Source: a virus (lineage: Duplodnaviria; Caudoviricetes). From it: a stretch of 64,000 bases of DNA. The notes below the pieces were generated by a model. The model worked only from the letters and a program-made list of their open reading frames with translations, did no database searches and was not told the DNA's origin. How positions within the stretch are numbered: position 1 is the first letter of the stretch; every line of letters begins with the position of its first letter. The position numbers were made by a program, and so were the translations under genes. The stretch is from positions 1-64,000 of the IMG/VR virus record IMGVR_UViG_3300035520_000781; one strand, given 5' to 3'. Positions 1 through 64,000 of this stretch are shown in pieces.

Positions 1-190
1 TTAAATAATCAAATCCATATCTTTCTTTATAGAGTCTCTTCCAATCCTCTATATGTGTTTTTTCTATATCAGTAGAGCCACATTCATCACAGTAGTCTAA
101 ATCTAGACCTGCAGCTACTGTCTTTACCTTTAAAGATAAACAGCTTTTACAGTAATAAACAGGCTCATTATTGTATTCTAATGTGGTCAT
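1..190 (-). CDS. Zn-ribbon protein (partial, runs off window)
   Basis: Own translation MTTLEYNNEPVYYCKSCLSL...YCDECGSTD; two CxxC motifs; not in the ORF track. Confidence 0.75.
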   Translation of the reverse strand, partial: MTTLEYNNEPVYYCKSCLSLKVKTVAAGLDLDYCDECGSTDIEKTHIEDWKRLYKERYGFDYL

Positions 191-434
191 AAGCTTTCTT
201 CTTTTCTTCATTAACTGCTCTACCAAATGTAGGCTTTCTATTATTGAAGGGTCTCTTAGGATAGATACTACCAAAAAACATATCTACATGTCCTCTTTTA
301 ATAGCTCTTCTAATTGACTTAAATCTAGAAACAGCAGCATAAGAAGAATAAGAAGGAAGAGTATTAAACTCATTAAAGTTCTTATTGATTTGTTCTGCTA
401 CTTCCATTGTACTAAGTGATTGCATTTCTTCCAT
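168..434 (-). CDS. hypothetical protein
   Basis: 88 aa ORF overlapping the next gene. Confidence 0.7.
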   Translation of the reverse strand: MEEMQSLSTMEVAEQINKNFNEFNTLPSYSSYAAVSRFKSIRRAIKRGHVDMFFGSIYPKRPFNNRKPTFGRAVNEEKKKAYDHIRIQ

Positions 435-454
435 TTGCTCTTAATTTAGTTTAG

Positions 455-524
455 TTGCGGGAGTGGGTAATGCTCCCACAGAGTTAGGCTTATGAGACCT
501 AATGGAGGACTTCCTCTTCCCACA
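455..524 (-). tRNA. tRNA-Met(CAT), non-canonical D and T loops
   Basis: Acceptor TGTGGGA/TCCCGCA, anticodon arm TAGGT-CTCATAA-GCCTA, T-arm GTGGG-AGCATTA-CCCAC. Confidence 0.75.
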
Positions 525-704
525 ATATAGTAGTTTTCTTATGGCCTAGTTTGAACTTACTACTTATAAACTTAACTGTCAATACATAAAGATAGTGCAC
601 TTATCTTCTAATTATTGATACTTCCTGTTGCACATCTATAAGAATAGAGAGGTGTGAAGTGCTCATTTAAGGTCTTAGTATTTACCACTAAGAGGGGTAA
701 ATAG

Positions 705-778
705 TGCAGGTAATGAGGCTCGAACTCACAACTTTCAGTTTGGAAGACTGACACTCTAACCAATTGAGCTACACCTGC
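705..778 (-). tRNA. tRNA-Gly(TCC)
   Basis: Cloverleaf; TCAGT-CTTCCAA-ACTGA; GTTCGAG T-loop. Confidence 0.95.
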
Positions 779-784
779 ATTTAG

Positions 785-857
785 AGCTTCCTATAGGACT
801 CGAACCTACAACATACTGATTACAAAACAGTGGTTCTACCAATTGAACTAAGGAAGC
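785..857 (-). tRNA. tRNA-Thr(TGT)
   Basis: Acceptor GCTTCCT/AGGAAGC; anticodon loop TTTGTAA. Confidence 0.93.
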
Positions 858-864
858 TTTTAAG

Positions 865-1062
865 TCACTTCTTCAATTTTCCACCTGATGCAAGCCTCAT
901 AGCATTAGCACTTTTTTCAAGTCTTGATGCTTGTATTTTAGCTTGTTTAATGGCAGCAGTCTTTCTCTTACTATCTTGCATAATTTCTTGGTATCTTGCA
1001 AGAGTTTGAGCATCACTTTCTGCTTGCCATTGTTTTTCCATATCTATTGCTTTCTTTGCCAT
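865..1062 (-). CDS. hypothetical basic protein
   Basis: 65 aa ORF downstream of a TAnnTTTG promoter. Confidence 0.7.
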   Translation of the reverse strand: MAKKAIDMEKQWQAESDAQTLARYQEIMQDSKRKTAAIKQAKIQASRLEKSANAMRLASGGKLKK

Positions 1063-1081
1063 AGTATTTTATTTTATGCCA

Positions 1082-1089
1082 CAAAGGTA
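1082..1089 (-). promoter_or_regulatory. Bacteroidota-type promoter -7 element
   Basis: TACCTTTG matches TAnnTTTG. Confidence 0.65.
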
Positions 1090-1130
1090 AGTAAAATATT
1101 TTAAACTACCAAATAAAACTTTAATTATTT

Positions 1131-1472
1131 TCAATTAAAGTGAAGATAAAATGGTGATAGCACAGTATAAGCTAATTTCATATACCAAGGTTGATTAATA
1201 TCTAAATCAACACTTTTTGTTCTATCTCTTTTAATACCAAAGGAGTAAAGTAGATTATGAACTCTCCATTCATTAATCATACTAAACATTGACCTTTTAC
1301 TTATAGCTCTCTCAGATGAAGAAACAATAGAAGCTGCTTTTATCCAATTCAATATATCTTTCATGATAGATATAGATTTAAATCTATAAGAATTTTCAAT
1401 ATTAGTATTGGTATCAGATAAAGTAACCTTAACTACTTTTCCTTCAAAGGTTGTTAATACTTTTTTATCCAT
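1131..1472 (-). CDS. hypothetical protein
   Basis: Start moved to MDKKVL at 1472; the longer track ORF runs through a tRNA exon. Confidence 0.7.
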   Translation of the reverse strand: MDKKVLTTFEGKVVKVTLSDTNTNIENSYRFKSISIMKDILNWIKAASIVSSSERAISKRSMFSMINEWRVHNLLYSFGIKRDRTKSVDLDINQPWYMKLAYTVLSPFYLHFN

Positions 1473-1524
1473 AGTACCTCCAGTGGGACTTGAACCCACA
1501 CAGCCACAATGGCTAAGAGATTTT

Positions 1525-2276
1525 CGTACCACTATAGTTTTCACTACCATTGCTGTTTGTGGTCTGGACTATCTCTTCCCCATAGAATTAATCCTTAGGG
1601 GTATCGTGTTTAGTCTCTGCACCTTCTCCTAAGAGCTTGGCTCAGGATTGCCATCAGCACTACCTGTTAAGGTTTCCCTGAATTTACGATATTCTACTTC
1701 TCTCATTTCTGAGAGAGCACTCAATTTACCTTTACCTCTAAAATTTTCAGTTTGAGAATGACAATTTGGACATAAAATTTGCAGATTTTCAAATCTATTA
1801 TCTAAGTTGTCACCATTGATATGATGAACCTCAAGTGAAATAGGTTTCCCCATCCACTCTGAATAACCACATTTATCACATTTTCTTTCTGACCTATAAC
1901 TCAGTAGTCTCTTTCTTAATCTCCAACTACATTTATAATTAGAGTTTTTAATAAATACTTCTGAGTCACTAAAGTGTTTCATAGGTCTAAACTTTAGACC
2001 TACATTCCACCCCTTTCCTGTAAAATGTGATATATCAATGTTCTCTTTCTTAATAATCCTATTAACAGTAGTATAGTTACCACCAACAGGTCTTAAATTA
2101 AGAGTTCTCAATACTCCTGCTATAGATTTATTTTCTATAACAGCCCTCTTTATATCATCTACTGAATAATTTTTGCTACTCATATATTTTATGGTTTTAA
2201 TACACAAAAATACAAATAAATTATTACTCTTCCAATAATATAAGAGAATTTATTATTTTAGAGATATAGTTTTACT
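1525..2276 (-). mobile_element. group I intron (trnL/IC3-like) in tRNA-Leu anticodon
   Basis: P AATTCAGGGAAA, Q AATCCTGAGC, R GTGCAGAGACTA, S AAGAGATAGTCC; P3 TATCGT/ACGATA; IGS GAGT pairs with exon ACTT; terminal G. Confidence 0.93.
1629..2183 (-). CDS. HNH homing endonuclease (intron-encoded)
   Basis: CDKC...LEVHHINGDNLDNRFENLQILCPNCH; likely ATG start at 2183. Confidence 0.92.
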   Translation of the reverse strand: MSSKNYSVDDIKRAVIENKSIAGVLRTLNLRPVGGNYTTVNRIIKKENIDISHFTGKGWNVGLKFRPMKHFSDSEVFIKNSNYKCSWRLRKRLLSYRSERKCDKCGYSEWMGKPISLEVHHINGDNLDNRFENLQILCPNCHSQTENFRGKGKLSALSEMREVEYRKFRETLTGSADGNPEPSS

Positions 2277-2319
2277 AAGTCTCTCATGTCTACCATTCCA
2301 TCATGAAGGCATTTAATAG

Positions 2320-2392
2320 TGGAGAAGGATGGAATCGAACCACCATAAAAGGATTTTCAGTCCTCCGCATTGACCAACTTTGCTACTACTCC
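2320..2392 (-). tRNA. tRNA-Phe(GAA)
   Basis: GAGGA-CTGAAAA-TCCTT; GGTGG-TTCGATT-CCATC. Confidence 0.9.
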
Positions 2393-2636
2393 AGTATAGC
2401 AGAACCTTTACTGCTATGGTACCTTTAGGTTTTTTGTCTAATCAGCCTTAGACAGCAGGGATGGTTTCACCTTAAACCCCGACAGGTTTTTGAGTTTAGA
2501 ACTACTTTTTCTAGCCGTATTAAAGTAGTTCCAGCAGTACAGCTGTTTTTAAAGAGGTTTCTTCTAGAAATAACTGCCAGCTCCTCTATATATGTCAATG
2601 TTCTTTTATTATATTATTAAAGTAAAAGGATGGGAA

Positions 2637-2747
2637 TTATCCTATGTGTTTCATAGGAATCATTCCCGAGGGGCAGTAATAGTAATTTTCAGTTCTTTTA
2701 AAATACCATTTAGCTGCTCTCTTAATTAATGTACAAGCCTTTTTCAT
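2637..2747 (-). CDS. small protein, 36 aa
   Basis: Own translation MKKACTLIKRAAKWYFKRTENYYYCPSGMIPMKHIG with an AT-rich leader. Confidence 0.55.
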   Translation of the reverse strand: MKKACTLIKRAAKWYFKRTENYYYCPSGMIPMKHIG

Positions 2748-2828
2748 AATAATATAATTTAGAATTAATACTATCAAAAAGGCATAGATGTTTGAAATGC
2801 CAGGGACACCTATGTCACCCTAGGGTAG

Positions 2829-2902
2829 TAGCTGCGATGGGTAATGCTCCCATTGTCTTCTTCTTATAAGGAAGATGCTTTTACTGTCTAAGCTACGCAG
2901 CA
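2829..2902 (-). tRNA. tRNA-Ile(TAT), non-canonical T loop
   Basis: TCTTC-CTTATAA-GAAGA; ATGGG-AGCATTA-CCCAT; acceptor GCTGCG/CGCAGC. Confidence 0.75.
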
Positions 2903-2914
2903 TTATATAATATG

Positions 2915-2988
2915 TGGGCAATTTAGGAATTGAACCTAAGGCCGCTTGAATATCAGTCAAGTGCTCTAACCAACTGAGCTAATTGCCC
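2915..2988 (-). tRNA. tRNA-Ile(GAT)
   Basis: GGGCAAT/ATTGCCC; CTTGA-CTGATAT-TCAAG. Confidence 0.95.
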
Positions 2989-2991
2989 AAG

Positions 2992-3062
2992 CAAAGGTGG
3001 GAAGAATCGAACTTCCATTGCCAGTTTTGGAGACTGGAGTAATACCATTATACCACACCAAT
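2992..3062 (-). tRNA. tRNA-Trp(CCA)
   Basis: CCAGT-CTCCAAA-ACTGG; canonical T-arm; two U-U mismatches in the acceptor. Confidence 0.8.
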
Positions 3063-3200
3063 AAATGTAGGGGTTTCCTACCCTACTCATCAGGTTCTAA
3101 TGTGTTGTCTATACATTAAAAGACACTGATAGGTGAAGCCATGAATAGGGACATTCTGCTTCAGAAGATATTCTGCTATTTCCCTTTCAAATATCCAGTG

Positions 3201-3274
3201 CTGGATATGTAGGCATCGAACCTACAACCTGCTGGTTAACAGCCAGCTGCTCTAACCTATTGAGCTAATATCCA
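3201..3274 (-). tRNA. tRNA-Asn(GTT)
   Basis: TGGATAT/ATATCCA; GCTGG-CTGTTAA-CCAGC. Confidence 0.95.
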
Positions 3275-3281
3275 ATATTAG

Positions 3282-3354
3282 TAGAGCCATTGGGGCTTGA
3301 ACCCAAATTACCACCGTGAAAGGGTGGCATCCTAACCTATTAGATGATGGCTCC
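3282..3354 (-). tRNA. tRNA-Glu(TTC)
   Basis: CCACC-CTTTCAC-GGTGG; cloverleaf. Confidence 0.93.
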
Positions 3355-3437
3355 ATTTGCCCACTTACACCTTCACAGGCTAGGTGGGAATCTTTCAATC
3401 ACATTAACAACAAAATAAAACAAACGTGTCTCCGCAG

Positions 3438-3509
3438 TACCCCCTCTAGGACTCGAACCTAGATTAATAGTTTAGAAGACTATTGCATTATCCCTTATAC
3501 TAAGGAGGC
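3438..3509 (-). tRNA. tRNA-Arg(TCT)
   Basis: ATAGT-CTTCTAA-ACTAT; CTAGG-TTCGAGT-CCTAG. Confidence 0.95.
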
Positions 3510-3522
3510 TTAAAAGATACTG

Positions 3523-3554
3523 CAAAGGTAAGTAAAAAAATTTAATTATGCAAA
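3523..3554 (-). promoter_or_regulatory. Bacteroidota-type promoter for the tRNA cluster
   Basis: TTTG (-33) and TACCTTTG (-7) just upstream of the first tRNA. Confidence 0.75.
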
Positions 3555-3565
3555 TTTTTATTTAA

Positions 3566-4276
3566 TTATTTTTGTCCATTCAATAAATACTTTAATGATT
3601 CTGCATCCTTTGCTACTTGATTTGGATAATTCTTTCCCATACCATAGTTAAATTCATTTAATGCTTCAACTGCATGAACATATGGATTATCCTCAGGATT
3701 ATAGTAATCTATAACTTTTCCTTTTTTATTTTTAGTTACTCTTTTCTTATCTGGGTCATATTTACCTTTGGATACATCATATTTTAAAGTAGATTCTACA
3801 TTATTAAAAAAGTCTGTATCTTGTCCTGCTCTAATTATTGCTTCGGCTAAATCATCTGCAGAATAATAAAAACCAGGGGAACCATATACTAAAGGATTGC
3901 TGCTTGGTATTTTATAAAGTGTATTTAACGCACCTCTTATTGGTGAAATGTAATAATTGTGGTCATTAGATAAACTAGTTGGAGTGGTTTTTTTGTCATA
4001 TTTAAATGTATTATTAGGTTTACTATTTACAGTAGGAGCAAAATAATATGGTGGATAATTTCCAGACCCTGTTTCTCTTGAGGATATTCCTAAAAACTTA
4101 GCCTGAGCTTCTCTATTATTCAGATTGGCTTTTACTGAATCTACATAATTTGTAGAAATAGAAACTCCTTTATCTTTTCCTTTTTGTATTTTATGCTCCT
4201 TTTCTCCAATAAAGTCTATTTGTCTGCTATTATTTATTTTATCTCTTTGTTTTGTAAAATGCTCATCAGCAGACAT
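3566..4276 (-). CDS. hypothetical; probable C-terminal part of a frameshifted gene
   Basis: Frame stays open upstream to the A9 run at 4349-4357. Confidence 0.7.
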   Translation of the reverse strand: MSADEHFTKQRDKINNSRQIDFIGEKEHKIQKGKDKGVSISTNYVDSVKANLNNREAQAKFLGISSRETGSGNYPPYYFAPTVNSKPNNTFKYDKKTTPTSLSNDHNYYISPIRGALNTLYKIPSSNPLVYGSPGFYYSADDLAEAIIRAGQDTDFFNNVESTLKYDVSKGKYDPDKKRVTKNKKGKVIDYYNPEDNPYVHAVEALNEFNYGMGKNYPNQVAKDAESLKYLLNGQK

Positions 4277-4299
4277 TGCTTGATAAGTGTAAGGATAAT

Positions 4300-5334
4300 C
4301 TAATAGTGCTTTCTTTCTTCTATAACTGTTATTTTTTGATTTCCCTCCTTTTTTTTTGAGGGAACATCAACAAATTTAGCAAACTTACCATTGGGTGTCA
4401 TCATAAATGGGTCTCCTGCAGAATTCTTAAACTCAAATCTATCTTTTTGATAATTATATACCAACGGAGTCCCAGCCATAGTTCTCAACATTCCATCTTT
4501 AATATAACCTTTATGTCCAAGTTTTTCAAGCTTAGCAAGTAACTGCTTATTAGTTAATAATCCTCCAGCTCTAAATTCATTACTCTGAGGAGAAACAGTT
4601 ACTTCAGAAAGAGGATATGGATGTAAGTAATTATAAATCTCTCTTGTAGGTTCTTGTAATGGGGCATTCCATTCTAATAATTGTTGCCTATCAGGATAAT
4701 AATTATCTTGTTCAAGCTCTTCCTTAGTTCCAGGGTGAAACATATTTCTAAGCCACCCATCTTCTTCATTCTCTACATATCTATTAAATGGCATTACCTC
4801 TACACCATTATTAGCCTTCTTATCTTCTTCATATCTTTGTCTTGCTCCATAAATAATATCAGTATCATCAGCAGCAGCATCTAAATTTCTTAAGAGGCTT
4901 TGATATGTAGGGTCTTTCTTCCTTAATACATGAAGGTAATCCAATTGTGTTGCTATTTTAGGATTCTTTATTTTATCATTAAATACTATAGTATTCTGTC
5001 CTTCATATGGATTTTTATAGGTATATCCAGACTCAGGATAATAAGCATCTTCTCCTAACATAGCTTCAATATCTCCATGCCCTGAGTTAAATGTATTATC
5101 CTGTATAATATTTACAGGATAATTATCATATAAATAGGGGTATTCTTGTTGTAAAGACTGCTCTAAATCTTCTCTTCTTTGGTATGTTTGGTTTGAGTTC
5201 TCAGCACTATCTTTATATCCACCTTCGGCAAAAGTATTGTAGTATTGCTTTATAGTATTAAGGTCTGTAATACCACTCTTAACACCAAGTTGTATAACTT
5301 TGGCTCTATCAGCCATTGATAATTTATTCCACAT
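4300..5334 (-). CDS. putative virion cargo protein with xxGG motifs
   Basis: N-terminus MWNKLSMADRAK...YNTFAEGG and internal FRAGG resemble crAss-like late proteins (from recall). Confidence 0.6.
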   Translation of the reverse strand: MWNKLSMADRAKVIQLGVKSGITDLNTIKQYYNTFAEGGYKDSAENSNQTYQRREDLEQSLQQEYPYLYDNYPVNIIQDNTFNSGHGDIEAMLGEDAYYPESGYTYKNPYEGQNTIVFNDKIKNPKIATQLDYLHVLRKKDPTYQSLLRNLDAAADDTDIIYGARQRYEEDKKANNGVEVMPFNRYVENEEDGWLRNMFHPGTKEELEQDNYYPDRQQLLEWNAPLQEPTREIYNYLHPYPLSEVTVSPQSNEFRAGGLLTNKQLLAKLEKLGHKGYIKDGMLRTMAGTPLVYNYQKDRFEFKNSAGDPFMMTPNGKFAKFVDVPSKKKEGNQKITVIEERKHY

Positions 5335-5336
5335 AA

Positions 5337-5969
5337 TTATCTATAATCAACAAAATCAATCATTAATATATCATGTGTAGGATTCTCAAAGAATTCTTTT
5401 ACAGTCTTCTTATTATTCTTTTTGGCGTAATACCAAGGATATAAATCATCTAATTTACTATCTCCTGAGTAATGTTTACCTGGAATTTCTACTGAATTAC
5501 AAGAAGCATATTTATCTAAATAAGTTAATTTTTTATTCCCAAAATCATATACTTCTTTCCAAGTTCCTTTTACTCTGTTTTCTTGAAAATTAATATTAGG
5601 AGCAATAGTTTTAAAGAACTCACACAGTTTATAAAATTCATCTAAGCAACCCTCCCATTCTTCCTTTTCTAATACTACTCTTGCATAGCATTGATTGTCA
5701 CTATTTAACTCAGAGAGATTGTTAAGAAGCATTAGATTATCATATACTGCTCTTGCCCCTCCTTTGTACTTCATTAGGCCATGTGCAAATTCATAGTTAC
5801 CATTTTTATCTATTCTTATTCTAAAATCAAAGTATCTTACACCCTGATTAAACTGCTCTTCTAATGATATTCTTTGACACCTTGCTATAAACTTAAAAGG
5901 CCTCATCCACCAGTGTTTAGCCTGTAAATAACTCATAGTATTGTGACTACCAAGTATTGCTTTTCCCAT
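5337..5969 (-). CDS. PI-PLC X-domain-like phosphodiesterase
   Basis: GSHNTMSY...EQFNQGVRYFDFRIR...FAHG; ATG start MGKAIL. Confidence 0.85.
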   Translation of the reverse strand: MGKAILGSHNTMSYLQAKHWWMRPFKFIARCQRISLEEQFNQGVRYFDFRIRIDKNGNYEFAHGLMKYKGGARAVYDNLMLLNNLSELNSDNQCYARVVLEKEEWEGCLDEFYKLCEFFKTIAPNINFQENRVKGTWKEVYDFGNKKLTYLDKYASCNSVEIPGKHYSGDSKLDDLYPWYYAKKNNKKTVKEFFENPTHDILMIDFVDYR

Positions 5970-6002
5970 ATATTTTTGTATTAAATTGGTTAGTAATGGA
6001 TG

Positions 6003-6010
6003 CAAAGATA
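6003..6010 (-). promoter_or_regulatory. Bacteroidota-type promoter -7 element
   Basis: TATCTTTG at the strand switch. Confidence 0.65.
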
Positions 6011-6215
6011 GATTAAAAAAATAATATATACAATACCTTTTCAGAAATGATTATACAAAATTTATTTTTTATTTTTTTTTTGAAATGGGTTTTATTTGTG
6101 GAGGTGAGAGACAATTATCACTCCTCCCCCGTCTTTGAATTGAAAATGGGATACCTCCCCCTGTGGTACTAGAAAGGAATCACTTTTCTCAAGCAATTGA
6201 ATTATAGCAAAAGCT

Positions 6216-6449
6216 ATGGAAACAATACTTACCCAAGCTATAATGACCTCGATAGAGGCATTAAAGCAAGTCCCAGGAACTGAACTCCTGCACATTGAAG
6301 CAACTCTAAGACAGCTCAAAGCTGACTTACAGAACCTAAACATCACTATTCCTCAGACTCTGGAAGAGTTGGTTGAGGATGCTGCTGTTGCTCATGCTGA
6401 GTATATGGCATATGGTGATTGGTATGAACCTTATGAGCCTGAGAGGTAA
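6216..6449 (+). CDS. hypothetical early protein
   Basis: 77 aa; follows a motif copy. Confidence 0.7.
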   Translation: METILTQAIMTSIEALKQVPGTELLHIEATLRQLKADLQNLNITIPQTLEELVEDAAVAHAEYMAYGDWYEPYEPER

Positions 6450-6485
6450 TCACTCTTCCATTGGTCTTGAGTATTAATTAATTAA

Positions 6486-6680
6486 ATGTTAAATAAGATG
6501 AAAAAGTTTCTAAACAAGTATGACTACATCATCATTGCAGCTCTTGCTATCATTGCTGTGCTGTCAATGTGTGGTGCTTTGCTGTCAGCTGACATGCATT
6601 TTCAAACTATTAGTGAGGGATGTCTCATAACAAGTCTTTCCTCTTTTGTATTAATGGTTGCATTGTCTGTGTTGATGTAA
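6486..6680 (+). CDS. small membrane protein
   Basis: Two hydrophobic segments. Confidence 0.65.
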   Translation: MLNKMKKFLNKYDYIIIAALAIIAVLSMCGALLSADMHFQTISEGCLITSLSSFVLMVALSVLM

Positions 6681-6694
6681 TCACTCTTCTCTTG

Positions 6695-6747
6695 TCTCTG
6701 GTTTGGTAACTCACATTGTGATGGTAGTTCGATTCTACCTCAGAGAA
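6695..6747 (+). ncRNA. tRNA-like mini-RNA (acceptor + T-arm, no D-arm or anticodon loop)
   Basis: TCTCTGG/TCAGAGA; GGTAG-TTCGATT-CTACC; internal TCAC-ATT-GTGA. Confidence 0.55.
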
Positions 6748-6800
6748 CTATGCTCAAATGGACAGGCATAATTGTCCTATAATCTAAGTCATTAAACAAA

Positions 6801-7193
6801 ATGAAACATTCAGACTTAGTGTTTCTGCTGGCTTATCTTGAGGCCACAGAACAAGAATCATTGACTCTTGAAGAGGCACTTGATTCAGTAAACAATCTCT
6901 TTGATTCCTACCATAAGGAGGATGATGAGTATCAACACTTCAATGATGAGGAATTCAAAGCTACATTCCTCCAGCGCTTCAACCAACTCAAAGAGGGAAA
7001 GTTCTCTTACTTTGAAGCTCCAATCTCTGAGGTAAGTGATGAGGAACTAATCAGATGGTACATCATGTTCTGTAATGGGGCTGATTACAGAGACCCAATC
7101 TCTCACATGGAGTACAGAATGTTCCGTAAAGAACAAGAGAACAGAGACAAAGAGTTTAATGAACAGGTTGACTACATTGACTCTGTAATCTAA
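6801..7193 (+). CDS. acidic hypothetical early protein
   Basis: 130 aa, D/E-rich. Confidence 0.75.
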   Translation: MKHSDLVFLLAYLEATEQESLTLEEALDSVNNLFDSYHKEDDEYQHFNDEEFKATFLQRFNQLKEGKFSYFEAPISEVSDEELIRWYIMFCNGADYRDPISHMEYRMFRKEQENRDKEFNEQVDYIDSVI

Positions 7194-7265
7194 TCAAAGT
7201 AATAGGAGGAATGAGTAATCACTCCTCCTATGCTACTGAGTTTAACAACATTTATCATACAACAA

Positions 7266-7559
7266 ATGGCAAACAAATTATCTGCTGCTCAAGCTGCTAT
7301 CAGAGATATGCAAGCTTGTCGCCTGAACACTGCTATGTTTCAGGGAACTGTCAGATTCTTCATCTCTCTTAATGAAGAACTGGGCATTACAAATGACAGA
7401 GTCTCCAAGAAAGTTAAGAAGGAGACTAAGACCTTCACAGAGTTTGTTGGTGGATTTTGTCACCAACAGCCTAATCTCAAACTCCAAGTTAAAGTTGTTG
7501 TCAGAGTTATTAACCCTGATGGCACAATAAGCTGTGGTGAAGACTGGGACTTTGAGTAA
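7266..7559 (+). CDS. hypothetical early protein
   Basis: Start MANKL after an A-rich leader. Confidence 0.7.
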   Translation: MANKLSAAQAAIRDMQACRLNTAMFQGTVRFFISLNEELGITNDRVSKKVKKETKTFTEFVGGFCHQQPNLKLQVKVVVRVINPDGTISCGEDWDFE

Positions 7560-7632
7560 ATTCCTAAACATAGGAGGAGAGTTAAATCACTCCTCCTATG
7601 AACTTGAAATATCTAACTAAACCCAAAACAAC

Positions 7633-7791
7633 ATGTACAAAGTAATCTATCAAAAGAAAGCAGGTTATCCTGTGCAGTCTTTTCAGACTAAGACCCTTGA
7701 TGTGCAATGCATCGAAAGAATGGCCTATTGGTACTATAAAGTAACAGTCCTTAAAGCTGGTGAAGTTATCTTTGACTACATCTTTGACTAA
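7633..7791 (+). CDS. hypothetical small protein
   Basis: Own translation MYKVIYQKKAGYPVQSF...DYIFD, lying between two motif copies. Confidence 0.6.
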   Translation: MYKVIYQKKAGYPVQSFQTKTLDVQCIERMAYWYYKVTVLKAGEVIFDYIFD

Positions 7792-7840
7792 CTAATCACT
7801 CTCTCCTCGACTTTGAAATAACCCTTAATCCCAAAACAAA

Positions 7841-8056
7841 ATGAACAGTTCTATTAAAGAAGCCAGTGAAATGTATGCAGTTGGCAGCATCTCACTAACC
7901 CAGGTGGCAGAGGTTGTCGAAAGATTCCCTCTTGCACAACAAGCTAAACTGATGGAAGAGGCTATGCACTATGCTGATTTCTTCTACCAAATGTATGAAG
8001 AATGGATGGAGAAGCAGGAGAAAAAGCACTCTTCCAGTGAGTCTGAAACTAACTAA
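7841..8056 (+). CDS. hypothetical early protein
   Basis: 71 aa ORF. Confidence 0.7.
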   Translation: MNSSIKEASEMYAVGSISLTQVAEVVERFPLAQQAKLMEEAMHYADFFYQMYEEWMEKQEKKHSSSESETN

Positions 8057-8065
8057 CTAAAAACT

Positions 8066-8314
8066 ATGGACTTCAGAGAAGTATTCTCAGTACAACAGCT
8101 GGATGCTGATTTGTATGACTATGCCTGGACAAAGTTTGACCTGGCTAATGATGAGAATGACCAAGTCGTAGAATTTGACTTTGGTCAGGAATGTACAGCA
8201 AAAGAGCTGTACAAATCTATGGAAGAACATTGGCTTGACCCCTATGCCGAGCAAATGTTTCAGTACTTTAAAAGCCATCCTCTGAGTTGCTGGAGTATGG
8301 CTGATGAGTATTAA
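8066..8314 (+). CDS. acidic hypothetical protein
   Basis: 82 aa; N-terminus similar to the 8487 ORF. Confidence 0.7.
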   Translation: MDFREVFSVQQLDADLYDYAWTKFDLANDENDQVVEFDFGQECTAKELYKSMEEHWLDPYAEQMFQYFKSHPLSCWSMADEY

Positions 8315-8486
8315 TCTCTCAAACTATCCATTATTATGGAACATGCTGTAAACAAAAACTTCTGGTGGGGAAACCCATCAGGAGTTTATGGAGAACCTTG
8401 GCCAATAAAGGACTCCACAAAAAGCTACAAAGGCATCTATTTGCCAAAAGGTGGTAAAAAACAAAGAAAACTTAACAACAAATAAC

Positions 8487-8732
8487 ATGGACTACAAAGA
8501 AACTTTTGGTGTCAGCACAGAAATTGATGGCACCTTTAGCTGTGAGTGGGAAAAGTTCAGTAAGGAAGCCGATGAGCCAGAATATCTGTGTATGGATTCA
8601 TGGAAGCACTACTTCTATATTCCTTTGGACAAAGTGCTTGAGCTCTTTAAGGCATACCACATTGACACAGAAGAAGCCCTGTTCCACTTAGCCTCTCCAA
8701 ATGGGAGATACTATGTTGAGAAGTACTACTAA
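8487..8732 (+). CDS. acidic hypothetical protein
   Basis: ATG start MDYKETFGV. Confidence 0.7.
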   Translation: MDYKETFGVSTEIDGTFSCEWEKFSKEADEPEYLCMDSWKHYFYIPLDKVLELFKAYHIDTEEALFHLASPNGRYYVEKYY

Positions 8733-8808
8733 CCACTCTACCCTTGCAATTGAACTACGGGGGGGCCACTCCTCCATGGTTCTTGTAATTAACTAAATAT
8801 CAACAATT

Positions 8809-9219
8809 ATGTCTACTAATCATGGCTGGAACACCCAGCAATTAGAAGAGGATTGGTATTACTCTTGTAGGTCAGAGTATGCCTTTCCAGATGATGAGTT
8901 TGACCCTAATCCTGCTGCTACTTTAGAGCAGGATGCAGAGTATATTCTCAGCCAGCAAATTCTCAAAGAGTTCCAGGAAGTAAGAAACTCTCTTCCTGCA
9001 AACCTTACTTCTCTTGAAGTAGCTGAAGCCCTTGTTCAGTACAATCACTATGAAGGTTATGTTGAGGTACCTAGACATAGAAGGTGCTTTGGTCATACAT
9101 ACCTTGCTAAGAGAGAGGAATTCCTCACAAAGGAAGAGCTTGATGCCCTCAATGCTGACTTAAATAAGAGGCTTCAGAAAGCTAGACAAAAATACTTATC
9201 TAGTAAAAAGCAGAACTAA
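8809..9219 (+). CDS. hypothetical early protein
   Basis: 136 aa ORF. Confidence 0.75.
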   Translation: MSTNHGWNTQQLEEDWYYSCRSEYAFPDDEFDPNPAATLEQDAEYILSQQILKEFQEVRNSLPANLTSLEVAEALVQYNHYEGYVEVPRHRRCFGHTYLAKREEFLTKEELDALNADLNKRLQKARQKYLSSKKQN

Positions 9220-9296
9220 TAATCACCCTTCCTCTTCACCTGAGCATGTGGGTAAACTGCTCTCTTCTAACAATTTTAACTTTAACCCAAAACAGT

Positions 9297-9653
9297 ATGA
9301 TACTAAGACTGTACCCTGCCTCATTTATTGAGGATGAAGGCGCACTTAGAGGTGTGGCTTCCTTTGGCATCTGTTGCTGTGAACTCAGTGTCAACTTCAA
9401 GAAGTGTCATCTTTACACTTCTATCAATGAGATTGCTGCTATTTTTGAGAAAGCACATCTCACCATTGGCAACTTCTACTTTAAAGGCTTATCAGCTTAT
9501 GACTTTGTTGAAGAGCCTGATGGTACTCTTACTCCACTGGATGGAAGGGAGTATCAAGAAGATGGCCCAACAAAGATTGTCTGTCTCATTCCTGAGCATC
9601 TCAGAGACACATTCTATGCTCATGCTATTGACACTGACCCTTACAGTTATTAA
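9297..9653 (+). CDS. hypothetical early protein
   Basis: Likely start MILRL. Confidence 0.7.
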   Translation: MILRLYPASFIEDEGALRGVASFGICCCELSVNFKKCHLYTSINEIAAIFEKAHLTIGNFYFKGLSAYDFVEEPDGTLTPLDGREYQEDGPTKIVCLIPEHLRDTFYAHAIDTDPYSY

Positions 9654-9713
9654 TCATCAGTAATAGGGAAGGAAATCACTCTTCCCTATTACTTGAAACT
9701 AACTACAAAAAAA

Positions 9714-9980
9714 ATGGAAAAAGGAACAATCTTTCAATGTACTGCACCAAATGGAGCAGACATTACAGCAGTAGTATTAAGCTGCTACAATGAATCTCAG
9801 TTCTTGGAAACCAACATCTGCTATGGTCAAAACAGACTATTTGAGTGTGTCGTCCTTACTATCTATGAAGTTGATGATAACTTCAAGGAACATCTTACAA
9901 CAGACTATATGATGGGTGATACCATCATTGACTACTGTGTCATTCCAGAGTTGGATGAAGAACTTGCAAAAGTAAAGTAA
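9714..9980 (+). CDS. hypothetical early protein
   Basis: Likely start MEKG. Confidence 0.7.
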   Translation: MEKGTIFQCTAPNGADITAVVLSCYNESQFLETNICYGQNRLFECVVLTIYEVDDNFKEHLTTDYMMGDTIIDYCVIPELDEELAKVK

Positions 9981-10002
9981 TCACTCTTCATGTGCAACTG
10001 AC

Positions 10003-10209
10003 ATGAAACATTTAATCATCATTGCAGTGGGCATACTAGGTATGCTCATTGCAGGGTGCCAGCCTACCAAAGTGGCTGAGAGAAACTATGCTTATGAGGC
10101 ATATTGTGATTCAATCTGGGAAGCTGACCCAGACTATTACTTGGATGTCTTCTGTGAGACTGATGAGTATTGCACCTATGTTGAAACTGTTGGTGCATGG
10201 TGGAACTAA
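10003..10209 (+). CDS. putative lipoprotein
   Basis: Signal peptide with lipobox LIAG-C. Confidence 0.7.
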   Translation: MKHLIIIAVGILGMLIAGCQPTKVAERNYAYEAYCDSIWEADPDYYLDVFCETDEYCTYVETVGAWWN

Positions 10210-10220
10210 ATCTTACTACT

Positions 10221-10412
10221 ATGGACACTAAACAAGTCACTGCCATTAACAATGCTATGAGCTTCTTGGTTATGGCTGCTACACAAGAGCATCCTGAAGT
10301 ATCTAAGAAAGCATTTCAGCTCAAAGAAGAGCAAAACATGAAAGATGCTGGAGTAGACTCTAACATCATAGAGCACTTTCAGTACTTGTGTAATATTGCT
10401 CTTGCACTTTAA
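10221..10412 (+). CDS. hypothetical protein
   Basis: ATG start MDTK. Confidence 0.65.
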   Translation: MDTKQVTAINNAMSFLVMAATQEHPEVSKKAFQLKEEQNMKDAGVDSNIIEHFQYLCNIALAL

Positions 10413-10459
10413 TTCTAATGCTTGTGGGCTGCTCTAGTGTGGAACCCTCATTTACAACT

Positions 10460-10807
10460 ATGACAAATAAATCTACATTGCGAGCCATTGACCAAAAGCT
10501 CCGCAAAATGAATTATCACAGCAAAGTTGCTGTGGAGTTCCTTCCACAAAAAGAGGGAGAATCCTCTAAAATTGTCTACATGACAGAACCTCAAATCAGA
10601 GCACTTCAAACTCTGGTTGCAGAGAGAGTAAAGCTCTCTGACTGGGAAACTACCCAGAAATGGCTTGCCACATTCATTGTCTATGATGGCAGGACTAAAA
10701 GAGGGTCTAGACCCATGCAATTCAGACCTGATGGAAGATTTGTGAATGACTTCCAACCAGGATTTATGAATGTCATTTCTGACTTAGCCATTGAGCTATT
10801 TGACTGA
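10460..10807 (+). CDS. hypothetical protein
   Basis: Likely start MTNKS. Confidence 0.7.
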   Translation: MTNKSTLRAIDQKLRKMNYHSKVAVEFLPQKEGESSKIVYMTEPQIRALQTLVAERVKLSDWETTQKWLATFIVYDGRTKRGSRPMQFRPDGRFVNDFQPGFMNVISDLAIELFD

Positions 10808-10865
10808 ACAAACCACTCTCCCTCTCTCCTCTTATTTACTCATTTACTAATTTAACTCAATAATT

Positions 10866-11195
10866 ATGAGTATCCTCAAAACTCTCAAAACTTTACAGGC
10901 TACATGGAAACCTGTTAAGTTCTTTAACCTCCAAGAAGAGGCTGAAAAAGCAGGACTTGACATTATTAGTGTCAAGGTTGTGCCCAGTGAGTTGCCTAAT
11001 ACACTTCCTTCAATCCAAATAAGGGTGTTTAAAGGTGGCAGAAGTGTGTTCTACATGATTAGAATTACACCTGACGTGTCTTACCATATTGGAGCATTTA
11101 TTGCCCCTTCTGACATAACCATACTTGAACTGGCTCAGTATGATTGCTTTGATAAACCTACTAATGAAGGTCATATCTTAAGAGCTAAATTCTAA
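10866..11195 (+). CDS. divergent member of the NIFxSLKVYAGKW family
   Basis: MSILKTLKT..W..VKVVPSE..I.IL.L..ILR aligns with the next three genes. Confidence 0.7.
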   Translation: MSILKTLKTLQATWKPVKFFNLQEEAEKAGLDIISVKVVPSELPNTLPSIQIRVFKGGRSVFYMIRITPDVSYHIGAFIAPSDITILELAQYDCFDKPTNEGHILRAKF

Positions 11196-11259
11196 GCAAA
11201 TCACTCTTCCTCTCCCCTCGAAACTAACATCTTTCAAACAACACTTAAAACCTAACAAA

Positions 11260-11580
11260 ATGCTTAACATCTTTGCATCTCTCAAGGTGTATGCTGGCAA
11301 GTGGGCACCTAAAGCTAACATGGTTGATGATAACAATCAGCCCATTGAGAATCCTCGCAACCTCACTGAAGCTGAAGTGGCTTCAATCTTCTCTGCCATT
11401 GTTGTTCCATCTGAGTATGGCAACAGTGTGGAGTTCACCAGAGTTGGTGGAGGCAAATCCTACATCCCTCTTGACAGGGACTCAACACTTGGTATTGGTG
11501 ACATTGTTGATGTCACTAAGGCTAAAATCCTCACCTTGGAAAAGCAGGGTGAGGATGACATTCTAAGAGTTGTCATCTAA
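11260..11580 (+). CDS. paralogue family protein (beta-rich, possibly OB-fold)
   Basis: MLNIFASLKVYAGKW...VVPSEYGNSV...LEKQGEDDI. Confidence 0.8.
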   Translation: MLNIFASLKVYAGKWAPKANMVDDNNQPIENPRNLTEAEVASIFSAIVVPSEYGNSVEFTRVGGGKSYIPLDRDSTLGIGDIVDVTKAKILTLEKQGEDDILRVVI

Positions 11581-11592
11581 GTCATCTCTCGT

Positions 11593-11622
11593 AAAGCATC
11601 CCTTAATTGGGATGCTTTTTTT
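11593..11622 (+). terminator. intrinsic terminator
   Basis: AAAGCATCCC-TTAATT-GGGATGCTTT followed by a T run. Confidence 0.8.
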
Positions 11623-11731
11623 AGAGTCACATAGTTTCAGCAAGAAAGTTACGAAGAGAGGATTTTGGAGCAAGGCTAATCACTCTTCCTCAGTACTTGG
11701 CAATATTGCCCAAAACATAAAAAGATATAAT

Positions 11732-12016
11732 ATGCTTAATATCTTTGCAAGCCTGAAGGTATATGCAGGCAAGTGGTCTTTAAAGGCCTCAAGAAGCTTC
11801 TCAGAAGAGGAGATTAATGCCATCTCTATGGCAGTAGTAGTGCCCAGTGAGTATGGCAACAGTGTTCAATTCATCAGAAAGGAAGGTGGCATGAGCTACA
11901 TTCCCCTGTCACAAGATGCCAATGTGGGAATTGGCGAGGTCATTGACCTTAAGTCTGCCAAGTTGATAACCTTGGAGAAGCAAGGTGAGGCAGACATCTT
12001 CAGAGTAGAAATTTAA
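11732..12016 (+). CDS. paralogue family protein
   Basis: True start MLNIFAS at 11732. Confidence 0.8.
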   Translation: MLNIFASLKVYAGKWSLKASRSFSEEEINAISMAVVVPSEYGNSVQFIRKEGGMSYIPLSQDANVGIGEVIDLKSAKLITLEKQGEADIFRVEI

Positions 12017-12018
12017 GA

Positions 12019-12053
12019 TTAAGGAGGAGATATAATGTCTCCTCCTTAATTTT
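12019..12053 (+). terminator. hairpin terminator
   Basis: TTAAGGAGGAGA...TCTCCTCCTTAA. Confidence 0.65.
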
Positions 12054-12112
12054 CTCCTCTTGTGGTAAAAGCAAGAAAATTTATAGTTTCAGCAAGAAAT
12101 TTGGAGTCTTTG

Positions 12113-12213
12113 TTTTTTCTCTTTCTCTCTCTTTTTTCTCTTTTCTTTCTTTCTTTATATATTTCTTTCTTTCTTTTCTCTTTTTTCTCTCTCTTTCTCT
12201 TTTTATTTTCTTT
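12113..12213. repeat. ~100 bp polypyrimidine/polypurine tract
   Basis: Almost only T and C on the + strand. Confidence 0.9.
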
Positions 12214-12550
12214 AAATAATAGTAATGGGTGCAGAGAGCTAAACTTTGGCATAGAAATGAAGGAAACTATGGGCATAGGTAAGAGTAAACTTTGGGGGAG
12301 AAAGAGTAAAAGCAATGAAGTTAAAAGTGGGCAGTATGGCTAATCACTCTTCCTTGGTTCCTGACTTGCCGTAGTGAGTCATGGGTTATTAGTTATATTT
12401 AACTCAGTAAGAAGTTAAAAGTCTGGCTAATCACTCTTCCTTTGCTCTTGACAACACCCTGTGTGTTATATATTATCTTTCATTCAACAAACAACAAATG
12501 TCATAAAAAACATTGGAACCCTTTGACATTTTTATTTAGGGAAAACAGAG

Positions 12551-12832
12551 ATGAACATTTTTTCTTCTCTTAAAGTTTATGCTGGTAAGTGGTCTGTAAA
12601 GTCTTCTCGTGACTTCTCAGAAGAAGAAATCCAGGCAATCCGCAGTGCCTCAGTTGTCCCCTCAGAGTATGGCAACTCAGTCTGCTTCATGATGGTAAAT
12701 GGTGGTCAGACCTTTATTCCTCTGTCCACTCAGTCAACTCTTGGTGTTGGTGATAAAGTTGACATCACCAAAGCTAAGTTGCTGACCCTTGAGAAACAAG
12801 GTGAAGCTGACATCTATCGTGTTGAAGCTTAA
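12551..12832 (+). CDS. paralogue family protein
   Basis: MNIFSSLKVYAGKW...VVPSEYGNSV...LEKQGEADI. Confidence 0.8.
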   Translation: MNIFSSLKVYAGKWSVKSSRDFSEEEIQAIRSASVVPSEYGNSVCFMMVNGGQTFIPLSTQSTLGVGDKVDITKAKLLTLEKQGEADIYRVEA

Positions 12833-12845
12833 GGAGTTATAAAGT

Positions 12846-12901
12846 AAAAGTAAACAATTGGTTGAGCCTTCTCTCCTCCTCCAATTGTTTACTTTTCTTT
12901 T
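12846..12901 (+). terminator. hairpin terminator closing the early region
   Basis: AAAAGTAAACAATTGG...CCAATTGTTTACTTTT. Confidence 0.65.
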
Positions 12902-13435
12902 AAGCTAATAGCTTGAGCAATAAATTTTCATAACTATTTCTACTGAATCCACGTAGGTTGAGGCCCTTAAGAACCTCTACTGTTTGTTGGTGTAGTAAGT
13001 TAATAACCAACCATTCTTTATAGAATCCTGCAGTAAATCTATAGAGAATGAATATGTTTTGTTAAGTGCAAACAACACTATAATCTGTTGTGACTTTCTG
13101 TCAAAAGGACAGTATTTTTAAAAAACTCAATAACTTCCCAAGATGTTGAGGGCACCAGTTTCTTTATATGATTTATCAAAGAACCAGTAAGTTTAGAGGA
13201 GATAGACCTCACACTTTAAGTGGACTGAATTTCTAATAGTAATATTAGAGTGGGGAGATAAATTAGTAACAATATAAAGTTTTAGGTGTAAAACACAAAG
13301 TTTACTGGATGTCACTAACCAGTATAAATAATGTGGAGTGACAAGATTGTTCCCATTAGTCTAAATTTTGTATCAAGCCTTGAGTTAAAGGGATAAAGAC
13401 TTGATACTAACTTTTTACTTTAAACATTTAACAAG

Positions 13436-13771
13436 ATGGCACAAAACATCCAAGAAAATCAACTGGGATTTAAACTTGTAAAGGTTTTAACTCCTGGTGA
13501 AATGATTGCCACTCTCTATGTAGATTGGACAACAACACACATTTCAACCTTTGAAGTCATAAAATTATTTATGACTAAACTTGGCAAAACAGACTCAAAC
13601 CATGTAGGGGGCTTTAGAAATGCTCAGAAAAGCATGGATAATGAACAAAAAGTACTATTTAGTACTTACTGTGCAAGAGAAGGTCTGTTTGAAAACCTTT
13701 ACATTCAAAAGACTAAAAATGGGCTTACTGCCTATAAAGCAATTGAGAAATATGAGGTAATTGACCTCTAA
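13436..13771 (+). CDS. hypothetical protein
   Basis: 111 aa ORF. Confidence 0.7.
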   Translation: MAQNIQENQLGFKLVKVLTPGEMIATLYVDWTTTHISTFEVIKLFMTKLGKTDSNHVGGFRNAQKSMDNEQKVLFSTYCAREGLFENLYIQKTKNGLTAYKAIEKYEVIDL

Positions 13772-13783
13772 TTCTCACTTTTA

Positions 13784-13856
13784 GCTCCTATAGCTCAGTG
13801 GTAAGAGCAGCTGACTCATAATCAGAAGGCCATAGGTTCAATCCCTATTAGGAGCA
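13784..13856 (+). tRNA. tRNA with CAT anticodon (Ile2-like or Met)
   Basis: GCTCCTA/TAGGAGC; GCTGA-CTCATAA-TCAGA. Confidence 0.9.
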
Positions 13857-14020
13857 CTAATAAACAACACTATCACATACAACATTATGGCAAACAACAA
13901 GAAACATAGTACTAAAAAGTACTCAGAGATAGCTAAACAAGCTATCAAAACTAACATTTCTATTACTTATAGAATGGCAAAAGAAGGATTCTTAACAACT
14001 GAAAAAATTGAAGTTGAAGT

Positions 14021-14266
14021 ATGGAGAGAACAATTCTAATTTTAAAGTGTCTGGTATTATACTGGACACTTTTCAACATTATTATATTCATAGGGTGTAT
14101 AGACTCTTTTACCATTGGTGAAATAGTAGTATATGCAATTGTAATAGCTATGAATGTATATCTCTGCAAGAAAGTGATTAAGGAAAGTGATTTGGATTAT
14201 TTATGTCCAACTAATCTGGTTAAATTATTTTTGTTTTGGGTAAGAAAGTCAATAAAAAAGAATTGA
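14021..14266 (+). CDS. membrane protein
   Basis: Hydrophobic segments. Confidence 0.6.
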   Translation: MERTILILKCLVLYWTLFNIIIFIGCIDSFTIGEIVVYAIVIAMNVYLCKKVIKESDLDYLCPTNLVKLFLFWVRKSIKKN

Positions 14267-14307
14267 TGAATGATTTATTTTCATGAGTTTTTGTTTTGTT
14301 GAAAACC

Positions 14308-14337
14308 AATACTACAGTCTGTGAAGATAGTAGTATT
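14308..14337 (+). repeat. GTGA-loop hairpin, copy 1
   Basis: AATACTACAGTCT-GTGA-AGATAGTAGTATT. Confidence 0.75.
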
Positions 14338-14346
14338 TTATTATTT

Positions 14347-14423
14347 GGTTCAGTAGCTTAATTGGATAAAGCAACAGTCTTCTAAACTGTAGACTGAGGG
14401 TTCAAGTCCCTCCTGAATCACCA
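14347..14423 (+). tRNA. tRNA-Arg(TCT) with encoded CCA
   Basis: ACAGT-CTTCTAA-ACTGT; cloverleaf. Confidence 0.95.
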
Positions 14424-14456
14424 ACTTATTTCAAGAAATAACTAAATTAACAACAT

Positions 14457-14777
14457 ATGAAACATTTAAAATCAAGCAACAAACCATTTATTATTACAGC
14501 AATATTAGCTGCAATAATGTTCTGTTTCTCACTCACAGCATTTAGTGAAGTTATAAGAACAGACAATACTTTTAAAACAGAACAAACTTCCTCAACAGCA
14601 ACAAAAACCAAGTATACTTGGGAGGATAAAGAAGGAAATAAATATCCTATCTTTATTACTAAAAAGGGTGCTTGTTTTGTAAATAAAGTATCAAAGAAAA
14701 CTGGTAAAGAGTATAAATACTACTTGCCAAAAGAAATTCAAGAAACCATTAAAAAGGAATTAGGCTATGAAGACTGA
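14457..14777 (+). CDS. putative secreted protein
   Basis: N-terminal signal-like hydrophobic stretch. Confidence 0.7.
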   Translation: MKHLKSSNKPFIITAILAAIMFCFSLTAFSEVIRTDNTFKTEQTSSTATKTKYTWEDKEGNKYPIFITKKGACFVNKVSKKTGKEYKYYLPKEIQETIKKELGYED

Positions 14778-15015
14778 AATAGAATGGCATAAAGTGACAG
14801 AGCAACTGCCTGAACCAGAAACTAAACTTCTGATATTAGGCGACTATTCTTTTATAAATAAGGATTTAAATAAAGGTATATATGTCCCAGATATAGGATA
14901 TTACGCTACAACTCCTAATGGAACAGGATTCTACCGTGATAACAGTACTGTTCTAAATAATCATATAGTATATTGGGCATATTTTCCTAAAATTCCTGCT
15001 TATGAAAAAATATAA
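14767..15015 (+). CDS. DUF551-like phage protein
   Basis: EWHKVTEQLPE...IVYWAYFP. Confidence 0.65.
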   Translation: MKTEIEWHKVTEQLPEPETKLLILGDYSFINKDLNKGIYVPDIGYYATTPNGTGFYRDNSTVLNNHIVYWAYFPKIPAYEKI

Positions 15016-15125
15016 AGTAATAGACTCTGAGGGTTATATTCTCAGAGTCTATCCTACATATAAACAAGCCATGACTTATAAAATAGCCATGGGAAGACTT
15101 GATTGGGTAATTAAATAATTAAACT

Positions 15126-15338
15126 ATGACATATAATTTATCTTCTAATGGACTTAGATTAACAATTAAGCTTATTAGATTTATACAATCAAAAGAGTTT
15201 ACATTTATACTTCGTAGAAGTAGATTTGAAGAAAGATGCCATACTTATTTAGAATTATTGGAAAACTCAAGTCTACCCTATGAACTAAAACAAGAATTTG
15301 AATCTATAATACGTAGAAGATTAAACAATTTATTATGA
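15126..15338 (+). CDS. hypothetical, paralogue of the 15335 ORF
   Basis: Shared RFI.S..F..I..R..F...C...L...LP..L...F..II..RL. Confidence 0.7.
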   Translation: MTYNLSSNGLRLTIKLIRFIQSKEFTFILRRSRFEERCHTYLELLENSSLPYELKQEFESIIRRRLNNLL

Positions 15339-15559
15339 CTATAAAACAAGAACTTCCATTAAATGATAAGCAAATTGGTCTTATCATTAGAGTATCAAGA
15401 TTTATAAGCTCTTCTGACTTTAATTATATCCCAAATAGAGCAAACTTTGTTAAAATTTGCAGTTCTCTTCTTTTGGAACTAACAAGAGCACAACTTCCAA
15501 CAGCTTTAGAGAAGAACTTCAAAGCTATTATTCAAGATAGATTAGATATGATATTATGA
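15335..15559 (+). CDS. hypothetical, paralogue of the 15126 ORF
   Basis: ATGA overlap; shared pattern. Confidence 0.7.
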   Translation: MTIKQELPLNDKQIGLIIRVSRFISSSDFNYIPNRANFVKICSSLLLELTRAQLPTALEKNFKAIIQDRLDMIL

Positions 15560-15972
15560 GTCAGACAGAAGAACAAATGAAGCAACAAATAAATATTGAC
15601 TTTCTTTCATTACTTGAGAAAGTTAATACAATTTGTAAAGAGCATAAATATGGATTCTGTTATTATAATATCCTAAAAAATAAAAAGAATAAAGTTGGAG
15701 ACTTAGAAATAACTATAGAATTTCATAGAAAAAAATATACTTCATTTTTTGATATTAGGAACATTATAGGTAAGCATTTAAACTTTTTATTTAAATCTAT
15801 TCCTTATCTGAGTGATTCTTATGACATAAGTTTTGAAGAAAATAAATACTATTATACTTTACACAGATTTTGGAATACTGCGACTGTAGATATAGAATAT
15901 GAAATTGTCCCAAATACACCAATTGTGAAATTAAACATATATTGGTATATAAATGAAGACTATTTAAACTAA
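15556..15972 (+). CDS. hypothetical protein
   Basis: 138 aa; ATGA overlap. Confidence 0.7.
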   Translation: MSQTEEQMKQQINIDFLSLLEKVNTICKEHKYGFCYYNILKNKKNKVGDLEITIEFHRKKYTSFFDIRNIIGKHLNFLFKSIPYLSDSYDISFEENKYYYTLHRFWNTATVDIEYEIVPNTPIVKLNIYWYINEDYLN

Positions 15973-15978
15973 ATAATT

Positions 15979-16254
15979 ATGAGCTGGGCAGAAGAACAAG
16001 CATGGTTTGGGTCTGAAGATATGATTCTTCAGGCCCGACAACGCTACTTTGAGTTAGTGGAAGAAGGTATTTGGAAAACTCAAAAAGGTGAATATCTTAA
16101 AATTAGAGATATGGACACTAACCATATTAAGAATTGTATTAAATGTATATACAAATCTAATGGTAATTGGAGACCTGAGTATTTAAGACTCTTTGAAAAT
16201 GAACTCAGACGTAGAAAGAATGAAATAGTTATAAAACTCAAAATAACACTATAA
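15979..16254 (+). CDS. hypothetical phage protein
   Basis: WKTQKGEYLKIRDMDTNHIKN. Confidence 0.75.
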   Translation: MSWAEEQAWFGSEDMILQARQRYFELVEEGIWKTQKGEYLKIRDMDTNHIKNCIKCIYKSNGNWRPEYLRLFENELRRRKNEIVIKLKITL

Positions 16255-16889
16255 TGACACAAGAAAATAAAACTGTACAAGTAAATATAACCCTCGAACA
16301 AGCAAGAGAATGGGCGCAAAGCGGCAATAAAACCCTAAGAGAACTGGCTGAAAGTGCTTTTTCATACTATGAATTATTTCCTCATTTGTCTTATGAGAAA
16401 ATTCAATGTATGGGAGATGTGCTGGATTATTTAGGTATTAAAAGAAGTGACTATCTACACACAATAGATATGCTCAAATATCTAAATGATGATACTCTTA
16501 TACATACATATAAGATAAATCTTATAGCTAAAGCTATTAATGGTAAAGATTGGATTCCCTCTGACCTTGATGCTGTGTATATTCCTGAAATTATCTTAGA
16601 AGTCTGCACTAAAGAATCTCTCCCTCAATTAAAAAAGAGGTATGAGAACTTCCATTATTTTATTTGTATCACTAAAGATGATAATTGGATTAATGGTAGA
16701 GAGGATTTCAGATATGCTGTATTTATGTATACTGATAGACTTCAAGGTCATGCTAATATGGGAAGAAGTATGAATGGCAACCTTACTAATGAGATTTATT
16801 TTGAAACTCATGCTAAATTAGAACATACTTTTATGTACTTTGGCAGAGAATTATTTGACTTTTATAAAGGAACTGCACCTTTGAAATAA
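16254..16889 (+). CDS. hypothetical protein
   Basis: 211 aa ORF. Confidence 0.75.
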   Translation: MTQENKTVQVNITLEQAREWAQSGNKTLRELAESAFSYYELFPHLSYEKIQCMGDVLDYLGIKRSDYLHTIDMLKYLNDDTLIHTYKINLIAKAINGKDWIPSDLDAVYIPEIILEVCTKESLPQLKKRYENFHYFICITKDDNWINGREDFRYAVFMYTDRLQGHANMGRSMNGNLTNEIYFETHAKLEHTFMYFGRELFDFYKGTAPLK

Positions 16890-16965
16890 TCTCAATTTAT
16901 CGCAATTTATCGCAAATTGCGATATTTATATTAAGAACAATGGGAATTGCTGACATAGTTAAAAA

Positions 16966-16995
16966 AATACTACTATCTGTGAAGATAGTAGTATT
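16966..16995. terminator. GTGA-loop hairpin, copy 2; possible bidirectional terminator
   Basis: AATACTACTATCT-GTGA-AGATAGTAGTATT between convergent genes. Confidence 0.7.
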
Positions 16996-17008
16996 TGCCT
17001 TTTAGTAT

Positions 17009-17272
17009 TTAAGCTTCTTCAGTTTCAGAAACTTCTGCAACATTGTTTAAAGCATCTTCAAGAATTTTATCACTCTCTGCTTTCTTTTGCTCAAACCATT
17101 TTTCCTTTTCTGTTTTAAATTCAGAATATTCTTCAGTAGTTATAAGCTTCCAATTATCTTCACTGTCATTAACAGCAAGGAAAATCTTTTTAGCTAACAC
17201 TCTAAATTGAATTTCTACATCTTCTACCTGAGTATAATATTGATTCTCAGGTGCTTCTAAAGTTATAATCAT
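17009..17272 (-). CDS. putative fibre chaperone / accessory protein
   Basis: LEAPENQYYTQ...KIFLAVNDSEDNWKLIT; type recalled downstream of BspA-like genes in Bacteroidota phages. Confidence 0.55.
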   Translation of the reverse strand: MIITLEAPENQYYTQVEDVEIQFRVLAKKIFLAVNDSEDNWKLITTEEYSEFKTEKEKWFEQKKAESDKILEDALNNVAEVSETEEA

Positions 17273-17286
17273 AATATTTTAAGTTT

Positions 17287-18726
17287 TTAAGTATTAGATT
17301 CTACAATTGTGTAACCTTTAGCAGAGGCTTCTTGTACAAAAGAAGAATATCCAGCTGTTACTGCATTATAGGTATTTGTGGATAAAACAACTGTCCAAGA
17401 GGTTCTATTACTTCTATCTGCTGAATTAGTTACTATACTATCATATACTGATTGCACGGAATCTGTTGTAGTTCCCCAACTAGTAAGATTAGCAAAACTT
17501 GCTACTCTATTAGAACTATCAGAATTATAACCAAATCCAGTAAGGTTAAGTGTTTTTAAAGTATTAGAAACAAAGCAAGAGGGTAAAAATCCATTGGCAC
17601 TTGTACAATCTAAGGTTAAAGATTCCAAAAATTCGTGGGAAGGGGTAACAAAATTAGAAAAATCAGTTACACTATGGAGATTTACTTCTGCCCGAACTCC
17701 ACTGGGTAATACCCAAGTAACACCTCCAATAACCTTAGGAAGGTTCATATAAATATATATTACATTACCCTCTGCACCAGCTTCTTCAAACATCCTATAG
17801 GCATTGGTAGCATTAGGAGCATCAACATTGACATAACCATTCTTGCCGTTAAATGACATCAAGTCTTTATTATTACAAAGATAGCTTAAATTAACAGCAT
17901 TACTTAAGTCTATATCTGAAGGCTCATATAGTAAAGTGCAATCATAAAGTAAGTAACTATAGTTAGTAGCCTTAGGAGCATAAATCATAGGAAGGGTAGT
18001 CAAACTTTTACAACCCCTAAACATCCCTGAAATAGTAGTAGCCTCTGGTAAACTTATTTCAACAAGGCCACTAAAATTTAAGGAAAAACAATTAAAAAAA
18101 AGATTAGTAGCATTTGTTACATTTGGTAAATTAATATTACCTGTGGTAGTTAAGATTTGACAACGATTAAAAGTGCTAGAAACACTTGTAGCATTTTCCC
18201 AATAAATTTCTGGAAGAGTCTTCAGATTGGTTTTATAAAAGCAGTAATTAAAATTTTCTACTTTGCTATAATCCCAATTAGGCAGTTCCTCTATGCTAGT
18301 ATTATAAAACCCACAATCCATATTGGTTAATGCAGGAGTTGCATATGCAGGTACATACTTAAGGTTTTTAAGCCTAGTGGTTGTTGTTTGATTACTAACA
18401 GAGAAAGCTGTAGCATCATTAAAATAATTAGTAATTTCCTCAGTTTTTGGGAAATATACTACACCATCTTGAACAGAGGCTGGGTAAAGTACATTTTTTG
18501 CACTAAGTGTTAATTGTAAGCCTGCACTAGCTGCTATATCTGCCTTTAATTTATCATACAAAGTGCTATCATACCCAAGTACCTCATAAGGGTCTGTATC
18601 TATAACAGCTTCATCTACCTTAGTAGGATACTCTGAAAATTTATCCCCTACTTCAATACCTTTATTATTAAGAGCTGTTTTAAGCTCTTCCTTTATACTT
18701 AATATTTGTTCAGCTTTTTCTTTCAT
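17287..18726 (-). CDS. BspA/DUF285-like leucine-rich repeat protein (putative receptor binding)
   Basis: Repeats such as NATNLFFNCFSL, ISGMFRGCKSLTTLP, YSYLLYDCTLL; C-terminal AKGYTI. Confidence 0.75.
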   Translation of the reverse strand: MKEKAEQILSIKEELKTALNNKGIEVGDKFSEYPTKVDEAVIDTDPYEVLGYDSTLYDKLKADIAASAGLQLTLSAKNVLYPASVQDGVVYFPKTEEITNYFNDATAFSVSNQTTTTRLKNLKYVPAYATPALTNMDCGFYNTSIEELPNWDYSKVENFNYCFYKTNLKTLPEIYWENATSVSSTFNRCQILTTTGNINLPNVTNATNLFFNCFSLNFSGLVEISLPEATTISGMFRGCKSLTTLPMIYAPKATNYSYLLYDCTLLYEPSDIDLSNAVNLSYLCNNKDLMSFNGKNGYVNVDAPNATNAYRMFEEAGAEGNVIYIYMNLPKVIGGVTWVLPSGVRAEVNLHSVTDFSNFVTPSHEFLESLTLDCTSANGFLPSCFVSNTLKTLNLTGFGYNSDSSNRVASFANLTSWGTTTDSVQSVYDSIVTNSADRSNRTSWTVVLSTNTYNAVTAGYSSFVQEASAKGYTIVESNT

Positions 18727-18727
18727 A

Positions 18728-20029
18728 TTATCCTAAGACTTGAGTAAGTATTTTATCAGTTTCATCAATCTCAGTAGCTAAAGTAGCTCTATCTTCAACA
18801 AGAACAACTGAGTAGCCTTTATTATTCATAGTGGTTATATGGTCAGCAGTAAGACAGTTATAAGCATAAGGTGCTAATAATACTGTGCAAGTATCATAAC
18901 CAGCAGCTGCTCTATCAAAGCTACCATTAACCAAAGTTTCAATTACAGACTCTGATGGAGTGTATTTACAATAATCTTTATGGTCTCTTAAATAATAGTA
19001 TTCTTCATCATTGCCCCAAGCAAGTAATTCATTCATATAAGCCACCGTGCATTTTGAATTAGTACCAAACCCTCTAAAATAACAAGAGCTTAAAGTGTTA
19101 TTACCGTGGTTATATCCTGCATAAGTCCAACCTTCATAAAAACTTGCCATACCTGAAATATCAAAGAAATCAGTTACTGCTTCAAGATTACCACTTTCGT
19201 GAATTACTTGATAGGCATCTGAGCATTTAGGAATATTAATAGATTTAAGCCTGTTTACTCTACTAACATCATATAATTGATAACATTGTGTACATAGAGG
19301 TAAATCTATTTCACCATCAGTTTGTGAATAACTTAAATAGCCAGCCATTGTAACCTTAGGAAAATGCTCACTATCAATAGGGGGATATTCATTTAAAGAA
19401 GTACAGCCAATAAACAAACCCATTATAGTAAAAGAATTAGGAGCATATATCTCACCTACCTTTGAAAGCAGATAGCAATTTCTAAATACCCACTGTGTTT
19501 GTCGAGCAGCAGGAAAAGTAGTAGCAGGAAATTCCTTTAAATGAGAATATTGAAAGGCTTGATTCATTAAAGTACAAGCACTATAGTCAATATCCTTAGG
19601 CGGTGTTTCTATTGCTGTACTATCAAATAGGCTCATCATATAAGTAGGGGCAAAGCCCTTAGGCCATTGGACATACTTAAGTTTAGGAAAACCATTTTTT
19701 TCCCCAAATGTAATAGAATTACAGCCTTCAGGTACTGTAATCTCAGGGAAATATACTACATCATCATCTCCATCAAAGTGAGCAATTACGTGATTACCAT
19801 AAGCATTAAACTTTTCTATTGTGTATGTAAGCTCCTTATTACTATTCTTAATATCCTGTTTAAGTTCTTCCCACAGAGTACTATCATAACCTAAATCTTC
19901 CCAAGGATTAAAGTTATCAACAGCAGTAGGGTAATCCTCAAATTTATCTCCTACCTTTATCCCCTGGTTATTCAGAGATTCCTTGAGGTTATTCTTGATT
20001 TCTATAATCTTATCTACTTTTTTTATCAT
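18728..20029 (-). CDS. BspA/DUF285-like leucine-rich repeat protein (paralogue)
   Basis: VFRNCYLL, LFIGCTSL; N-terminus shared with the 17287 ORF. Confidence 0.75.
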   Translation of the reverse strand: MIKKVDKIIEIKNNLKESLNNQGIKVGDKFEDYPTAVDNFNPWEDLGYDSTLWEELKQDIKNSNKELTYTIEKFNAYGNHVIAHFDGDDDVVYFPEITVPEGCNSITFGEKNGFPKLKYVQWPKGFAPTYMMSLFDSTAIETPPKDIDYSACTLMNQAFQYSHLKEFPATTFPAARQTQWVFRNCYLLSKVGEIYAPNSFTIMGLFIGCTSLNEYPPIDSEHFPKVTMAGYLSYSQTDGEIDLPLCTQCYQLYDVSRVNRLKSINIPKCSDAYQVIHESGNLEAVTDFFDISGMASFYEGWTYAGYNHGNNTLSSCYFRGFGTNSKCTVAYMNELLAWGNDEEYYYLRDHKDYCKYTPSESVIETLVNGSFDRAAAGYDTCTVLLAPYAYNCLTADHITTMNNKGYSVVLVEDRATLATEIDETDKILTQVLG

Positions 20030-20241
20030 ACTCCAAGAATAATATCAAGTTTACTATCTACAGTTTCTAAAGTTGATACTCTCTTTTCTAAATCAGAAAT
20101 AGCAGTATCTTCAGAAGAATCATTTCCCCCAGAAATAGCTTTCCAACCATTTTTCCAATATCTTAATACTCCATTATTAAGCCATAATGTGTAAGGACTT
20201 TTTGGCATGTGCTTGGAATATTCAATATAATTAATTCTCAT
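20026..20241 (-). CDS. putative fibre adaptor
   Basis: LWLNNGVLRYWKNGWKAISGG followed by a short coiled coil. Confidence 0.6.
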   Translation of the reverse strand: MRINYIEYSKHMPKSPYTLWLNNGVLRYWKNGWKAISGGNDSSEDTAISDLEKRVSTLETVDSKLDIILGV

Positions 20242-20276
20242 AATATTATTAATTAATAAATCATTTATGTTGAGTG

Positions 20277-20284
20277 CAAAGATA
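20277..20284 (-). promoter_or_regulatory. Bacteroidota-type promoter for the LRR cassette
   Basis: TATCTTTG. Confidence 0.65.
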
Positions 20285-20340
20285 TATAAAATTAATAGAT
20301 TATGAAATAGCTAAAGTGTTTTTGTAATTAACATATAAAT

Positions 20341-20412
20341 GCTCTCATAGTTAAAAGGATATAACATTTCCCTCCTAAGGAAAAATTCCCGGTTCGAGTC
20401 TGGGTGGGAGTA
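20341..20412 (+). tRNA. tRNA-Arg(CCT)
   Basis: TTTCC-CTCCTAA-GGAAA; CCCGG-TTCGAGT-CTGGG. Confidence 0.93.
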
Positions 20413-20442
20413 CTAAATAAACTTAACTAACAATACTAAACA

Positions 20443-20766
20443 ATGTCACATTCAAGAATCAGATGGACTAGTGAAGAAGATGCAATCTTAGTCCAGGCAG
20501 TAAAAGCTAATCTTCACAACAGAGCACAGGCATTTAGAGAGGCTGAAACAAGACTTCCTCTAAGAACTGCATTGGCTTGTCAATTTAGATGGTATGATGT
20601 TTTAGGTAATCCTAAGCATGAGAAGTATGTAGGTTGTTTGTTTACTTTGGTAGGACAAGCAACTAAACTTGATAACAGAAGTTGTTATAAAGAGCATTAT
20701 TCTGTTGCTCCAAATAAAGTTAAAAGAGGTATTTGGAGTAAGATTAAGAAACTATTAGGACTGTAA
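20443..20766 (+). CDS. Myb/SANT-like (RsfA-like) DNA-binding protein
   Basis: RWTSEEDAILVQAV...RTALACQFRWY. Confidence 0.75.
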   Translation: MSHSRIRWTSEEDAILVQAVKANLHNRAQAFREAETRLPLRTALACQFRWYDVLGNPKHEKYVGCLFTLVGQATKLDNRSCYKEHYSVAPNKVKRGIWSKIKKLLGL

Positions 20767-20860
20767 ATAGTGATTAGTGTAAGTGATATAACTCCTCAGG
20801 ATATTCTACCAAAGAATATTCTTGAGGAGTTTATTATTAAACCTGTAATAGTAAGTAAAA

Positions 20861-21073
20861 ATGAAAGTATCAGAACTAATAAACATACTATACAAAGTTA
20901 ATGGTAATGCAGAAGTTAGATTTGGAACTAATGCAGCACCAGAGAAAGAAGTAACTTTAGTACTTGAGACAACATCTTATAATGAAAATGCCTCTTATGA
21001 TAAAAAGAAAGTAGGAGCTATTCTGCCAGAATACATAGTGTATTTAAATAGAATAGACCTCCTTACTAAATAA
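20861..21073 (+). CDS. hypothetical protein
   Basis: MKVSELINIL-type phage ORF. Confidence 0.7.
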   Translation: MKVSELINILYKVNGNAEVRFGTNAAPEKEVTLVLETTSYNENASYDKKKVGAILPEYIVYLNRIDLLTK

Positions 21074-21088
21074 ACATGTGTTGAAAAA

Positions 21089-21149
21089 GAGATGATAAGT
21101 TTGGATGCCATTAAATTGGTTGTAGGTTCGACTCCTACATCATCTCCCA
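21089..21149 (+). ncRNA. tRNA-like mini-RNA with CCA
   Basis: GAGATGAT/ATCATCTC-CCA; GTAGG-TTCGACT-CCTAC. Confidence 0.6.
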
Positions 21150-21190
21150 TATGTGCCATTATGTTGTTATTTAACCTCCTTTGTGAGGAT

Positions 21191-21249
21191 TGGGTAGAAA
21201 GGTTTAAATAGTGATATTTAAGTAGGTTCAATTCCTACCTACCCAACCA
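21191..21249 (+). ncRNA. tRNA-like mini-RNA with CCA
   Basis: TGGGTAG/CTACCCA-A-CCA; TTAAATA-GTGA-TATTTAA; GTAGG-TTCAATT-CCTAC. Confidence 0.65.
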
Positions 21250-21250
21250 T

Positions 21251-21496
21251 AGGATAAACTCAGAGTAGGGTCTCCTGCCCTCCCTTGCAACCCAATAGAC
21301 TTTCATATTCTAGACACTGTAGATTGTGCGGGTTTACTTACAATGAAAGGGTGCGCAAATAATTAGTTGTAAGAGTGGTGATTTATTGATTCTTAGATTC
21401 AACAATCATAGTTGATTAAATGATGTTGTTTGATTTGTACCTTTTGTTGATGTAGAAGATATAATAACCAGGCAGTATTGAGTTTATCCTTTTTTT
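21251..21496 (+). ncRNA. candidate ~240 nt structured RNA
   Basis: Perfect 12 bp terminal inverted repeat AGGATAAACTCA/TGAGTTTATCCT, inner CTGCC/GGCAG, then a T tract. Confidence 0.45.
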
Positions 21497-21519
21497 GAAA
21501 CTATTCTATTTTTAAATAT

Positions 21520-21894
21520 ATGGTAGAACCAAAAGTAAGACTTAGCTTGACAATTCCAGGAGCTGTCATGTTGAGCTCGCAGGACTGCGAAAAAATGTCA
21601 CAAAAAGAAGCCTATGACTATCAAAAACTTGAAGTTATTGATGGGCCAGGTAAAGGTAAAGACAAAGTGAAGAGAGAAACTCTTCATATTTATACAAGAA
21701 AGTCTCGACCTGCTACTCAGAGTATTTCAATTAGTAAAGAAGCATATGATTTTATGCTTGACCATTGGACTACTCCTAAACTTGCAAAGACTTGGAAACT
21801 GATGTCTATAAAACAGAAGTTAGATAGTCATTTTGCTATTATAGCAGCACACTTTAATGCAAGCTCTTTTAGTTACGAAATATTGGAAGATTAG
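21520..21894 (+). CDS. hypothetical protein
   Basis: 124 aa ORF. Confidence 0.75.
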   Translation: MVEPKVRLSLTIPGAVMLSSQDCEKMSQKEAYDYQKLEVIDGPGKGKDKVKRETLHIYTRKSRPATQSISISKEAYDFMLDHWTTPKLAKTWKLMSIKQKLDSHFAIIAAHFNASSFSYEILED

Positions 21895-22112
21895 TTATAA
21901 GTTTGTTAGGTAAAAGTATGGGGAATGTGATATTTCCCATACTTTATTTACATTAATAATTATGAAACAATCACTAACTAAAATATATGAGTACATAAAG
22001 AATGCTACTATAGGAATAATTGCTATATGTTTTGTAATATTTGAGTTTATATTAACAATAGCAGTAGAAGTAGGAATATTAATTTTAATTTTAAAAACCA
22101 TTAAACTTTAAC

Positions 22113-22319
22113 ATGAAAACTGTGATTATATTAACCCTTCTTATTGTCTTTGTAGTATATCTCATTTTTGAATACTTTGACCCTTATCTTGAGATAATTA
22201 GAATAGACCATGATGACTGTACAGAGTATAAACATATAATGTGGTATTCTTGTAAAGATGATGGAAGAGAATGGATAAAACTATATTCAATAAAAATAAA
22301 GAAACATGACAAGAGATGA
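22113..22319 (+). CDS. small membrane protein
   Basis: N-terminal TM segment. Confidence 0.6.
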   Translation: MKTVIILTLLIVFVVYLIFEYFDPYLEIIRIDHDDCTEYKHIMWYSCKDDGREWIKLYSIKIKKHDKR

Positions 22320-23490
22320 AATACTTCAAGAAATATTAGCTTTACAAGGAGATAATTGGCTATTAGAATTAGCAACAGGAACAGGAAAGTCTAAACTTGC
22401 CCTTGAGTTAATTAAAAATCATTCCAATAATAAAGGTAAACTATTAATAGTTGTTCCAAGGAATGTACTTAAAGCCAATTGGCAAAATGAAATAAAGAAA
22501 TGGTGGCCTAATTGTAAAATGCATATAGAATATGTAACTTATGTTTCCTTCCATAAAATGTTAGGACATTGGGACTTTGCAATATTTGATGAGGCTCATC
22601 ATACTACACAAAGAGTTAGAAGTGCTTTAAAAACCTTGGTTGGAATTGACCACTCTATTCTTTGTTCAGCAACTATATCAAAGAATCTTCTTTTTGAATT
22701 ATCTTTACTATTTCCTAATTTAGCCACTTATAAGAAAGATTTAAGGGATGTAATTAATGATAATATATTACCTGACCCAAAGGTATATTTATTACCACTA
22801 CAATTAGAGTTTAAGAAACCTACTGAAACTATTTATAAGAATAAAAAAGCAAAGGGAACACCAATAGAATGTGGATGGGCAACAAGATGGAATTATTTAA
22901 AGCAGAAGGAACATCCTGTAATTATTAGATGTACTGAATTTCAGTATTATACAGACCTTTCAAGTCAAATAGAGTATTGGAAGAAGAGATATTTAAGTAG
23001 AAAATCAGAAATAGCTAAAAATAAATGGCTTAGATTGTGTGGAGATAGATTGAAATGGCTTAGTGATAAGAAATTTCAATATGTGGTAAGTATTTTACGT
23101 AAAGTAAATAAATATAGAACATTAACATTCTGTAATAGTATAGAACAGACTGAGAAGTTAGGTAAATTCTGTATTAATAGTAAAAATCCTAAGTCTTTAG
23201 AGTATTTAGAATATTTTAATAATGGAACAATTGACCACATAACAGCTTGTAATATGGTCAATGAGGGAATGAATTTAACTAATTGTCAGGTAGGTATTTA
23301 TGCAAATTTAAATAGTTCTGAAGCAATTATTAAACAAAGGATGGGAAGATTATTAAGACACCCTAATCCTGTTATTATAATCCCATATTATAAAAACACA
23401 CGAGAGGAAGAATTAGTAAAGGTGATGCTTGAAGATTATAATCCTAGTTTAGTAACTGTAATATCAAATGAAAATGACATAAAAATATGA
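22306..23490 (+). CDS. SF2 (DEAH-type) helicase
   Basis: ATGTGKS, DEAHH, SAT, QRMGRLLR. Confidence 0.92.
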   Translation: MTRDEILQEILALQGDNWLLELATGTGKSKLALELIKNHSNNKGKLLIVVPRNVLKANWQNEIKKWWPNCKMHIEYVTYVSFHKMLGHWDFAIFDEAHHTTQRVRSALKTLVGIDHSILCSATISKNLLFELSLLFPNLATYKKDLRDVINDNILPDPKVYLLPLQLEFKKPTETIYKNKKAKGTPIECGWATRWNYLKQKEHPVIIRCTEFQYYTDLSSQIEYWKKRYLSRKSEIAKNKWLRLCGDRLKWLSDKKFQYVVSILRKVNKYRTLTFCNSIEQTEKLGKFCINSKNPKSLEYLEYFNNGTIDHITACNMVNEGMNLTNCQVGIYANLNSSEAIIKQRMGRLLRHPNPVIIIPYYKNTREEELVKVMLEDYNPSLVTVISNENDIKI

Positions 23491-24092
23491 AATTAACAAT
23501 AGATGAAGATTCCTTTAAAAAGGTAGGGATTTCCATCCCAGAAGCTTTAATGATTCTTTTAATAAAAACAGGTGTAACTATAAGTGACCTTATAAAAGAG
23601 ATGAAAGAAAAGCAAATTATAGTGGAGGAAAACTCTCTTATGGGAAAATCTTTACTGGTAACCCAGAGATGGAATGACCTTTGTGATAGTGCCTTACTAA
23701 ATGCAGAAGATAATATCCCAAAAGGAGAAAAACTATCTACATTGGCAAGAGCACTTATGGATTGTTTTCCAGAAGGAAGAAAAGAGGGAACTAGTCAATA
23801 TTGGAGAGGAAATATTAGAGATATTACTCTTAAATTACAAAAGTTCTTTAAACTTTATGGAAATAAATATACTGATGAACAATTGATTAATGCAACTAAA
23901 AGGTATGTAACTTCCTTTAATGGAAGGTATCAATTTATGAGAGTACTTAAATATTTTATTTGTAAAAATGAAAAGAAAGTAGACTCAGAGGGCATTAATT
24001 ATATTGAGGAAGTTTCAGACTTAGCTGCTTATATAGAAAATGAGGGGCATGAAAAGTCCCTTAAAGATGATTGGATGAGTACAATGGTATGA
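23487..24092 (+). CDS. hypothetical replication-associated protein
   Basis: 201 aa, coupled between two helicases. Confidence 0.65.
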   Translation: MKLTIDEDSFKKVGISIPEALMILLIKTGVTISDLIKEMKEKQIIVEENSLMGKSLLVTQRWNDLCDSALLNAEDNIPKGEKLSTLARALMDCFPEGRKEGTSQYWRGNIRDITLKLQKFFKLYGNKYTDEQLINATKRYVTSFNGRYQFMRVLKYFICKNEKKVDSEGINYIEEVSDLAAYIENEGHEKSLKDDWMSTMV

Positions 24093-26537
24093 GTTATTTT
24101 AATGAAGTATTATCTTATTTAAAAGATAAAAGAGAAAGAGCATTAAGTGGCCTATATAATTGTATTCCTTGGCCATTTCCAAGATTTAGATTGCTATTTC
24201 CAGGAACTCAGATGGGCAGGTATATTATATGCACTGCTAATCAAAAAATTGGTAAAACTAAATTCTGTGATTTTATTTATGTATATGAAGCAATTGACTT
24301 CATTATAAAACATCCTGAAGTTAGACTTAAAGTATTGTATTTTTGCCTTGAAGAGAGTCCAAGAAAGAAGTATATAGAATTTCTATGTCATCTTTTGTAT
24401 AGGCTTGACCATTTAATTGTTACTAACACTGATATTGAAAGTACTGATAAAGATAATCCTATATCAGAAGAAGTGCTTAATTTATTAGAAACAGAGAAGT
24501 ATCAAACTTATATTAGAAAATTCAATGAAACTGTTACTTACATTGATGACATTAGAAATCCCACGGGAATCAATAAAAGATGTAGAGAAGAAGCTTTGGA
24601 GCATGGGCATTTAAATTTTAAAACTATACAAGCACCAAACCAAGTAACAGGCAAACTTGAAGATAGAAAAGTTGTAGATACTGTTAATCCTTACACTCCA
24701 AATGATTCTGAGGAGTATAGAATTATAATTCTTGACAATGCTTCAAACTTAGCTCAAGAAAGTGGTTTAAGTAAAAGAGAAACCATTGAGAAAATGTCAA
24801 AGTATTTTATTACTTTGAGAGACCAGCTTAAATATACTATAGTGATGATCCAGCATCAGTCTCAGGACAAAGAGGGTAATGAATCATTTAAACTTAATAG
24901 AATCAAACCCACCTCAGATGGCCTTGCTGATGCAAAAACCACAACCCGAGATAGCCAACTATATCATATATTACAACTGTATTTATAGTATTGCACAAAC
25001 CAAAATTTAATATTATCTTTGCCCAGTAATTAAATAAAAAGATTATGGGAAAAACTACAGAGAAAATTACTAATTCAATGAAAGATAAACTTATATCTTT
25101 ATATGAAGAAGGTAAAATGGATACTGAAATTGCAAAGATTTTAAATGTTTCGAGGAGTGCAATATATTATTGGAGAAAACAGTTAGATTTAAAAACAAAG
25201 TTTACTTACGATAAAATATCAAAAATAAACAATAAAAAGTTTGAAGAGCTTTTTAATAAGGGATTAAGTGATAAAATAATAGCAGAGAAATTAAATATGT
25301 CTCCTGATGGAATTTATTCACATAGAATGAGATATAATTACAAAAGAGAGAATTTAAATAGAAATAAAGCTATTAAATTATCAGAATTTCAAAAACAAGT
25401 TTTAATAGGAACATTATTAGGTGATAGCTCTTTAATAAAAAGAGGAAATCAAAATACTAAAATTTCATGTGAGCATTGCATTGCTCAAAAAGAATATTGT
25501 GAATATAAAACTAAAATATTTGAAAGTTTAGGAGCAAAATGCTATTACGCTGAAAGAAAAACAGTTGATAAAAGAAATAACAAATTATATAAAAGTTACG
25601 TAATGTCTGTTCCTGCAAATCCTGAATTAAATGATTGGAAAAATTTATTTTATATAAATAAAAAGAAAGTAATTCCTTTTAATTTATTCAATAATTTTAC
25701 TGAGGTATCTCTAGCTTTTATGTATATGGATGATGGCAGTAAAACTACTAATGGATATACTATAAGTACTAACTGTTTTAATAAAGAGGAGCTATTACAA
25801 TTTAGAAAATTTTTATTTAATAAATTTAATATAGAAACTTCTTTATTTAAAAGAAATGTGCTATATATAAGAGCCATAAGTAAAAATACCTTTACTAAAT
25901 TAATTTCTCCTTACTTTTGTAATTGTATGAAATACAAATTACATAGTGTCTCGTAACTTCGTGAATCTGGGAAAACCATAGTTATTACATGGTAACCCTT
26001 ATCCAAGCTATATAGTAATATATAGAAGGAACAACGACTAGTAGATACTTTCCTAACAAGTGGTGTTGAGGAAAATGAACTACCAAGAGTGCGGAGCTAT
26101 AGCCTATATATACCAATATTTAGTGGTTATAGAAGAGATAGTCTGAACTGTATATAATACATAAAATACAGAAATACAAGATAAAGAGCTTGTATGATAA
26201 CAATTTGGCTAACATGGTGATAGGATTGTATAGTCCATTTAAGTATGGTTTAACAGAGTATGAAGGATATGATATTACTAAATTTAAGAACCATATTAGA
26301 TTTATGGAAATTCTTGAAGATAGAGATTATGGTGCCAATGGTAATATATGTCCTCTTTACTTTGATGGAGCAGTTTCTACATTTTCAGAATTGCCAAGAG
26401 CTAATGATGTACAAGCAATGCAAAGAGTATATAACTTTCTCGAAGAAAAGAAGTTAAAGAAAAGGTCTTGGACAACATTAACAACATTTAGTAATCTATT
26501 TTTATTAATAACAACAAAATTTAAGAAACATGATTGA
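24089..26537 (+). CDS. dnaB: DnaB-like replicative helicase, intron-split (exons 24089-24952 and 26208-26537)
   Basis: Walker A ANQKIGKT, IILD, IQHQ; in-frame splice restores TTRD|ANMVIGLYSP. Confidence 0.88.
24953..26207 (+). mobile_element. group I intron in dnaB
   Basis: Exon end CGAGAT pairs with IGS GTCTCG; P7 ACGACTA/TAGTC; P3 CTTCGT/GCGGAG; terminal G at 26207. Confidence 0.9.
25045..25956 (+). CDS. LAGLIDADG homing endonuclease with N-terminal HTH repeats
   Basis: VLIGTLLGDSSL and SLAFMYMDDGS; internal promoter TATCTTTG at 25014-25021. Confidence 0.92.
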   Translation: MGKTTEKITNSMKDKLISLYEEGKMDTEIAKILNVSRSAIYYWRKQLDLKTKFTYDKISKINNKKFEELFNKGLSDKIIAEKLNMSPDGIYSHRMRYNYKRENLNRNKAIKLSEFQKQVLIGTLLGDSSLIKRGNQNTKISCEHCIAQKEYCEYKTKIFESLGAKCYYAERKTVDKRNNKLYKSYVMSVPANPELNDWKNLFYINKKKVIPFNLFNNFTEVSLAFMYMDDGSKTTNGYTISTNCFNKEELLQFRKFLFNKFNIETSLFKRNVLYIRAISKNTFTKLISPYFCNCMKYKLHSVS

Positions 26538-27339
26538 ACTACCTACTGAGAGAAGTGTAGTTATTAACTACAACCCTAAGTTACTTATACTTATGGGTAG
26601 ACCAAAACAAGGTAAGTCCTCATTAGTAGCATCCATTGATGATAATCTTATTATAGATTTGGAAGATGGATATAGAGCACTTTCAGTAATGAAGGTACAG
26701 GCAAGAACTGTGAAAGACCTTGAAGAGATTAAAGCTGCTATTCTTGCTAAAGGTAAGGAACTTAAAAAGGCTCCTTATAGATTTATTACTATTGATAATG
26801 CAACAAGGCTTGAAGAAATAAGTCTTATCCTTGCTGCTGATATGTATAGAAGTACTGCAATGGGTCAAGGTTATGGTTTACTTAAAGATACAACAGGTAT
26901 GCCAATAAAAGACCCAAAGACAGGAAAGACTGTAATTGACCCTAAGGCTGATGTAAGAACACTACCAAATGGTGCTGGTTATACTTATTTGAGGAAAGCT
27001 CTTAGACATCTTATTGATATGTTTAAACCTTTATGTGAGACTCTTATTTTAGTAACTCATGTTAAGGATAAACAGATTAGAAAAGATGGTCAAGAAATGT
27101 CAGAAATGGCAGTGGATTTGGCTGGTAAGTCAGCAGACATTATTTGTGGAGAAGCTGATGCAATTGGCCTTATTTACAGAGATGGTAATAAAACTTTTGT
27201 ATCTTTTGAAGGTGGAGATAACACTATTAAAGAAGCCAGGTGTCCTCATCTTAGAGGTAAAAAGATACTTGTAGCTGAGTCAAATGATAATAATGAGGTA
27301 ACATTTGATGCCTCTAAAATATTTATTAACAACAAATAA
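26530..27339 (+). CDS. AAA ATPase (AAA_24/Sak4-like)
   Basis: GRPKQGKS, IDLEDG, ITIDN, LVTHVKD. Confidence 0.85.
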   Translation: MIELPTERSVVINYNPKLLILMGRPKQGKSSLVASIDDNLIIDLEDGYRALSVMKVQARTVKDLEEIKAAILAKGKELKKAPYRFITIDNATRLEEISLILAADMYRSTAMGQGYGLLKDTTGMPIKDPKTGKTVIDPKADVRTLPNGAGYTYLRKALRHLIDMFKPLCETLILVTHVKDKQIRKDGQEMSEMAVDLAGKSADIICGEADAIGLIYRDGNKTFVSFEGGDNTIKEARCPHLRGKKILVAESNDNNEVTFDASKIFINNK

Positions 27340-27347
27340 TTAAACAA

Positions 27348-27728
27348 ATGGAAAAGAAATTCACAAAGTTCGAGCTGGCAAGATTCAAAAGAACAGCTCA
27401 AAATGTAGAAGAGTATCTCAAGAAGAAAAGAAAACTTGAGGCACAAAAAGAAAAGATTGATGCAGAACTTGCAGAGGTTATTCAATTGATTGAACTTACT
27501 GATGCTCCCACTAAGGCAGCAACTGGTGGTTATGGAACTGAAGATATTATTAAGAAGATAGTCACACCTACAGATAAACTTGATAAGAATGGTAATGTTC
27601 TTAAAATCACATCATTTGAATTTATTTATCCTGAGACTATTATTCCTCCTGTAGTAGAAACTGAAGAGGCACAAGTAGAAGCACCTACTCATGAAGAGGA
27701 AACTAATGAAGAATCATTTAATTTTTAA
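27348..27728 (+). CDS. hypothetical coiled-coil protein
   Basis: 126 aa with acidic tail. Confidence 0.75.
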   Translation: MEKKFTKFELARFKRTAQNVEEYLKKKRKLEAQKEKIDAELAEVIQLIELTDAPTKAATGGYGTEDIIKKIVTPTDKLDKNGNVLKITSFEFIYPETIIPPVVETEEAQVEAPTHEEETNEESFNF

Positions 27729-27746
27729 TCTTAAAAACATAAAATT

Positions 27747-28682
27747 ATGGCAATTGCAAAAGGTACAGAATCAAAGGAAGTAAAGGAGTTTAAAAGATAC
27801 ATTGGTGTAACTCCTGTATTTATTAAAGCAGTAAATCCTGATAAGAAAAAGCATGAAGAGCTGTTTAATACAACTCTTGAAGAAGCTCCTAATTATCTTG
27901 GAACAGTATCTGATTCAGATGGTAAAGAATATGCAAATGCACGAGTTCAGATTGTATTTGAACCTGATACTGAAAAGATTGGCTTTGAAATGCCTCTTGT
28001 TACAATGGCACTCTTCCTTCAGAACAGGGCAAGAGTTGGTGCAACATCTGGTAAAACTCAGGTGATTGATAAATATGGTAGAACTGCATGGGCTTCTCCT
28101 GAGGAACTTGCTTCTCATTCTATCCCTGTTTATTCTAATGGCCCTGCTGATATTGATGCAGATTATAGGCCTGCATATGTAGGAGAAGAAGAACTTATGG
28201 AGCTTGTAAAGACTTATCTTTGCATTCCCAGTGTAACTGTATGGGATAATAATACCAAGAAAATGGTTCCTAATACTAAGGTTAAGCCTGAAGAATGTGA
28301 ATGTAGGTTTGATAATCTTGACAAGATTTTCAAGGGGGATTTCTCTGAAATTATTGATGCACTTGGTTTCCAGCCTACTAATAAGGTTAAGGTAATGCTT
28401 GGTGTAAGGACTGATACTAATACTGGAAGACTTTATCAATCTGTATATACAAAGAAATTTCTTCGTAATTCTTCAAGTTCTTATGCAACTCTTGAAAAGG
28501 AAATTCAAGAAATGCTGAAGAATGCAGCAGCTACTGGCAGAACTCTTAATACTGAATATTCTGCAACTCCTGTGCATGAATATGATGTAGAAGCTACTGT
28601 GTTTGCTCCTTCTAACTCTATTGCTTCTACTGATGACCCTATTGGTGCTCCTGTAGAAGATTCAGGACTTCCCTGGGATTAA
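27747..28682 (+). CDS. putative ssDNA-binding protein
   Basis: Lies between the AAA ATPase and primase; acidic C-terminus EDSGLPWD. Confidence 0.65.
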   Translation: MAIAKGTESKEVKEFKRYIGVTPVFIKAVNPDKKKHEELFNTTLEEAPNYLGTVSDSDGKEYANARVQIVFEPDTEKIGFEMPLVTMALFLQNRARVGATSGKTQVIDKYGRTAWASPEELASHSIPVYSNGPADIDADYRPAYVGEEELMELVKTYLCIPSVTVWDNNTKKMVPNTKVKPEECECRFDNLDKIFKGDFSEIIDALGFQPTNKVKVMLGVRTDTNTGRLYQSVYTKKFLRNSSSSYATLEKEIQEMLKNAAATGRTLNTEYSATPVHEYDVEATVFAPSNSIASTDDPIGAPVEDSGLPWD

Positions 28683-28698
28683 AAAAATCTAATTTACT

Positions 28699-29676
28699 AT
28701 GATAAGTAAGGGCACTAAATCATATGATGATATATCTAAAATAAGGCAAGCTGATATTGCAGCTTATTATTTAGGTGTAAAATCTATTCCATGTTTGATT
28801 AGTAGCCCATTAAGAAAAGACAATAAACCTTCATTTTGCCTATTCTCTAATAATGGAGAAGAAGTAGGTTTTATAGATTACAGTACCAAAGAGCATGGTA
28901 GTATATTTAAACTACTCATGCTTCTTTGGGATTGTGATATAATTGAAGTTAGAAGGAGAATAGCTAATGATTTAGGTGATTGTAATTTGAATACTTTAGT
29001 TACAAATGGTGGTTATTTCAAAGGAGCAACAATAAGAGATAAATCTGATATTGACATTAAATGCAGAGTTAGACCATGGCAATCTCATGATATTGAATAT
29101 TGGGAATCTTATGGAATATCCTTAAAGTGGCTTAAATATGCTGATGTCTATCCTATATCACATAAAATAGTGGTTAAAAATGGCATTAATTATATTTATG
29201 GTGCTGATAAATATGCATATGTATATGTAGAATTTAAAGAAGGTAAAACTACTTTAAAGGTCTATCAACCATTTAATACTAAAGGATTCAAGTGGGCAAA
29301 CAGACATGATAAGTCTGTTATAAGTCTATGGACTAAAGTTCCTAAAAGTGGAGACAGAGTGTGCATATGTTCTTCACTTAAAGATGCTTTATGTTTATGG
29401 GCTAATACTGGTATTCCTTCACTTGCTATTCAAGGTGAAGGATATGGAATGAGTAATACAGCAATTAATGAACTGAAAAGGCGCTTCAATAGAGTCTATA
29501 TTTTATTAGATAATGACCCTCCTGGTCTTGAAGATGCTAAAAATCTTGCTTCAAAAACTGGGTTTATTAATGTTGTATTACCTCCATTTAATGAAGGAAA
29601 AGATATTTCAGACCTATATCATTCCCTTCATGATAAAAACAAATTTAAAGAATTAATATTAGGTCTGTTTAACTAA
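28699..29676 (+). CDS. DNA primase
   Basis: SPLRKDNKPSF; Toprim LLDNDPPG...KDISD. Confidence 0.88.
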   Translation: MISKGTKSYDDISKIRQADIAAYYLGVKSIPCLISSPLRKDNKPSFCLFSNNGEEVGFIDYSTKEHGSIFKLLMLLWDCDIIEVRRRIANDLGDCNLNTLVTNGGYFKGATIRDKSDIDIKCRVRPWQSHDIEYWESYGISLKWLKYADVYPISHKIVVKNGINYIYGADKYAYVYVEFKEGKTTLKVYQPFNTKGFKWANRHDKSVISLWTKVPKSGDRVCICSSLKDALCLWANTGIPSLAIQGEGYGMSNTAINELKRRFNRVYILLDNDPPGLEDAKNLASKTGFINVVLPPFNEGKDISDLYHSLHDKNKFKELILGLFN

Positions 29677-29690
29677 CAAAATTTATACAA

Positions 29691-30353
29691 ATGGAATCTC
29701 GTAAAATCACAATTGTGTCAACAAAGACTCAAAAGAAAAGTGTAATTAACTCAAGTGCAGAAACTCTTGCTGAATTGAAGGCTGACCTTACAGCAGCAGG
29801 TATTGACTATACTGATATGACCTTCTATGAAGGAACTTCAAAGACTGAACTGAAGACAGATGAGTCAATTCTTCCTAAAGATGTTCCTTATACCAATAGG
29901 ACTACTGGTGAAACTATTATCACTAATGAACTTGTGTTTATGTTGACTAATACTAACAAAAAGATTAAATCCGGTATGAATACTGAGCGTCAAAGAGCTT
30001 ATGAGTTTATTAAAGAGCATGACCTGCAAAAGGCTTGCTTGATTAAGTATGGTAAGAACTATACTCAATGCTCTACTGATTTTCTTAATGTACTTATCTC
30101 TGAGTATATCGAAGCTAATAAGGCACCAGAAGGTTCTTCTCTTGCATCTAATTGTTTCCAGGGTGTAGATGCAAAAGCTCGAGAGGCTATTGCTATTCTT
30201 GTAGATGAACTTTATGATAATGGTGATATTATTGGCAGCACCCTGCATAAAGTAAAGAATCTTTTGAATTACCATACTGAAGGTTCTGACCGCGATATTG
30301 ATTCATCCTATAGTGATGATGAAATTAGCAAAATGTTTGAAAATATACTTTAA
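29691..30353 (+). CDS. ubiquitin-like protein precursor (Ubl aa 1-95 plus C-terminal extension)
   Basis: Beta-grasp-like pattern RKITIV/SVIN/TLAELKADL/LVFML ending KIKSG; sits next to E2, JAB and E1 genes. Confidence 0.65.
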   Translation: MESRKITIVSTKTQKKSVINSSAETLAELKADLTAAGIDYTDMTFYEGTSKTELKTDESILPKDVPYTNRTTGETIITNELVFMLTNTNKKIKSGMNTERQRAYEFIKEHDLQKACLIKYGKNYTQCSTDFLNVLISEYIEANKAPEGSSLASNCFQGVDAKAREAIAILVDELYDNGDIIGSTLHKVKNLLNYHTEGSDRDIDSSYSDDEISKMFENIL

Positions 30354-30362
30354 TTAATTATC

Positions 30363-30401
30363 AGGGAAGAGGGAAATTAACACCCTCTTCCCTATTTTTT
30401 T
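30363..30401 (+). terminator. intrinsic terminator
   Basis: AGGGAAGAGGG/CCCTCTTCCCT followed by T7. Confidence 0.8.
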
Positions 30402-30411
30402 AATTGTTATT

Positions 30412-31434
30412 ATGGAACCAGAAAAAACTCCAGTAGATAAAGTTTATGATATATTTAGGAATTTCTATGGAGAAGAGTTTGTAGATAGAAAACCTATAGT
30501 ATGTGGGGAATATATAATAGTCTATTTCCCAAATATTACAGTAACTAATGAAAATAATAAATCCATAGATATTACAAAAGCGTTTGTTAGGGTAAAAGTT
30601 ATTAATACAGGAGAAATTGGCGGTTCTATAGAAATGATTAGAACTGAATATACTTCTTCTCAATTTAACTCGGGATATTGTTTTTCCCACAGGCCATCTG
30701 TATGTGCATCTAATTATACACAATGGAGAGAATGTTGCCTTGGCACAGGCCCAATAAGAGATACTATAATCTCCCTAAGTCATGCTCCTTCTGAAGAAAT
30801 TTGGGAATTATTTTGTTATGAATTATCTAAATATGTAACAGTAGAATCTATTGACGGAACTCCTTATATGTATTTAGAAAGAGTAGGTAATGCAAATGCA
30901 TCTAATCAAGTTTCTTTCCCAATAACTAGAAAAGAAGATATGAGTATTAATTTCTTTAATGAGGATAATAGAAATATACTAAGAAAATTCCTACCTTATA
31001 TAATAAAATTAAGACCATTTAAATTTAATTTCAATAGAGGAAGTTATAGCATAGCTATGTCTTCTTTTGAAATAACTATCACATTAAGTAACTTATTTAT
31101 TCAATGGTATAATTCTCTTCCTCAGGAAGACAGAATTCCAATAGAAAAGTTATTATCTAATTTAACAATAAGAAAGGCCTTCTTAAATCAATATGGCAAT
31201 CTATTTTATGTTTCTGATAGAGACTCTGTTATTAGTTATGAAGATTTAAATAGACCAATTCTAACTTTTAAAGGTACAGAGTATAAGTTACATATAATAG
31301 AAGATTCTCAAAGTAACTTCATCAATGTTCTTGATGAATATATAGTATTTTATATTGTTAATACAATTTTAACCGCAGTAAATTATGGACCAAACACTTC
31401 CAATCCAACTTGTGAAGACATCTACTTCATTTGA
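30412..31434 (+). CDS. prokaryotic E2-like (UBC fold) protein
   Basis: FSHRPS...ECCLGTGP (His..Cys-Leu-Gly pattern) plus gene context. Confidence 0.6.
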   Translation: MEPEKTPVDKVYDIFRNFYGEEFVDRKPIVCGEYIIVYFPNITVTNENNKSIDITKAFVRVKVINTGEIGGSIEMIRTEYTSSQFNSGYCFSHRPSVCASNYTQWRECCLGTGPIRDTIISLSHAPSEEIWELFCYELSKYVTVESIDGTPYMYLERVGNANASNQVSFPITRKEDMSINFFNEDNRNILRKFLPYIIKLRPFKFNFNRGSYSIAMSSFEITITLSNLFIQWYNSLPQEDRIPIEKLLSNLTIRKAFLNQYGNLFYVSDRDSVISYEDLNRPILTFKGTEYKLHIIEDSQSNFINVLDEYIVFYIVNTILTAVNYGPNTSNPTCEDIYFI

Positions 31435-32524
31435 TTTAATTATCCCGAGCTCAGTAGAAAGTAAAATAAGGCATCTCTGTAATAAAATATCTCAAGTAGA
31501 GTGGTCTGGTACTTTATTTTATAATTACTCAGGCTCTTATGAAAAAGGAGATTTGAAAATTACTTGTGTAGATATATTTCCTATGGATATTGGTTCTCAG
31601 GCTTATACAGAGTTTGATATGTCGCCTGATGTAATATCCTATATGACAGATAATAATCTAATTGATTGCCAATTGGGATTAATTCATTCCCATAATAGTA
31701 TGGCAACTTTCTTTTCTCAGACGGACTTAAACACTCTTAGAGATGAAGGAAAGGATAGAAATCACTTTGTATCTCTCATTGTAAATAATGAAGGTACTTA
31801 TACTGCTGCTATTACAAGAAAGATTAAAGGAAAGAAAAAGGAAATACTTGATTTTACTTATAACACTTTTAATGATGAATTAAAACACAGTAAAAGTAAT
31901 AATGAAGTAGACTGTGAGGTTATTCAGTATTCAATGCTTAATATTATCAAACAAGGAGCATCTCAATTTGATGATATTGATGCAAGACTTGCTGAAATTA
32001 AGAAGGCTAAAGCTGAAAAGGCACAGAAGATAGAAGCAGTTAGAAACATTAATCCCAATTATCTTGGTATAGAGCCTATTAAGAATAAAGACATGGGATT
32101 ATTTAATCCTAATTTATTTCCAAAATCTCCATTTAATGAAAAGAATACATTCTATAAAGAAAAGGATTTCTTTAAAGATAGTGACATTACTGTGGATGCT
32201 AAGGATGTAAAAGCTCTTGCAATGCAACTTATTACTGGCTCAATTGTAATTACTGAAAGTAATAATATTGATATGAATAATTGGGCAGCTCAGAGAATGG
32301 TTCCTCTATTTGATAAGAGATTTAATAAAGATATGCTGTTCTTTGAAAATTGGGTAGAGATGTTTGTAGAATTTCTTCTTACCTATTCTGTACCCCAAGA
32401 CTATGAAGTTATTGAAGAAAACTATATGAAAGATATGGCAGATGCAGTATATCTTACTCTAAATAAACTGCCTAAGAATGATTATTTGGAAATTATTAAA
32501 GAGAAACTACTATTATGGAATTAG
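31385..32524 (+). CDS. JAB/MPN+ metalloprotease
   Basis: EWSG...IHSHNSMATFFSQTD (E-HxH-S-xx-D). Confidence 0.9.
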   Translation: MDQTLPIQLVKTSTSFDLIIPSSVESKIRHLCNKISQVEWSGTLFYNYSGSYEKGDLKITCVDIFPMDIGSQAYTEFDMSPDVISYMTDNNLIDCQLGLIHSHNSMATFFSQTDLNTLRDEGKDRNHFVSLIVNNEGTYTAAITRKIKGKKKEILDFTYNTFNDELKHSKSNNEVDCEVIQYSMLNIIKQGASQFDDIDARLAEIKKAKAEKAQKIEAVRNINPNYLGIEPIKNKDMGLFNPNLFPKSPFNEKNTFYKEKDFFKDSDITVDAKDVKALAMQLITGSIVITESNNIDMNNWAAQRMVPLFDKRFNKDMLFFENWVEMFVEFLLTYSVPQDYEVIEENYMKDMADAVYLTLNKLPKNDYLEIIKEKLLLWN

Positions 32525-33336
32525 AAGAAACAGGACTCTCCCAAGAAGAAGCAGAACTTCTTGAGAGAACTTTGGAAGAAGCACACAGTGAAACTATTGA
32601 TATTCCTCTTAATTCTAAGTCAGTTCTTATAGATGACTCTGTATCAAGGTTTAGTTCTGCAGAATGGTTTTCTAAAATTCAACAGCAAAGAGTTATACTT
32701 GCAGGTCTTGGAGGGATAGGTAGTTATGTTGCCTTTCTCCTGAGTAGAATGAAAATAGCCCACTTAATGATGTATGATGACGATATAGTTGATGCTACTA
32801 ATATGTCAGGCCAATTATATGGGGTAAGTAGTATAGGAAAGCAAAAATGTCATGAATTAGGAAGCTTCCTTGTAGAATATTCCAGATTTTATAATTACTG
32901 TATTTACAATAGAAAATATACTGGTCATTGTAATACAGCTAATATTATGATATGTGGCTTTGATAATATGGATGCAAGAAAGACATTCTATTATAATTGG
33001 AGGGGGCACATAGGTACACTTTCACAAGGAGAAAGAGAAAATTGTTTATTCATAGATGGCAGACTTGCAGCAGAAGAATTTCAAGTTTTCTGTATTAAAG
33101 GAACTGACACATATTACATGGATAAATATGAGAAAGAATGGCTATTTTCTGATGAAGAAAGTGAACAAACTGTTTGTTCTTATAAACAAACCTCATTTTG
33201 TGCCAATATGATTGCCTCAGTGATGGTAAATTTATTTACTAATTTTGTTGCTAATCAATGTAATCCCCTTGTAGAAAGAGAACTACCCTTCTTTACCTAT
33301 TATAATGCAGAAAGAATGCTACTAAAAACTGAATAA
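32515..33336 (+). CDS. ThiF/E1-like adenylating enzyme
   Basis: AGLGGIGS, DDDIVDATNMSGQ, CGFDNMDARK, DGRL; putative catalytic TVCS. Confidence 0.92.
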   Translation: MELEETGLSQEEAELLERTLEEAHSETIDIPLNSKSVLIDDSVSRFSSAEWFSKIQQQRVILAGLGGIGSYVAFLLSRMKIAHLMMYDDDIVDATNMSGQLYGVSSIGKQKCHELGSFLVEYSRFYNYCIYNRKYTGHCNTANIMICGFDNMDARKTFYYNWRGHIGTLSQGERENCLFIDGRLAAEEFQVFCIKGTDTYYMDKYEKEWLFSDEESEQTVCSYKQTSFCANMIASVMVNLFTNFVANQCNPLVERELPFFTYYNAERMLLKTE

Positions 33337-33338
33337 TT

Positions 33339-34100
33339 ATGGCATTAGATGTATATCTTAAAAAGTATTTATATAATCCTTCTGGTTATTGCCCTAATGT
33401 TCCACTACTTCCATGTTATGAACATCATAATGTCTTTAATAGGTTTTTAAGTATTATGGCCAGTAAAGAAGATGAAATATTTATCCCAGTAATAAATAAG
33501 TATGCCTTCTTTAATAAGATATACCAAGGATTGATTGAAAAAAATAAAGAAACTATTACTATCGCTTGCCCACTTCCCATTACTGGTTCAGGGGAGAAAT
33601 GTACAGGAACCAGTATTATTGAATATCTATTAAAAACAAGAGTTAATAAAGGCCTCACTGAAGTTACTACAAAAAGAGGAGACGTATTTTATGGAGGTGC
33701 TGGAATTTTACTTAATAGTCGTAAAGATATTTTAATAATATTTGGATATACAAGTAAAATAGTAAATAATAAAATTAAATTAACTGGAATAAAGGGATAT
33801 ATATCTCCATTGGTATTTTTAAGTAATGATATAGTATGCAAAGCAATTATTAAAAATGTTATTCCTTGTGTATCTACTAATCTTATAGCCACTCATAAAA
33901 GTAATTTCCCTTATGGAAAATATGATGCAGATGAAATAGGCACTTATGAAACTCCCAAGCTATTAATTCAAGACTTATCTTATTTAACTTCAAGTCCTAT
34001 TGTTCCTAATAACTATCCAGTTAATTTTACAGATAGAAATGCTAAAATATGGGATTTTATAGATAACTATAATATTCCTGAAAAATTCTTGGAGATTTAA
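33339..34100 (+). CDS. hypothetical protein coupled to the E1 gene
   Basis: 253 aa; starts 2 nt after the E1 stop. Confidence 0.75.
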   Translation: MALDVYLKKYLYNPSGYCPNVPLLPCYEHHNVFNRFLSIMASKEDEIFIPVINKYAFFNKIYQGLIEKNKETITIACPLPITGSGEKCTGTSIIEYLLKTRVNKGLTEVTTKRGDVFYGGAGILLNSRKDILIIFGYTSKIVNNKIKLTGIKGYISPLVFLSNDIVCKAIIKNVIPCVSTNLIATHKSNFPYGKYDADEIGTYETPKLLIQDLSYLTSSPIVPNNYPVNFTDRNAKIWDFIDNYNIPEKFLEI

Positions 34101-34111
34101 ATTTTTATTAT

Positions 34112-34119
34112 TATCTTTG
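34112..34119 (+). promoter_or_regulatory. Bacteroidota-type promoter
   Basis: TATCTTTG. Confidence 0.65.
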
Positions 34120-34145
34120 CACAGTAACTTTTAATTTTAATAATT

Positions 34146-34631
34146 ATGAATCATATTAAAGTAATTGATTTGACACCAGTTAAATTGGATGTTGAAACCC
34201 TTATGGCTAAACTTGATGCAGTTATTGATTCTTATATGAAAGAATCTGCTACTAAAGAAAAGTTTAGGAAAAGAGAAAAAAATGTTGAAATTCCCTCTGA
34301 CCTTACTTATTATTTCAAGAAAGTCGCAGATAAGAAAGGATGGTCAGTAGAAAGAGTAGATAGATGGCTTGGTAATATTGCAGATGTTCATCCTATGGCA
34401 GCTATCAATATTATACTTAAAGAAATTGCTGTAGAGCTGGATAAAAAATATACCGACCACATTAGTAATAGTAAAGACATTTTCTGCATTAGTTCTATTA
34501 ATGGTGAAATCTGCAAACTTGATAAGTCAAAGATTAAAAGTTATAAGCACTTTGCAGCATTTAGAACATTTGCAGATGCTAATATAGCATTTAATATGCT
34601 TGCCACTCCTCTTAAATCTATGTTTAAATGA
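34146..34631 (+). CDS. hypothetical protein
   Basis: 161 aa ORF. Confidence 0.75.
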   Translation: MNHIKVIDLTPVKLDVETLMAKLDAVIDSYMKESATKEKFRKREKNVEIPSDLTYYFKKVADKKGWSVERVDRWLGNIADVHPMAAINIILKEIAVELDKKYTDHISNSKDIFCISSINGEICKLDKSKIKSYKHFAAFRTFADANIAFNMLATPLKSMFK

Positions 34632-35074
34632 TAGAAAACAAGAAGATAAAAAATGCTACAGAGTGTGAATTAGACGGTATTAATTTTAGAAGTAAACAAG
34701 AGAGGTCTATTTACAAGTATCTTTTATCTATTGGTATAACCCCTCAGTATGAATCTGAGAGATTTACAATATGGGACAGGGATAAATTCTCTGTCCCATT
34801 TTATGATAGATATGGGAGAACTTTTAAAAGAATAGATAGAAAACCTACTTCAGTTCATTACACTCCTGATTTCATCTTTAATGTGGGTGATATAAAAGTT
34901 ATTTTAGAAGTCAAGGGATTTAAGAATGATGCAGTTCCTTATAAAACAAGATTGTTCAGAGATTTACTTGAAAAGATTAAAGATAGCTCAGGAGAAAAGT
35001 TATGCTATGCAATAGTATATACTATCAAGGACTTAAAATTTTTATTAAATGATTTGCAAAATTCAAGAGAATAA
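34628..35074 (+). CDS. PD-(D/E)XK endonuclease (DUF1064/resolvase-like)
   Basis: DGINFRSKQE...YTPDF...LEVKG. Confidence 0.85.
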   Translation: MIENKKIKNATECELDGINFRSKQERSIYKYLLSIGITPQYESERFTIWDRDKFSVPFYDRYGRTFKRIDRKPTSVHYTPDFIFNVGDIKVILEVKGFKNDAVPYKTRLFRDLLEKIKDSSGEKLCYAIVYTIKDLKFLLNDLQNSRE

Positions 35075-35084
35075 CTTATCTTTG
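35053..35084 (+). promoter_or_regulatory. Bacteroidota-type promoter
   Basis: TTTG (-33) and TATCTTTG (-7). Confidence 0.7.
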
Positions 35085-35106
35085 CCCACTTTTAATTTCA
35101 AAAATT

Positions 35107-35388
35107 ATGAAACAAAGTCCATTGCAAAGAATAGAAAGTCTCATCACTACTTTGCCAGGAAAAGATGCTGAATTAGCTAAGAAATACTTTAAAGAAAGAA
35201 ACTTTGAGTATATTCTTGAATTAGTTAAGTCTGATTTATATAAAGCAAATAAAGCAAAGAGGGCACAAAAAGTGATAACAGAAGTAGAGGATTTAGATGA
35301 AAGTATAGCTTCTTTACTATCATTAGAAGAAGAACTAATACTGTATATGTCTTATCTTGATATAGACCTCTCGAACTATGATGATTAA
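35107..35388 (+). CDS. hypothetical protein
   Basis: 93 aa ORF. Confidence 0.7.
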   Translation: MKQSPLQRIESLITTLPGKDAELAKKYFKERNFEYILELVKSDLYKANKAKRAQKVITEVEDLDESIASLLSLEEELILYMSYLDIDLSNYDD

Positions 35389-35390
35389 TT

Positions 35391-36425
35391 ATGAGAAAGA
35401 GTTTAAAAGAAATATCTTGGTTAGTAACAGAACTAGAGTATAGACAAGACCCCGCACTATCTTACTCTACATTAGCTAAATTTGAAAGAGAGGGGTTTGG
35501 AAGTCTTGATAAATTATTTGATAGAGTAGACACTCCTTCATTACAGTTTGGAAGTCTTGTAGATACTTTAATGACAGGTACTCAAGAAGAATTTGATGAG
35601 CACTTTATGGTGGCTCAATTAGATAATAGTTTGTCTGATACTCTTATTACTATCACTAAAACTCTCTTTGAAAAGTGGAATACTGTTTATTCATCTGTTA
35701 CAGATATTCCTGATGATTATCTTATTGAAACTATAAGTGAAATTCAGTGGAATAATCATTGGCAAGCTAAAACAAGAGCAAAGAAAATTAAAGAAGATTG
35801 CTCGGGATATTATAAATTACTTTATTTGTCAAGAGGTAAAACTATTATAGATACATTCACCTATCAAGATGCTTTAAATTGTGTAGATAAACTTAAATCT
35901 GCTCCATCAACAAGATTTTATTTTGAACAAGATAATGTCTTTGATGATAGTATTGAAAGACTATATCAATTGAAGTTTAAAGCTACTTTTGATAATGTAG
36001 ATTATAGATGTATGGCAGACCTTTTGGTTGTACTACATGACAAGAAAGTTATAGTTCCAGTTGATTTAAAGACTAGTTATAAACAAGAATATGACTTCTA
36101 TAAAAGCTTTGTAGAGTGGAGATATGATATACAAGCCAGACTTTATTGGAATATTATAAGAGCTAATTTAGACAAAGATGATTATTTTAAAGACTTTAAA
36201 CTTGCAGATTATAGGTTTATAGTTATTAATAGAAAGTCTTTAAATCCACTTGTTTGGAACTTTGACAAGACACAAAGTTTAGAAGAAATTACTACAAAGA
36301 ATAATACAATATTGAGGCATCCTTTTGAAATAGGAAAGCAGCTAAAAAGGTATCTTGAAGAAAAACCAGTAGTGCCTGATGGAATAGAACTAATTAAACC
36401 CAATGAAATAAGTGATAAGATATGA
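35391..36425 (+). CDS. PD-(D/E)XK exonuclease (RecE/ExoVIII-like)
   Basis: LSYSTL, FGSLVD, ADLL..VDLKT, YDIQARLY. Confidence 0.85.
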   Translation: MRKSLKEISWLVTELEYRQDPALSYSTLAKFEREGFGSLDKLFDRVDTPSLQFGSLVDTLMTGTQEEFDEHFMVAQLDNSLSDTLITITKTLFEKWNTVYSSVTDIPDDYLIETISEIQWNNHWQAKTRAKKIKEDCSGYYKLLYLSRGKTIIDTFTYQDALNCVDKLKSAPSTRFYFEQDNVFDDSIERLYQLKFKATFDNVDYRCMADLLVVLHDKKVIVPVDLKTSYKQEYDFYKSFVEWRYDIQARLYWNIIRANLDKDDYFKDFKLADYRFIVINRKSLNPLVWNFDKTQSLEEITTKNNTILRHPFEIGKQLKRYLEEKPVVPDGIELIKPNEISDKI

Positions 36426-38590
36426 AAGTATTAAAGAGAGATGGTTCAGTTGAAGATTTTAATCTTGAAAAAATTATTAATGCAGTTGTTTTAGCTTATA
36501 AAGCCTGTGATAAGACTATTGATAGTGAAGTCTTAGGAGAGCTCAAGTATATTCACTCTGAGTTAAATAATACTGAAGTAAGTGTAGAAAATATTCAAAC
36601 AGAAGTTATTAAAATTCTCATGGATTTGGCTCCTTATGATGTAGCACTTGCTTATATTCTTTATAGAGAAAAACATAAAGAAACAAGATTTATAAAAGAG
36701 AGACTGGACTATATGGAAAGATATGCCAATTCTACAGATAATGCAGCTTCTTCATCTGAAACTGATGCTAATTCTAATGTATCAATGAAGAATGTTGCAA
36801 ATCTTGAAGGAGAGGTATATAAAACCACTAATAGAATTATTCAAAGGCAAAGAATGAAAGATGCTCTTAATAAGCTATTTCCTGAAGTTGCCAAACAATA
36901 TGAACAAGATTTAAATAACCATATTATATATACTCATGATGAGGCAAGCACTCCAGTATTGAAGCCTTATTGTATGGCTGCTACCCTTTATCCTCTTATG
37001 CTTGAAGGTGTAGGAAATATTGATGGAGTGACCCCATCTGCACCGAATGATATTCAATCTTTTAGTGGTCAGGTAACTAATCTTGTATTTTTACTTTCAT
37101 CTCAAGTTAAAGGAGCTGTAGCTCTTGGTGATTATTTCATTGCATTGAATTATTATGTAATTAAAGAGTTTGGACCAATATGGTATGAAAAGCTTAATAC
37201 AGTAGTTACTAATGAATATTTTACAGAAAGACATACTGTTGAGTATTTCATTAGAAAAGGTATGAAGCAATTCATTTATGGTGTAAATCAACCTGCTGGA
37301 AATAGAAGTTATAATTCTCCCTTCTCTAATATTTCTTACTATGACAAGGAATATTTTAAAGCATTGTTTGAAGAATTCTACTATCCTGATGGCACTAAAC
37401 CTGAGTGGAAAGCAATAGATACTCTTCAAAGAATGTTTATGAAATTACACAGAGAACTTAGATTAATTAAGCCTCTTACCTTCCCTGTATCTACAATTGC
37501 ACTTGTACATAATAATAAAGAGTATCTTGATAAAGATTATAAAGAGTTATGTGCTGAAGAATGGGCTAAGGGGGGAAGTTTCTTTTGTTATACAAGTGAT
37601 AATCCCACTTCATTAGCTTCGTGTTGCAGGGTCTTGAATGAAATTAAAGACAATACATTTAGTTCTACTACTGGAATGACAGGTGTTATGACAGGAAGCT
37701 GCAATGTAATTACTCTTAATATTAATAGAATTGTACAAAATTATTTTAGCTTCTTTCCTTCTGATTGTAATATAAATTGCTTCCTTTCAGATAAAAGTAA
37801 TGGCTATCCTTTTTTAAAGAAATGGCTTACTGAAATTCTTGAAAGAGTTTATAAGTATCATATTGCCTATAAAACTATGCTGTATGACCTTGAAGATAAA
37901 GGTATGTTGGCAGCATCTAATGCTGGATATATATATCTTAAGAAATTGTATAGCACAATAGGTATTATAGGTTATTGTGAAGCTGCTAAATTCTTAGGAA
38001 TAGAAGTAAGTAATAATCAAGAGTATAAAGATTTCTTGAAGGTAATTCTTGGTACCATTAAAAAACAAAATAAGATACACTCTATTCAAGATAAGAAGAA
38101 GCCTATATTATTTAATAGTGAGGCCATTCCTGGAGAGAATTTAGCTGTTAAATTCTATGAATGGGATAAAGCTGAAGGATATGAAGTTCCTAAAGACCAG
38201 AATTTATTTAACTGTTATTTCTATAATCCATGGGATGAAAATACTTCTATATTAGATAAACTTAAACTTCATGGAAAAGAAATATCAGAATTTACTGATG
38301 GAGGCCAGGCAGCTCATGTAAACTTAGATACACATTTAAGTAAAGAGCAGTACCTTAAAATACTTGACATTGCAAAGGATTATAGTACTAACTACTTCAC
38401 ATTTAATATTCCAATGAGTGAATGTGCAGACTGTGGTAATGTAGTTAATGCACCTATTGAAGAGTGTCCTAAATGTAAATCTAAAAAGATTAAATACTGG
38501 ACAAGAATTATTGGGTATTTAACCTGTGTAAATAGTTGGTCTAATGCTAGACAGGTAGAACAAAAGAAGAGGGTTTATTCTCATGATTAA
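36422..38590 (+). CDS. nrdD: anaerobic ribonucleoside-triphosphate reductase
   Basis: ATP cone VLKRDG, SCCR, Zn CADC/CPKC, glycyl loop RIIGYL. Confidence 0.96.
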   Translation: MKVLKRDGSVEDFNLEKIINAVVLAYKACDKTIDSEVLGELKYIHSELNNTEVSVENIQTEVIKILMDLAPYDVALAYILYREKHKETRFIKERLDYMERYANSTDNAASSSETDANSNVSMKNVANLEGEVYKTTNRIIQRQRMKDALNKLFPEVAKQYEQDLNNHIIYTHDEASTPVLKPYCMAATLYPLMLEGVGNIDGVTPSAPNDIQSFSGQVTNLVFLLSSQVKGAVALGDYFIALNYYVIKEFGPIWYEKLNTVVTNEYFTERHTVEYFIRKGMKQFIYGVNQPAGNRSYNSPFSNISYYDKEYFKALFEEFYYPDGTKPEWKAIDTLQRMFMKLHRELRLIKPLTFPVSTIALVHNNKEYLDKDYKELCAEEWAKGGSFFCYTSDNPTSLASCCRVLNEIKDNTFSSTTGMTGVMTGSCNVITLNINRIVQNYFSFFPSDCNINCFLSDKSNGYPFLKKWLTEILERVYKYHIAYKTMLYDLEDKGMLAASNAGYIYLKKLYSTIGIIGYCEAAKFLGIEVSNNQEYKDFLKVILGTIKKQNKIHSIQDKKKPILFNSEAIPGENLAVKFYEWDKAEGYEVPKDQNLFNCYFYNPWDENTSILDKLKLHGKEISEFTDGGQAAHVNLDTHLSKEQYLKILDIAKDYSTNYFTFNIPMSECADCGNVVNAPIEECPKCKSKKIKYWTRIIGYLTCVNSWSNARQVEQKKRVYSHD

Positions 38591-39065
38591 ATACACTGAT
38601 GTTAAAATTACATTTTCTGAAGTTCCCAATGAAATAACACTATGTATAAATATTTCTAATTGTCCTTGCCATTGTACTAACTGCCATAGCTCATATCTTG
38701 CAAGAGACATAGGTACAGAACTTAGCAGTAAAAAGCTAATTGGTTTAATAGAAGACAATAGGAGTGTATCCTGTATATCTTTTATGGGAGGGGATGCTTC
38801 TCCTTCTGAAATAAATTACTTAGCTAAAGTAGTTAAAATGGGCTATGATGAAAATATAAAAGTAGCTTGGTATAGTGGCAGACAAGAATTATCAAAAGAA
38901 ATTGATATTAATAATTTTGATTTCATTAAATTAGGCCCTTATATTGAAGAGCTTGGCCCATTAAATGTAAGAACAACTAATCAAAAGTTTTATAAAGTGA
39001 AGCATCTTACATCAGGAAAATCTAAAATGTATGATGCAACACATCTATTTTGGAAAAATGATTAA
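38583..39065 (+). CDS. nrdG: NrdD activase (radical SAM)
   Basis: CPCHCTNCH, MGGD. Confidence 0.95.
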   Translation: MIKYTDVKITFSEVPNEITLCINISNCPCHCTNCHSSYLARDIGTELSSKKLIGLIEDNRSVSCISFMGGDASPSEINYLAKVVKMGYDENIKVAWYSGRQELSKEIDINNFDFIKLGPYIEELGPLNVRTTNQKFYKVKHLTSGKSKMYDATHLFWKND

Positions 39066-39261
39066 AATTATAATCAATGAACATATGGAAGGTGACATTG
39101 CTGTACGAAGTACAGTAGTCACCTTTTTTAATCTTGTAATATTTAGCCAAAAGCATTATACTACAAATACTAATATTGTATCTGCTTTGACTACTAGTAA
39201 AAAATGTAATAAAGTAAAAGGATTCTATGAAACTAACAATAAAAGTAAAACCAATAAATAA
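39031..39261 (+). CDS. hypothetical protein
   Basis: Small ORF; start may be 39058. Confidence 0.55.
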   Translation: MMQHIYFGKMIKIIINEHMEGDIAVRSTVVTFFNLVIFSQKHYTTNTNIVSALTTSKKCNKVKGFYETNNKSKTNK

Positions 39262-39766
39262 TTTTGGTTACATTCCTGAAACATTAGCTAAAGGAGATTG
39301 GATAGACCTTAGGTCTTCTATGGATATACACTTGGAAGCTCCTTATGCAGGTACTTTAAAGAGAAAAACAGTTAAAGGGAATGAGCAGAGACAAAGAAAT
39401 GTATGTTTTGACACAGCTATGATTCCTCTTGGTATTGCTATGAAACTTCCAAAAGGCTTTGAAGCAGTAATAGTTCCAAGAAGTAGTATGTTTAAGAAAT
39501 ATCACATTATTCAATCAAACCATATTGGAGTTATTGATAATTCCTATTGTGGAGATGGTGATGAATGGAAACTGCCAGTTGTTGCATTTCAAGAAACAGA
39601 GATTAAAAAGGGAGAAAGAATTTGCCAATTTAAAATACAATTATCACAAAAAGCTACTATATGGCAAAAAATGAAATGGCTCTTTTCAAATGGAGTTAAG
39701 ATTAAAAAAGTTAAATCTCTGAGTGGAACTAATAGAGGAGGATTTGGCTCCACTGGTAATGTATAA
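39227..39766 (+). CDS. dut: dUTPase
   Basis: PRSS, GVIDNSYCG, RGGFGSTG. Confidence 0.96.
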   Translation: MKLTIKVKPINNFGYIPETLAKGDWIDLRSSMDIHLEAPYAGTLKRKTVKGNEQRQRNVCFDTAMIPLGIAMKLPKGFEAVIVPRSSMFKKYHIIQSNHIGVIDNSYCGDGDEWKLPVVAFQETEIKKGERICQFKIQLSQKATIWQKMKWLFSNGVKIKKVKSLSGTNRGGFGSTGNV

Positions 39767-39771
39767 TTTTA

Positions 39772-40260
39772 ATGGAATATATTAGTATAATTATTATTTT
39801 TATTATTTTATTTATTATAATTTATTCTGGGAAGAAAAAGAGTAATAAAGAAAAATATTGTATTTCCTTCATGGAAACCTTTAATCTTACAGATATACCA
39901 ATTATCACAATGTTTTCTGGAACAAATAAAATAAATTTTCTATTAGATACAGGTGCATCACAATCATTTATCTCTCAAAAAGCCTCTAAATATATTAATG
40001 GTATAGAAACTACTTGTGATTTAAGTCTTATATCAGCAAATGGAAGTGAAGAGTCTCATTGTAAAGTTGTTGAAACAATATTATCTTTTAAACATAGAAA
40101 TTTTAAAGTAAAACTAACTGTAAATAAAAATTTAGATACTGCATTTTTTGATTTAAAAGAGAAGAAAGGCATAACTTTACATGGAATTTTGGGCTCAGAC
40201 TTTTTCAATAAATATTCTTACATTATTGATTTTAAAAAATATGTTGCATATCCACAATAA
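39772..40260 (+). CDS. retropepsin-like aspartyl protease, membrane-anchored
   Basis: FLLDTGAS, GILGSDF, N-terminal TM segment. Confidence 0.88.
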   Translation: MEYISIIIIFIILFIIIYSGKKKSNKEKYCISFMETFNLTDIPIITMFSGTNKINFLLDTGASQSFISQKASKYINGIETTCDLSLISANGSEESHCKVVETILSFKHRNFKVKLTVNKNLDTAFFDLKEKKGITLHGILGSDFFNKYSYIIDFKKYVAYPQ

Positions 40261-42320
40261 TGAGTCAAATATATTTAGTTACTGAGCAATCACAGTTATT
40301 TGATAATAATAATTATAAAATTATTGGTGTGGAGGAGTCTTTAGAGCTCCTCTCACCTTTAACTGTGGTTGGCCTTGATACTGAAACTGAAGGTTTAGAC
40401 CCATATACTAAGAACCTTTTATCAGTTCAACTTGGATGTAATGATTTTCAAATTGTAATAGACTGCTCTACTATAAATATTCAACAATATAAGGAATATC
40501 TTGAGTCAGATAGGCTATTTATAGGGTGGAATTTAAAGTTTGATTTAAAGTTTTTATTTCATAAAAGAATAGTACCAAAAAGAGTTTATGATGGATTTCT
40601 TGCTGAAAAATTAATGTGGCTTGGCTACCCTGCTGGATTTCATTCTATGTCTCTAAAAACAGCTGGAGAAACTTATTGTAATATTGAGCTTGATAAATCT
40701 GTAAGAGGTCTAATTATATGGAAAGGATTAATTTCTGAAGTAATAGAGTATGCTGCATTAGATGTTAAATATCTTGAAGAAATAATGAATAAGCAGCTAA
40801 TAGAACTTAATAAAAAGGGTTTAAATGTTGCTATTGATTATGAGAATAGATTTGTCCTTCCTCTTTCTTATATGGAATATTGTGGTGTAAAACTTGATGT
40901 TGAAAAATGGAAAGTTAAAATGCTACATGATAAAGAACGAGAGGAATTAGCAAAAAATGCTTGTAATAAATGGTTTATTTCTAATATAACTCAGGATAAA
41001 TTTAAAGAGCTGTATAATAAGTATATTTTTGTAAATCTTCAAGGAGATTTATTTGAAGGTTTCAATACAGAGCCTCAAGTAAAATTAAATTGGAATAGTG
41101 CTAAACAGGTTGCTGAAATATTTAAAGCTTTTGGAGTTGATGTAGTTATAGAGGATAAAACAACAGGAAAAGGTAAAGACAGTATTGATGCAAAACAATT
41201 GAAGCCTCAGAAAGATAAATGTAGTTTAATTCCACTATATCTTGAATATAAAGAAGCTGTAAAAGTGACATCTACTTATGGTGAAAACTTTTTAAAACAG
41301 ATAAATTGTAAAGGTAGAATATGTACTAATTACTCTCAATTAGGTGCAGATACTACAAGAATAACTTCAGGAGGAAAAGACAAGACTTCTCATACTGATT
41401 ATTTAAATTTACTTAATCTTCCTGGTAATCCAGAAACAAGAGAATGTTTTTGTGCTGAAAACGGAAATAAATGGATAAGCATAGATTATTCAGGACAAGA
41501 AACTTATTTAATGGCATCCATAGCAGATGATAAGGCTATTATTAATGAACTCACAGAAGGCTCTGGAGATATTCATAGTTTAACAGCATACATAGCTTAT
41601 CCTGAAATTCCAAGAGATACAAAAATTAAGGACATTAAAAAGCTATATCACAACTACAGACAAGAGGCCAAAGGGATAGAGTTCGCAATTAATTATGGAG
41701 GAACAGCTGATACTATAAGTAGAAATAAAGGAATCCCTATAGAAGAAGCTACTACTATCTATAATAATTATATGAAAGGATTTACTGGACTAAAAAAATA
41801 TCAAGATTTTAGAAGAAAAGATTGGCTTAATAAAGGCTATATTCTCCTGAGTCATTTAACCGGACACAAAGCTTATATTTATGATTTTGACGAATTAAAA
41901 ACTATTCAATCTAAATTCAACAATGAAGGTTTTTGGAGTTATTATAGAGAAATGAAAGCTTCTTGTCCTGATTGTGAAACAGTACAAAATGTAAGAAAGT
42001 TTTTTAAAAGAAAGTCTGCATCTGAGAAACAAAGTATTAACTACCCAATACAAGCAGCTGGCTCAATGTGTCTAAGAGTAAGCATGATAAACTTCTTTGA
42101 GTATTTAAGGAAAAATAACTTATTATTTAAAGTATTAATTTGTGTTGCCCCTTATGACGAAATAAATTGTGAAGCTCCAGCAGAAATAGCAGAAGATATA
42201 GCAAAAGTATTATATAATTGTATGGTAAAAGCAGGCTCTTATTTCTGTACAAAATGTAAATTAGATGCAGAAGTTTCCAGAGCAAAAGATGGTACTTTAC
42301 CTACATTTTGGATTCATTAA
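40260..42320 (+). CDS. polA: DNA polymerase family A
   Basis: Exo LDTET/NLKFD/YAALD; DYSGQE, RQEAKGIEFAINYG, YDE. Confidence 0.96.
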   Translation: MSQIYLVTEQSQLFDNNNYKIIGVEESLELLSPLTVVGLDTETEGLDPYTKNLLSVQLGCNDFQIVIDCSTINIQQYKEYLESDRLFIGWNLKFDLKFLFHKRIVPKRVYDGFLAEKLMWLGYPAGFHSMSLKTAGETYCNIELDKSVRGLIIWKGLISEVIEYAALDVKYLEEIMNKQLIELNKKGLNVAIDYENRFVLPLSYMEYCGVKLDVEKWKVKMLHDKEREELAKNACNKWFISNITQDKFKELYNKYIFVNLQGDLFEGFNTEPQVKLNWNSAKQVAEIFKAFGVDVVIEDKTTGKGKDSIDAKQLKPQKDKCSLIPLYLEYKEAVKVTSTYGENFLKQINCKGRICTNYSQLGADTTRITSGGKDKTSHTDYLNLLNLPGNPETRECFCAENGNKWISIDYSGQETYLMASIADDKAIINELTEGSGDIHSLTAYIAYPEIPRDTKIKDIKKLYHNYRQEAKGIEFAINYGGTADTISRNKGIPIEEATTIYNNYMKGFTGLKKYQDFRRKDWLNKGYILLSHLTGHKAYIYDFDELKTIQSKFNNEGFWSYYREMKASCPDCETVQNVRKFFKRKSASEKQSINYPIQAAGSMCLRVSMINFFEYLRKNNLLFKVLICVAPYDEINCEAPAEIAEDIAKVLYNCMVKAGSYFCTKCKLDAEVSRAKDGTLPTFWIH

Positions 42321-42781
42321 ATATGTGGATTATGTGGAAATCAAAAAGATATAAATGTATTAAAAGTTACTATATTGAAGATGTGTGTTTTGCAAAAGAA
42401 GGAGACATAGTAGATATTTATAAAGACATTACTAATAATCTGTTTGAATTGCATAATACTAAAACAGGACATTATATAAAATGTTACAATATTCCCACTG
42501 AGGAAATATTATTGAAATATTTTATAGATGAGGAGCCTAATAATAAACTTGAAGATTCTGTATCTCACCCCAAACATTATACCTCACATCCTTCAGGTAT
42601 AGAATGTATAGTTATTACAAGACATTATTGTTTTTCTATTGGTAATGCTATTAAATACTTATGGAGAGCAGGACTTAAAAAAGATTCAAGCCTCAGTGAT
42701 AAAGAAAAAGAAATTGAAGACTTGAATAAAGCTATTTGGTATATTAATGACAGAATAAAAGAACTTAAAAATGGGAATTAA
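42308..42781 (+). CDS. DUF3310 domain protein
   Basis: VSHPKHY...GNAIKYLWRAGLK...EDLNKAIWY. Confidence 0.88.
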   Translation: MDSLNMWIMWKSKRYKCIKSYYIEDVCFAKEGDIVDIYKDITNNLFELHNTKTGHYIKCYNIPTEEILLKYFIDEEPNNKLEDSVSHPKHYTSHPSGIECIVITRHYCFSIGNAIKYLWRAGLKKDSSLSDKEKEIEDLNKAIWYINDRIKELKNGN

Positions 42782-42947
42782 ATTCCGTAATAAAACTAAA
42801 CTTAAAGCAACATTAGCTATGTTTAATAAACTTACAAGTTATTTATTTGAACAAGCTTATGATGAACTTGAATATTTTAGTAGAGAGCAAAAAGAAGCTG
42901 TTAAAAGAGCAGAACAAGCATTTCTTGAAGTTTTAAATAATAATTAA

Positions 42948-43199
42948 ATGAAAGATATTATTAAGTTTTATAGCACTACCTGTGGCCCCTGTAAAGCTAT
43001 GGGTAATATTCTTAAACAGTTAGAAGGAGTTAATATTATTGAAGCTGATATTGAGGATGAAAATACTCAAGAACTAATGGCTAAATATAAGGTAAGAACC
43101 ATTCCTACTATTGTTATTAAAAATTCAGAAAGTGAAGAAGCTGAACATACATTAACTGGTGTTCACTCTCTTGAAGAAATTAAATCTTTATTGTCATGA
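42948..43199 (+). CDS. thioredoxin
   Basis: CGPC, TIPT. Confidence 0.9.
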   Translation: MKDIIKFYSTTCGPCKAMGNILKQLEGVNIIEADIEDENTQELMAKYKVRTIPTIVIKNSESEEAEHTLTGVHSLEEIKSLLS

Positions 43200-43320
43200 C
43201 ATATTATATTGAAAATGCAAATAATGGCTGTATAGAAGCCATAGCTGGTTGTTATGAAGAGGCTCTTTCTATTCAGAATGACCTCTATTATGGTAATGTT
43301 GATACTTATATTAGACAGGT

Positions 43321-44250
43321 ATGAAATTAATTAATCCTTCTGTGGAAATTATTCCACAAAAACCAAGTTTACAGGGTGTATATGAACAGATAGAGAGAGC
43401 TGCTAGAGTTTGCTATAAATCTGAAGGCTTGATACAATATGATAAAAATGGTAATTCTACTACAGCTAAGGAGTTTGTAAATAAGATAGTAAATGTAAAA
43501 AAACACCGCAGTGTTGCAGAGCATGGTACTGTTTATTTAAAAGTTCCAATGAATATAGTTACTAGTGCTTTAGCAGAGTCTGTTTGGGAAATGCTTAATA
43601 ATAACAAGTGGACTAAACATGATTGTAATAGTAACTATTATTACTATAGTACAAACTATAGAGTATTATTAGAAAATGATGCTCTAGATGTATTAGAGTA
43701 TCTTTGTGAACCTACAGAATTTCATGAAAAAAGAGTTACTGTAAGAGTTAAATGTCCTATTTCAGTATCAAGAGAGTGGAATAGGCATAGAGACCTTTGT
43801 AAAACATCTGAAGAGGATTCTCAATATTTTAGTCCTAGTGAACAGAGTACAAGATATTGTAATTATAGTAAAGATAAATTTAATAATGAAATTCAATGTA
43901 CTATACCTTCTAAGTGTAATCATATGATAGAAGGTAATAGTTATGATTGGGAATTAGTTAATAAATATGATATTAAGCAAACTGAAGGTTTTTCATCTGC
44001 TGAAGAATCTTTAATTAAAACTTGGTGCTATAGTGAATTTCAATATATGAAGATGATAGCAGAGGGCTGTAAACCTGAAGAAGCTAGAGAGGTTCTTACT
44101 TTATGTACAGCTACTGAGGTAGTATATACAGGTTTTGTAAGTGATTGGAAACATTTCTTTGAACTAAGAACTGCTGAAAATGCTCATCCTGATATAAGAG
44201 AATTAGCTATAAAATTGCAGAAGCAGTTTAAAGAAAAGGACTTAATATGA
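43321..44250 (+). CDS. thyX: flavin-dependent thymidylate synthase
   Basis: HRSVAEH, REWNRHR...SEQSTRY, EAREVL, AHPDIR. Confidence 0.93.
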   Translation: MKLINPSVEIIPQKPSLQGVYEQIERAARVCYKSEGLIQYDKNGNSTTAKEFVNKIVNVKKHRSVAEHGTVYLKVPMNIVTSALAESVWEMLNNNKWTKHDCNSNYYYYSTNYRVLLENDALDVLEYLCEPTEFHEKRVTVRVKCPISVSREWNRHRDLCKTSEEDSQYFSPSEQSTRYCNYSKDKFNNEIQCTIPSKCNHMIEGNSYDWELVNKYDIKQTEGFSSAEESLIKTWCYSEFQYMKMIAEGCKPEEAREVLTLCTATEVVYTGFVSDWKHFFELRTAENAHPDIRELAIKLQKQFKEKDLI

Positions 44251-44555
44251 GAGCTTTTAATGTTATCATAGAAGATTTTAACAAAAAGGAATTCATTCCT
44301 TATAATGTTATGCCTTATTTTGAAAAGTGTTATAAAGAGGCCAAAGAAAAACCTGTAACACTTGAAGAATGTACTAAATTTATAGATAGTAAAGCTAAAT
44401 ATAGATTTTGGAGTAGGTGTGAATATGAAATAGTTCTTACAAGTTTTCCTTCAGGCAGGATTAAAGAAAAGATTGATGTATATTCACAAATAAAACTAAA
44501 TCTTGGAGTTATAACTGAACTATTTATGGAAGATTTAAAAATTAAAAAGAAATGA
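44247..44555 (+). CDS. hypothetical protein
   Basis: FWSRCEYE motif. Confidence 0.75.
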   Translation: MRAFNVIIEDFNKKEFIPYNVMPYFEKCYKEAKEKPVTLEECTKFIDSKAKYRFWSRCEYEIVLTSFPSGRIKEKIDVYSQIKLNLGVITELFMEDLKIKKK

Positions 44556-44905
44556 GCTTAGACATTTATTTATTAAAACATAAAGTTAAAAATGATGCTG
44601 AAGATTATAATTCAGATGATGAATTATATTGGGCCAATATCACTCATAATTTAGGTGAAATGGCTCATGTAGCAGGATTTTATAGAGCTTTATGGAGGCC
44701 TGAAGAAATGGGTATTACTACTGCTAAGGAGCTTACTCCTTATATAAAGAAAGGTATTATCCAATTAATTAAACATCCCGAAACTTTTAAAGTATACGAT
44801 AGTCCAAATGGCTGGGGAACATATGACAATTTCCTGCCGTGGCTTACAAAATTACTTGTTGAGTTGTATAAATATCCTGAAGCTTATGTTTATGCTTCAA
44901 GATAA
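44552..44905 (+). CDS. hypothetical phage protein
   Basis: ANITHNLGEMA...PNGWGTY. Confidence 0.78.
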   Translation: MSLDIYLLKHKVKNDAEDYNSDDELYWANITHNLGEMAHVAGFYRALWRPEEMGITTAKELTPYIKKGIIQLIKHPETFKVYDSPNGWGTYDNFLPWLTKLLVELYKYPEAYVYASR

Positions 44906-44923
44906 ATAGTTTATAATCATCAC

Positions 44924-44960
44924 TTAGGGAGAGACTAATACCTCTCCCTAATTTTTTTTT
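44924..44960 (+). terminator. intrinsic terminator
   Basis: TTAGGGAGAG/CTCTCCCTAA followed by a T run. Confidence 0.8.
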
Positions 44961-44987
44961 AACTTACCTAAAATTATCAATAAACCA

Positions 44988-45019
44988 TTTGGCTGTATTG
45001 ATAAAATTACTTACCTTTG
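44988..45019 (+). promoter_or_regulatory. Bacteroidota-type promoter of the RNAP gene
   Basis: TTTG and TACCTTTG. Confidence 0.7.
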
Positions 45020-45044
45020 CATTAAAATTTAACTAATCACCATT

Positions 45045-48000
45045 ATGAGTAAAACTTGTTATATACCTTTAAAAGGTGTAGATGATGTAATAGCAAATGA
45101 ACTTGGCTGGTCATGCAGTAATGATAAAGGAGAAAGAGTTCCTGATGTATTTAGAGTAGCCAGCTTAAGAGCAATGTATGATGAAAGCCATAAAACTCCC
45201 CTTAATGTAGATAATTTAGGGGAAACTATGAGTACACTTAAAGTTTTTGCTAGTGACATTGCAAAAGTAAATGTTTCCAAAATTAATATTGCCAGTAGTC
45301 ACTTATCCACATCATATGCTAAATTAAGAAGTTCTTTTGGTTATCAGGAAAGAAATGATAGAGTAGTAATGATAGCAAGTTACTTTTCTGCAGTTCTTGA
45401 TGATTTACAAAAAAGATACCCTAATGTACCAAGAAGAGCTTTAATTGAAGGATTTAAGAATAAAGATGGCATTCAAATAGGAGGACAAGCTGCCATATTT
45501 GAAGAAGTTTATAATAGACTACTCCATAATAGAGCTAATTATTATTTTGGAAGTCAACTCCAAAGCCTTGCAGCAGACACAAGAGAAACTTGTTCTAAAA
45601 GATTTGATGCTCTAAGTAAATTATTAACACCTGACATATTTTCATTAGTAGTATCAAGAGCAAGATTTGTTTTAAGAGACACTGAAGGAATAATCCTTGG
45701 TCAAACCTTAGATTATGTAGCAGATGCTAATATAGAAAATTATGAAGAAACCCTTCAAGAGGAATGGGATGCTTCAGAGTCAAAAAGAGAAGGTTGGCAA
45801 GAACATACTGATGAAACTTCTGCATTGGGTTCAGTTGGCCAGCAGGTTAGAAAGTTTCTGAGCACTATTCCATTAATGAAATATGATACAACTGGAAGTC
45901 TTGAAAATGGAGATGTTAAGCTGACTGCAGTAGAAGATACTGATGATTTAGGCTGTACAAGATATATTGACCCTGCATCAGCCCATTCCCAATTAATAGA
46001 ATTACTCAGAGGGGTACAGGATGAGGATGAGGTTGTATCAATGTTGATGAATGATAATGGAGAGCCTAAAGAATTATGGTTAGCTCCTGTAGTCAAAGCT
46101 TTACAAGAAAATCCTCAACTTAGAACTCAATTCTTTGTTGACTTTAAAAAGAACTTTCAGCCCTATTCTATATTTCAGGAGGACAAAACAAGAAGTAAAA
46201 AAGCAGGGTCTAAATTTTATATAACAAAAGTTATAAATAGAATTCAAGGATTTTTAAATAGCTCTTATACTTTTAGAATTACATCAGGAAAGAAGATAAA
46301 TAATTCTTCCATATTTAATGATGGTTCTGTCGGAAAACCAGGAACTGTTAACTGGCAAAATATGGCAGCACTTAGAGATAAAGTGCACACGTGGGTATAT
46401 GAATCTGATAGTACTAACTTATTTAAGCCTAATACTTCCAAGCTTCTTACAAAATCCAAAAATGCTGAAGATAAATCTGAAAAGGTAAGGTTTTTAATGG
46501 AAGTTTTTGCTGCTATGGGTATTGAAGCAACTTTACCAGCAGTAGAAAAAATTGTATCTTCTAATGATATATATAAAGTTCATAAGATATTAAGTGATTA
46601 TTTTGATATTCAAGGTGCTACTGGTATAAGTCTTGTTTTATCTAATGATAATGCTACAGCATGGGCAAATAAAGAGTATGATAAAATGTCTGATATGCCT
46701 TTTAAAACACTGTATAATTCCAAACAAAAGACTGCAGATGGAAAGGCAAAACTTAGAGAACATACAGAAAAATTACTTGACATAGTTAGTAGGCAACAAG
46801 AAGGACTAAGACTTGAAAATAGGTGCAGACATGGTGATAAAACACTATTTTCCGAGGTTGCTCCCTCATATCTTGGTGACAAACTTGAAAGAATTAAATC
46901 TTATGTTAGAACTAATAACAAAAAAGGACTAAGAGATTATTTACTTGCAGAGTACTGTGATAATAGCTTCTTTGCTGAAAGAGATGCTAATGGAAATGTA
47001 ACTCATGTTTATAGTTTTTGGGTACAAGCATTATTAGATTGCTGTGATACTCCTGAGAAAATTCAGCTTCAAGACACTTTTGCAGGGCAATTCGACTTTG
47101 AAAGAGATTTAGGTAATGTAGACCAACCTTTTGAGGATTTCACAAGTCAAACTCATTGCATTGACATGCTTATTAGATACCATGCTGATGCAGTTCAAAA
47201 TAAATCATTTAAAACTGCAAAAGAATGGACTGATTCAAGAGGCATAAAACATACTAATAATGTTAGAACAGCAAGTGCTTTATATCCAGTATTTGTATTA
47301 GGAGACAGTGGTGTTAGTAAATATGTAAGAGCTCCAAGAATTCAGGAAGATAATGGTAAATGGGGTGAAAAATCTAAAGAAAAGATAGTTGACCTTCTTT
47401 ATGAAGTTTTTAAACAAGAAGAAAGAAGGAAAATTCTTGTTCAAAGAATGAATGATAAACTTGCTTTAGATGGTCATAAGCCTGTCCAATCTTCTGATAA
47501 ATATAGTGTTTTGGTTTTTCTTAATGAAAAAGAATATCAATTACCTACTAATTATCAAGAAAGTGATGTAAAAGCAGTCATTAGAAGGTATATGGATAAT
47601 GCAACTAAAGAGTTTATCCAGAAAGCAAGTAATTTAGGTGTTTTAGATGAGCAATTAACTAAGGATGATAAACCTACTGGTAAGTTAAAACATTTAAATC
47701 AACTTGGTACCCCCCAAACTATTAATTCTGCTATTGAAGATTTCTTTTGGAACACTAAACTTGCAACTATAAATCAGTTGCAAATGATGACAATTGACCC
47801 CTCCTTCTACCAAAATACTAAAGATTTGCAAAAAAGATATAAGGAAATTCATGCTCCTGGAAGTAAACTAAGTCTTAAAGCCAGAAACATATATAAAGAA
47901 GGCAATCCTTATTTTAACTGTGATGAAAATGGTGTTCCCCAACCTGAAAGATGTGTTTATTTTGATGATATTGAAGTAAATGCTGAGAATGAAAATGCAG

Positions 48001-51000
48001 CTTTCATGAGGGCAATTGCCTATAATGAAGGTATAAAAATAGTAGGAGAAAATGCCAGTGTAGAAGATATAATTAATGCTGGCAAGAAAACATGGGTATA
48101 TAAAAAATATAAGAGTTGTAGTCTTACTGATGGCCAAGGTTATAGAACTTTAGAATCATACAGAAAGGTTCTTGGAATGGCAGGAAAGTGGACACAAGAA
48201 ATGGAAAATGTCTATGACGAAATAATGACTCTCCGAGAAAAATATGGTAAAAGAGTGCCAAAAGAAGGAGATGCAGATTTCAAAGATTATATGTCAAGGC
48301 TTGCTTCTATTTCTAGTAAGGCAGTTGTATTTCAGCCAATAAAGCCTTATATGTTTACTCATGAAATATTCACTATAAATTCAGGGGATGCTAATACAGC
48401 TCCTGATAAGATGCTAATTCCTGTACAGCATAAATATGCAGAAGCTGTCCTTATCCCTGAGTTACTCCCCGAGGATAGTAGACTTAGAGATATGGCATAT
48501 TGGATGGATGAACATGTTGAGACTGACCCTACAACAGGTAAATCAAAGAAATCTCCTATTGACTTGGTATGTGCTTCTACAGTAGTCAAAGTTGGTGGTT
48601 TTGGTGCTGCTAAAATACATGATGCTACAACATCAGAAGAATTTACTGCAGCATTAGAAGGTGGCTATGTTCATCAATTAGACTATGAAGATTATAGAAT
48701 CCAAACTAATGTTCCTGAGCATATTAATGGCTCTCAGTTGTTTGGAACTCAGGTGAGAAAATTAATAATGTCTCGTCTTAATCTTACAGGAACTAAAACT
48801 TATAATTATCTTAAAAATTTAAGAAAGTCCCCACAAACTGTTAATCTTGGTGGGAAATGGAAAAAGGTAAATGCTCAAGAACTTAATGGTAGAAATCTTC
48901 TTGCTCTTTACAATAGTTTAATTGTTTCTAATATAGTAGATAGCTATGAAGAGTTTGAAAGAGAAATTGGTAATATAGACAATCTTGCAGATAAATTATT
49001 ACAATCTGTTCTTTCTAATAGCAGAGAGTCAATGGATAATCTACTGTCATACTCTGTTACTGGAGATGCTAAATTCTTAATGCCAATATTTGAAGGAGCA
49101 TTAGAGCATGATTCTGCTGCATTACTTCTTAGTATATTCAAAAAGAAGGTTAATAAACAAGCAATTAAAGGAGGTTCTGCTGTTCAGGTAAGTGCCTTTG
49201 GTATTACTGCCAAAAAGACTAGTGGAGACCTTGAATATGTTCTTGACCCTAATAATAAAAATAATATTTTATACTGTGAATGTGAGATACCATTTAATTT
49301 AAATTATTATGACGTCGCATCTAAAAGAACTGTTTCATTAGACTATGATGACTATTGTGAGCAGAATGGAGAATTAAAAGTAGGTAAATTTCTTGAAGAA
49401 GATGACCCTGAATATAATAGGTATCTTAGTTATGTAAAAGATGGTAAAGTATATAAGCCTAAAATTGAAATAGATTATCCTGATATACTTAGTCTTATTG
49501 CATATAGAATTCCTACTGAAAGAGCATACTCAATGATTAATCTCAAGGTTAAAAGATTTAGTAGACCTACTGCTGGTGGAACTATTAAAGTTCCCAGTGA
49601 AGGTACTACTATTGCAGGTTTTGACTTTGATATTGATAAGCTCTATTTCATGAGAAGGGAGTATAGAAAACATACTATTAATTCTCAATATGATGAGGCA
49701 TATTTTAATAAAGAAGACAGAGCTTATATATTTGAAAGAATTTATACAGAACATCCTGAAATTCAAAAGGCACTTAATTTAGAAAGAAGTAAGCATCCTT
49801 TTAGTAATGCACCACTTCATTCCTATTGGAAAGATGCAAGAATTGAAGAAAGATTTGGATATTCTAAGAATGAACTCTTTGAATATATAGCTAAAGAGGA
49901 TGATATTGAACCTGAAACTGTTGTATCTGATGATGCTCAAGAGTATTTTGAAGATTATGACTTTGATAAAACTCCCGAGCAGAATTCAAGAGCTGCTAGA
50001 AATAATCTACTTATAGATTTAATGCAAGCTAGGCTGAGTGACCCTGAGACATTTTCAGAAAGATATACTCCAGGTGGATTTGAGAATGCAAGAAAGGCTG
50101 CTAGAAAAATAAGAGAGCTTATTTTTGGAAAGCTTGATGGTCTAAAGGGTTCTGGTGTAATGGCAGAACTTGAAAGGAGATATAATGATAAGTCTGTTGA
50201 AGACCCTGAGCCTAATTATGACCCTACTGACCCTATGACCATTATTAACTATAATCAGCAAAATCAAGTAGCAGGGAAACTTATTGGTATATTTGCAAAT
50301 CAAAATACCAATCATGCCTTTGCTTCTTCAATGAGCAAATTTGTAGTTAAACCTAATTCTCTTATAGAATTTGCAGGTCATACTTTTAAAGAAGAAGGAG
50401 TGGGAGGAGATTTTCTTAATGCTCCTCATAGAAAGGATGGTCAAAATGATGTAGACCTTTATATTGCAGAACTTCTTGCAGCCTCAGTAGATGCTGTAAA
50501 AGACCCTGTTCTTAACTTCTTGAATCTTAATATTTATACTGCAGATACTGGTGCTACTCTAATGAGACTTGGCTATACTGCAGAAGAAGTTGGGTTACTC
50601 TTTAATCAACCTGTAATTAAACAATTATGTGATAGATGTGCTAATGAAAATTCAAATATTAATAAAGAAATAGATGCTTTAGTTAATCATCTTGAAGGTA
50701 TTGTTGGCCCAAATAAAGTATCTGTAGATTTAAGTACTGAATTTTTAGCAAACACTATTATAGAAAATAGAGAAGCTTTAGCAAATGGAGATACTGGATA
50801 TGTAGACAAACATGCAGCTGAACAATTAGCTGTATTAAAGATGTTTGAAAAAGCATTGAAAGTAGCCAATGATGTTTCTTTATTTATCACTAATACTAAA
50901 TTCACTGCTTCTAATGCTGTTGGCTCTACATTTGGAGAAATGTATGCCCAGCAATTAAGAGTAAATGATTATGTTGCTAAATTTGTACAAGATAAGAATA

Positions 51001-53000
51001 ATAGAGACAAGAAAAATGTAAAAGATGTTCTTTCAATAGACATGGAAGTTGTTCAAGGTAATCCTACACTTGACTCTATAGAAGACCCCATTAGTGATAG
51101 GGAAGACCTTCTTAGTATGAGTAAAGAGGAGTATATGGATAAATTAAGAATGAATCCATTTGCCTATGAACAAGCCATGTATGATATGAATAGAAAAGCA
51201 ATAAATTTATTAGCTCCTAAAGATAAGAAAAAGAAAGCCTATTATCCTTATGGAAGGCAAATGTATGTAAATGCAAGAGCTGCCCTTAGAGACCTTTCAG
51301 ATTATAATCTTGACGGAGAAACTATTGATGCTACTCATAGAGACCTACTTGTATATTTAATGGCTAACCAAGAAAACTCAGTATTCTGTGGTGAACAAAA
51401 GTATATTAAAAATGGGGAAAAGACAAAAATGTCTAATAGACAATATTATGAAACTCAGTTTGTTCAAGACTTATATAGTTTTCTTGAAATTCATCCTGAG
51501 TTATTGGAGTTGCCCATTTTTAAATACCTTAGACCTGAAGAAATTACAGATGAAGAGGGTAAAACTATTGGTTATAATATTAAAGTACAAGATATAGGCG
51601 GAATTGACCCCACTACAAAAGAGCTTATTAAAGAAAGTTGGGCAGCTTTGGTTGCTACTGATGAAAATGGCAGATTTTTAAATCCTGAATTTGCACAAAT
51701 AGCTAAGGATTTATTTATATGGAATTTTTATAAGTTAGGATTTGATTTTAGTCCACTTTCCTTTATGAATCTTGCTCCCACTGCTGTTAAAGAAGTTATT
51801 GAGGTTAGAAGAAGCCATAGTATTCCAGTTAATAAATATACTAAATGTACACCAGGCACTAATGATGTATATGTATTTTATCCAGGAAATGCAGAAAATG
51901 CTCAAACTGCATGGGAAGACTATGGTTTTGAGAATGGAGTAGATGAAGGATTTATTGGAGATGCTTATTCACTACCTCTTAGAGATTCTTCTGGCAAACT
52001 TCAAGCAGATGCCTTTAAAGCCCTGTGTATAACTGCTAAAAGTAACTCTGATAGAATCTTTAAAATACAGGAGAATTTAACACAAGAAGACCTTGATGAG
52101 ATGACAGATGCTAAAGTGGATATTCCAAGTAATATTCAATTTAGTGAAGAAAATGTACAGCAGTTAGATTGGTCTCATGTAAATTATGGAGTTAATAGAA
52201 GCTATCAAGAGTTTTTAAATGAAATTCTTGATGGAACTAATGAATCTGCGGACATTAGAGACTTCTCAAAGCAATTTCTACTTAATCATCTCGATAATTG
52301 GAGATTTGTTTTAAATACTTCTGTTGAGCACTTATCTAAGTTTATCCATGATAAAGTTAAGCCAACAAGTTATGGGCAGTATAAAGAAAGAATTGTAATA
52401 GATTTAAATGGAGCTGCTAATAACTCATTTGGAGAAGATGATAAAGTAAGTAAAGCTTTTGTAAAAGTTGCATGGGGGCCTGAAGGTATTGTTGCTGCTA
52501 AGTGGAAACCACTATTAAAAATAGGTGATGCTTATTATATAGCAGATGGAGAATATGGTTTTAACATTAATAAATCTCTACGTATGGAATATAAATTAGT
52601 AAAACCACAAGGCTCAAAAGGCAAATCTCTTATGTATAAATCTGGTATAGAAGAAGCTCCAGTAGAAAACAGAGATACTACTCAGCCAACAACTAATACT
52701 CCTACTCCTGAGGCTCCTAAAACAGATGAATTAGATAGATTTGCAAACCTAACAATAGAGCAATTACATAAAATAATTGACTATAATATGTTAGAAAGTA
52801 TGAAAGACCTCAGAGATGACAAGGGAGTTTACACTACTGAGCAGAAATTAGAAACTATTGAAAATTATAAACAAGCAGAAGGTTTCTATTCGATGAGTAA
52901 AAAAGAATTAATTAACTATATAAATGAAGTTAGAAATCAAGCCAGGGCAAAGGGAGTAATATTCCTTGATGAAAATGGTAATCCTGAACAAAGTTGTTAA
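45045..53000 (+). CDS. crAss-like virion RNA polymerase
   Basis: 2651 aa; YRIPT...GFDFDIDKLY (49623-49637), TDGQGY, SVDAVKDP. Confidence 0.93.
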   Translation: MSKTCYIPLKGVDDVIANELGWSCSNDKGERVPDVFRVASLRAMYDESHKTPLNVDNLGETMSTLKVFASDIAKVNVSKINIASSHLSTSYAKLRSSFGYQERNDRVVMIASYFSAVLDDLQKRYPNVPRRALIEGFKNKDGIQIGGQAAIFEEVYNRLLHNRANYYFGSQLQSLAADTRETCSKRFDALSKLLTPDIFSLVVSRARFVLRDTEGIILGQTLDYVADANIENYEETLQEEWDASESKREGWQEHTDETSALGSVGQQVRKFLSTIPLMKYDTTGSLENGDVKLTAVEDTDDLGCTRYIDPASAHSQLIELLRGVQDEDEVVSMLMNDNGEPKELWLAPVVKALQENPQLRTQFFVDFKKNFQPYSIFQEDKTRSKKAGSKFYITKVINRIQGFLNSSYTFRITSGKKINNSSIFNDGSVGKPGTVNWQNMAALRDKVHTWVYESDSTNLFKPNTSKLLTKSKNAEDKSEKVRFLMEVFAAMGIEATLPAVEKIVSSNDIYKVHKILSDYFDIQGATGISLVLSNDNATAWANKEYDKMSDMPFKTLYNSKQKTADGKAKLREHTEKLLDIVSRQQEGLRLENRCRHGDKTLFSEVAPSYLGDKLERIKSYVRTNNKKGLRDYLLAEYCDNSFFAERDANGNVTHVYSFWVQALLDCCDTPEKIQLQDTFAGQFDFERDLGNVDQPFEDFTSQTHCIDMLIRYHADAVQNKSFKTAKEWTDSRGIKHTNNVRTASALYPVFVLGDSGVSKYVRAPRIQEDNGKWGEKSKEKIVDLLYEVFKQEERRKILVQRMNDKLALDGHKPVQSSDKYSVLVFLNEKEYQLPTNYQESDVKAVIRRYMDNATKEFIQKASNLGVLDEQLTKDDKPTGKLKHLNQLGTPQTINSAIEDFFWNTKLATINQLQMMTIDPSFYQNTKDLQKRYKEIHAPGSKLSLKARNIYKEGNPYFNCDENGVPQPERCVYFDDIEVNAENENAAFMRAIAYNEGIKIVGENASVEDIINAGKKTWVYKKYKSCSLTDGQGYRTLESYRKVLGMAGKWTQEMENVYDEIMTLREKYGKRVPKEGDADFKDYMSRLASISSKAVVFQPIKPYMFTHEIFTINSGDANTAPDKMLIPVQHKYAEAVLIPELLPEDSRLRDMAYWMDEHVETDPTTGKSKKSPIDLVCASTVVKVGGFGAAKIHDATTSEEFTAALEGGYVHQLDYEDYRIQTNVPEHINGSQLFGTQVRKLIMSRLNLTGTKTYNYLKNLRKSPQTVNLGGKWKKVNAQELNGRNLLALYNSLIVSNIVDSYEEFEREIGNIDNLADKLLQSVLSNSRESMDNLLSYSVTGDAKFLMPIFEGALEHDSAALLLSIFKKKVNKQAIKGGSAVQVSAFGITAKKTSGDLEYVLDPNNKNNILYCECEIPFNLNYYDVASKRTVSLDYDDYCEQNGELKVGKFLEEDDPEYNRYLSYVKDGKVYKPKIEIDYPDILSLIAYRIPTERAYSMINLKVKRFSRPTAGGTIKVPSEGTTIAGFDFDIDKLYFMRREYRKHTINSQYDEAYFNKEDRAYIFERIYTEHPEIQKALNLERSKHPFSNAPLHSYWKDARIEERFGYSKNELFEYIAKEDDIEPETVVSDDAQEYFEDYDFDKTPEQNSRAARNNLLIDLMQARLSDPETFSERYTPGGFENARKAARKIRELIFGKLDGLKGSGVMAELERRYNDKSVEDPEPNYDPTDPMTIINYNQQNQVAGKLIGIFANQNTNHAFASSMSKFVVKPNSLIEFAGHTFKEEGVGGDFLNAPHRKDGQNDVDLYIAELLAASVDAVKDPVLNFLNLNIYTADTGATLMRLGYTAEEVGLLFNQPVIKQLCDRCANENSNINKEIDALVNHLEGIVGPNKVSVDLSTEFLANTIIENREALANGDTGYVDKHAAEQLAVLKMFEKALKVANDVSLFITNTKFTASNAVGSTFGEMYAQQLRVNDYVAKFVQDKNNRDKKNVKDVLSIDMEVVQGNPTLDSIEDPISDREDLLSMSKEEYMDKLRMNPFAYEQAMYDMNRKAINLLAPKDKKKKAYYPYGRQMYVNARAALRDLSDYNLDGETIDATHRDLLVYLMANQENSVFCGEQKYIKNGEKTKMSNRQYYETQFVQDLYSFLEIHPELLELPIFKYLRPEEITDEEGKTIGYNIKVQDIGGIDPTTKELIKESWAALVATDENGRFLNPEFAQIAKDLFIWNFYKLGFDFSPLSFMNLAPTAVKEVIEVRRSHSIPVNKYTKCTPGTNDVYVFYPGNAENAQTAWEDYGFENGVDEGFIGDAYSLPLRDSSGKLQADAFKALCITAKSNSDRIFKIQENLTQEDLDEMTDAKVDIPSNIQFSEENVQQLDWSHVNYGVNRSYQEFLNEILDGTNESADIRDFSKQFLLNHLDNWRFVLNTSVEHLSKFIHDKVKPTSYGQYKERIVIDLNGAANNSFGEDDKVSKAFVKVAWGPEGIVAAKWKPLLKIGDAYYIADGEYGFNINKSLRMEYKLVKPQGSKGKSLMYKSGIEEAPVENRDTTQPTTNTPTPEAPKTDELDRFANLTIEQLHKIIDYNMLESMKDLRDDKGVYTTEQKLETIENYKQAEGFYSMSKKELINYINEVRNQARAKGVIFLDENGNPEQSC

Positions 53001-53016
53001 AAATTAAATTTCAAAT

Positions 53017-56000
53017 ATGGGTAACAGTTGTTTAGTTAAAACTCATGTTAGAAATTCAAAAGGAAATATGGTAGAAAGTAGGTTATTTAATGACCTACTT
53101 TCCTACCTTCCCAGTAGAGAATCTGCAAAAGAGTATTATGCAGTTGGAACTAATGATGAATTTCTAAATGAAGTAAAAAAAGAAGCTAAATTTGATGAAA
53201 ATGGAGAGATAACCTTTAACTCTCTTAGGAAATTATCTGGGATGAATATCTCAGAGGAGGAAATGCTTGATAAACTCAATAAAGAAATAGGAGCTGGTAC
53301 TATGGATTATCAAAAAGCTATTTCTAAAGTAACTGAGTTTAATAAAAGTAGTCAATTTAATGATTCTTATTTAGCCACTATTAGCTACGATAAAGGCCAA
53401 TACAATCTCTCTGTAATACCTAAAACAGCAAGTAATATTGCAGAATTACAAAGAACTATTGAAAGGCAGGAATTAAAGGAAAAACTTCTTGCAAAACTAA
53501 AATCTCATGGTGTAAGTGTTACATTTACTGAGGAAGCAAACCAAAGTAGATATAGTACTATAAATGTAGAACAAGCTGCAAATGGAATGTATAACCTCAT
53601 TCAAATATCTCATGGGGAACATATGGCAAGTGACTTGGCAGAAGAAGCAGGTCACTTTGCAGTTGCTGCTCTTGGCCATAATCCTCTTGTAAGTAGGTTA
53701 ACTAATTTACTTAGTGAGAGTGTAAGAAGAGAAATTCTTGGAGAAGAATATAATTCTAAAGACTTGGGTATAAATCCAAGAAGAGAAATTGCTGGTATGC
53801 TTGTTGGACAGGCATTGGAAAGACAATTAAGTGCTACTACTCCATGGCAAAAGATGGCTAATAGAATAGCAGATTTAGCTAAATCTCTATTTGCAAAATT
53901 TAGTGGAAATGATATTAGAATTGCAAGAGAACAGGCCAATAAGATAGCAAGAAATATTGCAAGTGGATTCCTTTCTGATAATTTTGAAGGCAATATAGCA
54001 AATGCTTTGGATTATAAAGAAACCTTAAAGCATGCAGAACTTCCTTACAATGTTAAAGTTTTCAAGCAAACTGTAGATGCTCTTGGAAGTATGGCTAAAG
54101 AATTATCTGCAATAGCAGAAGATGATTTCTCAAAACAAATAACTTCCTTTTTAGCAGCTGGTTTAAAAGATAGGGATAATGTAATAACTGACCCCACTGT
54201 TGATTCAGAACTAGTAGCTTTCCAGGGATTATGCCAAATTCTTTCAGATATTTCAGATTTACTTGGGCCAGATAAAGAAATTGACAGGTTATTAAATTCT
54301 GTTGATTTTAATAATCCAACTGATTTTTATGAAAGGATGCCTGAACACGGTGAAGCTTTAAGAAAGGTAAGAACATTTGTAGCTAATGCAGCAAATATTG
54401 CAAGCATACTTCAAAATGCAATAGATTGTATTGACCATAAGTTAGTGCTTCCTTCGGGCCAAACATTAAATAATGCTTATTTTAAGAATGTATTGCAACA
54501 AAATGAGCATATTGATTTTAGAACTACACTTAGAGATTTAAAAGTAGCAATAGCACAAACAGACAGTAAACTTCAATCTAGAGAAAATGCTTATTTCTGC
54601 AGATTTTGTGAAGATACATATGGAAGTAAGTATGTTAATACTGTTGCTCAAATAATTTGGAAAAAACATAGTTTAAGTGTAACTGTCAAACCTATGGAAA
54701 GAGCTGAGTTTTCAAGTTTAATAACAAATCTTGAAGATGATATTAATATTTTCCATAGATTTATAGGCTCAATGTCTAATAATCCTGATGTTACTGGACA
54801 AGTTATTGATAAAGTAGTTAAAGCTGCTAATAAAATGGCAGATGATAGAACTATTAAATATCAAGAAAGGCTAATAGATATTGAGGAGAGAATGAGAAAG
54901 CAGTACCATTTTAAAAGGGGACATACTGAAATGCTCTATGAAAAGAGTGATGATGGTGGCTGGACAGGAAATTTAATTACTCCTCCAGATAAAAATATAA
55001 GAGACCCAAATACACAAGAAATGTGTGCTGTAAATTATGGTAAATGGGAAAAAGCAAGAGAAGAGTTTAAGAAGCAATGTTGGGAAGAGTTTAAAACTAA
55101 ATACCCTAATTGGGAATCTTGGAGTGGATTTACACGAGGTTATAATTGGAATGAATTTTATAGAAACAAATATAAGCAGTGGAACAAAGAGAACTCTACA
55201 AAAGTCCCAATTACTGATAATGCTGGAAATACTATTGGAACAGAATGGAGGCCTAATTATAAATATAAATCAACTCAATTTGATGAGTTAACAAAAAAAT
55301 ATCCAGGAATACAAACATATTTAGCTGAGTTAACTCAGATTAAAAAGGAGTTAGATGATTTACTTCCAATGGGGGCTAATCATAGTTGGAGAGCTCCCCA
55401 ATTTAAAGGCACTTTTATGAATAAAGTGCAAAATAAAAATATGCTTATGTCCAAAGGCAAAGCATATAGAAAGTCAATTAGAGACACTCTTCTTGAAACT
55501 TTTTGTGAGTCTAGTGAAGACACAGATTATGGAAGTTTGAATGAAATGACTAATCCTAAGGATGAACTCATGGGTACTCCATTGGATTTTGAAAAAGAAA
55601 AACCACATAGACTTCCTTTATTTGGTATAAATAAGCTTGAAGATATGACTCAACTGTCTACTGATATATTTCATAGCTTGTTATCTTATGCTTCTATGGC
55701 AAGTAGCTATAATGCATTAGATAAAGTTGTAGATGCAATTGAAGTGGGCAAAGCTGCACTTGAAAATAGACACATACATATCAATGGTAAAGATGAGCAG
55801 GAAAGAGTAGCAATGAAAAAATCTAGAGCTTATACTAGATTTTTAAAATACTTAGATAGGCAAGTCTACGGAATAAGTGCTACACATTATGGTATTACTT
55901 TATTTGGCCATAAAGTATTATTAAATAAATGTATAGGGTTAATAAATAGATTAGGCTCTTTCATTTATCTTGCAGGTAATGTTTTAGGTGGCTGGGTTAA

Positions 56001-57567
56001 TACAGGAACTGGTTTTATTGAAATATTTAAAGAAGCAATGGCTGCTGAATATTTTTCACCAAGAGACTGGTGGAATGCAAATGTTGAATATTTTAAATAT
56101 ATAATACCTAATTTGTGTCAGCCTGCATTCTTTAGAAAAAATGATAAAATGTCTCTCTTTAATCAATACTTCAATACCAGAGGAGATAATAGGGAGAAAT
56201 TCAGAAGTAGATATGGGAGAAGGTCATGGCTAGCAAGGTCACTAAATACAACTATATATTTCCCATACTCTTCAGGTGACCATTATATGCAGTCTATGTC
56301 TTATATAGCCATAGCAAAAGGGACTCACTTATATAGTGCTAATGGTAAAAGGAAGTCACAAAATCTTTGGGATTCCTATAAAAGAACCAAAGATAAAGTA
56401 AATGAAGGCAGCTCTCAAGATAGAGAATTAGAGGCATACACTCTTGGATTTGATGGTTTATTATTAACATCTGCAACAGGAGTTGATGGTGTTAGTTTTG
56501 ATAAACTGGAAAAGAATGATGTATGGTTGAAAAAATCTAGTGATAGAGCTGAATATAATATGATGAAGGGGATTCTTGGTAAAGTAGAACAAGCAATAGG
56601 CTCTCCTATTTTAGGCCTATCTTTAACTCAAGAGGAAAAAGATTACCTTGCATCTAAGAGTCTTGGAGTTGGTGATTTATATAAAATAAAAACCCAAATG
56701 CAAAATGATATTTATAAAATGATTTGGACTAAAGCAGATGAAACTGCTTTTATGGATAAATCAAGAGAAATAAATAACAGAATGCATGGTATTTATAATA
56801 ATCAGGATAAGACTGCATGGCATAATAATTGGTACACTAATGCTTATTTATCAATGAAAGGTTATGCACTTGGATTGATGGAAAGAAGATTTTCAAATGC
56901 TCATCATAGTACAGCTTTGGGAATTGATGTTGAAGGTAGTCTTGTTACTATGTCCAAGTTATGGCTTAGTGCTATCTCAAAAGAAGTAAATACCACTTTT
57001 AAAGATGCTGCAGCTGCCACTCTCTGTGGGCCATTCATGTCAGATAAGGTAAAGCAAAGATTAAAAGATGCTGGATTCTCAGACTTCCAGGTTGCTAATA
57101 CAAGGAGGAATTGGATGGATTATATGTTTATAATCCTACTTTATACTTTAAAATGTGCTCTCACTCCTCCAGACAAGGATGATGATGAGGAACCTGAAGA
57201 TGTTGCATCTGGACTTGGTTATTACTTTGCAACAAGGTTACTTAGAGAGCAATCTGCATATAATATTCCTCAAGGAATTAAAACAGAATCTAATTCTATT
57301 ATGGATTTAGTCCCAGTTGGATTTAATGCCCTATTTGACTTAGGCTCTCTTTCCCATGAAATGTGGGGAGCTGCTACTGGAGATGAAGAAGATTCTGATT
57401 TCTTTTATCAAAGAGACCATCCTAATGGAAAGTATTATCAATATGAACCTAAATATGAAAATCATGTAATAAGAATGATTCCATATTGGAAAAGTATATA
57501 TAATTTAAATAATCCATATGAAGCAACTGAATCTTATGAATTTGGAAGTAAGTTGAAAAGAAGATAA
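53017..57567 (+). CDS. large virion (ejected) protein
   Basis: 1516 aa adjacent to RNAP; degenerate zincin-like EEAGHF. Confidence 0.7.
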   Translation: MGNSCLVKTHVRNSKGNMVESRLFNDLLSYLPSRESAKEYYAVGTNDEFLNEVKKEAKFDENGEITFNSLRKLSGMNISEEEMLDKLNKEIGAGTMDYQKAISKVTEFNKSSQFNDSYLATISYDKGQYNLSVIPKTASNIAELQRTIERQELKEKLLAKLKSHGVSVTFTEEANQSRYSTINVEQAANGMYNLIQISHGEHMASDLAEEAGHFAVAALGHNPLVSRLTNLLSESVRREILGEEYNSKDLGINPRREIAGMLVGQALERQLSATTPWQKMANRIADLAKSLFAKFSGNDIRIAREQANKIARNIASGFLSDNFEGNIANALDYKETLKHAELPYNVKVFKQTVDALGSMAKELSAIAEDDFSKQITSFLAAGLKDRDNVITDPTVDSELVAFQGLCQILSDISDLLGPDKEIDRLLNSVDFNNPTDFYERMPEHGEALRKVRTFVANAANIASILQNAIDCIDHKLVLPSGQTLNNAYFKNVLQQNEHIDFRTTLRDLKVAIAQTDSKLQSRENAYFCRFCEDTYGSKYVNTVAQIIWKKHSLSVTVKPMERAEFSSLITNLEDDINIFHRFIGSMSNNPDVTGQVIDKVVKAANKMADDRTIKYQERLIDIEERMRKQYHFKRGHTEMLYEKSDDGGWTGNLITPPDKNIRDPNTQEMCAVNYGKWEKAREEFKKQCWEEFKTKYPNWESWSGFTRGYNWNEFYRNKYKQWNKENSTKVPITDNAGNTIGTEWRPNYKYKSTQFDELTKKYPGIQTYLAELTQIKKELDDLLPMGANHSWRAPQFKGTFMNKVQNKNMLMSKGKAYRKSIRDTLLETFCESSEDTDYGSLNEMTNPKDELMGTPLDFEKEKPHRLPLFGINKLEDMTQLSTDIFHSLLSYASMASSYNALDKVVDAIEVGKAALENRHIHINGKDEQERVAMKKSRAYTRFLKYLDRQVYGISATHYGITLFGHKVLLNKCIGLINRLGSFIYLAGNVLGGWVNTGTGFIEIFKEAMAAEYFSPRDWWNANVEYFKYIIPNLCQPAFFRKNDKMSLFNQYFNTRGDNREKFRSRYGRRSWLARSLNTTIYFPYSSGDHYMQSMSYIAIAKGTHLYSANGKRKSQNLWDSYKRTKDKVNEGSSQDRELEAYTLGFDGLLLTSATGVDGVSFDKLEKNDVWLKKSSDRAEYNMMKGILGKVEQAIGSPILGLSLTQEEKDYLASKSLGVGDLYKIKTQMQNDIYKMIWTKADETAFMDKSREINNRMHGIYNNQDKTAWHNNWYTNAYLSMKGYALGLMERRFSNAHHSTALGIDVEGSLVTMSKLWLSAISKEVNTTFKDAAAATLCGPFMSDKVKQRLKDAGFSDFQVANTRRNWMDYMFIILLYTLKCALTPPDKDDDEEPEDVASGLGYYFATRLLREQSAYNIPQGIKTESNSIMDLVPVGFNALFDLGSLSHEMWGAATGDEEDSDFFYQRDHPNGKYYQYEPKYENHVIRMIPYWKSIYNLNNPYEATESYEFGSKLKRR

Positions 57568-57574
57568 TATAAAC

Positions 57575-57616
57575 AAAAAGCCAGAGAGGTATATCCTCCC
57601 TGGCTTTCTTTTTTTG
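57575..57616. terminator. bidirectional terminator
   Basis: AAAGCCAG...CTGGCTTT between convergent genes, with A and T tails. Confidence 0.75.
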
Positions 57617-57620
57617 TTAT

Positions 57621-60600
57621 TTAGATACAATCCATATATTCTTTTTGTTCCTTAGAAGTTAAATTATTCCAGTCTTTAATATTCCTAACTCCTCTTTCTC
57701 TTAAACTTCTTTTTTGCTTAGCAGTAAATTGAGTATAATCATAATTACTTGAAGTAGCTACTCTGGGAGGGGCACTTACTGGTTGACCATTTTCTATGGG
57801 CTTTAACCTATCCAATTGTCCCAATAGAGGGTCTTCAAATGGCTTTCTTTCTATAACCTCAGTTTCAACACTTGTAGGTTTAGCTCCCCCAATTTCATTT
57901 TCAATTACTGCCTTTTCTGCATCAGTTAATTTATTCCATCTAATGTTAAGTGGAGTATAAGGAAGAGGAACTTGCATATCAAGAGTAGTTTTATATAAAA
58001 CAGGTGTAGCACCTTTAAATTCTACTCCATCTGCCATTAATTGATAATATCTTGGGTCATCCTGAGAAACTGTAGAATCTTCTTTTTTTGAATATTCTAC
58101 TTTACCATATTTAGTACCTTTAGGGTCATCATATTTAACTGATATTGGAATAACTTTTAAATTTTCATCAGAAACATTTATTCCATATGATTGCATTAAT
58201 AAATCTTTATATAAAGATACTTGCCTTGCCCATTTATCTCTCCTTTCTAATATTTTCTTAGTAGATAAGTTATGGACAGTTTTCATATCAAATATATAAA
58301 AATTACCAGCAGCATCATATCCTAATAAGTCTATTGTTCCTGCAACTGGAATTTTATGTTTTTGTCCCTTATCGTCAGTTACTGTTACTTCTCCTTTAAC
58401 AGTCATATTATTTGAGACAATATTTATTCCTGAAGCATCTAAAGAAGCTTTTAATTTTTCCAGCTGAGTTACAAAACTTTGAAGCTGTTCCTCCGTTGCA
58501 TTTGGATACCTTTGAGCCAAGTTCTCTTTTGAGAAATTTCCTGCAAAAAAGTCTCTAACAAGCATATCAAACCCAGTTCCTATATTAGTTGATGGGGTTA
58601 TCCATGAGGTATCTTCAAATGTTTCTCCATTCTCATCAGCTTGTATTATAGAAGTTACTCTTGCATACCTTTTTACAACTTTTGGCTCTTTTCCTGGCTC
58701 TGAATCATCTAATAATTCATAATACTTCTCGTCATCTGAAAGTCTTAATTTTTTAGAATCTTCTGCAATTTTCTTAGTAACTGCTTCAGCATTTTTAGCA
58801 GCAGGACTAGTTAGTGGAGCAGGGCTTCCTTCAAGAGTTGTTCCTGTTCCTGGGTCTACAAGAGCTCCATTTGATGTGGTTGCAGCTGGCCCTGATGTAG
58901 GTCTATCTCCTGAAGGACTTGAAGCATTGTCAGAGTTTGCAACAATAGGAGGAAAGTTTCTAGGCTCACCTTCATTGGTAAATGGGGACTCCATTCTAAT
59001 AGCATAAGGCATATATTGTAAAGCATCTGCAGCTATATCAAATACTCCATCATCTACCCACATTTGCACTTCTGAAAGTGCCTTATCTTGTTTACCAGGA
59101 ACTTTACCTTTTATTATATCTAGATTTACATAGTTAATTTGCCAAGTTAAAAAGTCTCTTACATTACCAGAACTATCTAATAAAAGATTTGATATAAATT
59201 CTTTTCCAAAAGCTTTTGTATCTGTATTCTTTCCAATAGAACCTAATTGTATTTGTGGCTTACTTTCATTTACATTATCAAGAGTTATATTAAAAACTAT
59301 CTCTCCAGTAGATTGAGCTCTTTCTACATCAAATGTAACTTTAAAATCATATCCTGCATCTCCTTTAAGATAAACAAAGTCAGTTACTTTTCCTTTAAGA
59401 AATGCCTCTATTTTACTTGCTACATTATCAAATTCAGTACTATCAGCATTTAACTCAGGTATAAGTTGCTGAGCTTTTTCTAATACATCATAGTATAATC
59501 TACTTGTTCTACTATTAAATTCAATAATGTCTTCAGGATTATTACTTTGGGCTGCTTGTTGAATAGATAAACCATTTACACCTGTAGTTTCGGCTATAGA
59601 CTTTCTAATAATAATACTTGGACTACCTCCACCATCTTTTAAATTATCGGGCTTATACCATAGTTCTAATTTACCATTCTTTTGATTTAATTGAGTAAAT
59701 AATCCAGAAATAAAATTACCCCTTGCTCTTACATATGCAGGCTCTTTAATTCTCTGAAGATAGGGTAAAGCATTTAATCTTTGTTGCTCCTCTTTAGATA
59801 GAGTCTCTATAATAAGTTGATGTACAGAACTATTGTTATTAACACCATTTTGCCTATTTTGGTCAGGATGATGTGCTCTAACAGCTCCCTTTTGGCCATA
59901 AGCTCTTGTTGTAACAGGCTTTCCATCCTTATTTCTAACTAAATGAACTCCTTCATCATTAGAACTTAACTCTCTAACTGGAATCATCCTATTACTTCCC
60001 TGCATGGTGGCACCATTATTTGGCATTACCCCAATTGGTTGATACTTTTTACCTTCTATTTCTATTGGGCCATTCTCACTTTCAACTACTGCTATTACAG
60101 GTTTCATGGAGTTTCTATATTTATCCCCCATTTCACTCATACAGAGCGTAGTTAACTCAGAGTCAGTGAAAAAGAATATTTCAGTATCATTACTAAAGCT
60201 ATGACTTCTTATAAAATCTTCTATTCCATATTTATCATATAATTTAGTAACCCAGCTATCAGGATGGTTCTTTCTATAGTTTTCAATGTCTATTGTAGAC
60301 ATTGTTGCAGCATTGGCATTTGGGGGAGGGGTTTCCTTTTCAGCAGTATCTGTTGTAGGAGCAGTTCTTGAATTTGACCTAGTTAAATTAGTAACAACCA
60401 TTGATAATAATTTACTTACTGCTTCATTGTTATTATCATCAGCAGACAGTGACTTAATAGTATCACTAAGTTTAGAAATTTCATCTATAAAGTCATCTAC
60501 TGTTTCAAAGTCATAAGTTTCAGAATTATCAAGAGTCATCAACTGCTTAATTGCTTCTTCTTTTATTTCTTGTGTAAAGCTACTGGCATTAATAATGTCA

Positions 60601-63600
60601 ATAGCTACACCAGCCATTTCTGCAATCTTTTTATTTCCAGTTGTTTCAAATGGTTTAGGAGAATCAACTCTATTTCCAGCTCCATCAATTTGTCCCCCAC
60701 TCGGGGAGTCATATCCTATATCCCAAATTGATTTAGGTTGAGGAGAAGGATTTCCTCCGTTATCTTGTGGTGATGGAGTTGGGGTAGGAGAGGGACTTGG
60801 AGCAGGACTGGGAGTAGGTGTTGGTGATGGGGATGGTGTGGGCCTATTATCCTCAGGAGAAGTAGTTGATACAGGTACATCTCTGTTTATTTGTGCAGTT
60901 TCTCCATCTTGTTTTAGCTTACTTTGAAGAGCTTTCTTATAATTAGTAATTACTTGTCCTGTAGATGTAAATACTGTCTTAGTTTGTTCAGGATGAGAAT
61001 CATTCATCCTTTCTACATAATCTCTAAACTTATTATCTCCTCTTTCATTCTGTTCAATTAAAGCAGCCACTACTTGGTCTAAATCTTCCAAATCTACTTC
61101 TTGATTTTGAAGATAGTTAAGAGTATGCATGAACAAGCTGACATCATTAGATGTCATGTCTTGACTTAATTCATCATTAGTAATAGTATCTACAAGTTTC
61201 TCTGCAACTTCTCTTTTTTGCTTATATTTTTCCCAATTTTCATTATCTGAGTCTCTTAGAGTTCTCATTATAAGGTCTCTTTCTTGAAAACTTGAGTTAG
61301 TAAGAACTCTATCCATTTCATCAGCAAACTCAGTGTAGCTTTGAATATTATTAATATGTTCAGCTCTGAGTTTTATTCTGCCTAACTGAGCATTTAACTT
61401 TGCCGCTCTTACATAGTTTTGATAAGCATCTGGGTCAGAAAGAATAGCTCTTTTTTGAGCATAGAAAGTTTCAATAGAGGCCTGCATTCTTCCCATATCT
61501 ACAACCTTATCAAGGAAATTAGCATCTTGAGCCATTCCCTGCTGTATTAAATTATCAATAACAGCTTGTTGCTCATCTGAATAGAACTGTCTTGTTTCAG
61601 GTCTATTTTCTTTTAACTCATGTTTAAGCTGATTAATTTGACCATTTAATTTTTTAATCTCTTTCTCTTTTTTACTCTTTGCCTTCTTTCCTTTGACATT
61701 TTTAGCTTTTAGACTATCTCTTCTTCCCTCTAATTTATCAATTTGAGTGGTAAGACTGTCAATAGCTTCTCTATCTTCATGAAGAGATGAGTATAATTTT
61801 TGTGCTCCAAGTCTTAACATTCTTCCTCTTGTAGCAGCATCTAAGCCCATTATCTCTTCTTCATTTAGCACTATTCTGTCTTGAGCATTTTCACTTAAAG
61901 CATCAAAGTCTTTTAATTGTTTACCTATTTGCTTTATTTGAGCCTTAGCTACTTTTGCTGCAACTTTCTCTCCTTCAGTTGCTCTATCTCCTAATTTTTC
62001 AGTATCAGCAATTTGCTTTTCAAGTGCCTCTCTTCTTTCATTGAGATTATGCATTCTCTCTATGGCAGCTTTTAAACTACCATACTTTGCAATTAATCTC
62101 TTTTCACTCTTTGATGCCGTGCTTGGAGATAAACCTACTGAGGCTTCAATTTTAATTCTAGCTATTTCATCTGCAAGTTGAGGCATTCTCTTTTGCCAAT
62201 CATCAAGCATCATTTGGCCAAATATTAAAGACTGTCTTGTGTCATCATCTACATTACCTATTAATCTATCAATCTTATCAGATTCTTCTTGTATTGTAGC
62301 TAATGTAGTTCTCATTTTAAGAGCATTCTTTTTAACTTGCTCAAGTATATCAGCATCTGTTTTTCCCTCAGTATCTACATTGACATCATTTTTCATATGG
62401 TCAATAATTCTCTGAGCCTCTGGAGTACCCTCTTCTACATCTGCAATATCATCTAATTGCTTCATTAATGATTGTCCAAGATTAGAATCTTTTATCTTGG
62501 AAAGCATTATTGCGTCATTAATAGTTCTGCCCAATAAACTATTTCTATATCCAAATTCATCATTAGTTGTAGCAGATTTCTCCATATCCATGGCCCATTT
62601 AAATGTACCAGTAAGTCCATCAAATTTAGCCATATTAGCAGGGTCTCTCATCCATGCTGTAAGAGCTGCAGCCTCTTCTTTATCTGCATCTCTGTCTCTC
62701 ATAAGACCTCTAAAATTGGCATATAAACCACTTCTCCAAGGCATGAGTCTTTGTATATATTCCCAATTAGTCTCTCTTTGTCCCTGCTCATTTACACCTC
62801 TAGCGAGATTAAAAGGATTCAATATACTTTTAGTTTCTATTTTACCAGTCTTTTCATTGAGAACTTTTCTTCTTCCAGGTAATACAGGTGTTCCCATAGC
62901 ACTTGACAAAGCACCCATTATAGCAGCTTGAGCTGCCTCCTTACTTGTGGAAGAGCCCTTAAATGCAGTCCAAGCAGCAGCAAAGTCAGACCCAAACCAG
63001 TCCCCAACAGCCATAGTTCCATCTCCATCAAATTTATTTTCAATAAACTTATGAATGTTGTTTTCAGCTGCTCCTACATTAATATCATTAGAAATAGTCT
63101 GCAAATATTCTTCGGCTGCTTCACCCAAAGGTTCTTTTATCAATTCTTTGGCTATTCCCCATTTAGTTAAAGTAGCTGTTGCAGTTGCATTTGCAGGGCT
63201 AGTTCCTGTAATATTAAATCTTGGTTTACTAAATGCCCAGCTTGTTAATTTGCTATTTTTTAAAACATTTTGCACTCTATCTGCTTGTAACCCAGCTTTG
63301 AATGTGCTATTAATTGCTCCATTTATAAAGCTATTAATATAGAAGTTATTAATACCCGCTTTAGCAGCAGAAGACTCTACCTGAGCTTTTGATTGCATAT
63401 ATTTATCAGAAAGTTCATTCCAAGCATCTGCATATAATTCTACTTCAGATTTAGTATTATTTGGGTCTTGTTTTTTCTCTTCAACTAAGTCATGAACTTT
63501 TGAATTATAGTAGTCTTCTAAGTATTTCCCCTGTTCTTCTTCTACCTGCATTTTAGTTTGTAAACCTTCCATAGCTCCTTCCATGGAGCCTACCATTCCA

Positions 63601-64000
63601 GGGATAACAAACTTATCTACAAAATTTGAACCTTTTTTTAAAGCAGTTACTGTTGCATCTAATGCTTTTTCAGTTCTAACTGCCCTTCCCAAAGTATTAG
63701 ACATTAATCTACTAGTTTGGGAAACTTTGCTAGCCCAAGATGCTCCCTTCATAGCTGCTCCAAATAACCATGAAGCAACTTTAGCTTCTCCTGCTCCTAC
63801 AAATATAGAAGCAACTGTAAAACCGCCACTCTGTAAAGCTTGCCATGGTGTAGCAGAACTCCAAAGACTTTGGTCTTGCTCTTGAGTAGTTACAATTTCA
63901 ATGTCAGAAAGACCATGAGGAGAATAATCTGTTGCATAAGACTTTGCTCTTTCAATATCTCGATTAGATATAAACCCATACTCAACAATGTCATTCCCAT
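57621..64000 (-). CDS. giant virion protein with C-terminal PD-(D/E)XK nuclease domain (5' partial)
   Basis: Frame open to the window edge; RVTSII, GTIDLL..IFDMKT..QVSLY; PT/PS linker. Confidence 0.8.
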   Translation of the reverse strand, partial: GNDIVEYGFISNRDIERAKSYATDYSPHGLSDIEIVTTQEQDQSLWSSATPWQALQSGGFTVASIFVGAGEAKVASWLFGAAMKGASWASKVSQTSRLMSNTLGRAVRTEKALDATVTALKKGSNFVDKFVIPGMVGSMEGAMEGLQTKMQVEEEQGKYLEDYYNSKVHDLVEEKKQDPNNTKSEVELYADAWNELSDKYMQSKAQVESSAAKAGINNFYINSFINGAINSTFKAGLQADRVQNVLKNSKLTSWAFSKPRFNITGTSPANATATATLTKWGIAKELIKEPLGEAAEEYLQTISNDINVGAAENNIHKFIENKFDGDGTMAVGDWFGSDFAAAWTAFKGSSTSKEAAQAAIMGALSSAMGTPVLPGRRKVLNEKTGKIETKSILNPFNLARGVNEQGQRETNWEYIQRLMPWRSGLYANFRGLMRDRDADKEEAAALTAWMRDPANMAKFDGLTGTFKWAMDMEKSATTNDEFGYRNSLLGRTINDAIMLSKIKDSNLGQSLMKQLDDIADVEEGTPEAQRIIDHMKNDVNVDTEGKTDADILEQVKKNALKMRTTLATIQEESDKIDRLIGNVDDDTRQSLIFGQMMLDDWQKRMPQLADEIARIKIEASVGLSPSTASKSEKRLIAKYGSLKAAIERMHNLNERREALEKQIADTEKLGDRATEGEKVAAKVAKAQIKQIGKQLKDFDALSENAQDRIVLNEEEIMGLDAATRGRMLRLGAQKLYSSLHEDREAIDSLTTQIDKLEGRRDSLKAKNVKGKKAKSKKEKEIKKLNGQINQLKHELKENRPETRQFYSDEQQAVIDNLIQQGMAQDANFLDKVVDMGRMQASIETFYAQKRAILSDPDAYQNYVRAAKLNAQLGRIKLRAEHINNIQSYTEFADEMDRVLTNSSFQERDLIMRTLRDSDNENWEKYKQKREVAEKLVDTITNDELSQDMTSNDVSLFMHTLNYLQNQEVDLEDLDQVVAALIEQNERGDNKFRDYVERMNDSHPEQTKTVFTSTGQVITNYKKALQSKLKQDGETAQINRDVPVSTTSPEDNRPTPSPSPTPTPSPAPSPSPTPTPSPQDNGGNPSPQPKSIWDIGYDSPSGGQIDGAGNRVDSPKPFETTGNKKIAEMAGVAIDIINASSFTQEIKEEAIKQLMTLDNSETYDFETVDDFIDEISKLSDTIKSLSADDNNNEAVSKLLSMVVTNLTRSNSRTAPTTDTAEKETPPPNANAATMSTIDIENYRKNHPDSWVTKLYDKYGIEDFIRSHSFSNDTEIFFFTDSELTTLCMSEMGDKYRNSMKPVIAVVESENGPIEIEGKKYQPIGVMPNNGATMQGSNRMIPVRELSSNDEGVHLVRNKDGKPVTTRAYGQKGAVRAHHPDQNRQNGVNNNSSVHQLIIETLSKEEQQRLNALPYLQRIKEPAYVRARGNFISGLFTQLNQKNGKLELWYKPDNLKDGGGSPSIIIRKSIAETTGVNGLSIQQAAQSNNPEDIIEFNSRTSRLYYDVLEKAQQLIPELNADSTEFDNVASKIEAFLKGKVTDFVYLKGDAGYDFKVTFDVERAQSTGEIVFNITLDNVNESKPQIQLGSIGKNTDTKAFGKEFISNLLLDSSGNVRDFLTWQINYVNLDIIKGKVPGKQDKALSEVQMWVDDGVFDIAADALQYMPYAIRMESPFTNEGEPRNFPPIVANSDNASSPSGDRPTSGPAATTSNGALVDPGTGTTLEGSPAPLTSPAAKNAEAVTKKIAEDSKKLRLSDDEKYYELLDDSEPGKEPKVVKRYARVTSIIQADENGETFEDTSWITPSTNIGTGFDMLVRDFFAGNFSKENLAQRYPNATEEQLQSFVTQLEKLKASLDASGINIVSNNMTVKGEVTVTDDKGQKHKIPVAGTIDLLGYDAAGNFYIFDMKTVHNLSTKKILERRDKWARQVSLYKDLLMQSYGINVSDENLKVIPISVKYDDPKGTKYGKVEYSKKEDSTVSQDDPRYYQLMADGVEFKGATPVLYKTTLDMQVPLPYTPLNIRWNKLTDAEKAVIENEIGGAKPTSVETEVIERKPFEDPLLGQLDRLKPIENGQPVSAPPRVATSSNYDYTQFTAKQKRSLRERGVRNIKDWNNLTSKEQKEYMDCI
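60768..60843 (-). repeat. Pro-Thr/Pro-Ser linker repeat
   Basis: PTPSPSPTPTPSPAPSPSPTPTPSP. Confidence 0.85.

Follow-up and report, generated by a model that had tools for sequence, protein, structure and literature searches.

A crAss-like gut phage, represented by an IMG/VR virus record of 92,997 nt, carries two tandem tRNA-like units in which the D and anticodon arms of a tRNA are replaced by an insert of 24-25 nt, and a third unit of the same plan is found elsewhere in the genome. These units would most likely serve as handles for the tRNA-trimming enzymes of the host or as small stable tRNA look-alikes. Coordinates are those of the window, i.e. the whole 64,000-nt stretch of DNA that was analysed (positions 1 to 64,000 of the record), unless a relative is named. 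The units and their surroundings are the following:

6695..6750, plus strand, third mini unit of the same plan (genome-wide structure scan)
20861..21073, plus strand, 70-aa ORF, likely the upstream cistron (ORF list)
21089..21149, plus strand, mini tRNA-like unit 1 (sequence, fold, pattern scan, Rfam tRNA model)
21150..21189, plus strand, 40-nt spacer between units 1 and 2, with a weak 4-bp hairpin only (z = -0.5)
21190..21249, plus strand, mini tRNA-like unit 2 (sequence, fold, pattern scan)
21252..21497, plus strand, ORF-free stretch of ~240 nt (fold z = -2.3)
21520..21894, plus strand, 124-aa gene conserved in relatives (synteny anchor)

The replication proteins of this phage are closest to those of crAss001-like phages (Steigviridae). 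Its helicase-like protein is 66% identical to that of cr116_1 and 57% identical to that of IAS virus, and its DNA polymerase shares 74% identity with the IAS virus counterpart; protein identity to the nearest relatives is 47-74% only. The genome contains 13 ordinary tRNA genes. The tRNA at 2829-2902, called by Rfam only, has the tail A-CTA. No tRNA-His gene was found by ARAGORN in a scan of the whole genome; several relatives have one. No tmRNA was detected in the genome, ARAGORN being among the tools used, and searches for TROVE/Ro60, SmpB, a CCA-adding enzyme, RtcB, RNA ligase and an integrase each returned nothing.

Anatomy and setting of the mini units

Unit 1 starts with G-1 at 21089, which pairs with C73 at 21146 and extends the 7-bp helix between the 5' (21090-21096) and 3' (21139-21145) acceptor strands to 8 bp, with CCA at 21147-21149. 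Its 25-nt insert (21097-21121) consists of a 10-nt GG-bearing linker, a 4-bp hairpin with a 6-nt loop and one further nucleotide, and is followed by the T-stem (21122-21126 / 21134-21138) carrying the T-loop TTCGACT. In unit 2, T at 21190 is paired with A73 at 21246 (T-1:A73), the 7-bp acceptor is formed by 21191-21197 and 21239-21245, and the 24-nt insert holds a 6-nt GG-bearing linker and a 7-bp hairpin capped by GTGA (21204-21221). The T-arm of this unit lies at 21222-21238, with the T-loop TTCAATT, and its CCA at 21247-21249. In both units the 5-bp T-stem is stacked directly on the 3' acceptor strand, and the canonical T-arm features are present (T54, T55, C56, R57, A58 and the G53-C61 pair). 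The original prediction had described two ~60-nt units with a perfect acceptor, a canonical T-arm and an encoded CCA, each with a short linker and one hairpin, with an 8-bp acceptor including G-1:C73 in the first and a GUGA tetraloop in the second; sequence and MFE folds agree with this description throughout.

Unit 3 has a 7-bp acceptor with one G.U pair, a canonical T-arm and A73, without CCA, and its 21-nt insert is composed of a GG linker and a 4-bp hairpin. It is located in an intergenic gap, directly after one copy of a repeated motif of the early region. One genome thus contains three copies of the reduced plan, whose inserts of 25, 24 and 21 nt all comprise a GG linker and a hairpin. 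Since a stub hairpin stands in place of the D and anticodon arms, all three units are unable to decode.

The MFE folds match the drawn structures, with energies of -17.8 kcal/mol (unit 1) and -18.1 kcal/mol (unit 2) and z-scores of -2.5 and -3.2, respectively, against 200 shuffles. A pattern composed of a T-arm, 8 nt and CCA has two occurrences in the window, whereas 100 shuffles yielded none. Across the three units, each of the 53 stem pairs is intact, a single one being G.U, and the G+C content of the region is highest over units 1 and 2. CCA is encoded in only one of the 13 ordinary tRNA genes, so its presence in units 1 and 2 is not background. Both -1:73 pairs together would be expected by chance about once in 10 cases, and G-1:C73 alone about once in 16.

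Positions 21096-21103, inside unit 1, correspond to a Bacteroides-type -7 promoter box (TAAGTTTG) without a clear -33 element. A string related to this box, G-TTT-RR, is found after the 5' acceptor strand of each of the three mini units.

The stop of the 70-aa ORF is located 15 nt 5' of unit 1, and a consensus scan detected no terminator-like site between this ORF and the units. The spacer between units 1 and 2 contains the 8-mer TGCCATTA, which is repeated inside unit 1. The ORF-free stretch begins 2 nt past the CCA of unit 2. An 11-bp terminal helix closes it, with a T7 run behind; the stretch is likely the downstream RNA of the same transcript as units 1 and 2. This stretch gave no Rfam match, and no similarity to it was found in relatives. 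The sequence ACTTACAA, a mark of the tRNA arrays of relatives (see below), occurs in it once, at chance level for the window. With tRNA-like folds at cistron borders, the placement of the units resembles that of t-elements.

The region might also contain no RNA element, and correspond to a small protein gene or to a DNA site such as attP. Two small ORFs do overlap the units, one of 39 aa (21092-21211, plus strand) and one of 78 aa (20995-21231, minus strand), but neither matches a PHROG phage protein family, and the tRNA-like features are far beyond chance, so that we give this explanation next to no credence. An integration site was rejected, as the genome lacks an integrase.

Comparison with known tRNA-like RNAs

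Units 1 and 2 share with tRNA (RF00005) the 7-bp acceptor and a T-arm with a T-psi-C loop. They were rejected as canonical tRNAs, having neither a D-arm nor a 7-nt anticodon loop (their hairpin loops are of 4 and 6 nt). The Rfam tRNA model scored 22.8 bits on unit 1, against a threshold of 29, with E = 0.068 and an alignment restricted to the acceptor and T-arm; at E <= 10, the model did not match unit 2 on its own strand, and ARAGORN called neither unit. A permuted or two-piece reading of units 1 and 2 was also rejected, no complementary 5' strand being present within 15 nt downstream.

By analogy, the units would work most like the t-elements of plant mitochondria or the tRNA-like domain of tmRNA. 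The latter has in common with them the acceptor, the T-arm and CCA; it also has a stemless GG-bearing analogue of the D-loop and a short helix where the anticodon arm would be. The GG of tRNA and tmRNA docks on the T-loop, forming the elbow. All three units carry a GG linker and a stub hairpin, which may correspond to this D-loop analogue and this helix. The linker that follows the 5' acceptor strand in the tmRNA of one relative (L013), ATCTGGTAT, resembles the linkers of units 1 and 3, whereas the acceptor sequences of the units are unrelated to the tmRNA of relatives. In jakobid mitochondria, tmRNAs are reduced to the tRNA-like domain (PMC3590771; Rfam mt-tmRNA). A tmRNA remnant was nevertheless rejected: no tmRNA-clan match was obtained at E <= 10 in 20300-21700, ARAGORN made no call, SmpB is absent, and the G3:U70 pair of tmRNA, which confers alanine identity, is missing (A3-T70 in unit 1, G3-C70 in unit 2). 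The tmRNAs of relatives were detected with the same tools.

Plant mitochondrial t-elements are non-decoding tRNA-like structures within transcripts, where cutting by RNase P and/or RNase Z generates the termini of adjacent RNAs (PMC1920247). Like the phage units, they are of ~60 nt, do not decode and are located at cistron borders within a longer transcript. They differ in having a cloverleaf-like body, no encoded CCA and mapped cleavage, whereas the phage units have a single stub hairpin for the D and anticodon arms, an encoded CCA, predicted cleavage sites and a bacterial host. The mascRNA at the 3' end of MALAT1 is a second example of a tRNA-like processing mark. RNAs C and D of phage T4, small non-decoding RNAs in or beside a phage tRNA cluster as are the units, are about twice as long. 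They are produced from the T4 tRNA region and their role is unknown (PMC3014915). YrlA-type Y RNAs are tRNA mimics with a T-arm and an acceptor-like stem (PMC4201824), but unlike the units they are permuted (T-arm, closed acceptor, D-arm), have a Ro-binding stem and lack a free CCA. This class (RF02553) was rejected for the units, which gave no YrlA match, have open acceptor ends and no D-arm, and lie in a genome without a TROVE gene. No description of such mini units in phages was found in the literature searched.

RNase P, CCA-end enzymes and several synthetases read a tRNA at its acceptor/T helix and 3' CCA (PMC4033280, PMC9976931). In the work of Francklyn and Schimmel, a 13-bp minihelix with G-1:C73 is charged in vitro by bacterial HisRS (PMC9976931), in agreement with the earlier statement that G-1:C73 is the His identity element. 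Unit 1 shows the sequence features of a His minihelix, namely G-1:C73, an acceptor/T helix of 13 bp (8-bp acceptor and 5-bp T-stem) and a 3' CCA; unit 2 does not. The known His minihelices are laboratory constructs; unit 1 differs from them by an additional linker and hairpin, and in acceptor sequence it is not related to the tRNA-His genes that related phages carry.

These features could be explained if the units were stand-alone small RNAs in need of their CCA end, either as chargeable minihelices or as decoys or competitors for factors that read the acceptor end or the elbow. HisRS (for unit 1), tRNA-directed toxins, CCA-adding or repair enzymes and EF-Tu would be candidate targets. Several observations point in this direction: units 1 and 2 encode a CCA that is rare in the tRNA genes of the phage; G-1:C73 on a 13-bp helix makes a HisRS substrate (PMC9976931); tRNA-His is lacking here and present in several relatives; and the architecture is comparable to the tRNA-like domain of tmRNA with a short closing helix, with a tmRNA upstream of the corresponding slot in some relatives and none in this genome. 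However, G-1:C73 has the chance frequency given above, unit 2 contains no known minihelix identity set, neither unit has G3:U70, and unit 3 ends without CCA. Moreover, the phage encodes no SmpB, CCA-adding enzyme, RtcB or RNA ligase, and no defence target is known. We consider such a role rather unlikely, and keep it because the encoded CCA fits a released RNA at least as well as pure punctuation.

The slot upstream of the 124-aa gene in relatives

Seven IMG/VR loci were retrieved with a profile of the homologues of the 124-aa gene, and seven relatives were scanned whole, namely the genomes behind five of these loci, cr116_1 and IAS virus. In the coordinates of relatives, L-numbers designate loci and G-numbers genomes. 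Metagenomic homologues of the 124-aa gene comprise 25 at 46-59% identity and one at 98%. In relatives, tRNA or tRNA-like genes are always found upstream of this gene; in four relatives, unusual tRNA genes are densely arrayed there. From one relative to another the slot is hypervariable, and it is a hot spot for tRNA-derived genes, which include:

L012 2025-2150 and 2288-2400; L014 2005-2118 and 2255-2378; L015 2855-2965: permuted tRNAs
L014 2135-2258 and 2383-2522; L015 2499-2609 and 2727-2853; L018 2606-2731; L012 2405-2526: normal-order tRNAs with a hairpin insertion
L013 1694-2089: one-piece tmRNA (Rfam, 69.5 bits)
L011 981-1124 and 1236-1377; L010 1388-1529 and 1544-1684: tRNA-like RNAs of crAss001 and cr112_1

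The circularly permuted tRNA genes belong to three related crAss-like genomes. Leader, T-arm, 3' acceptor strand, discriminator and CC or CCA come first and are followed, after 1-7 nt, by the 5' acceptor strand, the D-arm, a canonical anticodon arm and a trailer. Once un-permuted in silico, the five permuted tRNAs were identified by ARAGORN as Phe-GAA, Thr-TGT, Cys-GCA, Thr-TGT and Asp-GTC. The permuted tRNA genes listed in a 2014 review come from algae and one archaeon only (PMC4033280), and no report of such genes in phages was found in the literature searched. In the normal-order tRNAs, hairpins of 45-70 nt are inserted in the D-loop or on the anticodon side. Permuted and hairpin-inserted tRNAs have in common a helix-bulge-helix motif around ACTTACAAWA, which flanks the former and is part of the insertion in the latter. 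As it is rarely seen outside the arrays, the motif suggests a dedicated signal for processing. The genomes with arrays were found to encode no phage RtcB or RNA ligase. Some array tRNAs have anticodon loops of 8 or 12 nt (L012 1757-1832 and 2553-2627; L014 1900-1980), and for two of these ARAGORN reported the four-base anticodons TTCT and TTGG.

One-piece tmRNAs are present in three relatives (L013 and the G001 and G003 genomes), a few hundred bases upstream of the slot. The L013 tmRNA, missed by ARAGORN, is located between a split tRNA and a Myb-like gene. At L013 860-1500, the halves of a tRNA are ~570 nt apart, with an encoded CCA at the end, and the stretch between them contains a complete tRNA-Arg(TCT) and an HNH-type ORF. 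In crAss001 and cr112_1, an ORF-free stretch of 0.8-0.9 kb lies downstream of a TROVE/Ro60-like gene (gp96) and contains the tRNA-like RNAs listed above and the repeated motif ACTTACTTCAA. According to the Rfam alignment, the first RNA of each phage has an insert of 72-82 nt at the anticodon position; the body of the second is ~106-107 nt long. These are candidate phage Y-like RNAs.

Two further elements of tRNA length, at G002 48203-48282 (the same in G003) and on the minus strand at G005 92515-92590, combine a perfect acceptor and T-arm with a non-cloverleaf body, and neither was called by ARAGORN. The T-arm sequence of the G005 element is that of unit 2.

A covariation search across related phages had been suggested with the original prediction and yielded no orthologue of the units in relatives, IMG/VR or JGI metagenomes. 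Mini units were absent from whole-genome scans of the seven related genomes and from the loci reached through three flanking proteins, and a blastn search of 50,697 phage records gave nothing except an ordinary tRNA. Acceptor-specific patterns had no match in IMG/VR, and a single false positive, an ordinary tRNA-Ile, in JGI metagenomes. Among the matches listed for the generic T-arm and CCA pattern in IMG/VR, most were ordinary tRNAs of unrelated phages and two or three were short-bodied oddities. As no orthologue was found, covariation and conservation provide no evidence for the units, and this absence is the main weakness of any functional claim. Elements that combine a short non-canonical body with the same T-arm and an encoded CCA were seen in unrelated IMG/VR phages, near L180 12649 (minus strand) and at L092 7880-7936; the former also has G-1:C73.

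The units carry traces of their origin. The acceptor stem of unit 2 and the next two bases are identical to those of tRNA-Asn of the relative G001, and its T-stem is that of the phage's own tRNA-Asn. The part of unit 1 that runs from the stub hairpin through the T-arm to the 3' acceptor strand is 80.6% identical over 36 nt (E = 4e-4) to the permuted tRNA-Phe of a relative, the match covering the leader/T-arm/acceptor part of that gene. Unit 1 also resembles the permuted tRNA-Asp, CCA being followed by T in both. These identities and likenesses indicate that the units are derived from tRNAs.

Such an origin is what would be expected of recent functionless relics. Ordinary or permuted tRNA genes of the slot would have been stripped of the D and anticodon arms through deletion or template switching and would not yet have decayed. 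The units occur in this genome only, the slot of relatives harbours full tRNA genes and undergoes turnover, and the resemblances of unit 2 to tRNA-Asn and of unit 1 to permuted tRNAs fit this scenario. However, it requires three independent events, each with a flawless helix, a GG linker and a newly formed, perfect hairpin as its outcome. For a 7-bp hairpin under a GTGA cap, which is of the GNRA type, the estimated chance in this composition is ~0.002, CCA is found in both units at 21 kb, and the 53 stem pairs contain no mismatch. We hold relics to be an unlikely explanation. Full tRNAs in related phages, together with simple uncompensated deletions here and the lack of a discrete RNA, had been named at the outset as the finding that would speak against the original prediction; the slot of related phages does contain full, though odd, tRNAs, but the units are not simple uncompensated deletions, given their intact pairs and designed-looking stub hairpins.

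Candidate functions and the link to the DNA polymerase gene

Our best reading, put forward tentatively, is that the units may be selected mimics of the tRNA top half, cut out by RNase P and also punctuating the transcript. They would be transcribed jointly with the 70-aa ORF upstream and the 240-nt stretch downstream, and be recognised by host RNase P. As position -1 is paired with 73, as in tRNA-His, the cut would probably fall between -2 and -1. Each unit would be released as a stable RNA of ~60 nt, CCA-ended for units 1 and 2, and the cuts would divide the transcript into an upstream message, the units and a downstream RNA. The perfect stems, the canonical T-loops, the absence of the pattern from shuffles and the threefold repetition of the plan argue for this, as do the integrity of every stem pair despite diverged relatives, the CCA of units 1 and 2 and the high G+C content. 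The tight placement between an ORF stop and a structured stretch and the lack of a protein family for the overlapping ORFs are consistent with it, and precedents exist in t-elements (PMC1920247) and the T4 small RNAs (PMC3014915).

Other observations count against selected top-half mimics. No orthologue was found, and a hypervariable slot fits turnover as well as function. A pure cutting signal does not need an encoded CCA. After a cut 15 nt past the stop, the upstream mRNA would lack a protective 3' hairpin, and the -7 box TAAGTTTG, if active, would start transcripts inside unit 1. An encoded CCA is an anti-determinant for RNase Z, which argues against this enzyme as the 3' cutter. Of what was proposed initially, all the anatomy required for recognition by RNase P is present, as is the CCA end, and RNase Z is disfavoured. 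The proposal of processing punctuation is supported by the placement, 15 nt past the ORF stop and 2 nt before the 240-nt stretch.

If made and processed, the units would be a case of a bacterial virus employing the top half of a tRNA, stripped of the rest, as an RNA part, whether for punctuation with the help of host tRNA-maturation enzymes or as a small CCA-ended mimic. A device of plant mitochondria and of mammalian long non-coding RNAs would then extend to phages, and the units would offer a compact natural substrate on which the minimal needs of Bacteroidales RNase P, CCA-end enzymes and HisRS could be studied. Of greater importance may be the wider context, as the slot upstream of the 124-aa gene keeps yielding new tRNA-derived genes across the lineage, including minis, permuted tRNAs, hairpin-interrupted tRNAs, tmRNA and Ro-associated mimics.

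A segment of another phage gene is related to unit 1:

41501..41534, plus strand, segment of the family A DNA polymerase gene (complement and identity to unit 1)

Positions 41506-41520 are the exact 15-nt complement of 21101-21115 in unit 1, and 19 of 20 positions are paired over 41501-41520. A 15-nt complement was reached in 1 of 300 shuffled genomes; after correction for the ~8 query/orientation combinations that were tried, the 15-mer by itself has a chance of a few per cent. Four nt downstream of the complement, 41525-41534 is identical to the 5' acceptor strand of unit 1 followed by AAG, a 10-mer found at two sites only in 92,997 nt. Cofolding is favourable (~-13 kcal/mol), and the duplex energy has a genome-wide z of -2.8. 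The target site, from our own reading of the peptide, is presumably near motif A. Units 2 and 3 show no such complement or identity to the polymerase gene, and no parallel polymerase link was found in relatives.

The link may represent filler DNA left by the rearrangement in which unit 1 arose. A 15-nt inverse copy together with a 10-nt identity is like filler at a rearrangement junction, which adds to the case for functionless relics. It may also point to an antisense or guide function, with unit 1 as a tRNA-scaffolded RNA directed against the phage DNA polymerase mRNA. The linker and stub hairpin would pair with 41501-41520 and the mRNA at 41525-41531 with the 3' acceptor strand of unit 1, so that the mRNA would be presented to RNase P as by an external guide sequence. 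The rarity of the exact complement in shuffles, the two-site 10-mer, the cofolding energy and the nature of the target, a family A DNA polymerase, favour a guide. However, correction for the combinations tried leaves the chance stated above, the duplex z is -2.8 only, and the relation is restricted to unit 1 and to this phage. In addition, the pairing segments are in the opposite order to those of engineered external guides, pairing would occupy the leader bound by the RNase P protein, and the 5' strand of unit 1 would compete in cis. A guide RNA of this kind is, in our opinion, highly improbable. At its boldest, the idea is that unit 1 would anneal to the polymerase mRNA and swap acceptor strands, the mRNA being presented to RNase P or masked as a timed post-transcriptional control of replication; a milder form would make the units non-decoding amino-acid carriers, with histidine on unit 1. 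We regard these speculations as very unlikely.

In two relatives, the DNA polymerase gene contains an interruption of ~0.9 kb, located differently in each (cr116_1 35096-36009 and G005 65070-65960), and these interruptions are probably introns.

Follow-up and report, generated by a model that had tools for sequence, protein, structure and literature searches.

A putative ubiquitin-like conjugation cassette with a passenger-fused modifier in the replication module of crAss-like phages

The current analysis describes a conserved gene cassette within the replication module of a crAss-like (Steigviridae-type) phage. The cassette begins with a gene fusing a ubiquitin-like (Ubl) domain to a second, helical protein and continues, past a strong terminator-like hairpin, with genes encoding an E2-like protein, a JAB/MPN+ metalloprotease, an E1-like adenylating enzyme, and a 253-aa protein. 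We put the probability at about two in three that these genes constitute a phage-encoded, Bil-like Ubl system, in which the tag is made as a passenger-fused precursor, matured by the adjacent JAB, and set in its stoichiometry by the internal terminator. All positions refer to the window, i.e., the whole 64-kb stretch of DNA that was analyzed, which derives from a virus record of 92,997 bp. The features under discussion are collected in Table 1.

Table 1. Features of the Ubl cassette, in order of their positions in the window
Feature	Position	Strand	Basis
Ubl-passenger fusion ORF	29691-30353	+	220 aa
Ubiquitin-like beta-grasp domain, aa 1-95	29691..29975	+	AF2 model, fold matches, invariant G95
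KKIKSG motif, K90-G95, proposed processing/activation site	29958..29975	+	conservation peak
Passenger, aa 96-220	29976..30353	+	conservation, model, split and solo forms
Intrinsic terminator-like hairpin and U-tract, proposed internal attenuator	30363..30401	+	folding energy, conserved position
E2-like protein, UBC/UEV/RWD-like N-terminal domain and C-terminal domain	30412..31434	+	AF2/VIA fold match, invariant H93 and C109
JAB/MPN+ metalloprotease with ~230-aa C-terminal domain	31385..32524	+	Pfam Prok-JAB, PADLOC JAB, JAMM motif
E1-like ThiF-family adenylating enzyme	32515..33336	+	Pfam ThiF, PADLOC, PDB profiles
253-aa conserved protein, crAss001 gp75 counterpart, closes the cassette	33339..34100	+	synteny

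When the distribution of the cassette is examined, it is evident that the window is one member of a large family. A Megablast search against phage records yielded no nucleotide match, while tblastn detected the fusion protein in 45 phage records, including those of crAss001, DAC15/17, cr128_1, Kehishuvirus, and Kolpuevirus, and three of the four records examined belong to the Crassvirales, family Steigviridae. The fusion family is large, with 5,429 clusters when grouped at 90% identity and 791 representatives when grouped at 50%. In crAss001, the gene order is primase (gp80), fusion (gp79), gp78, gp77, gp76, gp75, and then UDG, with gp79 and gp78 labeled as hypothetical proteins, gp77 as "metalloprotease domain", and gp76 as "ThiF". 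The order primase-Ubl-E2-JAB-E1 is likewise constant in every IMG/VR locus having sufficient flanking sequence, and the cassette of crAss-like genomes sits between the primase and UDG/RNR genes, with an anaerobic RNR-like gene downstream and UDG in relatives. Elsewhere in the window, a DnaB-like helicase frame (24071-24988, 25045-25956, and 26190-26537) is apparently broken up by an ORF of 303 aa that shows LAGLIDADG-like motifs, and this ORF has its own promoter-like TTATCTTTGC site at 25014.

The key features of the fusion protein were derived from an AlphaFold2 (AF2) model built on 66 diverse members of the family, together with the alignment of these same members. The model has a mean pLDDT of 87.6, exceeding 90 across residues 1-86, and it places a strand-strand-helix-strand arrangement plus further strands over residues 4-86, the last strand spanning 81-86, followed by an unstructured tail to approximately residue 97. 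According to this model, the N-terminal 95 aa of the fusion is a beta-grasp domain. The top Foldseek and VIA matches to residues 1-~92 all have the ubiquitin fold (TINCR Ubl, DIX, FAT10, ubiquitin, SUMO, MoaD, and BilA), with moderate scores forming a uniform list (Z 5.8-7.3, rmsd ~2.2 Å over ~72 residues), and the BilA chain of E. aridi (8tyz_B) aligns to residues 2-95 of the model. Nine residues separate the last strand from G95, a longer tail than that of ubiquitin, and G95 itself lies in a lower-confidence linker of the model. This glycine is nonetheless invariant in all 66 homologues, which together with the model and the fold matches supports the reading, made in an earlier note, of the N-terminal region as a Ubl and of Gly95 as its candidate conjugating residue.

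The same note had also anticipated that conservation would peak at KxKSG and drop thereafter. The peak is evident, as block 90-95 (KKIxSG) is the best conserved of the fusion at 3.71 bits per column, and so is an immediate collapse after G95, with a value of 1.31 bits placing block 96-99 among the least conserved and the distance from G95 to the next invariant residue, R100, varying between 2 and 7 residues as an indel hot spot. The drop is not lasting, however, since conservation recovers to ~2.5 bits over residues 100-135, is low across a linker, and rises once more at an acidic tail (204-216). This recovery marks the extension as a second protein in its own right rather than a disposable propeptide. 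Among relatives, the residue following G95 is mostly Ala, and SG is found in 248 of the 280 that were fetched; most of the fetched sequences lacking it are probably fragments.

In the window, S94-G95-M96 is encoded by TCC GGT ATG at 29970-29978, the GGT codon of G95 occupying 29973-29975. As originally claimed, G95 is internal and followed by a helical, acidic extension of 125 aa, each feature lying at the position given for it. The extension (aa 96-220) has a pI of 4.69, with 22 D+E versus 13 K+R, most of its acidity being contributed by residues 141-220 (pI 4.35), and it is all-helical in the AF2 model (helices at 98-109, 113-120, 129-143, 160-176, 182-191, and 209-215). In this passenger, a conserved module of three helices (100-135) is connected by a variable linker to a helical part, and an acidic tail with the pattern SxYSDxEIxxMF comes last. 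The actual C-terminus of the fusion is variable among relatives and is not Gly. For residues 100-135, a SAP/HeH identity read by eye was dropped, as profile searches of PDB sequences, Pfam, and the ESM Atlas returned nothing usable. Two cysteines of this module, C116 and C127 (window 30036-30071), are invariant in close relatives, whereas certain distant members, P0236 for example, lack them. Separately, the passenger of three homologues of 321-337 aa (P0231, P0236, and P0243) contains an inserted C-terminal domain of ribosomal protein L7/L12 (PF00542, E = 1e-16 to 2e-10), a domain that recruits translational GTPases; no close L12-bearing locus turned up when IMG/VR was scanned with P0243. The codon usage of the fusion gene is the richest in its neighborhood, with a GC3 of 0.264, AAG at 11 of 20 Lys codons, and no TTA, although few codons underlie this signal.

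Further insight into the relationship between the two halves of the fusion comes from relatives in which they are separate. Twenty-two cluster representatives consist of a 91-aa solo Ubl ending in KKI[KR]SG plus two residues (IC, IY, KF, KC, or IF); these forms are 59-98% identical to one another, and several are located on contigs of ~100 kb. At locus L012, the fusion gene is interrupted by a NUMOD4-HNH_3-NUMOD1 endonuclease ORF, beyond which the passenger half continues from an ATG of its own. A group I intron was considered for this split and rejected, as an Rfam scan of L012 5900-7400 was negative and only ~20-30 nt flank the endonuclease ORF, both of which point to a free-standing homing endonuclease and a truly split gene. 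Decay of the endonuclease is seen at L065 and L074, where both the Ubl and passenger halves are intact, the passenger being a separate ORF in all three of these loci. Both halves of the split forms are under purifying selection, with dN/dS of ~0.09 for the Ubl and ~0.43 for the passenger. At a fourth locus, L107, on a crAss-like contig, a 93-aa passenger module stands alone beside the primase (6001-6282) and is followed by a 772-aa protein (6364-8682) in place of the E2-JAB-E1 genes. Genes for the Ubl, E2-like protein, JAB, and E1 are all absent from the 6 kb downstream of this solo passenger, and a Ubl or E1 match was not found anywhere in the record (71.5 kb, ~70% complete).

The split forms and the passenger-only form thus argue for two separable proteins joined at G95, and the 91-aa forms indicate that the Ubl is viable as a free protein whose end lies just past this glycine. 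Furthermore, a Met located two residues ahead of R100 is shared by 90% or more of the fusions and aligns with the start Met of the L107 solo passenger, suggesting that the fusion was born by the joining of two genes. This Met could also permit internal initiation, which would provide another route to the passenger. As a separate observation, free-standing HNH (NUMOD4/HNH_3) homing endonuclease genes have inserted at several gene boundaries of the module in relatives (L012:5428-5982, L012:6291-6803, and L021:6714-7253), namely the gap between the primase and Ubl genes, the Ubl-passenger junction, and the interval between the fusion gene and the terminator.

A strong intrinsic terminator had been proposed to separate the fusion gene from the E2-like gene, and this proposal is upheld both by the energetics of the structure and by its retention in relatives. 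The hairpin, which starts nine bases past the fusion stop codon, has a perfect 11-bp stem at 30363-30393 (AGGGAAGAGGG / CCCTCTTCCCT) with a 9-nt loop, followed by A + U7 at 30394-30401, so that the U-tract lies 10 nt ahead of the E2-like ORF (start 30412). Its folding energy is -22.1 kcal/mol (z = -4.5), and none of 200 shuffled sequences folded equally well. A consensus terminator scan missed the hairpin because its 9-nt loop exceeds the 8-nt limit of the scan; a separate scan counted approximately five strong hairpin + T-run sites on the + strand of the window, this one included. Among relatives, a hairpin and T-run lie directly 3' of the fusion gene in 77 of 81 loci, and 3' of the passenger half in split loci. 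In the other four, the terminator comes after an endonuclease gene that has inserted there or after a frameshifted gene end, and all 81 loci therefore keep one before the E2-like gene. At least seven unrelated stem sequences occur among these loci, and since unrelated stems are found at a single position, it is the structure that is conserved.

No match to TAnnTTTG, a Bacteroidota-type promoter motif, occurs between 28304 and 33240. Promoter-like TTATCTTTGC sites are found just upstream of genes at 25014, 34112, and 35077, and this sequence is probably the -7 element of the middle-gene promoters of this phage. With the terminator upstream and no TAnnTTTG over that interval, the enzyme genes would lie between a putative attenuator and the next promoter. 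It is reasonable to expect from this arrangement that the tag would be produced in excess over the enzymes. The published RNA-seq study of crAss001 mentions neither gp76-79 nor terminators (PMC8375218).

Among the enzymes, the E2-like protein (340 aa; AF2 mean pLDDT 88.2) has no sequence match to any family, and a Foldseek search with its whole model gave no significant match. In the wide VIA comparison, the top 50 entries are mostly E2, UEV, and RWD chains aligned over residues 1-~160, and the list includes a Citrobacter BubCD-BubB-BubA entry and Cap2. C109 is invariant within CxGxGPI, as is the S92-H93 pair 16 residues upstream, and the canonical HPN motif is absent. The label of E2-like assigned previously depends on the invariant Cys and on the fold match, which is modest, with Z values of only 4-6. 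In length, the protein ranges from 340 aa here and ~360 aa in L080/L084 to 430-470 aa in most other relatives (L005-L079 compared), the larger size being due to an extra N-terminal region of ~100 aa.

The 379-aa JAB protein carries the motif E39...H101-S-H103-x7-S111-x2-D114, the residues of which are invariant in 13 relatives. By HMM, its membership in the JAB family is marginal, as the Pfam Prok-JAB score of 20.3 bits falls below the cut-off of 25; the PADLOC JAB model matches at E = 7.5e-4, and there is a weak profile match to archaeal JAMM1. The 273-aa E1 scores 54.3 bits against Pfam ThiF (cut-off 28.1) and matches the PADLOC Cap2 E1-E2 models and, more weakly, BilD (E = 3.8e-6), with PDB profile matches to MccB, UBA5, Cap2, UBA6, and NAE1. 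Its G64-x-G66-G67-I68-G69 (GLGGIG), D150, and C221 are invariant. C221 lies in an invariant TxCSYKQT and is a candidate for the catalytic Cys, having been placed by eye at the expected crossover loop. One segment, N96-x-S98-G99-Q100 (window 32800-32814), is invariant in 14 of 14 aligned relatives and positions G99 opposite an Arg of MccB; where ThiF, MoeB, and MccB carry the Arg of NLxRQ, the phage E1 has Gly, and its adenylation chemistry may differ as a result. The 253-aa protein is without a Pfam, PHROG, or PADLOC match. It has a conserved YGGxG, and its ESM-feature neighbors are DUF169 and GGGtGRT, a score of 0.93 that serves as a lead only. The gene is syntenic in most loci and is bounded downstream by the promoter-like TTATCTTTGC at 34112; its product might act as an E3-like adaptor or itself be a target.

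The closest functional parallel is found in the bacterial Bil systems (BilABCD), which have the same four parts in the same order, Ubl, E2, JAB, and E1. The BilC JAB cleaves E. aridi BilA at G97|A98 and likewise cuts BilA when it is fused to GFP (10.1101/2023.09.26.559546); at the site proposed here, the phage family mostly has G|A as well. Despite this correspondence, the PADLOC HMMs for BilA, BilB, and BilC found no match among 66, 52, and 13 family members, respectively, and only the E1 is related to Bil/Cap2 by sequence, which suggests that the cassette works like Bil without being a member of the Bil family. Other features are distinct as well. Bil is a bacterial defense locus, whereas the phage cassette belongs to the replication module of a lytic-type crAss-like phage; type II BilA has at most nine residues after its Gly, whereas the phage fusion has a conserved 125-aa protein there; and the phage cassette further has a conserved fifth gene as well as a terminator within it.

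Another parallel exists within phages themselves. TAPI of lambda/T1 is likewise a phage Ubl linked to a small C-terminal domain and encoded beside a JAB peptidase, and the JAB domain of TAPK was predicted in 2006 to cut TAPI at the last Gly of the Ubl (PMC1779556). JAB-mediated maturation of Ubls thus has precedents, demonstrated in Bil and predicted for lambda TAPI, and the system described here is not categorically new. However, TAPI belongs to a tail-assembly module and has no E1/E2 partner, whereas the present fusion adjoins a primase and a full E1/E2 set, from which conjugation would be expected rather than mere release. In eukaryotes, Ub-eL40 and Ub-eS31 are N-terminal ubiquitin fusions that are cut after the C-terminal Gly of ubiquitin to yield an equimolar second functional protein. 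Those fusions depend upon a cysteine DUB instead of the JAMM protease proposed here, and the passenger in the window is not ribosomal, although some relatives of the passenger do carry the ribosomal L7/L12 C-terminal domain. Among archaea, the Ub operon of Caldiarchaeum encodes an Rpn11-type JAMM that both matures the Ub precursor and deconjugates, alongside E1 and E2 (PMC6043591), as well as a RING E3 (PMC5654768). The phage proteins are not close to these in sequence, the weak JAMM1 match being the only one. We know of no passenger protein fused to Caldiarchaeum Ub.

Based upon these features, several steps can be proposed. The 220-aa product would be a precursor, which the JAMM protease would cut after G95 (KKIKSG|M), freeing a Ubl of ~10.5 kDa with a C-terminal Gly along with an equimolar amount of a ~14.2-kDa passenger. 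The E1 would then adenylate G95 and load the Ubl onto C221, after which it would be handed to C109 of the E2-like protein and subsequently onto target lysines, with the JAB presumably also able to reverse conjugation. As the fusion gene would end its transcription unit, only read-through past the terminator would reach the enzyme genes, and the outcome would be much tag and little enzyme. Cleavage at G95, thioester transfer, conjugation, and the expression ratio are steps that we infer from the arrangement and conservation of the genes.

Three other explanations deserve consideration, each of which we regard as improbable. The one with the best prospects, though still unlikely, is that the fusion is never cleaved and that its beta-grasp domain is a permanent adaptor tethering the passenger, as in Rad23, UBX, or lambda TAPI-like factors, with KKIxSG acting as a binding or hinge motif. 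Many beta-grasp domains are indeed unconjugated, DIX, UBX, and PB1 score as high as ubiquitin, the passenger is conserved and encoded beside replication genes, and a simple linker joins the two domains in the model. A permanent adaptor would, however, leave the co-inherited E1, Cys-bearing E2-like protein, and JAB without a substrate C-terminus, as the actual C-terminus of the fusion is variable and not Gly. It is also at odds with the diversified clade having a separate 91-aa Ubl that ends just past G95, as well as with L107, in which the passenger occurs alone and the Ubl and its three enzymes are missing together from the following 6 kb, with no Ubl or E1 match record-wide.

Somewhat more doubtful is an anti-immunity role, in which the enzymes would mainly remove or divert host conjugates of the Bil or CBASS type and the phage Ubl would be a decoy or inhibitor. 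The resemblance of the E1 to the Cap2 E1 domain and BilD, as well as that of the JAB to CBASS-type JAB models, would fit such a role, and phage proteins are reported to be tagged by host Bil systems (10.1101/2023.09.04.556158). Nevertheless, a decoy needs no full E1/E2/JAB set with conserved catalytic residues, and the cassette is fixed in the replication module of every sampled relative that has the Ubl, unlike a variable anti-defense island. The least probable of the three, by a small degree, is a pathway resembling ThiS/MoaD-ThiF or MccB/PaaA, with the Ubl as a sulfur carrier or as a substrate of peptide modification. G95 would then be adenylated and thiocarboxylated, or given another modification, to serve nucleotide or cofactor chemistry instead of being attached to proteins, and the JAB would merely expose the Gly. 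Such a pathway could account for MccB, UBA5, TcdA, PaaA, and ThiF being the top sequence matches of the E1, for MoaD among the fold matches of the Ubl, and for the position of the cassette amid nucleotide-metabolism genes (UDG in relatives and the anaerobic RNR-like gene downstream), and sulfur-transfer operons combining JAB with ThiS/MoaD-like genes are known (PMC1779556). Against it, the E1 is without a rhodanese domain, the cassette is without a sulfurtransferase or biosynthetic partner gene, and known sulfur-carrier pathways do not include a UBC-fold protein bearing an invariant Cys. A conjugation system built around a cleavable precursor is accordingly the reading that we favor.

A broader proposal can be made as well, albeit tentatively and at slightly less than even odds: crAss-like phages would carry a complete Ubl conjugation system whose tag is fused to a replication-associated passenger, much as eukaryotes produce ubiquitin joined to ribosomal proteins, and tagging during genome replication would remodel host or phage proteins, with attenuation ensuring much tag and little enzyme. 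We did not find the cassette described for crAss-like phages in the literature, an absence that is no proof that it is unpublished. If the proposal is true, this would be, as far as we found, the first complete E1-E2-DUB-Ubl cascade from a virus of bacteria. To our knowledge, bacterial Ubl conjugation has so far been studied as a host defense against phages, in the form of Bil and type II CBASS. Here, it is the phage side that appears to own a Ubl system, one that forms a fixed part of the replication module across a large and abundant clade, crAss-like phages being among the commonest viruses of the human gut. Since the same genes are present in crAss001 and DAC15, both of which are in culture, the idea is directly testable, and the natural split and passenger-only variants already serve as controls. 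If confirmed, the system would raise the questions of what the phage tags while it replicates, of whether the fusion makes the output of tag and passenger obligatorily 1:1, and of whether viral Ubl systems have a bearing on how Ub-fusion precursors originated.
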